A stretch of DNA of 32,708 nt from Candidatus Tepidifontimicrobium thermophilum (lineage in GTDB: Bacteria; Sysuimicrobiota; Sysuimicrobiia; Sysuimicrobiales; Sysuimicrobiaceae): the NCBI GenBank assembly GCA_031459915.1, contig JAVKHO010000005.1, positions 1-32,708 of the forward strand. Reading direction: 5' to 3'. Position numbers and translations under genes: made by a program. Shown piece after piece: positions 1 to 32,708 of the stretch. Below the pieces are notes generated by a model. It did no database searches. It saw only the letters and a list, made by a program, of their open reading frames with translations, and was not told the origin of the DNA. The first letter of the stretch is position 1; every line of letters begins with the position of its first letter.

Positions 1-697
1 CTACCTGCCGTGGCTGCGGTACATGGCGAAGGCGGCGCTGGCGGATGTGTTCGTCCTCCTGGATGACGCGCAGTACACGAAAAACGGGTGGCAGAACCGC
101 AACCGCATCAAGACCGCGGACGGGTGGACGTACCTCACGGTGCCGGTGCACGCCCACGCGGACAGCCGGATCCTCGAGGTGGAAGTAGCGGGGGAGCGGT
201 GGCGCACCCAGCACTGGAAGTCCCTCCGGACCGCGTACGGGCGGGCGCCTTACTTTTCCTCGCACGCGGGATTTTTCGAAAGCTTCTACGCCACCCCTTG
301 GGAGCGTCTCGTGGACCTGAACCTCGCGAGCCTGGAATACCTCAGGTCCGCCCTCGGGATCCGGACGCCCTTCGTGCGGGCGTCGTCCCTAGGGGTGGCC
401 GGAGGGGGCAGCGAGCGACTCGTCCGGATCTGCAAGGAGCTGGGGGCTACCGTGTACCTGTCCGGTGCGTACGCGGCAGGCCACCACCTGGACCCACTGG
501 CCTTCGGAGGTTCGGGGGTGGCGTTGGCCGTCGTGGAGTGGGAGTGCCCCACCTACAGGCAGTGCCACCCGAAAGCGGGATTCGTGCCGGACTTGTCGGT
601 GGTGGACCTCCTGTTCAACGAGGGCCCGCGGGCCCTTGCGGTGCTCCTGGGAGGGGCCCGAATACTACAAGACGCGTCGGTGGGAGGGGTCGCGTGA
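1..697 (+). CDS. WbqC-family protein (putative glycyl/acyl transferase for amino-sugar modification), 5'-truncated by window edge
   Basis: Frame is open from base 2: YLPWLRYMAK...DVFVLLDDAQY..GWQNRNRIKT...LTVPV and C-terminal F.PDLSVVDLLFN.GP, typical of WbqC proteins; the true start lies upstream of the window. Confidence 0.85.
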   Translation, partial: YLPWLRYMAKAALADVFVLLDDAQYTKNGWQNRNRIKTADGWTYLTVPVHAHADSRILEVEVAGERWRTQHWKSLRTAYGRAPYFSSHAGFFESFYATPWERLVDLNLASLEYLRSALGIRTPFVRASSLGVAGGGSERLVRICKELGATVYLSGAYAAGHHLDPLAFGGSGVALAVVEWECPTYRQCHPKAGFVPDLSVVDLLFNEGPRALAVLLGGARILQDASVGGVA

Positions 698-1710
698 GCG
701 AACGCAGGGCGTGCGTGACGGGGGCAGCGGGCTTTATCGGCTCCTTCCTCTGCCGGAAGCTGTGGGAGGACGGCTGGCACGTCACGGCCCTGGACTGCTG
801 CGGTCCAGAGGGCCTGGGGCTCGTCGCCGACCTCCTGGGACGCGCCAGGTTCGCCTTCGTGCAAGGAGACGCGACACAGGGCCGGGACGTGGAGGAGGTA
901 GCCTCGGGCGCCGATGTGATCTTCCACCTGGCGTCCGTGGTGGGGGTGGGCGTGACCATCCAGGACCCGATCCGTACCATCCGCAACAACATCGACGGGA
1001 TGTTCAGCGTCCTGGAAGTGGCACGCCGGCAGGGGAGCAAGGTGGTGTTCAGCTCCTCCGCGGACGTATACGGCGTGCTAGACAAGGTCCCCTTGGAGGA
1101 GGACGACGACAACCTGTACGCGGGACCTCACGTGCGGCGTTGGGTGTACGCACGCGTCAAGTCCCTGGAGGAACAGCTCTGCTTCGAATACCACCGTCGC
1201 TATCGCCTGCCCACCGTGGTGGTACGCTACTTCAACTCCTACGGCTACGGGATGGACGCGCACTTTCCGCGCCGCGTGATTCCCCTGTTCATCAAGAGCA
1301 TCCTGGAAGGCCGGCCCCTGGAGGTGGTGGGGGACGGCCGCCAGACGCGGTCCTTCTGCCACGTGGACGACATGGTGGAGGGAACCCTTCTCGCCGCTCA
1401 GGTGCCGGAGGCCGTCGGCGAGGCGTTCAACATCGGGAACGACGAGGAGACCAGCATTCTGGACCTCGCCAGGAAAATGGTCTCCCTTGCAGAGGAACTC
1501 GGGATGGCCCGGAACCTCGGGTGGCGGTACCTGACGGCCGGGGAGGTCTACGGAGAAGAGTTCGAGGACATCCACCGGCGGGTCCCGGGACTGGCCAAGT
1601 CCCGCAGGATCCTGGGTTACGAGCCCCGCGTAGGGCTGGACGAAGGGCTCCGACGGACCCTGCGGGCGTACCGGGACCGCGGTGTCCCTGTGGGGGGAGT
1701 GAGGCGATGA
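694..1710 (+). CDS. NAD-dependent nucleotide-sugar epimerase/dehydratase (extended SDR)
   Basis: GTG at 694 overlaps the previous TGA (GTGA), GGAGG upstream; VTGAAGFIGS Rossmann motif, SSSADVYG, catalytic YARVK, VRYFNSYG, GDGRQTRSFCHVDD. Confidence 0.9.
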   Translation: MSERRACVTGAAGFIGSFLCRKLWEDGWHVTALDCCGPEGLGLVADLLGRARFAFVQGDATQGRDVEEVASGADVIFHLASVVGVGVTIQDPIRTIRNNIDGMFSVLEVARRQGSKVVFSSSADVYGVLDKVPLEEDDDNLYAGPHVRRWVYARVKSLEEQLCFEYHRRYRLPTVVVRYFNSYGYGMDAHFPRRVIPLFIKSILEGRPLEVVGDGRQTRSFCHVDDMVEGTLLAAQVPEAVGEAFNIGNDEETSILDLARKMVSLAEELGMARNLGWRYLTAGEVYGEEFEDIHRRVPGLAKSRRILGYEPRVGLDEGLRRTLRAYRDRGVPVGGVRR

Positions 1711-2411
1711 GCTGGTGGGGCGACCAGCGTGTGCTCGTGGTCATGCCGCACGCGGACGACGAGACGTTCGGGTGCGGCGGTACCCTGGCGCGGGTGAAGG
1801 CGGAGGGTGGGGAGGTGTTCGTGGTGGTGGCCGCGGTCGGTGAGTTGCGCCACTACGACCCCGAACACCCCAGGGTGACGGGGGACCAGAGAGCTCAAGA
1901 GTTCCGCGACGCCATGGAGGTCCTCGGGGTGGACGACTTCGAGGTGCTGTTCAACGACCCGAATCGCCACATGCGCCTGGACGCGGTGCCGCGGCTGGAG
2001 CTGGTGCGTTGGATCGAGTCCGAGGGACGGCTGAGCATCGACCGGGTCCGGCCCACGGTCCTCATCCTGCCCGCGGTCTCGTACAACCAGGACCACGAGG
2101 CGGTGTTCAAGGCGGGGTTTGCCGCGTGCCGGCCGCATCTCCCGTCCGTGAAGCCGTTCGTCCGGGTGGTGCTGGCGGCGGACGCCCCGCAGCTGGCGTG
2201 GAACCACACCCCGTTCCACCCGAACTTCTACGTGGACATCACGGGGTACCTCGACCGAAAGCTCCGGGCCCACGCCTGCCACCGGTCGCAGCTGCGTCCG
2301 CCGCCGCACCACGCCAGCTTGGAGCACCTCGAGCGGCTGGCACGGCTGCGGGGCTCGGAGGTGGCGGTGGAGGCCGCGGAGGCCTTCTACTGCTACCGCT
2401 ATGTGGTCTGA
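1707..2411 (+). CDS. PIG-L/LmbE-family N-deacetylase
   Basis: ATG at 1707 (ATGA overlap); VMPHADDETFGCGGT metal motif, NQDH motif, PNFYVDIT...K..A..CH.SQ, AEAF. Confidence 0.88.
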   Translation: MSWWGDQRVLVVMPHADDETFGCGGTLARVKAEGGEVFVVVAAVGELRHYDPEHPRVTGDQRAQEFRDAMEVLGVDDFEVLFNDPNRHMRLDAVPRLELVRWIESEGRLSIDRVRPTVLILPAVSYNQDHEAVFKAGFAACRPHLPSVKPFVRVVLAADAPQLAWNHTPFHPNFYVDITGYLDRKLRAHACHRSQLRPPPHHASLEHLERLARLRGSEVAVEAAEAFYCYRYVV

Positions 2412-3354
2412 GCGAGCAGACGGGATTTGCTTGCCGGCGGGCGTACAGGTCCTCGACTGTACGGTGCGGGACGGTGGGTTCACAAACGGGTGGGGGTTCT
2501 CCGTGGAGTTCGTGCGGGAACTGTACGAGGCCCTGGACGCGGCGGGGGTGGACTACTTTGAGTTGGGCTTCGCGAATGCGCGAGAACGGTGGCACGCCCC
2601 AAGCCCGCAGCGGTGGCAGGCGTTGACGGAGGAGCTGCTGCAGGCGGCGGTTCCGGCAAAGCGCAAGACGAGGCTCGCCGCCATGGTGGACACGTGGGGG
2701 GTCCCGCAGGGAGATGTTTTGCCGCGGGCGCGCAGCCGCCTCGACCTCGTCCGGGTGGCGTGCCGGCGGGAGTCACTGCGGGAGGGGCTGGAGCTGGTGG
2801 GGCGTTTTCAGCGGGCGGGCTACGGGACCGCCTTGAACCTGCTGGCGGTCTCCGAGCTCGGTCCAGCGGACCTGTCGACCGCTCTGCAGTACCTGGCCGA
2901 GTGTCCCGCGGACGTAGTGTACGTGGTGGATTCCTACGGCCACCTGGAACCCTCCAGGGTGAGGGACTTGGTCCGGCGGTTCCGGACCGCACTCCCGCAC
3001 AAGACCGTGGGGTTCCACGGCCACAACAACCGACAGCTCGCCCTGGCCAACACCCTCGCCGCCGCGGCCGCTGGCGCCGGCTACGTAGACGCGAGCCTGC
3101 TCGGGATGGGCCGTGGTGCCGGAAACTGCCCCCTGGAGCTTCTCTTGGGCTTTTCGGAGGCCCCGCGGGACAGGCTCGTGCCGCTGCTGCGCTTTGTGCA
3201 ACGCCGCGGGGCTGAACTCCCTCCCCCGTCCCGTTGGGCCTACGGGCTGCCCCTCATGCTCACGGGCCTGTTGAACCGCCACCCCCGGGAGGCCACGGAG
3301 GGACTTGTGCGGGAGTTCATCGGAGTTGGCACGGAGGAGGCGCCGGCCACGTGA
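2401..3354 (+). CDS. DRE-TIM (HMGL-like) aldolase/pyruvate carboxyltransferase-family protein, 4-hydroxy-2-oxovalerate aldolase-like
   Basis: LDCTVRDGG, YVVDSYG, GFHGHNNRQLALANT, DASLLGMGRGAGNCPLE motifs; lacks the DmpG C-terminal communication domain. Confidence 0.8.
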   Translation: MWSERADGICLPAGVQVLDCTVRDGGFTNGWGFSVEFVRELYEALDAAGVDYFELGFANARERWHAPSPQRWQALTEELLQAAVPAKRKTRLAAMVDTWGVPQGDVLPRARSRLDLVRVACRRESLREGLELVGRFQRAGYGTALNLLAVSELGPADLSTALQYLAECPADVVYVVDSYGHLEPSRVRDLVRRFRTALPHKTVGFHGHNNRQLALANTLAAAAAGAGYVDASLLGMGRGAGNCPLELLLGFSEAPRDRLVPLLRFVQRRGAELPPPSRWAYGLPLMLTGLLNRHPREATEGLVREFIGVGTEEAPAT

Positions 3355-4415
3355 GGCCCCGGATCCCTCACTCCCGGCCCAGCCTCGGGCCCCCTGAAGA
3401 GGAGGCGGCCCGGCGGGTGCTTTCCTCGGGTCAGCTGGCCGCGGACTGGGAGGTGCGGCGCTTCGAGGAGGAAGTCGCCTGCTGGCTCGGCCTCACGGGG
3501 GGCGTGGCCACCAGCTCGGGTACGGCCGCCCTGCACGTCGCGCTGCTGGCCCTGGGGGTTGGCCCCGGGCACGAGGTCATCGTCCCGACGTACGTGTGCA
3601 GCGCGGTGCTCCACGCGGTGCAGGCTGTGGGGGCCCGTCCTGTGCCCGTGGACGTGCTGCCGGACGGTAACCTGGACCCTGACGCCGCCCGGGCGTCCGC
3701 AAGCCCCCGCACCCGAGCGGTGGTGGTCACCCACGCCTTCGGCCGGCCGGCGGATCTGGACGCCGTGCTGCGGCTCGGTGTCCCCGTGGTGGAGGACATC
3801 GCGCAGTCGCTGGGAGCACGGTACCGGGGACGGCTGGTGGGCTCCTTCGGAGACGTGGCCGTGTGTTCGTTTTACGCGACGAAGCTGATCACCTCAGGCG
3901 GTGAGGGAGGTATGGTGTTGGCAAAAGACGCCGGCTTGCTGCGGCGGGCCCGGTCCCTGTGTACCTCCGACGCCCGGGGGCGCGAGCAGCGCTTCAACTA
4001 CCGGATGACGGACCTCGCAGCCGCCGTGGGCCGGGTGCAGCTCCGACGGCTGCCGGAGTTCCTCGCTACCCGGTGGCGCCTGGCCGGTGCGTACGACCGG
4101 GCGCTCGCTGGCCTGGGGCTGGAACTTCCTCCTGCAGCCCGCCCGGGGGCGGAGCCCGTAGCGTACCGGTACGTGGTCCGGCATCCGGAAGCCGGCCGGC
4201 TCTTGCTGGTCCTCCGGCGTGCGGGCGTGGAAGCGAAGCGGCCGGTCAAACAACCGCTGCACCGTGCCCTGGGTCTAGACGGGTTCCCGGTGGCAGACGG
4301 CCTGCACGCCACCGCGGTGTCACTCCCCATCTACCCGTCCCTGTCAGAGCAGCACGTCCACGGGGTGGCGGAGGTTGTCCGCGCGGCCCTGGAGGTCCCC
4401 GGTGGAGTGGCTTAG
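3351..4415 (+). CDS. DegT/DnrJ/EryC1/StrS-family PLP-dependent sugar aminotransferase
   Basis: GTG at 3351 (GTGA overlap, GGAGGAGG SD); TSSGTAALHVAL, GPGHEVIVP, VEDIAQSLGA, SFYATKLITSGGEGG (PLP lysine), FNYRMTD, SLPIYP. Confidence 0.9.
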   Translation: MRPRIPHSRPSLGPPEEEAARRVLSSGQLAADWEVRRFEEEVACWLGLTGGVATSSGTAALHVALLALGVGPGHEVIVPTYVCSAVLHAVQAVGARPVPVDVLPDGNLDPDAARASASPRTRAVVVTHAFGRPADLDAVLRLGVPVVEDIAQSLGARYRGRLVGSFGDVAVCSFYATKLITSGGEGGMVLAKDAGLLRRARSLCTSDARGREQRFNYRMTDLAAAVGRVQLRRLPEFLATRWRLAGAYDRALAGLGLELPPAARPGAEPVAYRYVVRHPEAGRLLLVLRRAGVEAKRPVKQPLHRALGLDGFPVADGLHATAVSLPIYPSLSEQHVHGVAEVVRAALEVPGGVA

Positions 4416-5442
4416 CCCGGCGCTGTCGTTCGGCCTGGCCCTGGCCCTGGTGCCCGCAGCTCGGTGGGTTGCCCTGCGTACCGGGGCGGTAGACCTCCCC
4501 GGGGGCCACAAGGCCCACGGCCGGCCGGTGGCCTTGCTGGGTGGGCCGGCGGTACTGCTCACGGTGACCTGCGTCCTCATGCTGGTCCGGCCGTCTGAGC
4601 TCCCCTGGGTGCTGGCTCCGCTCGTCTTGGTGGCCCTCGGCCTGGTGGACGACCTGTGGGGTGTGCGGGCGCCGCTGCGGCTCGCGGTGGAGGTCGCGGT
4701 GTGCTTGGCGCTCCTGTGGGCCACGGGCACGCGTCTGTGGGCGCCCTCCTTCGTCCCCGGTTGGCTGGCGACGGCGCTTTCGGCCCTCTGGCTGGTAGGC
4801 GTGGTGAACGCTGCCAACTGTTTCGACTGCGTGGACGGTAGCCTGGCAGGTGTGGGAGTGCTCGCGGCGCTGGGCGTGGCGGGCGTTGCTTCCGTGGTCG
4901 GGGACGGCGTCTGGCTGCCTTCCGTAGTGCTGGCCGGAGCCCTGGTCAGCTTCTGGCTGCACAACCGGCCACCGGCCCACATCTTCCTGGGCGACGCGGG
5001 GAGCCTGCCGGTGGGGCTAGTGCTGGGGTGGCTGGCGGTGCGGTCGGCGTCCGAGCAGCCCGCGTCCTACACCTTGGCCGCGCTCCTGGTGGTCTCTGTC
5101 CCCGTGTTCGACTTCCTGGCGGTTCACCTGCGGCGATGGCACCGGCTGGGCTGGCGAGGGCTCATGGAGTCCGTGGGACGGGAACACCTGCCCCACCGGC
5201 TGGTGGGGTGGGCAGGAAGTCCGACGCGCGGCCTGGCGGCTCTGTACCTGCTCCAGCTCGCCGCCACGCTCGGAGCCCTCGTGGCCGCGTCCTTCCGCAG
5301 CCCATGGCCTGGCCTAGCCGTCCTGTTCGCGTGGGTCGCTGTCCTCCTGTGGGTGGACGACCGCCTGCCCCGCCCTTCCGCGCCGACGAAGGAGACGACA
5401 ACACCCACTCCGGCCCGTGCCCGTCCCGAGAGCGTGGGTTGA
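4402..5442 (+). CDS. MraY/WecA-family (glycosyltransferase 4) polyprenyl-phosphate sugar-1-phosphate transferase
   Basis: Multi-TM hydrophobic protein; D.PGGHKAHGRPVALLGG, GLVDDL, NAANCFDCVDG, NRPPAHIFLGDAGS, HLPHRL. Start placed at GTG 4402 behind GGAGG (4391-4395). Confidence 0.87.
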   Translation: MEWLSPALSFGLALALVPAARWVALRTGAVDLPGGHKAHGRPVALLGGPAVLLTVTCVLMLVRPSELPWVLAPLVLVALGLVDDLWGVRAPLRLAVEVAVCLALLWATGTRLWAPSFVPGWLATALSALWLVGVVNAANCFDCVDGSLAGVGVLAALGVAGVASVVGDGVWLPSVVLAGALVSFWLHNRPPAHIFLGDAGSLPVGLVLGWLAVRSASEQPASYTLAALLVVSVPVFDFLAVHLRRWHRLGWRGLMESVGREHLPHRLVGWAGSPTRGLAALYLLQLAATLGALVAASFRSPWPGLAVLFAWVAVLLWVDDRLPRPSAPTKETTTPTPARARPESVG

Positions 5443-5445
5443 GCG

Positions 5446-5865
5446 ATGGACGAGAGGGCCCTGCGCTACCTTGAGGCTGCCCTGGACGCGGCGGAGCAGC
5501 AGTTCGTGGCGCTTCTGTCCCAGCACAAGTTGTTCCTGGACAACGGGGCGGGCTCGCCCGCGGGACGCCTGGTGGGCGACCTCCGCCGCGTGCTGGCGGC
5601 GGTGGTGGAGCTGGAGGGCCGAAGGGACGTCACGTTCCCAAACCTGGACCGCCTGCGGACCCTTCGGGCCCGCGCCGTCTGGCTGTACCGCCGCCTCGTG
5701 CAGGAGCGCCTGTTCGCGCGGAAGGTCCAGCTGGAAGAGAGACTGAAGTCGATGATCAGCCCCGAGGCGTACCAAGTCTACCTGGAGTTGCAGGCCTGCG
5801 AGGTGGAGGAGGAGGCGGACCGCGCGGCCACGGACGGGGAGCTGGCGGCGCGTCTGCTGGCATGA
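5446..5865 (+). CDS. Hypothetical protein, 139 aa, predicted helical
   Basis: ATG 3 bp after the previous stop; codon and amino-acid usage like neighbouring genes; no motif recognised. Confidence 0.7.
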   Translation: MDERALRYLEAALDAAEQQFVALLSQHKLFLDNGAGSPAGRLVGDLRRVLAAVVELEGRRDVTFPNLDRLRTLRARAVWLYRRLVQERLFARKVQLEERLKSMISPEAYQVYLELQACEVEEEADRAATDGELAARLLA

Positions 5866-5908
5866 CGGGAACAGGGTGCTGAACAACGGTGGGGTGGCCC
5901 GGGTGCCG

Positions 5909-5914
5909 TATACT
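5909..5914 (+). promoter_or_regulatory. Putative -10 element (TATACT) for the tRNA-Val gene
   Basis: TATACT 11 bp upstream of the tRNA 5' end in otherwise GC-rich DNA; no convincing -35. Confidence 0.4.
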
Positions 5915-5925
5915 AGATCATGAGC

Positions 5926-6000
5926 GGGCGCTTAGCTCAGAGGGAGAGCGCTTCCTTGACGCGGAAGAGGTCGGAGGTTCAAGTCCTCCAGCGCCCACCA
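5926..6000 (+). tRNA. tRNA-Val (anticodon GAC)
   Basis: GGGCGCT/AGCGCCC acceptor stem, GCTC/GAGC D-stem, CTTCC-TTGACGC-GGAAG anticodon arm, GGAGG-TTCAAGT-CCTCC T arm, encoded CCA end; 75 nt. Confidence 0.96.
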
Positions 6001-6010
6001 CGGAACCTGC

Positions 6011-6034
6011 CCCTGGCTTCCGGGCGCCAGGGTT
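6011..6034 (+). terminator. Possible weak terminator/processing hairpin after tRNA-Val
   Basis: CCCTGGC-N8-GCCAGGG stem followed by only two T residues. Confidence 0.3.
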
Positions 6035-6068
6035 GGCGGGCGCCGGAGTGCGCGCGCGGAAGCCGGCG

Positions 6069-7238
6069 ATGATTCCTCCGGAGACGAGGGCCACAGGTAG
6101 CCTGACCCTCGAGCTGTTGACAAGATCAGAGGAACTCCACCACCTGGCAACTGACTGGGACGGTCTCGCCCGAGAGTCCGGCGCCTCGGTCTTCCACACC
6201 GCGGCCTGGGTGCAAACCTGGTGGGAGGCGTTCGGTCACGGCAGAAGCCTGCGGGCGCTGGTGGTCCGGAGCGGCGGGCAGCTGGCGGGGATTCTGCCCT
6301 TGTGCCTGGATCGCACCCGCTCGGGTGCGCGACGGCTGCGGGCTGTTGGAAGCCCTGAGGCGGACTACGGCGGCGTACTCGTGCATCCGCACCTCTGGGA
6401 GTCCGCGGTGGAGTTTCTAGCGGATGCCCTCTACGGCGACCGCGGCTGGGACGTCCTGTGGCTGCCGCAGGTGCCCGAGGCGTGCCAGGCGACACGGCTA
6501 CTCCTGGGCCGCCTCCGGGAGAAGGGCTGTCGTGTGGTGGAGCGGCGGAGCTGGTGCTATCGGGTCCGCCTGCCGGCCTCCTGGGAAGAGTACCTGGAGA
6601 CGTTGAGCCGGCCCACGCGTAGACGCCTGCTTCAGAAGGCGAGGCGTCTTTTGGAACTGGATGCGCGGGCAGACCGTGCGGACGCCTGCGGCCAAGGGGT
6701 CGACGATTTCGCGGCCCTGCACACCAGGCAGTGGGCGCGGCGCGGCCAGAGCGGGGCCTTCGCGAGTCCGGGCACCCTTCGGTTCCACCGTCTCCTGGCG
6801 GAAGCCCTGGCCGCGCGGGGCTGGCTCGATCTCTGGTGGCTCAAGGTGGGGGAGACGGTACAGGCGGCGGTGTACGACTTCCGGTTCGGCCGGTCTGTCT
6901 ACAGCTACCTCTCCGCGGTCAACCCGGACGGCCTCCTCCGTTTGTCGCCCGGACTCGTGCTGACCCTGTGGCGCATCCGGGCCGCCATCGAGGACGGCTA
7001 CGCCGACTACGACCTCCTGCGCGGTGACGAGCCGTACAAGGAATCCCTAGGCGCGCAGCCTTACCCTACGTCCACTTACCTGGTCGGCCGCCCCGGACGC
7101 TGGCGGGCGTGGTGGTACCTCGCCCTGGCTCCCCTCCGTGACGCCCTGACTCGAAGGGAGGGACGGACCACGCCTGAGGGCGGGGCGGGTCCAGGTCGTC
7201 ACGGGCCAAGGACCGGCCGTCGCTCGGTTGAGCCCTGA
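6069..7238 (+). CDS. GNAT-family N-acyltransferase, CelD/BcsL-like (Acetyltransf_6)
   Basis: SVFHTAAWVQTWW.AFG, LAGILPL, LPASWEEYL..LS...RR, LH.RQW, LSPGLVL, YDLLRGDEPYK motifs. Start set at the first ATG after the tRNA; exact start uncertain. Confidence 0.82.
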   Translation: MIPPETRATGSLTLELLTRSEELHHLATDWDGLARESGASVFHTAAWVQTWWEAFGHGRSLRALVVRSGGQLAGILPLCLDRTRSGARRLRAVGSPEADYGGVLVHPHLWESAVEFLADALYGDRGWDVLWLPQVPEACQATRLLLGRLREKGCRVVERRSWCYRVRLPASWEEYLETLSRPTRRRLLQKARRLLELDARADRADACGQGVDDFAALHTRQWARRGQSGAFASPGTLRFHRLLAEALAARGWLDLWWLKVGETVQAAVYDFRFGRSVYSYLSAVNPDGLLRLSPGLVLTLWRIRAAIEDGYADYDLLRGDEPYKESLGAQPYPTSTYLVGRPGRWRAWWYLALAPLRDALTRREGRTTPEGGAGPGRHGPRTGRRSVEP

Positions 7239-7256
7239 CGGGACGGGGGCTATGAT
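7228..7256 (+). promoter_or_regulatory. Sigma70-type promoter for ttuB-ttuA-trmI (TTGAGC-17 bp-TATGAT)
   Basis: -35 TTGAGC 7228-7233, 17-bp spacer, -10 TATGAT 7251-7256; the predicted +1 coincides with the GTG start at 7263. Confidence 0.65.
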
Positions 7257-7262
7257 GGCCCC

Positions 7263-7457
7263 GTGAAGGTCCGGATCCGTCACCAGAGGCGTGAGGTCGA
7301 GCTGGCGGGCGTCCGGAGCGTGCGGGAGCTGCTGGATCGCCTGCAGCTGAACCCCGAGACGGTGCTGGTGGTTCGGGGCTCGGAGCTGCTGACCCGGGAC
7401 GCGCGCCTGGGGGAGGACGACGAGGTGGAGATCCGGCCGGTGGTTTCCGGAGGGTAG
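7263..7457 (+). CDS. ttuB: Ubiquitin-like sulfur carrier TtuB (MoaD/ThiS family)
   Basis: 64 aa beta-grasp protein ending VEIRPVVSGG (C-terminal di-glycine), directly upstream of a TtuA homologue. Confidence 0.88.
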   Translation: MKVRIRHQRREVELAGVRSVRELLDRLQLNPETVLVVRGSELLTRDARLGEDDEVEIRPVVSGG

Positions 7458-7459
7458 CG

Positions 7460-8443
7460 GTGCGCTGCGTGAAGTGCAAGGCCCAGGCCCAGGTGGAGGT
7501 GCGCCGGCACCACGCGGCCTTCTGCGGACCCCACTTCCTGGAGTGGTTCGAAGCGCAGGTGGAACGGGCGGTCCGGCGCGAGCGTATGTTCGGGCCCCAG
7601 GATCGGGTGCTGGTGGCGGTCTCCGGCGGCAAGGACAGCCTGGTGCTGTGGGACGTACTCCTGCGCCGGGGCTACCGCGCCAGCGGCCTGCACCTGAACC
7701 TGGGAATCGGGGAGTACTCCCGGCAGAGCCAGGAAAAGTGTGAGGCTTTCGCCCGCCAGCGGGGGGCGGAGCTCCTGGTGGTGGACATCCCGTCGGAGTA
7801 CGGCGTGGGCGTGGAGGGGCTGGCGGAGCTGGCCGGCCGGGTGGCGTGCTCGGCGTGCGGGCTCAGCAAGCGGTACCTGTTCAACCGGGTGGCCCGGGAG
7901 CGGGGGTTTGACGTGGTGGCCACGGCCCACAACCTGGACGATGAGGCCGCGGTGCTGCTCGGCAACCTCATCGCGGGGAACGTGGACGCCCTGGTCCGCC
8001 AGTCGCCCGTCCTGGACAGCGGGCACCCGGGGCTGGTGAGGAAGGTCAAGCCCCTGTACCGCATCGCGGAGCGGGAGACCGCTGCCTACGCGGTGCTGCG
8101 GGGGATCGACTACGTCCTGGACGAGTGCCCCAACAGCGTGGGCGCGCGGTCCCTGCTCCTGAAGGAGGCCCTGAACCTCCTGGAACGGGACGCCCCCGGG
8201 ACCAAGCAGAGCCTGTACTGGAACTTCCTGGAAAAGCTCCGGCCGCTTCTGCGCGCGGCCTCGGAGCCTGTGGCGCTGCGCAGCTGCCTGCATTGCGGCC
8301 AGCCGACGACCGCGGAGGTGTGCGCGTTCTGTCGGATGACGGAGCGGGTGGCCCACAAGCTGCGCTCCCGCGTGGTCGCCCCCGCGCAGGCCGGCCGGGA
8401 GCCGGTGGGAGCCCGCAGCGGTCCTGGGCCCGACCCCGCATGA
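7460..8443 (+). CDS. ttuA: tRNA 5-methyluridine(54) 2-sulfurtransferase TtuA (TtcA/Ctu1 family)
   Basis: N-terminal Zn finger CVKC...FCGPH, PP-loop AVSGGKDS, CSACG..KRY, TAHNLDDEA, DECP, C-terminal CLHCG....EVCAFC; paired with ttuB. Confidence 0.9.
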   Translation: MRCVKCKAQAQVEVRRHHAAFCGPHFLEWFEAQVERAVRRERMFGPQDRVLVAVSGGKDSLVLWDVLLRRGYRASGLHLNLGIGEYSRQSQEKCEAFARQRGAELLVVDIPSEYGVGVEGLAELAGRVACSACGLSKRYLFNRVARERGFDVVATAHNLDDEAAVLLGNLIAGNVDALVRQSPVLDSGHPGLVRKVKPLYRIAERETAAYAVLRGIDYVLDECPNSVGARSLLLKEALNLLERDAPGTKQSLYWNFLEKLRPLLRAASEPVALRSCLHCGQPTTAEVCAFCRMTERVAHKLRSRVVAPAQAGREPVGARSGPGPDPA

Positions 8444-9267
8444 GGTCCGGCCCCTTCCAGGCCGGGGAAGTCGTGCTGTTGGTGGACCGCAAGGGCCGGC
8501 GGTACCTGCTGCGCCTGCAGCCCGGAAAAGTGCACGACCTGCGGGGCCGGTTAGAACACGACGCGCTTTTGGGCCAGGAAGAAGGGGTCGTGGTGCGCAA
8601 CAGCCACGGCGAGGTGTTCCTGGCCCTGCGGCCTACCCTCGCGGAGTACGTGCTGGAGATGCCCCGCCGCACCACACCCATCTACCCCAAGGACCTCGGC
8701 GCTATCCTCGTGGCCGCGGACATCTACCCCGGCGCCCGGGTGGTGGAGGCGGGGACCGGGTCCGGCGCCCTGACCCTGACCCTGCTGCGCGCGGTGGGGC
8801 CCTCGGGACTGGTGTTCACCTACGAGGTACGGCGGGAGTTCCTGGATACGGCGCTTCGCAACATCGAGCTCGTTGCGGGACCCGTGGAAAACCTGGTGGC
8901 CCGCGTGCACGACGTGTACGAGGGGATTCCGGACGCGCCCGCAGACCGGGTGGTACTGGACGTGCCGGAGCCGTGGCGGGTGGTCCCCCACGCGGCGGCG
9001 GCGCTGCGCCCCGGCGGGATCTTCGCCGCGTACGTACCCACCGTCCCCCAGGCCCACCAGACCGCGGAGGCCCTGCGGGCTTCCGGCGCCTTCGCCCTCG
9101 TGGAGACCACGGAGACCTTGGTGCGGCCGTGGAACCTCTCGGGGCAGAGCGTGCGACCTGCGCACCGCATGGTGGCGCACACCGGCTTCCTCACCACCGC
9201 GCGCCGGGTCCAGCCCAGGAGCGGCGAGCGGTTGGCCCCGTTCCCTCCGGCATCGCCGTACGTTTGA
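8440..9267 (+). CDS. trmI: tRNA (adenine-58 N1)-methyltransferase TrmI
   Basis: ATG at 8440 (ATGA overlap); RPTL.EYVLEMPR.TTPIYPKD, VEAGTGSGALT, LDVPEPW, VRPAHRMVAHTGFL. Confidence 0.92.
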   Translation: MRSGPFQAGEVVLLVDRKGRRYLLRLQPGKVHDLRGRLEHDALLGQEEGVVVRNSHGEVFLALRPTLAEYVLEMPRRTTPIYPKDLGAILVAADIYPGARVVEAGTGSGALTLTLLRAVGPSGLVFTYEVRREFLDTALRNIELVAGPVENLVARVHDVYEGIPDAPADRVVLDVPEPWRVVPHAAAALRPGGIFAAYVPTVPQAHQTAEALRASGAFALVETTETLVRPWNLSGQSVRPAHRMVAHTGFLTTARRVQPRSGERLAPFPPASPYV

Positions 9268-9296
9268 ACCTGCAGGGCCGTCGGCAGCAGGACCTG

Positions 9297-9315
9297 GGTT
9301 CGGGATAGCCGAACC
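9297..9315 (+). promoter_or_regulatory. Palindromic operator GGTTCGG-GATAG-CCGAACC upstream of the ABC-IOR operon (IclR/PcaR-like motif)
   Basis: Perfect 7-bp inverted repeat in the intergenic gap, just upstream of a TTGAAC (9322) candidate -35; core matches the box at 27132-27148 at 14/17 positions. Confidence 0.55.
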
Positions 9316-9379
9316 GGAACATTGAACCCGCGCGTGTGTACGTGTAGACAGGAGGTACGCGCGAGACAGAGGTGGTGCG

Positions 9380-10219
9380 GTGGCCGAACGGGCGGGTGGC
9401 ACGCTTCCGACCGCTCGAGTCCGGGCGGAGGCGACCGAGGCCAAGGTGGTGGTGCGCGGCCTCTCGGTCCGTTACACCTCCTCGAGGGGAACGCTTACCG
9501 CGCTGGAGGACATTTCCCTGTCCGTGCAGGCGGGGGAGTTCTGCTGCGTGGTCGGACCCAGCGGGTGCGGGAAGTCGACCCTCCTGAGGGTGCTGGCGGG
9601 GCTGATCCCGTGCGCGGAAGGCGAGGTCCGCATCCGGTCCGATGGACCGCAGAGGCCGCTCACCGCCATGGTGTTCCAGGACTACGCCCTGCTCCCCTGG
9701 CGGACGGTGTTGGACAACGTGGCGTTCGGGCCCGAAAACCGAGGGGTCCCGAGGGCGGAGCGCTACCGGCTGGCGCGGGAGATCCTGGCCAAGGTAGGGC
9801 TGTCGGGGTTCGAGCACGCTTACCCCCACCAGCTCTCAGGTGGGATGAAGCAGCGGGTGGGGATCGCCCGGGCTCTGGCCAACGACCCCGAGGTGCTGCT
9901 CATGGACGAGCCGCTGGCCGCCCTGGACGCCCAGACCCGCAACCTCATGCAGGAGGAGCTTTTGCGGATCTGGGCGGAGTTCGGGAAGACCGTCGTGTAC
10001 GTCACCCACGCCATCGACGAGGCGGTCCTGCTGGGCGACCGGGTGGTGGTGATGACCGCGCGGCCGGGCCGGGTGAAGGCCGTCGTACCGGTGGACCTGG
10101 AACGCCCGAGGACGCTGGAGCAGAAAGGATCGGCGCACTTCGCCCGGCTGTACAACGAGGTCTGGCAGCTGCTGCGGGAGGAGGTCTCCGCGGCCTCCCG
10201 GGAGGCGGGGGGTGGCTAG
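9380..10219 (+). CDS. ABC transporter ATP-binding protein, NitT/TauT (SsuB/TauB) family
   Basis: Walker A GPSGCGKST, Q-loop VFQDYALLPW, LSGGMKQR, LLMDEP, H-loop VTH. Confidence 0.93.
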   Translation: MAERAGGTLPTARVRAEATEAKVVVRGLSVRYTSSRGTLTALEDISLSVQAGEFCCVVGPSGCGKSTLLRVLAGLIPCAEGEVRIRSDGPQRPLTAMVFQDYALLPWRTVLDNVAFGPENRGVPRAERYRLAREILAKVGLSGFEHAYPHQLSGGMKQRVGIARALANDPEVLLMDEPLAALDAQTRNLMQEELLRIWAEFGKTVVYVTHAIDEAVLLGDRVVVMTARPGRVKAVVPVDLERPRTLEQKGSAHFARLYNEVWQLLREEVSAASREAGGG

Positions 10220-11012
10220 GCAGGGGGGCAAAGCTGCGGCCGGCCGGGCGGCGCATCCGGCGGCGCTGTCCGTCCTGTCCGTGCTGGCGCTCCTCAGCCT
10301 GTGGGAGTGGGCTGCGGGCGGCGGGTGGGTGCGGGAAGCGTTCTTCCCCAGGCCCTCTTCCGTAGTGGCGCAGTTCGTGGTCCTGGTGCGCGACGGCACC
10401 CTCGCCAGTCACCTGAGCGCCACCCTGACCCGCGTGGCGTGGGCCTTTCTGGTGGCGGCGCTGCCCGGGGTCGCGGTGGGGTTGACGATGGGGGTCTGGC
10501 GGGGCGCCCGGGAAGCTCTGGACCCGCTGTTCGCCTTCGTGTACCCGATCCCCAGCGTGCTGTTCCTGCCGCTCGCTGCGTTTGTGCTGGGGCGGGGAGA
10601 GCCCGCGCGGGTTCTTACCTCCGCCGTGACCTCCTTCTTCCTCGTGGCGGCGAACACCCTGACGGGGGTGCGGCAGCTGGACCGCGGCGTCCTGGAGGCT
10701 GCGGTGCACTACGGCGCCACCGGCCACCGCCTGTTCTTCAAGGTGCTGCTGCCCGGTTCGCTGCCGTGGATCTTCACGGGACTGCGGCTGGGCCTCGGGT
10801 TCGCCCTGATCGTGGTGGTGGCGGTGGAGATGGTGGGTGCGGAGCAGGGCCTGGGATCCCTGCTGTGGCTTTCGTGGCAGACGCTGAAGGTCCGGGACAT
10901 GTACGTGACGCTGCTGGTGATCGGCTTCCTGGGGCTAGGGGCCACGTACGGTCTCGAGCGGGTGCGGGAGCGACTGCTGCCCTGGCAGCCGCGGGTGGAG
11001 GTGCGGAGGTGA
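10212..11012 (+). CDS. ABC transporter permease, NitT/TauT (SsuC/TauC) family
   Basis: Hydrophobic; FFPRPSSV, YPIPS, EAA loop (LEAAVHYGA), GLRLG, VAVEMVGAEQGLG. Confidence 0.9.
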   Translation: MARQGGKAAAGRAAHPAALSVLSVLALLSLWEWAAGGGWVREAFFPRPSSVVAQFVVLVRDGTLASHLSATLTRVAWAFLVAALPGVAVGLTMGVWRGAREALDPLFAFVYPIPSVLFLPLAAFVLGRGEPARVLTSAVTSFFLVAANTLTGVRQLDRGVLEAAVHYGATGHRLFFKVLLPGSLPWIFTGLRLGLGFALIVVVAVEMVGAEQGLGSLLWLSWQTLKVRDMYVTLLVIGFLGLGATYGLERVRERLLPWQPRVEVRR

Positions 11013-11803
11013 CGGGTGCTGCCGCCCGGCAGACCCTCCGGGCGGTCCGGGTGGACGCCCGTTCGCTGGCCGCCGCGGGGATCCTGGTGGCCGGCTGGGA
11101 GTTCCTGCCGCGACGCGGGCTGCTGAACCCCGCGTACTTCCCGCCCGCCAGCCAGGTGGTGGCGGCTCTCGCGGAGGGCTTGTCCGCCGGCGAGTTGCTG
11201 CCGCACGTGGCGGCGACCGTGTCGCGCCTGCTGGTGGCTTTTTTCCTGGCCGCCCTGCCGGGACTGGGGGTAGGTGTGGCCATGGGCCTTTCGGGCACGG
11301 TGCGGCGGGTGGCAGACCCCTACGTGGCCCTGCTGTACCCGATCCCTAAGGTGGCCCTCTTGCCCCTCATGCTCATCCTGTTCGGGGTGGGCGAGCGGGC
11401 CTTCGTCCTCACCGGTGCTCTCACGGCTTTCTTTCAGATCGTGGTGAACACCATGGACGGCATCCGACAGGTGGACCCCACCCTGGTGGAGGTGGGACGG
11501 AACTACGGAGCCACGAGATTTCGCCTGTTCTGGAAAGTCGTCCTGCCGGCGGCCCTACCCGGGATCCTGACCGGTCTGCGCCTGGGTCTCGGGCTCACCT
11601 TGGTCACCGTGGTGGCCGTGGAGTTCGCCATCGCCAAGTCGGGGTTGGGCCACGTGGTGTGGGGGTCTTGGCAGACCCTCACCACCCCGCGCATGTACGC
11701 GGCCTTCGTGGCGGTCGGGCTTCTCGGGCTGCTTCTCACCCGGGGCCTCAAGCGGCTGCAGGACCGGCTGCTGGCGTGGCAGACGTCCGTGGACGTGTGG
11801 TGA
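11009..11803 (+). CDS. ABC transporter permease, NitT/TauT family (second subunit)
   Basis: GTG at 11009 (GTGA overlap); YFPPASQV, YPIPKVALLP, VEVGRNYGA, GLRLG, VAVEFAIAKSGLG. Confidence 0.9.
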   Translation: MTGAAARQTLRAVRVDARSLAAAGILVAGWEFLPRRGLLNPAYFPPASQVVAALAEGLSAGELLPHVAATVSRLLVAFFLAALPGLGVGVAMGLSGTVRRVADPYVALLYPIPKVALLPLMLILFGVGERAFVLTGALTAFFQIVVNTMDGIRQVDPTLVEVGRNYGATRFRLFWKVVLPAALPGILTGLRLGLGLTLVTVVAVEFAIAKSGLGHVVWGSWQTLTTPRMYAAFVAVGLLGLLLTRGLKRLQDRLLAWQTSVDVW

Positions 11804-11828
11804 GTCCACTGGAAAGGGGGGACGGACA

Positions 11829-12818
11829 GTGCGTCGGTGGGGATGGCTTCTGGCTGTGGCTTTCGCGGTGGGGGTGGCCAGCGCCGCTCCGGCCCAGCGG
11901 GTGCGGCTGCGGATCGGTTACATCCCCGTGGACTCCTTTGCGGCGCTCCTCCTGGCCGCGGACCGCTACCTGCCGCAGGAGGGGTTCGAGGTGGAGATGG
12001 TGCGGCTGCCCAGCGGGGCGGAGATCCTCTCGCAGGTGGCCATCGGGCAGCTCCAGGTGGGCGGCGGGGCCATGGGGGCCGCGGCCTTCAACGCGACGGT
12101 GGAGAGGCTCCCCGTGCGGTTCGTGGCGTCCCTCCACAACGGCTTCATCGAGGACTACTTCACGGTGCGCAGGGCCGTGTGGGGGAGCGAAATCAATCGG
12201 ATTGCGCAGCTCCGGGGGAGGCCCGTGGCCATCAACGCGAGGGGCGTGGTCACGGAATACATGATGGACCGGGTCCTCCGTAGCGACGGGATCGCGATCG
12301 AGGACGTGGACCTCAAGACCATGCCCTTCCCGGACATGGTGCCCGCGCTGGAGAGCGGCGCCATCTGGGCCGGCATCGTCTCGGAGCCCTTCCCCACCCT
12401 GGCGGAGGACCGCGGGGTCGGAGTGCGGCCCCTCCGCAAACCTCCGGGTGCCCGCCCCATCCCCTTCACCTTCGTCTTCTGGAACACCGACTGGGCGGCC
12501 CGTAACCCGCAGGCGGCCCAGCGGTTCCTGGTGGCCTACCTTCGCGCCGCCCGGGACCTGGCCATCGGGGGTGGCTGGCAGCGGGAGGACAACTTGCAGG
12601 TGGTGGCCAGGTACACGGGCGCCCGCCTGGAGCTGCTGCGCCGCGCCCGGCCCCACCACCTGGATCCCAACCTCAACGTGGACACCCGGCAGCTGGAGGA
12701 GCAGCAGCGGTTCTACATGAGGCGCGGTTACCTGAAGTACGCGGACCCGCTCCCCCTGGATCGGATCTTCGACTTCACCTACGTGCGGCAGGCGGTCCGC
12801 GAGCTGGGCCGGAGGTGA
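11829..12818 (+). CDS. ABC transporter substrate-binding protein, SsuA/NMT1-like
   Basis: Sec-type signal (MRRWGWLLAVAFAVGVASAAPA-Q), LRIGYIP, LRGRPVAIN, MPFPDMVPALESGAI, SEPFPT. Confidence 0.88.
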   Translation: MRRWGWLLAVAFAVGVASAAPAQRVRLRIGYIPVDSFAALLLAADRYLPQEGFEVEMVRLPSGAEILSQVAIGQLQVGGGAMGAAAFNATVERLPVRFVASLHNGFIEDYFTVRRAVWGSEINRIAQLRGRPVAINARGVVTEYMMDRVLRSDGIAIEDVDLKTMPFPDMVPALESGAIWAGIVSEPFPTLAEDRGVGVRPLRKPPGARPIPFTFVFWNTDWAARNPQAAQRFLVAYLRAARDLAIGGGWQREDNLQVVARYTGARLELLRRARPHHLDPNLNVDTRQLEEQQRFYMRRGYLKYADPLPLDRIFDFTYVRQAVRELGRR

Positions 12819-12822
12819 GGCC

Positions 12823-15800
12823 GTGAGCGGCGCGCCGCAGCCGGTAGGGCTGGAAGAGCGGTACACCCTGGAGGAGGGGCGGGTTTACCTGACGGGGGTC
12901 CAGGCCCTGGTGCGGCTACCCCTGGACCAGGTCCGTCGCGACCGCCGGGCGGGGCTGCGGACCGGCGTGTTCATCAGCGGATATCCCGGCTCACCCCTCA
13001 GCGGTTACGACCTCGCCCTGCAGCGGGCGCGCCGGCTGCTGGAGGCGTACGGGGTGGTGCACCGCCCTGCGCCGAACGAGGAGTCCGCGGCCACCGCGCT
13101 GATGGGCACGCAGATGCTGGACGAGCACCCGCACAGCCAGTTCGACGGCGTCGTGGGCTTCTGGTACGGCAAGGGTCCAGGGGTGGACCGCAGTGGCGAC
13201 GCCCTCAAGCACGGGAACTTCGCGGGCACCAGCCGGTATGGCGCGGTGGTGGTGCTGGCGGGGGAGGACCACGAGGGCAAGTCCAGCACCATGCCGTTTC
13301 AGGACGACTACGCCTTCGCCGCCCACGGGATCCCGGTGCTGTACCCCTCGTCCGTGGCGGAGTTTCTGGAGCTGGGCCTGCACGCGGTGGCCCTGTCGCG
13401 GTTCAGCGGCTGCTGGGTGGCCCTCAAGCTGGTGGCGGCCCTGTGCGACGGCGGCCAGATCGTGGAGGTCTCCACAGACCGCCCGTCCGTCGTGCTCCCG
13501 GAGGTGGAGGTGGACGGCCGGCCGTTCCGGAAGCGCGCCGACTTCCGGTTCTTCCCCGGGACCAACGTGGAGACGGAGCGCCACCTGTACCGGGAGCGGC
13601 ACGAAGCCGTGCGGGCGTACGCGCGGGCGAACGGCCTGGACCGGGTCGTGGTGAACCCGCCGAGGGCGCGGCTCGGCCTGGTGACTGCAGGCAAGAGCTA
13701 CGCGGACCTGCGCCAGGCCCTGGAGGACCTGGGGGTCGACGAGGAAGCCCTCTACCGCGCGGGCGTCCGCCTGCTCAAGCTGGGGCTCATCTACCCCTTG
13801 GATCCGGAGGTGGTGCGCGCCTTCGCCAGGGACCTGGAAGAAGTTGTGGTGGTGGAGGAGAAGCGGGGGTTCGTGGAGGCGCAGGTAAAGGAAGCCCTGT
13901 GCGGGCTCCCGGTGCGGGTGGTGGGCAAGACCGACGAGAGCGGACGGCCTCTGTTCCCGGTGTCCGGGGGGTTGGATCCCGACCTCATCGCGGAGGTGCT
14001 CGCACCGCGCCTGCGGCCGTACCTGGGGGAGGACGTGGGCGCGCGCCGTCTGGCGCAGCTCGCGTCGGTGCGGGCGCGGCAGTACGAGCCCACCCGGAGC
14101 CGGGCCCCCAACTACTGCTCGGGCTGCCCCCACAACACGTCCACGGTGTTGCTGCCCGGGCAGGTGGCCTGGGGCAGCCCGGGGTGTCACTCCTTCGCCT
14201 CCCTCATCGAGCAGCCCCACCGGCACGTGGTGGCCATGACCCAGTACGGCGGGGAAGGGCTGCCCTGGGTGGGCCTGGCGCCCTTCGTGGACCGGCCCCA
14301 CGTGGTGCAGAACGTGGGCGACGGGTCTTTGTTCCACTCCAGCTACCCGAACATCCGGTTCTGCGCCGCCGCGGGCGTGAACATCACCTTCAAGGTGCTG
14401 TACAACGGGTACATCGCCAACACCGGAGCGCAGCGGCCCGTCGGGCAGCTCGGCATCCCGGAGCTCACCCACATGCTGGAGGCGGACGGGGTGCGGCGGA
14501 TCGCGGTGGTCACCAGGGACCCCCGCCGGTACCGCGGGGCCAAGCTGGCCCGCATCGCTCGCGTGTACCCGCGTCACGCCCACCCGCAGGCCCTCCGGGA
14601 CCTGGTCTCCGCGGGCGGCACCACGGTGTACTTCTACGACGAGACGTGCGCCAACGAGCGCCGCCGGCAGCAGAAGCGGGGCAAGCTCCCGCCCCGCACC
14701 CGGTGGGTTTGGATCCACCCCGAGGTGTGTGAGGGCTGCGGGGACTGCGGCCAGGCCAGCAACTGCATGTCGCTGCAACGGGTGGACACGGAGTTCGGCC
14801 CCAAGACGCAAGTGCACCTGTCCAGCTGCAACCAGGACGAGCTGTGCCTGCAGGGCGACTGCCCGTCCTTCGTCACCCTCGAGGCCCCCAACGGGTTCGC
14901 CCGCCCGAAGCCTCCCGAGGTCGGGCCCGAGGAGATCCCGGAGCCGCCCGCCAGGGTCCGGCTGGACAGCCCCTACCGCATCTACACGCCGGGCGTCGGC
15001 GGTACGGGAGTCATCACGGTGAACGCCATCCTGGCCTTCGCCGCGTGGATGGACGGGCTGGAGGCCTTGACGTACGACCAGACCGGGGCTGCCCAGAAGT
15101 GGGGTGCGGTCCTGTCTAGCCTGGTGGTGGCGCCGCGTGGCCGGGCCCTGTGGGCCAGCCGGGTGGGCGCCGGGCAGGCGGATCTGTACCTGGCCCTGGA
15201 CCTGATCGGCGCGGCGGCGCCCGGGAACCTGGATCGGTGCGACCCGCAGCGGACGGTGGCGGTGGTGAACACCACGGTGCTCCCCACGGGCGAGATGATC
15301 CGGGACCCGTCCGCCACGGTCTCCCCGGAGGTGCTGGAACAGGCCGTGGCTCACTACACCCGGGCCGCGGGCAGCGTGTACGTGGAGGGCCGCCGGCTCG
15401 CGGAGGCGCTGTTCGGCGACTACCTGGCCACCAACCTGTTCGTGCTCGGGGTGGCCTACCAGGCGGGCACCGTTCCTCTGAAAGCGTCGAGCATCGAGGC
15501 CGCCATCCGGATGAACGGCGTGCAGGTGGAGCAGAACCTTCAGGCGTTCCGGTACGGCCGGCTGTGGGTGCACGACCCGCAGCGGGTGCGGGAGCTGGTG
15601 GAGCCGCCGCGGCGGGGCTACGAGGAGGAGCGGGAGCGCTGGCTGCGGAGACTCCGTGGCCCGCAGGCCCGGGAGTACGCTCGGCTGTTGGATCGTGCGG
15701 CGGAGCTGGACGAGGAGTCCCGGCGCCTGCTGGCCGTCCGGGTGGGGGAGCTGGTGGATTACCAGGACGCCCGCTACGCGGCGGAGTACCTGGACTTCGT

Positions 15801-16368
15801 CCTGCGGGTGGCGGATCGGGAGCGCCAGGTGGTGGGCCGGACGGGCCCGCTGACCCACGCGGTGGCCCGGTCTCTGTTCAAACTCATGGCGTACAAGGAC
15901 GAATACGAGGTGGCACGCCTGTACTTGCGCGAGGAGTTCTGGCAACACCTGCAGCGCACCTTCCCAGGATACCGCAGGGTCCGGTTCCACCTGCACCCGC
16001 CGCTGCTGAGGGCTGTGGGGGTGCGGCGCAAGGTGGCGGTGGGGCCGTGGGCGCTGGGGCTGTTCCGCCTTCTGCGGGCCCTGCGGCGGCTCCGGGGAAC
16101 GCCCCTGGATCCCTTCGGCTACCTCCGCGTGCGCCGTGAGGAGCGGGAGCTGGTGCGGTGGTACCGAGGGCTGGTGGAGCGCGCCCTGCAGGCCCTCCGG
16201 CCGGACACCTACGTGCAGGTGGTGGAGCTAGCGGCGGCGCCGGAGGCGATCCGGGGCTACGAGGACGTGAAGCGGCGACACGCAGCCAAAGCGGTGGAGC
16301 GGGCAGAGGAGTCCCTGGCTCGCCTCTTCAGCACGGCGCATCCGGAACCCGCAGGCGTGCGCTCCTGA
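12823..16368 (+). CDS. Single-chain (alpha/beta fused) indolepyruvate:ferredoxin oxidoreductase-family protein
   Basis: LTGVQALVRLP, SGYPGSPL, WYGKGPGVDRSGDA, YCSGCPHNTST, TPP motif GDGSLFHS..N, 4Fe-4S motif CEGCGDCG..SNC, GVGGTGV, KLMAYKDEYEVARL; 1181 aa. Confidence 0.92.
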   Translation: MSGAPQPVGLEERYTLEEGRVYLTGVQALVRLPLDQVRRDRRAGLRTGVFISGYPGSPLSGYDLALQRARRLLEAYGVVHRPAPNEESAATALMGTQMLDEHPHSQFDGVVGFWYGKGPGVDRSGDALKHGNFAGTSRYGAVVVLAGEDHEGKSSTMPFQDDYAFAAHGIPVLYPSSVAEFLELGLHAVALSRFSGCWVALKLVAALCDGGQIVEVSTDRPSVVLPEVEVDGRPFRKRADFRFFPGTNVETERHLYRERHEAVRAYARANGLDRVVVNPPRARLGLVTAGKSYADLRQALEDLGVDEEALYRAGVRLLKLGLIYPLDPEVVRAFARDLEEVVVVEEKRGFVEAQVKEALCGLPVRVVGKTDESGRPLFPVSGGLDPDLIAEVLAPRLRPYLGEDVGARRLAQLASVRARQYEPTRSRAPNYCSGCPHNTSTVLLPGQVAWGSPGCHSFASLIEQPHRHVVAMTQYGGEGLPWVGLAPFVDRPHVVQNVGDGSLFHSSYPNIRFCAAAGVNITFKVLYNGYIANTGAQRPVGQLGIPELTHMLEADGVRRIAVVTRDPRRYRGAKLARIARVYPRHAHPQALRDLVSAGGTTVYFYDETCANERRRQQKRGKLPPRTRWVWIHPEVCEGCGDCGQASNCMSLQRVDTEFGPKTQVHLSSCNQDELCLQGDCPSFVTLEAPNGFARPKPPEVGPEEIPEPPARVRLDSPYRIYTPGVGGTGVITVNAILAFAAWMDGLEALTYDQTGAAQKWGAVLSSLVVAPRGRALWASRVGAGQADLYLALDLIGAAAPGNLDRCDPQRTVAVVNTTVLPTGEMIRDPSATVSPEVLEQAVAHYTRAAGSVYVEGRRLAEALFGDYLATNLFVLGVAYQAGTVPLKASSIEAAIRMNGVQVEQNLQAFRYGRLWVHDPQRVRELVEPPRRGYEEERERWLRRLRGPQAREYARLLDRAAELDEESRRLLAVRVGELVDYQDARYAAEYLDFVLRVADRERQVVGRTGPLTHAVARSLFKLMAYKDEYEVARLYLREEFWQHLQRTFPGYRRVRFHLHPPLLRAVGVRRKVAVGPWALGLFRLLRALRRLRGTPLDPFGYLRVRREERELVRWYRGLVERALQALRPDTYVQVVELAAAPEAIRGYEDVKRRHAAKAVERAEESLARLFSTAHPEPAGVRS

Positions 16369-16439
16369 GGGGAGGGTGGGTGCGTGAGGGCGGCAATCCC
16401 CGGACCCCGTGCCAAGCCAGTGCGACGGGAGGGGTTGGC

Positions 16440-17261
16440 TTGAGCCTGGCGATCCCGCAGGCCCGACGGGGCAGGGTGACGGGGTACCGGCGGGGGGCCT
16501 GGGTTCTGGCCCTGCGGAGCGGCTTCCTGGTGGTGGTGCTGGCGGCCTGGGCGGCCTTCAGTGGCGACCTGGTGGCCGGGTGGCGGCCGACGCCTCGGGC
16601 CATCCTCCCCTCGCCCACCGAGGTGCTGTCGGGTTTACAGGCCTACGCCCGGAGCGGCGACCTTGCAGGCGACGCCCTGTACACCCTCTCGGAGGCGGGC
16701 GCCGGGCTCGGGCTGGCCATCGCCGCGGGGATCGCCGTCGGCGTGCTGTTCGCGTACGTGCGGCTTCTGGGCCAGGCGGCAGAACCCCTCATGGTGGCGC
16801 TGAACGCCATGCCCCGGTACGCCCTGGCACCCCTGTTCGTCGTCTGGTTCGGACTGGGGATGGCGTCCAAGGTGGCGCTGGTGTTCTTTGCGGTGTTCTT
16901 CGTGGTTTTCTTCAACGTCTACCAGGGGGTTCTGACCATCGACCCGAACTGGGTCCGGGCCATCGAGGTGATGGGCGGCGGGCCGCGGGACGTGGCCCGT
17001 TACGTGATCCTGCCTTACGTGGTGAGCTGGGTGGTGGCGGCCCTGCGGACCTCCATCGGGGTTTCCCTGGGCGTGGCGGTGGTGGGGGAGTTCGTAGGGT
17101 CGGTGCAGGGGCTCGGCTACCGGATGGTGATCTCCGTGGGCGTGCTCGACACGCCCAGGACGTTCGCCATCCTCGTGGTGCTGGCTGGGGTGGGCTACGG
17201 GGTGGTGACCCTGGCGGGCTTCGTGGAGCGCCGGCTGCTGCGCTGGCAGAGGGAAGGCTAG
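16440..17261 (+). CDS. ABC transporter permease, NitT/TauT family
   Basis: ILPSPTEV, NAMPRYALAPLF.VWFGLG, LRTSIG, VVGEFVGSVQGLGY. TTG start at 16440 chosen from the GGAGGGG SD; start uncertain. Confidence 0.87.
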   Translation: MSLAIPQARRGRVTGYRRGAWVLALRSGFLVVVLAAWAAFSGDLVAGWRPTPRAILPSPTEVLSGLQAYARSGDLAGDALYTLSEAGAGLGLAIAAGIAVGVLFAYVRLLGQAAEPLMVALNAMPRYALAPLFVVWFGLGMASKVALVFFAVFFVVFFNVYQGVLTIDPNWVRAIEVMGGGPRDVARYVILPYVVSWVVAALRTSIGVSLGVAVVGEFVGSVQGLGYRMVISVGVLDTPRTFAILVVLAGVGYGVVTLAGFVERRLLRWQREG

Positions 17262-17296
17262 AAACAACAGGTGCGGTCCGAAGGGAGGTGCCGGGA

Positions 17297-18325
17297 GTGA
17301 GGACAGTCCGCTTGCTGGCGTTGTTGGTCCTGCTGGTGGGGGGGATGCTGGCTGCCCCGGGCAGGGCCCAGCGGGCGCCCGTGCAGCTGGACCTGCCCAC
17401 CATCGCCGCGTACGAGGCCAGCCTGTCGGTGCTGGTGGCGGAAGCAGCGGGTCACTTCCGGGGAGAAGGGGTGGAGGTAGGACGCCTGATCTTCGCGGGC
17501 GGGACCGCCATCCGCAACCTCCTCATCGGTGGGCGGGTGCCGTTCGCCGTGCTCGGCACGGAGCACATCCCCCTGGCGCGGCTCGCGGGTGCCCCCCTGA
17601 AGGGGGTGGTGGCCACCTACGACCTGCCCAACATCGCCCTGCTGGTGAGGTCCGGCCTGCGCAATGAGGTGAAGACCGTGGCGGACCTCCGGGGCCGCAC
17701 GGTGGGCATCAGCGCCCCGGGCTCGTACTCGTGGTCCATGACCCTGACCTACCTGAAGAAGGCCGGCCTGGACCCGGAGCGGGACGTGCGCCTTCTGCCC
17801 ATCGGCACGGACCCCGGCGTGCTGTACACGGCGCTGCAGACCGGCCGGGTGGATGCTCTCGCGTGGAGCGAGCCCGTGATGAGCCGGGCCGAGCAGGACG
17901 GGGTGGCCTACGTGCTGGTCAACATCTTCGACCGCAACGTGGCGCGGCGCTGGATGGGCACCGACCGCGTCCTGTCCAACGTCCTGGCCACTACGGAGGG
18001 CGTCATCCGGACGCAGCCGGACACGGTGGCGGCCATGGTGGCGGCGATCCAGAAGGGCCTGGCGTACATCCGCAGCCACTCCTCGGAGGAGATCGTGCGG
18101 TTGGTTACCGGTAACCCCAAGACCAACCAGCTGTTCCAGGGAGTGCCGCCGGACCTGGCCAGCAAGATGATCAACCGCATCCGCCACGGGTACGGGACCG
18201 GCTGTCTGAGCCGCAGCGGCTACGAGGTGGAGATGCGCCGGATGATGGACACCGGAGTGATCCGGCAGCCCGTGGGCTTCGAGGAGGCCCTGGAGCCGCG
18301 GTGGGCCGGGGTGTGCCCGCGGTGA
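17297..18325 (+). CDS. ABC transporter substrate-binding protein, SsuA/NMT1-like
   Basis: GTG at 17297 behind GGAGGTG; signal peptide (RTVRLLALLVLLVGGMLAAPGRA-Q); TVADLRGRTVGISAPGS, GLDPERDV, ALQTGRVDA...SEP. Confidence 0.87.
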   Translation: MRTVRLLALLVLLVGGMLAAPGRAQRAPVQLDLPTIAAYEASLSVLVAEAAGHFRGEGVEVGRLIFAGGTAIRNLLIGGRVPFAVLGTEHIPLARLAGAPLKGVVATYDLPNIALLVRSGLRNEVKTVADLRGRTVGISAPGSYSWSMTLTYLKKAGLDPERDVRLLPIGTDPGVLYTALQTGRVDALAWSEPVMSRAEQDGVAYVLVNIFDRNVARRWMGTDRVLSNVLATTEGVIRTQPDTVAAMVAAIQKGLAYIRSHSSEEIVRLVTGNPKTNQLFQGVPPDLASKMINRIRHGYGTGCLSRSGYEVEMRRMMDTGVIRQPVGFEEALEPRWAGVCPR

Positions 18326-18341
18326 GCGGGTCCTGGACCCC

Positions 18342-19337
18342 ATGGCCGCGGCGTTGACCCTCAGCCTCGCCGCGGGGCCGTACGACCGCACCGAGCCGCT
18401 GCGGGACGGGACGGTGCGGCCGGAGGGGATCGACTTAGTGTACGTGCCCCTCGAGGAGCCCCCGGAGGCGTTCCTCAGAGGCCTTGCGGGGGAGTTCGAC
18501 GCCTTCGAGTTCAGCTGTTCCCTGTACTTCTCCCGCCACGCTGCGGGCGACTTCCCCTTCGTGGCCCTGCCCGTGTTCCCGTCGCGGATGTTCCGCCACG
18601 GGTACGCCTTCGTGAGGGAGGGCAGCGGCATCCGGGAGCCCAAGGACCTGGAGGGCAAGCGGGTGGGCATCCCGGAGTTCAGCCAGACCGGGTTGGTGTG
18701 GCTGCGGGGAATCCTGCAGGACGACTACGGGGTGGATTTGCGGTCGGTGGTCTGGGTGGTAGGGGAGGCGAACCGGCCGGGCCGCCGATCCGCGTCCATC
18801 GTGGGCCGTCCGTCGGGCGAGGGATGGAAGCTGGAAGCGGCGCCGGAAGGCTACAGCCTGGACCGCATGCTGGTGGAAGGGCTGCTGGACGCCTACATGG
18901 GGGCCGTGCGCCCCAACAGCTTCGGGGTGGACCTGCGGATCCGCAGACTGTTCCCGAACTACCGGGAGGTGGAGCGGGCGTACTACCTCCGGACGGGCAT
19001 CTTCCCCATCATGCACACGGTGGTGGTGCGGGAGGAGCTAGTACAGCGGCACCCCTGGGTGGCGACCAGCCTGTACAAGGCTTTCTGCCAGGCGAAGGAC
19101 CTAGCCTTCCGGCGCATGGCCCACAGCCCGTCCCTGCGGTACGCCTTGCCGTGGCTGCACGCGGACCTCGAAGAGGCCCGGGAGCTGTTCGGTCCGGATC
19201 CCTGGCCGTATGGCCTGGAGCCGAACCGCACGGTCCTCCAGACCCTGGTTCGCTACCTGCGCGAGCAGGGGCTGCTGACGGGCGAGCTCGTGCTGGAGGA
19301 GGCCTTCGCGCGGGTCAACGTCTTCGAGGGGCAGTAG
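18342..19337 (+). CDS. 4,5-dihydroxyphthalate decarboxylase-like protein (Pht5/OphC family, SBP-like fold), copy 1
   Basis: [74 protein letters not shown]; no signal peptide. Confidence 0.8.
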   Translation: MAAALTLSLAAGPYDRTEPLRDGTVRPEGIDLVYVPLEEPPEAFLRGLAGEFDAFEFSCSLYFSRHAAGDFPFVALPVFPSRMFRHGYAFVREGSGIREPKDLEGKRVGIPEFSQTGLVWLRGILQDDYGVDLRSVVWVVGEANRPGRRSASIVGRPSGEGWKLEAAPEGYSLDRMLVEGLLDAYMGAVRPNSFGVDLRIRRLFPNYREVERAYYLRTGIFPIMHTVVVREELVQRHPWVATSLYKAFCQAKDLAFRRMAHSPSLRYALPWLHADLEEARELFGPDPWPYGLEPNRTVLQTLVRYLREQGLLTGELVLEEAFARVNVFEGQ

Positions 19338-19338
19338 G

Positions 19339-20133
19339 CTACGCGAACCGCACCGACAGTGGCGGGAAGCCGGCCATCTCCAGGGTGACCACGTCGCCCG
19401 GACCGACCGCCACCGCCCGGCCCAAAGAGCCCGAGAGCACTACATCGCCCTCCTCCAGACCCTCCCCGAACTCCGCCAGTTTGTTTGCCAGCCAGGCCAC
19501 CGCCCGCGCTGGGTGCCCCAGGGCCGCCGCACCGACCCCCTCCGTGGCGGGCTGGCCGTTGTGGCTGAGCACCATGCCCACCAGGCGGAGGTCCTCGTGG
19601 CGGGCGCGGGACGACCACGGCCCCAGCACGAACCCTCCGAAGGAGGCGTTGTCCGCGATGGTGTCCGTGATCCGGATGCGCCAGTCGGCGATACGGGAGT
19701 CGATGATCTCCACCCCGCAGGTGACCGCGTCCGTGGCGGCGAGAACGTCCTGGACGGTCACGTGCGGTCCACGGAGAGGGCGGCCCAGCAAAAAGGCGAT
19801 CTCCCCTTCCACCCGCGGTTGCAGGAAGGTGTGGAAACCCACCTCTGCACGGCCGCCGGTCTGGGGGACGTAGCGGGAGGCCCACAGACAGCCGTAGTCG
19901 GGTTCGCTCACCCCCAGCTGCGCCTGCATGGCAGCGCTGGTGAGCCCGATCTTGCGGCCTGCCAGCTTCTCCCCGGCCTGCAGCCGCAGGGTGTTCCACC
20001 GCTGCTGCACCGCGTAGGCCTGCGCCACGTCCACGAGCCCCTCCTCACTGAGGGGCGGGATGGGCCGGCGGGAACGGAGGGCCTCCTCCAGGCGCTCTGC
20101 CAGCCGGTCCGGGTCTAGCGGTTGCTGAGGCAT
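19339..20133 (-). CDS. mhpD: 2-keto-4-pentenoate (2-oxopent-4-enoate) hydratase, FAH family
   Basis: ATG at 20133 (MPQQPLD); GRKIGLTS.AMQAQLGVSEPDYG, QPRVEGEIAF, EIIDSRIADW.I...DTIADNAS, LGHPA.AVAWLAN. Confidence 0.85.
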   Translation of the reverse strand: MPQQPLDPDRLAERLEEALRSRRPIPPLSEEGLVDVAQAYAVQQRWNTLRLQAGEKLAGRKIGLTSAAMQAQLGVSEPDYGCLWASRYVPQTGGRAEVGFHTFLQPRVEGEIAFLLGRPLRGPHVTVQDVLAATDAVTCGVEIIDSRIADWRIRITDTIADNASFGGFVLGPWSSRARHEDLRLVGMVLSHNGQPATEGVGAAALGHPARAVAWLANKLAEFGEGLEEGDVVLSGSLGRAVAVGPGDVVTLEMAGFPPLSVRFA

Positions 20134-21572
20134 ACCGTCTTGGCCTCCGTGTAGAACTCCAGGCTGTACTGCGCGCCTTCCCGGCCGATCCCGCTGGACT
20201 TCATGCCCCCGAAGGGCACCCGCAGGTCCCGCACGAAGAAGTCGTTCACCCACACGGTGCCCGCCTCCAGGGCGTTGGCCACCCGGATCGCCCGGCCCAC
20301 GTCCTTGGTCTGGACCACCGCGGACAGGCCGTAGGTGACCCCGTTGGCCACCTCAATGGCTTCCTCCTCCGTGTCGAAGGGCAGGACCGTGACCACCGGG
20401 CCGAACACCTCTTCCTGGCAGATGCGGTCGGTGTGGCGGACGCCGGTGATCACCGTCGGGTTCAGGAAGTTGCCGCGGTCGAAGGGGGCCGGAAGCTGAG
20501 GTCGGTCGCCGCCCAGGAGCACCTGGGCGCCCTGGGCCCGGGCCTCCTCCACGTAGCCCGTGACGCGTTCCAGGTGCTCGGGCGCGATGAGGGCGCCGAG
20601 GGTCGTCTCTGGGTCCATGGGGTCGCCGGGGCGCAGGCGCTCGCAGGCCGCCACGAAGCGCTCGAGGAAGGCGTCGAAGACGGGCCGCTGCACCATCAGG
20701 CGCGGTCCCGCCAGGCAGAACTCACCCTGGTTGAAGAACGCCGCGCGGACGCTTACCTCCACCGCCCGGTCCAGGTCCACGTCCTCGAAGACGAGGTTCG
20801 GCCCCTTGCCACCCAGTTCGAAGCTCAGCCGCTTCAGGGTCGGGGCCGCGGCCGCCATGATGGTCTTGCCGGTGGTGGTCTCGCCCGTGAAGGAGATGAG
20901 ACGGACCAGGGGGTGCTTGGTGAGGAACTCGCCCGCGGAGTTGGGGCCGAACCCGTGCACCACGTTGAACACCCCGGGGGGCAGGCCCACCCGGTGGGCG
21001 ATCTGTGCCAGCTTCCACGCCCCGATGGGGGTGTACTCCGCGGGTTTGAGCACCACGGTGTTCCCGAAGGCCAGCGCGGGCCCGATCTTCCACGTCTCCA
21101 GGAGCAGCGGGACGTTCCACGGGGTGATGAGGGCGGCCACGCCCACGGGCATGCGCTGGACGTAGTTCACGTAGCCGTTGTCCATCAAAAACGCCTCGCT
21201 CCCGTGGGTGGCCGCGAAGTCCGCGAAGAACTCGATGTTGTTCGCCACCCGGGCGATGTACACCTGGGGGTTGTTCTCCCGGATGGGACGGCCCACGTCC
21301 CACGTCTCCACCCGGGCCAGCTCCTCTGCTTCCTCCCGGATGGCCCGGGCGAAGGCGTGGAGGATCTTCCGGCGCTCCGCCACAGGGGTGCGGCTCCAGG
21401 AGGCGAAAGCCCGGTGGGCCGCCTGCACCGCGGCGTCCACCTCGTCCGGCCCCGCCTCCGGTGCGGTGCCGATGACCTCGTTGGTGGCGGGGTAGAACAC
21501 CTCGAAACGATTCCGTCCTTTCCGGAACTCCCCGCCGATGTAGTGCTCCACCTCGAAGCGCGGCCTGTCCAC
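20115..21572 (-). CDS. Aldehyde dehydrogenase, 2-hydroxymuconic semialdehyde dehydrogenase (DmpC/XylG/HpaE)-like
   Basis: ITPWNVPLLLETWKIGPALAFGNT, HGFGPNSAGEFLT.HP, FTGETTTG, SFELGGKGP, NQGEFCLAG, EEVFGPV, RDLRVPFGGMK.SGIGREG; meta-pathway context. Confidence 0.85.
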   Translation of the reverse strand: MDRPRFEVEHYIGGEFRKGRNRFEVFYPATNEVIGTAPEAGPDEVDAAVQAAHRAFASWSRTPVAERRKILHAFARAIREEAEELARVETWDVGRPIRENNPQVYIARVANNIEFFADFAATHGSEAFLMDNGYVNYVQRMPVGVAALITPWNVPLLLETWKIGPALAFGNTVVLKPAEYTPIGAWKLAQIAHRVGLPPGVFNVVHGFGPNSAGEFLTKHPLVRLISFTGETTTGKTIMAAAAPTLKRLSFELGGKGPNLVFEDVDLDRAVEVSVRAAFFNQGEFCLAGPRLMVQRPVFDAFLERFVAACERLRPGDPMDPETTLGALIAPEHLERVTGYVEEARAQGAQVLLGGDRPQLPAPFDRGNFLNPTVITGVRHTDRICQEEVFGPVVTVLPFDTEEEAIEVANGVTYGLSAVVQTKDVGRAIRVANALEAGTVWVNDFFVRDLRVPFGGMKSSGIGREGAQYSLEFYTEAKTVCLSNR

Positions 21573-21587
21573 GGTCTCCGACCTCCT

Positions 21588-22313
21588 CTACGGCTCGAAA
21601 CGCAACAGCAGCACGCCCGCCCCACTCCAGACCTCCACCGTCCCCGGCTCCGCGGGGACCGCGGGCGCGGGGGAACCCAGGAACACCACCTGGCCGGCCC
21701 GCAGCCCGCCCACCCGGTCTGCCAGCCACGCCACCCGAGTCCCCAGGTCTCCCAGGGCCTCGGTGGGGCCCTCCGACCGGAGGGCGCCGTTCAGGAACAG
21801 CCGGAGCTGCGCGGGCAGGTCCGTCTCCGGGACCAGCACCGGACCCAGGGCGAAGGCCCCTCCGCTGGCGTTGTCCGCCACCACCTCGGGCGCGGTGAAG
21901 CGGTAGTCCTGCCAGACGCTGTCCAACACGTCCAGGGCCAGGAAGAAACCGCCGAACGCGGCCCGGGCTCGGCTCGGCACGGTGCCCGCGGGCACGTCCG
22001 CCCGCAGGACCACTGCCACCTCGGGTTCCACCCGGGGCTGCAGGAACCTGCTGAGGGACACCGACGGACCGAGGAGCATGTCCGCGTACACGCGGCCGTA
22101 GATGGGCTCGCGGATCTCCATCTGCCGCTGCTTGGCTTCACTCAGCAGGCCCAGCTTGAAGCCCCTCAGGGCCCGGCCCGAGCCCAGGGCTGCCTGCACC
22201 CGGTAGGCTGCTTCCAGGGTCACAGGAGCTGCCGCGCCGGGCACCGGGGTACGGGCGGCCCGCGCGGACCGGATCCGCTCCAGTAGCTCCTGCTCGCTCG
22301 CGGTCAGCATCAT
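21588..22313 (-). CDS. dmpH: 4-oxalocrotonate decarboxylase-like protein (FAH family)
   Basis: GFKLGLLSEAKQRQM...EPIYG (resembles the DmpH 'KMGLTS.AK..QM' motif), QPRVEPEVA, LDSVWQDYRF...VVADNAS; divergent and shortened. Confidence 0.65.
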   Translation of the reverse strand: MMLTASEQELLERIRSARAARTPVPGAAAPVTLEAAYRVQAALGSGRALRGFKLGLLSEAKQRQMEIREPIYGRVYADMLLGPSVSLSRFLQPRVEPEVAVVLRADVPAGTVPSRARAAFGGFFLALDVLDSVWQDYRFTAPEVVADNASGGAFALGPVLVPETDLPAQLRLFLNGALRSEGPTEALGDLGTRVAWLADRVGGLRAGQVVFLGSPAPAVPAEPGTVEVWSGAGVLLLRFEP

Positions 22314-22353
22314 GGGAGTCCTCCGTGGGCCGTGGGGGTAGCCCGTAACCGGT

Positions 22354-23373
22354 TCAGGACGCCACCGCAGCCTGCTTCTGACGGACGAGGTCCAGCGCCA
22401 CGTCGAGGATCCAGTCCTCCTGCCCCGCCACCGCTTTCCGCCGGCCCAGCTCCACCAGGATCTCCCGCGGGTCCAGGCCCAGCCGCTCCCCGATGCGGCG
22501 TGCGTGCAGGAGGAACGTGGAGTACGTCCCTGCGTAGCCGATGGTCACCGCGTCCCGGTCCGGCATGGGCTGGAACGGCATCATGGGCGCTAGGATGAAC
22601 TCCGCGGCGTCCATGAGCTTGAACACGTCCAGCCCGGGATTGAGTCCCGCCTTGTCCAGGACCGCGGCCAGGACCTCCGTGGCGGCGTTGCCCGCGCCGG
22701 CGCCGCAGCCCCGAAGGGACCCGTCCAGCTGGTCCGCCCCTGCCTCCAGAGCCGCCAGGCAGTTGCCGATGGCCACGCCCAGGTTGTTGTGGGCGTGGAA
22801 GCCCACCTGGATCCGCAGGGCCTGCTTGAGCGCCCTCACCGCGGCCGCGGCCTGCCACGGCAGCATGGCGCCCGCGGAGTCGGTGACGTACACACAGTCC
22901 GCGCCGTACGACTCCATCAGCTGCGCCTGCTCCGCCAGCCGCTCCGGCGGGATCATGTGGGCCATCATGAGGAGGCCCACCGCCTCCATCCCCAGCTCCT
23001 TGGCCAGGCCGAAGTGCTGCTCGGAGATGTCCGCCTCGGTGCACTGGGTGGCGATGCGGGCTACCGTGGCGCCCCTCCGGACCGCCTCCCGCAGCTCCTT
23101 GCGGGTTCCGATCCCGGGGATCAGCAGGATGGCGATCCGGGCCCTCCGCGCGGTGGCGGCCGCCTCCTCCACCAAGTCCAGGTCGGGGACCCGAGAGAAC
23201 CCGTACTGGATGGACGAACCCGCCAGCCCGTCGCCGTGGGTGACCTCGATGACGGGCACACCGGCGTCGTCCAGGGCCGCCACCACCGCCCGTACCTGTT
23301 CCCGGGTGAACTGGTGACGGAAGGCGTGGGACCCGTCCCGCAGGGTGGTGTCGGTGATCCGAGGAGGTCTCAT
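22354..23373 (-). CDS. dmpG: 4-hydroxy-2-oxovalerate aldolase
   Basis: [94 protein letters not shown]. Confidence 0.95.
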
Positions 23374-24287
23374 GCCACCGCCCCCGTCAGCATGTGCTGC
23401 GCGATCAACTCCCCGACCCGCCGCGCCGCCGCGGTCATGATGTCCAGGTTCCCCGCGTAGGTGGGCAGGTAGTCGCCCGCGCCCTCGATCTCCAGCAGCA
23501 TGGCCACCACCGTCCGCTCGCCCCAGGGGGTGTCCCGGCGGTCGAAGTGGGGGCCGTTCTTCAGCCGGTAGCCCGGTACGTACCGCTGGACCTCCGCCAC
23601 CATGCGCTCCACCGACTCCCGGATCCGGTCCGGGTCCACGTCGTCATCCTCCGGGATGCAGTAGATGGTGTTGCGCATGATGATGGGCGGTTCCGCGGGG
23701 TTCAGGATGATGATGGCCTTCCCCAGGGCCGCGCCGCCGATGACCTCGAGGCCCCGGGCGGTGGTGGAGGTAAACTCGTCAATGTTCTGCCGGGTGCCGG
23801 GCCCCGCGGACCGGCTGGCGACGGTGGACACGATCTCCGCGTAGCGCACCGGGCTGACCCGGTTCACCGCGTGCACCAGCGGGATGGTGGCCTGTCCCCC
23901 GCACGTGATGAGGTTCACGTTGGGGACGTCCAGGTGCTCGCCCAAATTCACCGGCGGCACCACGTACGGCCCCACCGCCGCAGGCGTGAGGTCCACCGCC
24001 ACCTTCCCGGCTTCCCGCAGGACCTTCGCGTGGCGGACGTGGGACTTGGCGCTGGTGGCGTCGAACACGATGCGGATGTCGGGGTCCTCCAGGACCGCCT
24101 GGATCCCGTCCACGCTGGTGCGCAGACCCAGGGCCCGGGCCCTGGCCAGCCCCTCCGACTGAGGGTCGATCCCCGCCACCAAGACGAGCTCCATGGGCCC
24201 CGGGTTCTTGAGGATCTTGTACATGAGGTCGGTCCCGATGTTGCCGGAACCCAGGATGGCGACCTTGACTTTCCCGTTTCGGCTCAT
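23370..24287 (-). CDS. dmpF: Acetaldehyde dehydrogenase (acetylating)
   Basis: [40 protein letters not shown] (catalytic Cys), [42 protein letters not shown]. Confidence 0.95.
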
Positions 24288-24315
24288 GCTCCCACCTTCC
24301 CCCGGTTTTTCCGCG

Positions 24316-25299
24316 CTACTCGTTGACCACGGTCACAGGTGCGAACAGCTCGTCCACGGGGCGCGGACGCTCCACGAAGCCCTGCTCCACCAGGTACCGC
24401 AGGAGGGTCTCCAGGGTCTTGCGGTTAGGCTCCAAGCCGTAGGGCCAGGGATCCTCACCCAGGACGCGCTCCGTCTCTTCCAGCTCCGCGTGCAGCCAGG
24501 GGACCGTGTACCGCAGGGCTCCGCTGAACCGCATCTGCTCCGCGCACCAGGCCTTGGCGGCCACGAACGCCTTGTACAGGCTGTGGACGACCCAGGGGTG
24601 CTGCCGGTACACGGCCTCCCGTACCACCACCGTGTGCATGATCGGGAAGATCCCTGTGCGGCGGTAGTAGTCCTTCTCCACCTCGCGGTAGTCGGGGAAC
24701 AGCCGCACGACCCGCGGGTCCCGGCCCAGGGCGCGGGGGATGCGGGCCCCGATGAGGGCGTCGATCTCCCCCGCCACCAGCATGTCGTTCAGGGTGCGGT
24801 CGAACACCCGCTGGATGGACAGGGGGAAGCGGGGCCACTCCACCAAGGCGTCGGGCCGGCCGATGGCGTTCACCCCTCCCGTGTACCAACGACAGGACCC
24901 CCAGTCCACCCCGTACTCGTCCGCCAGGATCCCCCGGATCCACACCGCCGCGGTCTGGCTGTACTCCGGCACCCCGACCCTCTTGCCGTCGAGGTCCTTC
25001 GGCGTCTCGATCCCGCTGTCCCGGTTCACGAACACGAAACCGTGCCGGAACATGCGGGAAGGGAAAACGGGCAGGGCCACGAAGGGGAAGTCCCCCCGGC
25101 ACTTGCGGATGAAGTACAGGGAGCAGGACATCTCGGAGACGTCGAAGCACTCCGTGGCCACCATCCGGGCGAACAGCTCGGGCGGAGAGGGCACGGGGAC
25201 GTACACCAGCTCGATCCCCTCGGGCCGTACCAGCCCACTGCGGAGGGCTTCCGTGCGGTCGTACGGCCCGCAGGCCAGGCTCAGGCGCAGCTCCGGCAC
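24316..25299 (-). CDS. 4,5-dihydroxyphthalate decarboxylase-like protein (Pht5/OphC family), copy 2
   Basis: GTG at 25299 behind [78 protein letters not shown]. Confidence 0.82.
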
Positions 25300-25309
25300 G
25301 CTCCGCCTC

Positions 25310-25828
25310 CTACAACGGGTAGACAAAAACGTCCTGGAGCACCGGGGTGTCCAGGACCACCCACTTGGACCGGAACCGCGGCCCCTGGGGGCCGAACTCC
25401 ACCACGTCGCGGTACTCGCCCACTGCCAGCAGCCGTGGGTAGAAGTCGCCGGCCGGCGTCCCCCACACGGCGAAGTTGGCCAGCACCCGCACGGTTCCGT
25501 CGTCCTGAGGCTCCGTCCACACCGGTCCCACCACGTGCCGCGGCCGAACCTGGTTGTAGTGCCGGTCCTCCAGGCGACCGCCCGCACCCCAGAACTCCCG
25601 GATGACGGTGACGCGATCCACGATCCGGTCCTTCGTGTCGTCGCACACCACACACACCGGAAGGCCCGCCTCCAGGTTCTCCCGGGTCACCACCCGGTAC
25701 TCCGCCTGGTCCGCGAACAGGTCGGGCCACTCCTCGATGCGGTCGGGGTCGTCTACCACCCGCACGTAGCGGGCCAGCAGCTCCCGCGCCGCCTGCTCCC
25801 GGGTAGCCAGCGAGTCGGTCGCCTTCAC
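25310..25828 (-). CDS. Aromatic ring-hydroxylating oxygenase beta subunit (NagH/TphA3/AndAd-like)
   Basis: GTG at 25828 overlapping the alpha-subunit TGA; IEEWPDLF....YRVVTREN.EAGLP, DRV, RHVVG, ANFAV, GEYRDVV, C-terminal FVYPL. Confidence 0.85.
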   Translation of the reverse strand: MKATDSLATREQAARELLARYVRVVDDPDRIEEWPDLFADQAEYRVVTRENLEAGLPVCVVCDDTKDRIVDRVTVIREFWGAGGRLEDRHYNQVRPRHVVGPVWTEPQDDGTVRVLANFAVWGTPAGDFYPRLLAVGEYRDVVEFGPQGPRFRSKWVVLDTPVLQDVFVYPL

Positions 25829-27042
25829 GAGCTGCCCTCCTCCACGGGGACCCCGATGAGCCGGCGGTAGGCCTGGTAGAAGTGGCGGATGGGTGCTTCG
25901 TCCACGTGGCGGTAGGGCGGGAACCGCTTGGGCGTCCCCTTGAGGACCACGTTGTCCCCCCGAGCCACGGAACTCTGCTGGACCCGCTCCAGGGCCGCGG
26001 CGTCCTCCAGGGTGATGGCGCCCGCGGGGCCCAGGACCGCCGGACCCTGCCGGACCCGGTGGCGGACCACCTCTTCCGGGTCGTCCGCCCGCGCGAAGAA
26101 GGTGAACTCGATGAGGGTCTGGTCCACTGCCAGGGGCAGCACGTACCGCAGCTGCAGGGTGTCGAAGTAGTCCGTGACGACCCCGGAGGGGAAGACCACC
26201 ATCATGTTGTGGTCGGTGGTGGGTTTCGTCCGCACGTCGAACAGGGTCATGTCCCGCAGCACCGGCTCCAGCTGCTCCCGGGGGGTGGAGCGGGACTGGC
26301 CCCAGAGGTGCCCGTTGCGTTCGTAGTTGGGGACCAGCCGCTGGCCGCCGTGGGACCGCAGCCGCACCACCTGGAAGCCGGTGTGGAGGGCGGTCACGTG
26401 GTAACCGTCGTAGATGTTCTCCACGTACAGCTTCCAGTTGGTCCGGAAGATGACCTTGATGGAGCCCAGGTACCGGAGGCGGCCATCGCCCAGCACGCGG
26501 TCCAGGCCCTCGGTGAGCTCGGCCAGGTACGTGTCCAGGGGCGGGGTTCCCTCGTGGAAGGAGGCGAAGATCAGGCCCTTGTACAGCGCCACCCGCGCCT
26601 GGGGCAGCCCGTAGTCCTCCTTCCGGAACTCCGCGGGGAAGTCGTCGGGCAGCGACACGCCGAGCAGGGAGCCGTCGGGGGCGTACGTCCACATGTGGTA
26701 GATGCAGCGGAACCCGCCCTTGAGGACGTTGCCCCTGGGCCCTTCCACGAGCCGGGCGCCCCGGTGCGCGCACGCGTTGACCAGGACCCGGACCTGGCCC
26801 TGTGCGTCCCGGACCACGATGACCGGGACCGCCCCCACGGACAGCGTCTTGTAGTCCCCGGGCTGGGGGATCTCCGCCTCGTGGCCCACCAACACCCACA
26901 CGGGGCCGGTGAACACGGCGTCCATCTCCCAGCGAAAGAGATCCGGGTCGGTGAAGATCTCCCTGGGGATGCGGTTGTCCTCCGGAGGCCACCTGAGCGG
27001 CACGGGAGGCCCCTGGACGGTGCGAGGCAACACGCTGGCCAT
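25825..27042 (-). CDS. Rieske ring-hydroxylating oxygenase alpha subunit (salicylate/terephthalate/anthranilate-type group)
   Basis: Rieske CAHRG...CIYH; mononuclear Fe NWKLYVENIYDGYHVTALH; GPAGAITLED; EAPIRHFYQAYR. Confidence 0.9.
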   Translation of the reverse strand: MASVLPRTVQGPPVPLRWPPEDNRIPREIFTDPDLFRWEMDAVFTGPVWVLVGHEAEIPQPGDYKTLSVGAVPVIVVRDAQGQVRVLVNACAHRGARLVEGPRGNVLKGGFRCIYHMWTYAPDGSLLGVSLPDDFPAEFRKEDYGLPQARVALYKGLIFASFHEGTPPLDTYLAELTEGLDRVLGDGRLRYLGSIKVIFRTNWKLYVENIYDGYHVTALHTGFQVVRLRSHGGQRLVPNYERNGHLWGQSRSTPREQLEPVLRDMTLFDVRTKPTTDHNMMVVFPSGVVTDYFDTLQLRYVLPLAVDQTLIEFTFFARADDPEEVVRHRVRQGPAVLGPAGAITLEDAAALERVQQSSVARGDNVVLKGTPKRFPPYRHVDEAPIRHFYQAYRRLIGVPVEEGSS

Positions 27043-27073
27043 CGGTTCCCCCTCTTTAAGGGACTTCAGCCCG

Positions 27074-27102
27074 ATTATGGGCGTTCTTCCCGGGGCCGGA
27101 AA
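27074..27102 (-). promoter_or_regulatory. Putative promoter for the leftward Rieske/meta-cleavage operon (TTTCCG-17 bp-CATAAT)
   Basis: On the minus strand: -35 TTTCCG (27102-27097), 17-bp spacer, -10 CATAAT (27079-27074); AGAGGGGG SD before ATG 27042. Confidence 0.45.
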
Positions 27103-27108
27103 GGGGTC

Positions 27109-27148
27109 TGTTCAACCATCGTGAACAAACGGTGCGGAATAGCTGAAC
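27109..27148. promoter_or_regulatory. Tandem operator boxes in the divergent promoter (TGTTCA-N7-TGAACA and GTGCG-N7-TGAAC)
   Basis: Perfect 6-bp palindrome 27109-27127 and a related box 27132-27148 spaced 22 bp apart; resembles IclR/PcaR-type boxes. Confidence 0.55.
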
Positions 27149-27229
27149 ACCGGTCTTGTCGCCTCCCCACGGCCAGGAGATCCTTTGTAGCGGAGCGTTT
27201 CGGGCGCGGGAGTCTGCCGCGGAGGAGGG

Positions 27230-28507
27230 ATGGACGTGGCGGTTGAGGTGGCACGGTCGTCCTACGGGGACCTGGTGGTGGACGACCCGAGGGAGTTCCG
27301 GGTGCACGGGTCCATCTACACCGACCCTCGGATCTTCGAGGAGGAGATGCAGCGGATCTTCGAGCGCACGTGGGTCTACGTGGGGCACGAGTCAGAGCTG
27401 CCGGCCCCCGGAGACTACAAGACGGTCCTGGTGGGCCGCCAGCCGCTCATCCTCTCCCGGCACGAGGACGGCCGGATCTATGCCCTCTATAACCGGTGCC
27501 GGCACCGGGGGGCGGTGGTGTGCCGGGAGGAGCGGGGGCACTCCAACTTCTTCCGCTGCCGCTACCACAACTGGGTATACGCCAACAACGGGGCGCTGAT
27601 TGGCATGGCCCAGGCGTCCGGCTACCCCGAGGACCTGGACCGCAGCCGCTACGGCCTGGTGCCCGCGGCGCGGCTGGAGTCCTACCGGGGCCTGCTGTTC
27701 GTGAACCTGTCGCCCAGGGGCCCGAGCCTGGCCGAGCACCTGGAGCCCGTGCGGAAGTACGTGGACTACTGGTTCGGCCGGTCCCCGTCGGAGCGCATCC
27801 AGGTGATCCTCCCGCCGCACCGGTATGAGTACCCAGGGAACTGGAAGCTGCAGGCGGAGAACGGGTTCGACGGCTACCACGGCAACTACGTCCACCTGTC
27901 CTGGCAGCGGGTGCTCCAGCTGTCCAGGGAGTCCACCGTGGAGGAGGTCCAGCAGTACCGGCAGGAGGGCTGCGTCCGGGGGCTGCGGAACGGCCACGGG
28001 CTTTTGGAACGGCCGGGCAGCCTCAACCCCGCCTCCAGCTGGACCGCCCGCATGATGCACCGCTACCCGGAGTACGCGGAGGCCATGCGGCGGCGGTTCG
28101 ACGACGCGCAGCTCGTGGAGATCTCCGCCCGCCGCAACATCCTCGTGTTCCCCAACCTGTACCTGTTCGACACCCACATCCGGGTGATCGTGCCCAAGGC
28201 GGTGGACCGGACCGAGGTGCAGCTGTACGTGTACGCCCTGGAGGACGTCCCCGAGGCCATCAACCGCAGCCGCTTCCGGGGCCACGAGCGCTTCTACGGT
28301 CCCGCGGGCTTCGGCGCGCCGGACGACATCGAGGTGTTCACCGAGATGCAGACGGGCCTGCGGGCCACCGGCGACCCGTGGAACCTGCTGAACCGCGGGC
28401 AGCACCGGGAGCGGGTGGTGGACGGGGAGGTCATCGGCCACACCACGGACGAGGCCCCGCAGCGGTCCTTCTACCGGGAGTGGAAGCGGGTGATGTCCGA
28501 GGCGTAG
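27230..28507 (+). CDS. Rieske ring-hydroxylating oxygenase alpha subunit (benzoate/p-cumate-type group)
   Basis: Rieske CRHRG...CRYH; GNWKLQAENGFDGYHGNYVH; RNILVFPNL; FYGPAGFGAPDDIEVF.EMQ.GL; DEAPQRSFYREW; GGAGGAGG SD. Confidence 0.9.
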   Translation: MDVAVEVARSSYGDLVVDDPREFRVHGSIYTDPRIFEEEMQRIFERTWVYVGHESELPAPGDYKTVLVGRQPLILSRHEDGRIYALYNRCRHRGAVVCREERGHSNFFRCRYHNWVYANNGALIGMAQASGYPEDLDRSRYGLVPAARLESYRGLLFVNLSPRGPSLAEHLEPVRKYVDYWFGRSPSERIQVILPPHRYEYPGNWKLQAENGFDGYHGNYVHLSWQRVLQLSRESTVEEVQQYRQEGCVRGLRNGHGLLERPGSLNPASSWTARMMHRYPEYAEAMRRRFDDAQLVEISARRNILVFPNLYLFDTHIRVIVPKAVDRTEVQLYVYALEDVPEAINRSRFRGHERFYGPAGFGAPDDIEVFTEMQTGLRATGDPWNLLNRGQHRERVVDGEVIGHTTDEAPQRSFYREWKRVMSEA

Positions 28508-28519
28508 GGGGAGGGAAGG

Positions 28520-29014
28520 ATGCTGACCGTAGACGAGGCGGAGCGGTTCCTGGTGGCGGAGGCGCGGCTGCTGGACGAGCGCCGCTTCGACGAGTGGGAG
28601 GCCCTGTTCACCGAGGACGCGGTGTACTGGGTGCCCATGGACCCCGACCGCGACCCCGCGGACACTGTGTCCATCATCTACGACGACCGCAAGCGGCTGC
28701 ACGAGCGTGTGTACCGGCTGACGCGGACCCCCGTCCTGGACCAGAACCCGCCGTCCCGCACCGTGCGGTTTGTGGCCAACGTGGAGGTGGAGTCCCTGGA
28801 CGGGGCGGGGGAGCACCGCGTCCGGTGCAACCAGCTCATCGCGGAGATGCGACCGGGAGGGCCCGGGCAGGCGGGCCTGAACAGCCCCCGATGGCTGGCG
28901 GCCCGCTGCGAGTACCGCCTCCGTCCCGTGGACGGGGGGTGGCGGATCGCCTTCAAGAAGGTGGTCCTGCTGGACGCAGACCAGGCCCAGTACAACCTCT
29001 CCTTCATCCCCTGA
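28520..29014 (+). CDS. Aromatic ring-hydroxylating oxygenase beta subunit
   Basis: FLVAEARLLDERRFDEWEALF.EDA.YWVP, SIIYDD, QNPPSRTVR.VANV, WRIAFKKV.LL. Confidence 0.9.
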   Translation: MLTVDEAERFLVAEARLLDERRFDEWEALFTEDAVYWVPMDPDRDPADTVSIIYDDRKRLHERVYRLTRTPVLDQNPPSRTVRFVANVEVESLDGAGEHRVRCNQLIAEMRPGGPGQAGLNSPRWLAARCEYRLRPVDGGWRIAFKKVVLLDADQAQYNLSFIP

Positions 29015-29024
29015 GGAGGGCACT

Positions 29025-29495
29025 ATGGACCTGTACGGGCGGCCCTGGCGGGTGGAGCGGCCCCTGGGCACGGTGGGACGGGTGGAGGTGAGCCGGTACG
29101 AGACGCCCACGGGCGTCCGGCTGCGGCTGCGGGATCGGGAGGGGGAGGTGGAGGCGTTCCTGGACCCCCTGGAACTGGAAGGCCTCACCCGAGCCCGCTA
29201 CAAGCCGGTCCCGGCCCTGCCCTTGGCCACGGGGGACGGTGCGGAGCAGGCGGCGGAGGCTTGGCGGACGTGGGGAGAACTTTCGGAGCGGCTACAGAAC
29301 GAGTTCGCCCTCGTGGCGGTGGCCCTGGTGGGTACCGAAGGCCTGCTGGTGCGGGACATGAACGCGGGGCTGGCCGTGCTCCTGTCGCCCCGTGAGGTGG
29401 AAATCCTCCTCCGGGTCCGGCACATGGACCTGGCGCCCCTGGTGGACACCAGCGACCTGGTGGCCCTGCCCGAGCCGGACGTGGACGAGGAATAG
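29025..29495 (+). CDS. Hypothetical oxygenase-associated protein with apparent internal duplication
   Basis: GAGGAGG SD; two similar segments (V.VS..ET..G.RL.LRD......LDPLELE.L and NEFA.V.V.....L.VRD......LSPREVE.L). Confidence 0.75.
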   Translation: MDLYGRPWRVERPLGTVGRVEVSRYETPTGVRLRLRDREGEVEAFLDPLELEGLTRARYKPVPALPLATGDGAEQAAEAWRTWGELSERLQNEFALVAVALVGTEGLLVRDMNAGLAVLLSPREVEILLRVRHMDLAPLVDTSDLVALPEPDVDEE

Positions 29496-29501
29496 GCGGT
29501 C

Positions 29502-30236
29502 GTGTGGGGACGGGCGGCGACGCTGTCGGAGGCCCGCGACCAGCTGGTCCTGGCCAACCGGATCCTCGTCCGGCTGGGGTTGCTGGACTCCATGGGCCAC
29601 GTGAGCGTGCGCAATCCAGAGGACCCATCCACTTATCTGCTCTCGTGGTCGAAGGCGCCCCGGTGGGTGACCGCAGAGGACGTGTTGATCTTCGACCTGG
29701 ACGGGGTGGACCTGACCGGCTCCGGGAAGCCGCCGTACATGGAGCGGGCCCTCCACGGGGAGGTGTACCGGGTGCGGACCGACGTACATGCGGTGGTCCA
29801 CACCCACATGCCCTCCGTCTTGCCCTTCGGCCTTGCGGCTCGGCCCATCCGCGCGGTGGTCCACTCCGCCGCCATGTTCTGGGACGGGGTTCCCGTGTAC
29901 GACGACTACTACGACCCCGAGCACGAGGGCGTGTACGTGATCTCCCAGGAGCAGGCCCGCCGGATGGCGGCAGTCCTGGGCTCGCACCGGGCGGTGCTGC
30001 TCCGGGGCCACGGGTGCGTGGTGGTGGGGAGCACGTTGCCGGAGCTGGTGGTGAGCACCTACTCCCTGGACCAGAACTGCAGGGTCCAGTGGCTGACGGA
30101 GGCCGTGGCCCCCGCGAAGCCCCTCAGCGAGGTGGAAGCCCGCGCCATGCTGCGGGTGCGGCTCGGGGAGATCGGCATCCGCCGGGCGTGGGAGAATTGG
30201 GTGCAGGAGCTCCGGGAAGCGGGCTGGCTCCCGTAG
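29502..30236 (+). CDS. Class II aldolase/adducin-family protein, probable aromatic/heteroaromatic carboxylate decarboxylase
   Basis: ANRIL...GLLDSMGHVSVR.PEDP, PYMER.LHGEVYR.R.DV.AVVHTH, VLLRGHG.VVVG, RAWENW; recalled resemblance to 3-hydroxy-2-methylpyridine-4,5-dicarboxylate decarboxylase-type members. Confidence 0.8.
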   Translation: MWGRAATLSEARDQLVLANRILVRLGLLDSMGHVSVRNPEDPSTYLLSWSKAPRWVTAEDVLIFDLDGVDLTGSGKPPYMERALHGEVYRVRTDVHAVVHTHMPSVLPFGLAARPIRAVVHSAAMFWDGVPVYDDYYDPEHEGVYVISQEQARRMAAVLGSHRAVLLRGHGCVVVGSTLPELVVSTYSLDQNCRVQWLTEAVAPAKPLSEVEARAMLRVRLGEIGIRRAWENWVQELREAGWLP

Positions 30237-30262
30237 TTGCCTCGTGGAAGGGAGGGGACAGC

Positions 30263-31084
30263 GTGCTGGGGCAATCCCCGTGGGCCCGGGAGTCCCTCCG
30301 GCGCACCGTGAGCCGTTCGTCGGACGCCTTCCTCTACACCGTGCTCCCGGTGGTGGGAGTGGCGGCGGCCTGGCACGCGGCGGCCTCCCTGGCCGTACTG
30401 CCACCGCACCTCCTGCCTCCCCCAGACCGCGTCTTGGCCCGCATCCTCGAGGCGGTGCGAAGCGGCGTGCTGGTGTCGAACCTCCTCCTCACGGTGCAGC
30501 GGGTGGTGGTCGCCTTCGTAGCGGCCCTGGGCATCAGCCTTCCCGTGGGAGCGGCCATGGGCTTCCTGCCCGCCGTGGAGCGCCTGCTCACCCCCTGGCT
30601 GGTGGTGGCGCTCTCCGTGCCAGGGCTCATCTGGGCTCTGGTGGCGCTCCTGCTGTTCGGTCTGTCCGAGCTCACGGTGTACACCGCCATCGCCGCGGGG
30701 CTTGTGCCCATGTTCGTAGTGAACTGGTGGCAGGGGGTGAAGGCCCTGGACCGGGACCTGCTGATTATGGCGCGGGTGTACCGGGCCACCGGCTGGAGCG
30801 TCGCCCGCGACGTGGTCCTCCCTCAGCTGATCCCTCAACTGTTCGCTTCCGCCCGCTACGGGCTGGCGTGGGGTTGGAAGATCGTGGTGGTGATCGAGAT
30901 GCTCGGCTTCGGCAACGGCGTGGGCTACCTGCTGTACGAGTCGTACCACCTCTTCAGCATGGAGCGCGTCCTGGCGTGGGCACTGGCTTTCCTCGCGGTG
31001 ATGCTGGCCTTGGAGTATGGGGTGATCGCTCCGCTGGAGCGCCGGTGGACGGCGTGGCGGCCGCGGGTGGGCTTGGGGGGGTGA
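30263..31084 (+). CDS. ABC transporter permease, NitT/TauT family
   Basis: GTG at 30263 behind GGAGGGG; LLPPPDRV, SVPGLIWA, DRDLLIMARVYRA, ARYGLAWGWKIVVVIEMLG..NGVGY. Confidence 0.88.
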   Translation: MLGQSPWARESLRRTVSRSSDAFLYTVLPVVGVAAAWHAAASLAVLPPHLLPPPDRVLARILEAVRSGVLVSNLLLTVQRVVVAFVAALGISLPVGAAMGFLPAVERLLTPWLVVALSVPGLIWALVALLLFGLSELTVYTAIAAGLVPMFVVNWWQGVKALDRDLLIMARVYRATGWSVARDVVLPQLIPQLFASARYGLAWGWKIVVVIEMLGFGNGVGYLLYESYHLFSMERVLAWALAFLAVMLALEYGVIAPLERRWTAWRPRVGLGG

Positions 31085-31088
31085 GACC

Positions 31089-32708
31089 ATGGGGGTCCGG
31101 GTGGAGATCCGCGACCTGGTGAAGCGGTTTCCCGATGGGCGGGGCGGCTGGCTTCCGGTACTGGGGGGAGTCTCCCTGGAGGTCGACGGACTCGTCTGCG
31201 TGCTGGGTCCTTCGGGGTGCGGCAAGTCGACCCTGCTCAACGTGGTGGCGGGGGTGGAGCGTCCGGACGGCGGCGAGGTGCGCTTCTACCGGGCGGGCGA
31301 ACCGGTGGGACGGGAGGCGGTGAGGATCGGCTACGTGTTCCAGGACCCGCGCCTCCTCAGCTGGCGTACGGTTCGCCACAACGTGGAGTTCGGACTCCAG
31401 AGCCTGAGGCTGTCCCGAGCAGAGACGCGGGCCCGTGCCTGGACATACCTGCAGTTGGTGGGCCTGCAGGACTTCGCGGACCGGTTCCCCCTGTTCCTCT
31501 CCGGCGGGATGCGGCAACGGGTCGGACTCGCCCGAGCCCTGGCTCTCGAGCCGGACGTCATCCTGATGGACGAACCTTTCAGCAAGCTGGATGAGATCAC
31601 CGCACGGGAGCTGCGCCAGGAGCTCCTGCAGATCCAGGGAAGGTTGGGCCAGCGGATCCTCTTCGTGACCCACAATCCCTCCGAGGCGGCCCTGTTAGGG
31701 GACCGGATCTACGTGCTGTCGGGTCGGCCCGCCCGGGTGGTGGCGGAGGTCTCCAACCCACTGCCCAAGCCCCGGCAGGCGGACGGCCCTGAGGTGGCTG
31801 CTCTGGCGCGGGAGATCGTGGGCTACCTGGAGGGGCAGGGAACTCTGACCCGTCGCGCTTTCCTGCGGACGGGGACCGCTTTGCTGGCGGGGCTGGCATC
31901 GGCAGCCGTGCCCTGGACGGCGGCCGGCCGGGCGTGGGCGCAGCCTCGGGTGGACGTCAGCGTGGCCGCGGTGGGCGCCACGGGGCTCCTGGTGCGGCTG
32001 GTGAAGGACCTGGGGCTGGACCGCAAGCACGGGGTGGAGCTGAACATCGTCCCGCTGGCTGTGGCCGACGCGGAGCGGGCGGTGGTGCAGGGCCGGGTAC
32101 CCGTGGGCATCTTCAACCCCTTCTCCGCGGTCCGCGCGGTGGCGGAGGGGCATCCGCTCAAGCTGTTCGCGCCGTTTCTGCTCAACCACAACTACCTGTT
32201 GGTGCGGTCAGAGGCACCGTACCGGAGGCTGGAGGACCTGCGGGGCAAGCCCGTGGGCAGCCTGTCCAAGATCAGCGGCACCTACAACACCTTCGCCGCC
32301 ATCTGCTATGCGAAGGGCCTGGGGGATCCCGAGCGGTACTTCCAGCTGCGGTTCGGGGAGGCGGTACCGCTCATCGCGCTCATGGAGCGCGGCGACCTGG
32401 AAGCGATCGCGGTCTTCGAGGCGCACGTGTCGCGGCTGCTGGCCACCGGGCGCTACCGCGTCCTGTTGGAGTTCAACGAGGAGTTCCGCCGCATGACCGC
32501 TTCCGACAACCTGTTCATCGCCCTGGCCGCCAGGCCCGCGTGGCTGAATGCCAACGCTACCGCCGCGCGCCAGATCCGGGCGGCCCTAGCCGACGCCGTG
32601 GCGGCCTTCCGTCAGAACCCCGCGGGGGTCCTGGAACGTTACGGGCGGGAGATCTTCGGGCTTACAGGCCAGGAGGAGATCCAGCTGGCAGCGCGGCGGC
32701 TGCGGTTC
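31089..32708 (+). CDS. ABC ATP-binding domain (NitT/TauT) continuing in frame via a Tat-type signal peptide into an SsuA/NMT1-like substrate-binding domain; 3'-truncated by window edge
   Basis: Hand translation from ATG 31089: GPSGCGKST, VFQDPRLLSW, LSGGMRQR, ILMDEPF, FVTHN ... EIVGYLEGQGTLTRRAFLRTGTALLAGLASAAVPWTAAGRAWA-QPRVDVSVAAV...LEDLRGKPVG...LMERGDLEA; 540 codons with no stop, hence absent from the supplied track. Confidence 0.85.
   Translation, partial: MGVRVEIRDLVKRFPDGRGGWLPVLGGVSLEVDGLVCVLGPSGCGKSTLLNVVAGVERPDGGEVRFYRAGEPVGREAVRIGYVFQDPRLLSWRTVRHNVEFGLQSLRLSRAETRARAWTYLQLVGLQDFADRFPLFLSGGMRQRVGLARALALEPDVILMDEPFSKLDEITARELRQELLQIQGRLGQRILFVTHNPSEAALLGDRIYVLSGRPARVVAEVSNPLPKPRQADGPEVAALAREIVGYLEGQGTLTRRAFLRTGTALLAGLASAAVPWTAAGRAWAQPRVDVSVAAVGATGLLVRLVKDLGLDRKHGVELNIVPLAVADAERAVVQGRVPVGIFNPFSAVRAVAEGHPLKLFAPFLLNHNYLLVRSEAPYRRLEDLRGKPVGSLSKISGTYNTFAAICYAKGLGDPERYFQLRFGEAVPLIALMERGDLEAIAVFEAHVSRLLATGRYRVLLEFNEEFRRMTASDNLFIALAARPAWLNANATAARQIRAALADAVAAFRQNPAGVLERYGREIFGLTGQEEIQLAARRLRF

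Follow-up and report, generated by a model that had tools for sequence, protein, structure and literature searches.

In known fusions, ABC importer subunits share one side of the membrane or are linked via the permease; joining a soluble ATPase to an external binding protein requires an export route that splits the chain across the membrane. A bacterial two-protein precursor that is split at an internal signal peptide is the fbcH cytochrome b-c1 precursor of Bradyrhizobium, in which, unlike in the fusion described here, a membrane protein lies upstream and transport is not known to be Tat-dependent. The fusions mentioned in the accessible text of PMC8276074 are of the ATPase-permease and binding protein-permease types only. 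Five classes of twin-arginine (Tat) substrate are named in a 2026 review (PMC13673990), whose accessible text does not include among them an internal signal cut by signal peptidase I. In the class V substrate FecR the signal is internal, follows a folded cis domain and is not cleaved (PMC13673990), and the twin-arginine motif lies at R79-R80 (PMC12036975). FecR thus indicates, as far as these partly accessible sources go, that Tat is able to act behind a folded cytoplasmic domain (PMC13673990, PMC12036975). A paper on a loop mechanism in thylakoids is cited in the accessible part of PMC13186574.

The closest whole-chain matches to the protein described here are the cyanobacterial NrtC and CmpC (PDB entries 8wm7 and 9u9z), which likewise place a NitT/TauT ATPase N-terminal to a binding-protein-like domain; in these proteins, however, that domain binds PII and acts as a regulator in the cytoplasm, and NrtA is a protein of its own (PMC10945777, accessible part). 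The SsuABC and TauABC importers and PqqT (PDB entries 9b1u and 9b1v) share the permease, the ATPase and the class II binding fold, but as separate subunits. No published description of an architecture in which an ATPase, a twin-arginine signal and a binding protein follow one another in a single chain was found in the literature searched, which covered few subscription papers.

The fused frame and its operon

The window analysed here is a stretch of 32,708 nt (contig JAVKHO010000005.1, positions 1 to 32,708) from the hot-spring organism Candidatus Tepidifontimicrobium thermophilum. Its first-pass annotation had described an uninterrupted frame for an ATPase and a binding protein, containing the motif TRRAFLR, an uncharged stretch, the tripeptide AWA and the tetranucleotide CTGA. 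All of these elements lie where they had been placed. From ATG 31089 onward the frame stays open up to the last position of the window (540 residues, without a stop), and both domains are matched in Pfam-type searches (ABC_tran at residues 31–164, E 7e-28; NMT1/Phosphonate-bd at residues 310–512, E ~1e-9). TRRAFLR occupies 31848–31868, with the motif beginning at residue 254 and its arginines at 255–256, and CTGA lies at 31845–31848. The peptide spanning the ATPase/signal junction is EIVGYLEGQGTLTR. The operon and the parts of the frame are as follows.

27230..30236, + strand: upstream operon genes, for Rieske dioxygenase alpha and beta, a hypothetical protein and a class II aldolase/decarboxylase-like gene
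30263..31084, + strand: ABC permease, SsuC/TauC/NrtB-like (BPD_transp_1, E 4e-17); start codon uncertain, 30263 or 30308
31089..31829, + strand: NitT/TauT-type ABC ATPase domain, residues 1–247; Walker A, LSGGM signature, Walker B and H-loop intact
31830..31847, + strand: linker EGQGTL; final codon CTG, which is GTG in five relatives and CTT in one strain
31848..31865, + strand: internal twin-arginine motif TRRAFL; R, R, F and L unchanged across all ten representatives
31869..31931, + strand: signal h- and c-region, 20 uncharged residues followed by R
31932..31940, + strand: predicted signal peptidase I site A-W-A, with the predicted cut before Q285
31941..32708, + strand: substrate-binding domain, NMT1/SsuA-like class II fold, with 39 further residues past the window

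A false scaffold gap follows directly on the window, with 97 N and then an exact 130-nt copy of 32579–32708 (G000:C29:32709-32935, where G000 is the genome of the window); after this repeat the frame resumes for 39 residues, giving a total of 579 aa, the same length as near-identical homologues. The gap shortens the deposited protein to 540 aa.

The operon contains a NitT/TauT importer set, comprising an intact ATPase, a BPD_transp_1 permease and an NMT1/SsuA-type binding domain. The fusion reaches no NCBIfam equivalog cut-off, and SsuC and TauC models score the permease under their cut-offs; an orthologue of the permease, 80–98% identical, adjoins the ATPase in nine related loci. Neither in the window nor in the related loci does the operon contain a gene for a second binding protein. 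The gene order of the upstream part of the operon is identical in genome G006, a zinc dehydrogenase gene and an MFS-like gene lie 3' of the fusion gene, and a meta-cleavage cluster is divergent from the operon. Judged from gene context only, the substrate is likely an aromatic acid that feeds the neighbouring dioxygenase/meta-cleavage cluster; OphFGH, which appears as a phthalate ABC importer in a table of PMC10973024 (accessible part), is a lead for the substrate class.

Between the genes for dioxygenase beta and the aldolase-like protein, a 156-aa protein (29025–29495, + strand) without a Pfam or NCBIfam match is kept at 76–99% in the operon of five related loci. The aromatic cluster also contains two paralogues of ~330 aa with the N-terminus LSLA[AC]GPYDRTE (18342–19337, + strand; 24316–25299, - strand), for which NCBIfam gave zero matches at 1e-12; they presumably resemble 4,5-dihydroxyphthalate decarboxylase.

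An AlphaFold model of the fusion has two domains, a low-confidence linker, a helix at residues 256–269 and the first strand of the binding domain at residue 287. The model is modest (pLDDT 68.5, pTM 0.50), with pLDDT below 50 at residues 226–283 and without reliable domain-domain contact. The binding domain matches PqqT (PDB entry 9b1v) with a TM-score of 0.85 by target length and an r.m.s.d. of 2.9. NrtC and CmpC are the top whole-protein matches in both Atlas and Foldseek, as would be expected if the binding domain remained in the cytoplasm as a regulator, like their C-terminal domains. That reading is barely plausible here: the phmmer match to NrtC/CmpC spans the ATPase alone (residues 10–271), NrtABCD has its separate NrtA (PMC10945777, accessible part), and the binding domain of the fusion, unlike its counterpart in NrtC/CmpC, is the sole binding protein of the operon and is located behind an export signal. 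The orthologues bear signals and would be exported, and the signal is conserved in the fusion. The lack of another binding protein in the operon, together with the separate, signal-bearing orthologues, suggests that the binding domain must act outside.

Integrity of the junction

The fusion is real and not an assembly slip. The junction was compared in 8 of the 24 listed sequencing runs, with assembled contigs as the form of all read support, and is covered in seven of these eight with zero indels. The seven include three divergent strains and one RNA contig; runs X2 and X6 are a possible source of the assembly itself. The divergent strains X15, X16 and X17 carry 13, 22 and 22 substitutions, respectively, in ~500 nt and no gap, and the RNA contig (X13) is identical in sequence and spans the junction, which is weak evidence of transcription. 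In X8, two contigs reach the junction, neither bridging it by 31 nt on both sides, and X21, the sole raw-read run (RNA), gave no matching reads in a sample of ~3% of the run.

A protein search with residues 200–540 returned 14 matches, comprising eight full-length fusions, one partial fusion and five stand-alone binding proteins. The full-length fusions (clusters at 90% identity) have 579–588 aa, are 80–96% identical and differ in junction length by whole codons only; six of seven metagenome loci are fused. Across 94 GTDB genomes the binding protein occurs in four, all of one genus, in which it is fused (G000), separate (G006 and G007) or broken at contig ends (G004). The separate-gene form, found in three close relatives, is an orthologue of ~75% identity with a Sec-like N-terminal signal, and a stand-alone homologue of 50% identity carries an N-terminal SRRDFLK.

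These results bear on points that the first-pass annotation had raised. Its alternative, an extra base that creates the fusion, fails on the seven indel-free runs and on the eight fused clusters with whole-codon length differences, which together rule out an assembly error. Relatives with the same order of ATPase, twin-arginine motif and binding protein were found in the eight clusters; the case that it had set against a fusion, all close homologues being separate genes, applies to three relatives only.

Long chance open frames are common in this GC-rich phylum: each of the 15 long NMT1 frames checked, among the matches listed (592 more matches lie beyond these), was an off-frame read-through with no Walker A. 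Unlike these long frames of other genomes, both halves of the fusion are genuine in-frame domains. Values of dN/dS, pooled over five loci, of 0.15 for the ATPase and 0.12 for the binding domain indicate that both are under purifying selection.

Outside this clade, no NitT/TauT fusion was found among the other 112 proteins of the best 120 of 3938 matches, which are mostly tandem ATPases or long single ATPases, and a second Atlas search for further fusions gave ATPase fragments only. Proteins P0049–P0083 are tandem NitT/TauT ATPases of 510–690 aa with two Walker A motifs, like a fused NrtC/NrtD pair. Two loci of the same genus have unusual layouts. At one (L003, G007:C68), the ATPase and the binding protein share one frame that is split by a single TAA inside the Shine-Dalgarno (SD) word TAAGGAGG, one substitution away from a second, Sec-type fusion. 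At the other (L033, G004:C63:19703-21355), the 5' part of the permease runs into the interior of the gene for the binding protein; the join is out of frame and close to a contig end, and the same stretch also begins contig C27; from its appearance, misassembly or a deletion is likely.

With no stop between the domains, each ATPase made carries the signal and the binding domain, barring a ribosomal frame shift. It is highly improbable that no fused protein is made in vivo, whether through an assembly or strain error or through programmed +1 frameshifting, with the ATPase terminating at TGA 31846. The tetranucleotide NTGA does occur in seven of seven fused loci, and GTGA is the commonest overlap candidate in the genome (323 of 537). 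However, NTGA is explained by codon bias plus Thr/Ser, a shared slippery word is absent from the codon alignment, and, beside the zero indels in seven runs and the eight fused clusters, the TGA is lost in strain X15. The substitution in X15, G31847T, converts CTG to CTT and abolishes both the overlapping +1 TGA and the candidate internal start; this allele is present in one strain only and could be non-functional.

Internal start and origin of the junction

An in-frame second start just before the twin-arginine motif would yield an ordinary exported Tat precursor and make the read-through ATPase a tolerated extra copy. In this lineage, where the candidate codon is CTG, or CTT in X15, the sequence makes such a start unlikely; among operon gene pairs, only 5 of 1284 lack ATG, GTG or TTG near the upstream stop, none of them with a clear SD word, so CTG starts are hardly needed. 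The case is better in the lineages in which the codon before [TS]RR is GTG (five of seven fused loci), where a second start may be active. By a start-site matrix, the upstream 20 nt rank at the 94–99th percentile of internal GTGs in six of seven loci, GGAGG-like words lie 11–14 nt upstream of the candidate start in all seven, the anti-SD energy falls in the top 1–17% of internal GTGs with a wider window (the pairing energies themselves being middling), and homologue P0009 has a Met two residues ahead of the motif. Against this, at 496 reference starts SD words are enriched at a spacing of 4–9 nt (40% versus 6%) and not at a spacing of 10–14 nt (6.7% versus a 6.1% background). GTG makes up 70% of Val codons, and V, L or I directly precedes [ST]RR in 11 of 11 native Tat signals. 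Even with a second start, the full-length chain would still be made, still with a usable signal, and overall we regard the second-start explanation as rather unlikely.

Two further codons were considered as conserved in-frame starts and rejected as not universal: the (C/T)TG behind GAGGTG, which is CTC in L026, and GTG 31818, which is GTA in L023.

The last linker codon is probably a fossil of an NTGA (GTGA) start/stop overlap that was brought into frame. The best trees, from which seven near-duplicate, partial or very distant rows were left out, place the three separate-gene forms among the fused ones, but topologies with a clade of fused forms are also accepted (p-AU 0.43 and 0.28); the trees fit either fusion or later fission for this mixed genus.

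Export and processing of the precursor

The segment behind the ATPase has the features of a Tat substrate, namely a motif that fits the S/T-R-R-x-F-L consensus (PMC13673990), a hydrophobic h-region and a host with TatA and TatC. The genome encodes TatC, three TatA, signal peptidase I, Omp85 and RseP. [ST]RRxFL is present in all 33 long members listed from the eight fused clusters, and in P0003. Across ten representatives the R, R, F and L of the motif are invariant, versus two of eight columns in the linker and two of 23 in the h- and c-region, and the arginine codons change synonymously, with five different codon pairs in seven loci. The h-region comprises 15–31 uncharged residues (KD19 1.29–1.87) and keeps its hydrophobicity while its sequence drifts; the pooled dN/dS, rough for such short regions, is 0.62 for the h- and c-region and 0.11 for the AxA triplet. 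The signal is followed by [AVG]xAQ in ten of ten representatives, a feature shared by 7 of the genome's 11 native N-terminal Tat signals. The strict retention of RRxFL argues for recognition by TatC, and the conservation pattern as a whole supports an internal segment that behaves like a Tat signal under selection. In the genome's called genes (~499,000 residues; these are our own gene calls, and the rates derived from them are approximate), [ST]RRx[FL]L past residue 120 occurs ten times, and in two of the ten it is accompanied by an uncharged run of at least 15 residues plus AxA-Q, in the fusion and in a membrane molybdoenzyme on contig C5.

The reading that we favour, with a probability of roughly 0.55 based on these sequence features, is Tat export plus signal peptidase I cleavage from one precursor. 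One precursor of 579 residues would carry the ATPase, then the twin-arginine signal, then the binding protein. The folded binding domain would be exported by Tat while the ATPase stays cytoplasmic, and a cut by signal peptidase I after AWA would release the binding domain in the periplasm. On the ATPase, ~37 extra residues would remain, forming a C-terminal membrane stub beside the permease; alternatively, the stub may be removed by an intramembrane protease such as RseP. We infer translation as one chain, the use of Tat, the cleavage and the fate of the stub. From Omp85, the host appears to have an outer membrane; the term 'outer membrane' is absent from the accessible text of PMC11604079 on the likely phylum.

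With AxA-Q in ten of ten representatives and the binding fold starting ~3 residues later, release is suggested rather than a tether, and after release a 1:1 ratio would hold only at synthesis. The polyprotein proposal of the first-pass annotation therefore stands in part: the fusion is genuine and its signal appears to be under selection, but the lasting tether with fixed 1:1 stoichiometry runs counter to the conserved AxA-Q. As in FecR, a twin-arginine motif lies behind a folded cytoplasmic domain and a C-terminal domain would be exported by Tat (PMC13673990, PMC12036975, accessible parts); in contrast to FecR, an ATPase of 247 residues forms the cis domain, the two arginines lie at residues 255–256 and the conserved AxA-Q suggests release by signal peptidase I. 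The complete folded ATPase domain ahead of an internal signal is a class V trait, and the predicted AxA site, with signal peptidase I in the genome, is a class I trait, whereas the position of the motif at residue 254 departs from the N-terminal signal of class I. The protein is probably class V-like at export and class I-like at cleavage, and cleanly neither.

If Tat exported the binding domain and no cut followed, ATPase, helix and binding protein would stay together as one single-pass chain, tethered at a fixed 1:1 ratio, and the protein would belong in class V beside FecR. The h-region of the fusions is more hydrophobic than native Tat signals of the genome (mean KD19 1.64 versus 1.22), so that partial or no cleavage is possible, and class V is defined as non-cleaved (PMC13673990, accessible part). 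We nevertheless consider the uncleaved form improbable, given AxA-Q in ten of ten representatives at a dN/dS of 0.11, the absence of a flexible tether before the first strand at residue 287, and the outer membrane that Omp85 suggests for the host.

A set of analogues from an unrelated ABC family bears on the same point. The PotA-like ATPase of this genome was searched against longer proteins, and 37 proteins with a binding-protein Pfam family were found among the 120 matches listed. In 32 of these 37 metagenomic fusions (P0203 and P0229 groups), among the matches listed, RR precedes a hydrophobic helix, and the order ATPase, TOBE, binding domain holds in five of five checked; members of group A are labelled Actinomycetota. 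They share with the present fusion the order of parts and the RR before a hydrophobic helix, but belong to a different ATPase subfamily, with a TOBE domain, and have a different binding fold; since neither is related to its counterpart here, their origin would be independent. The 29 members of the main groups, from which eight singleton, non-RR or lipobox-like rows were dropped, have a mean KD19 of 2.2–2.3, a long G/S/T/P tether after the helix and AxA-Q in none of the 29. By sequence they look like uncleaved anchors, exactly the appearance that an uncleaved form of the present fusion would share; its KD19 of 1.64 lies below theirs, and the difference sharpens the case for a cleaved signal. 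In P0194, P0202, P0277 and P0253, mostly singletons, the internal helix of a PotA-type fusion ends in a lipobox-like cysteine; sequencing errors could account for them, or they may be lipoprotein variants of this architecture.

The last ATPase helix ends only ~6 residues before the twin-arginine motif, a spacing that may hinder TatC binding. In a further reading, a cytoplasmic cut in the linker would free a normal N-terminal Tat precursor, or Sec/YidC would handle the helix and the RR would be incidental. The linker is predicted to be disordered (pLDDT below 50 for residues 226–283), and the separate-gene relatives carry the orthologue with Sec-like signals; however, the linker has no conserved protease site, G alone being invariant, and RRxFL is strictly kept, so that both variants seem quite improbable beside Tat export and signal peptidase I cleavage of the intact precursor.

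If true, that processing route lies outside the listed classes of Tat substrates. We put at even odds the broader proposal of a sixth class: an internal twin-arginine signal behind a 250-residue enzyme in a polyprotein cut by signal peptidase I, which would place two importer subunits on opposite sides of the membrane from one start codon. In this proposal the layout would have two or more separate origins in unrelated ABC families, with a cleaved form in the present diderm host and an apparently tethered one in the PotA-type groups. Fused and unfused orthologues that are ~75–80% identical within one genus provide a ready test system for the size of folded domain that Tat tolerates just upstream of RR, and for signal peptidase I processing of such chains. 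Annotation pipelines call such proteins ATPases or two-name fusions, and predictors of N-terminal signals would overlook them.

The protein on contig C5 (G000:C5:66315-67862, - strand) has several hydrophobic segments, then an internal TRRELL, an h-region, AWAQ and a sulfite-oxidase-like molybdoenzyme domain, a label assigned by eye; it resembles a class IV Tat substrate, yet has an AxA-Q site.
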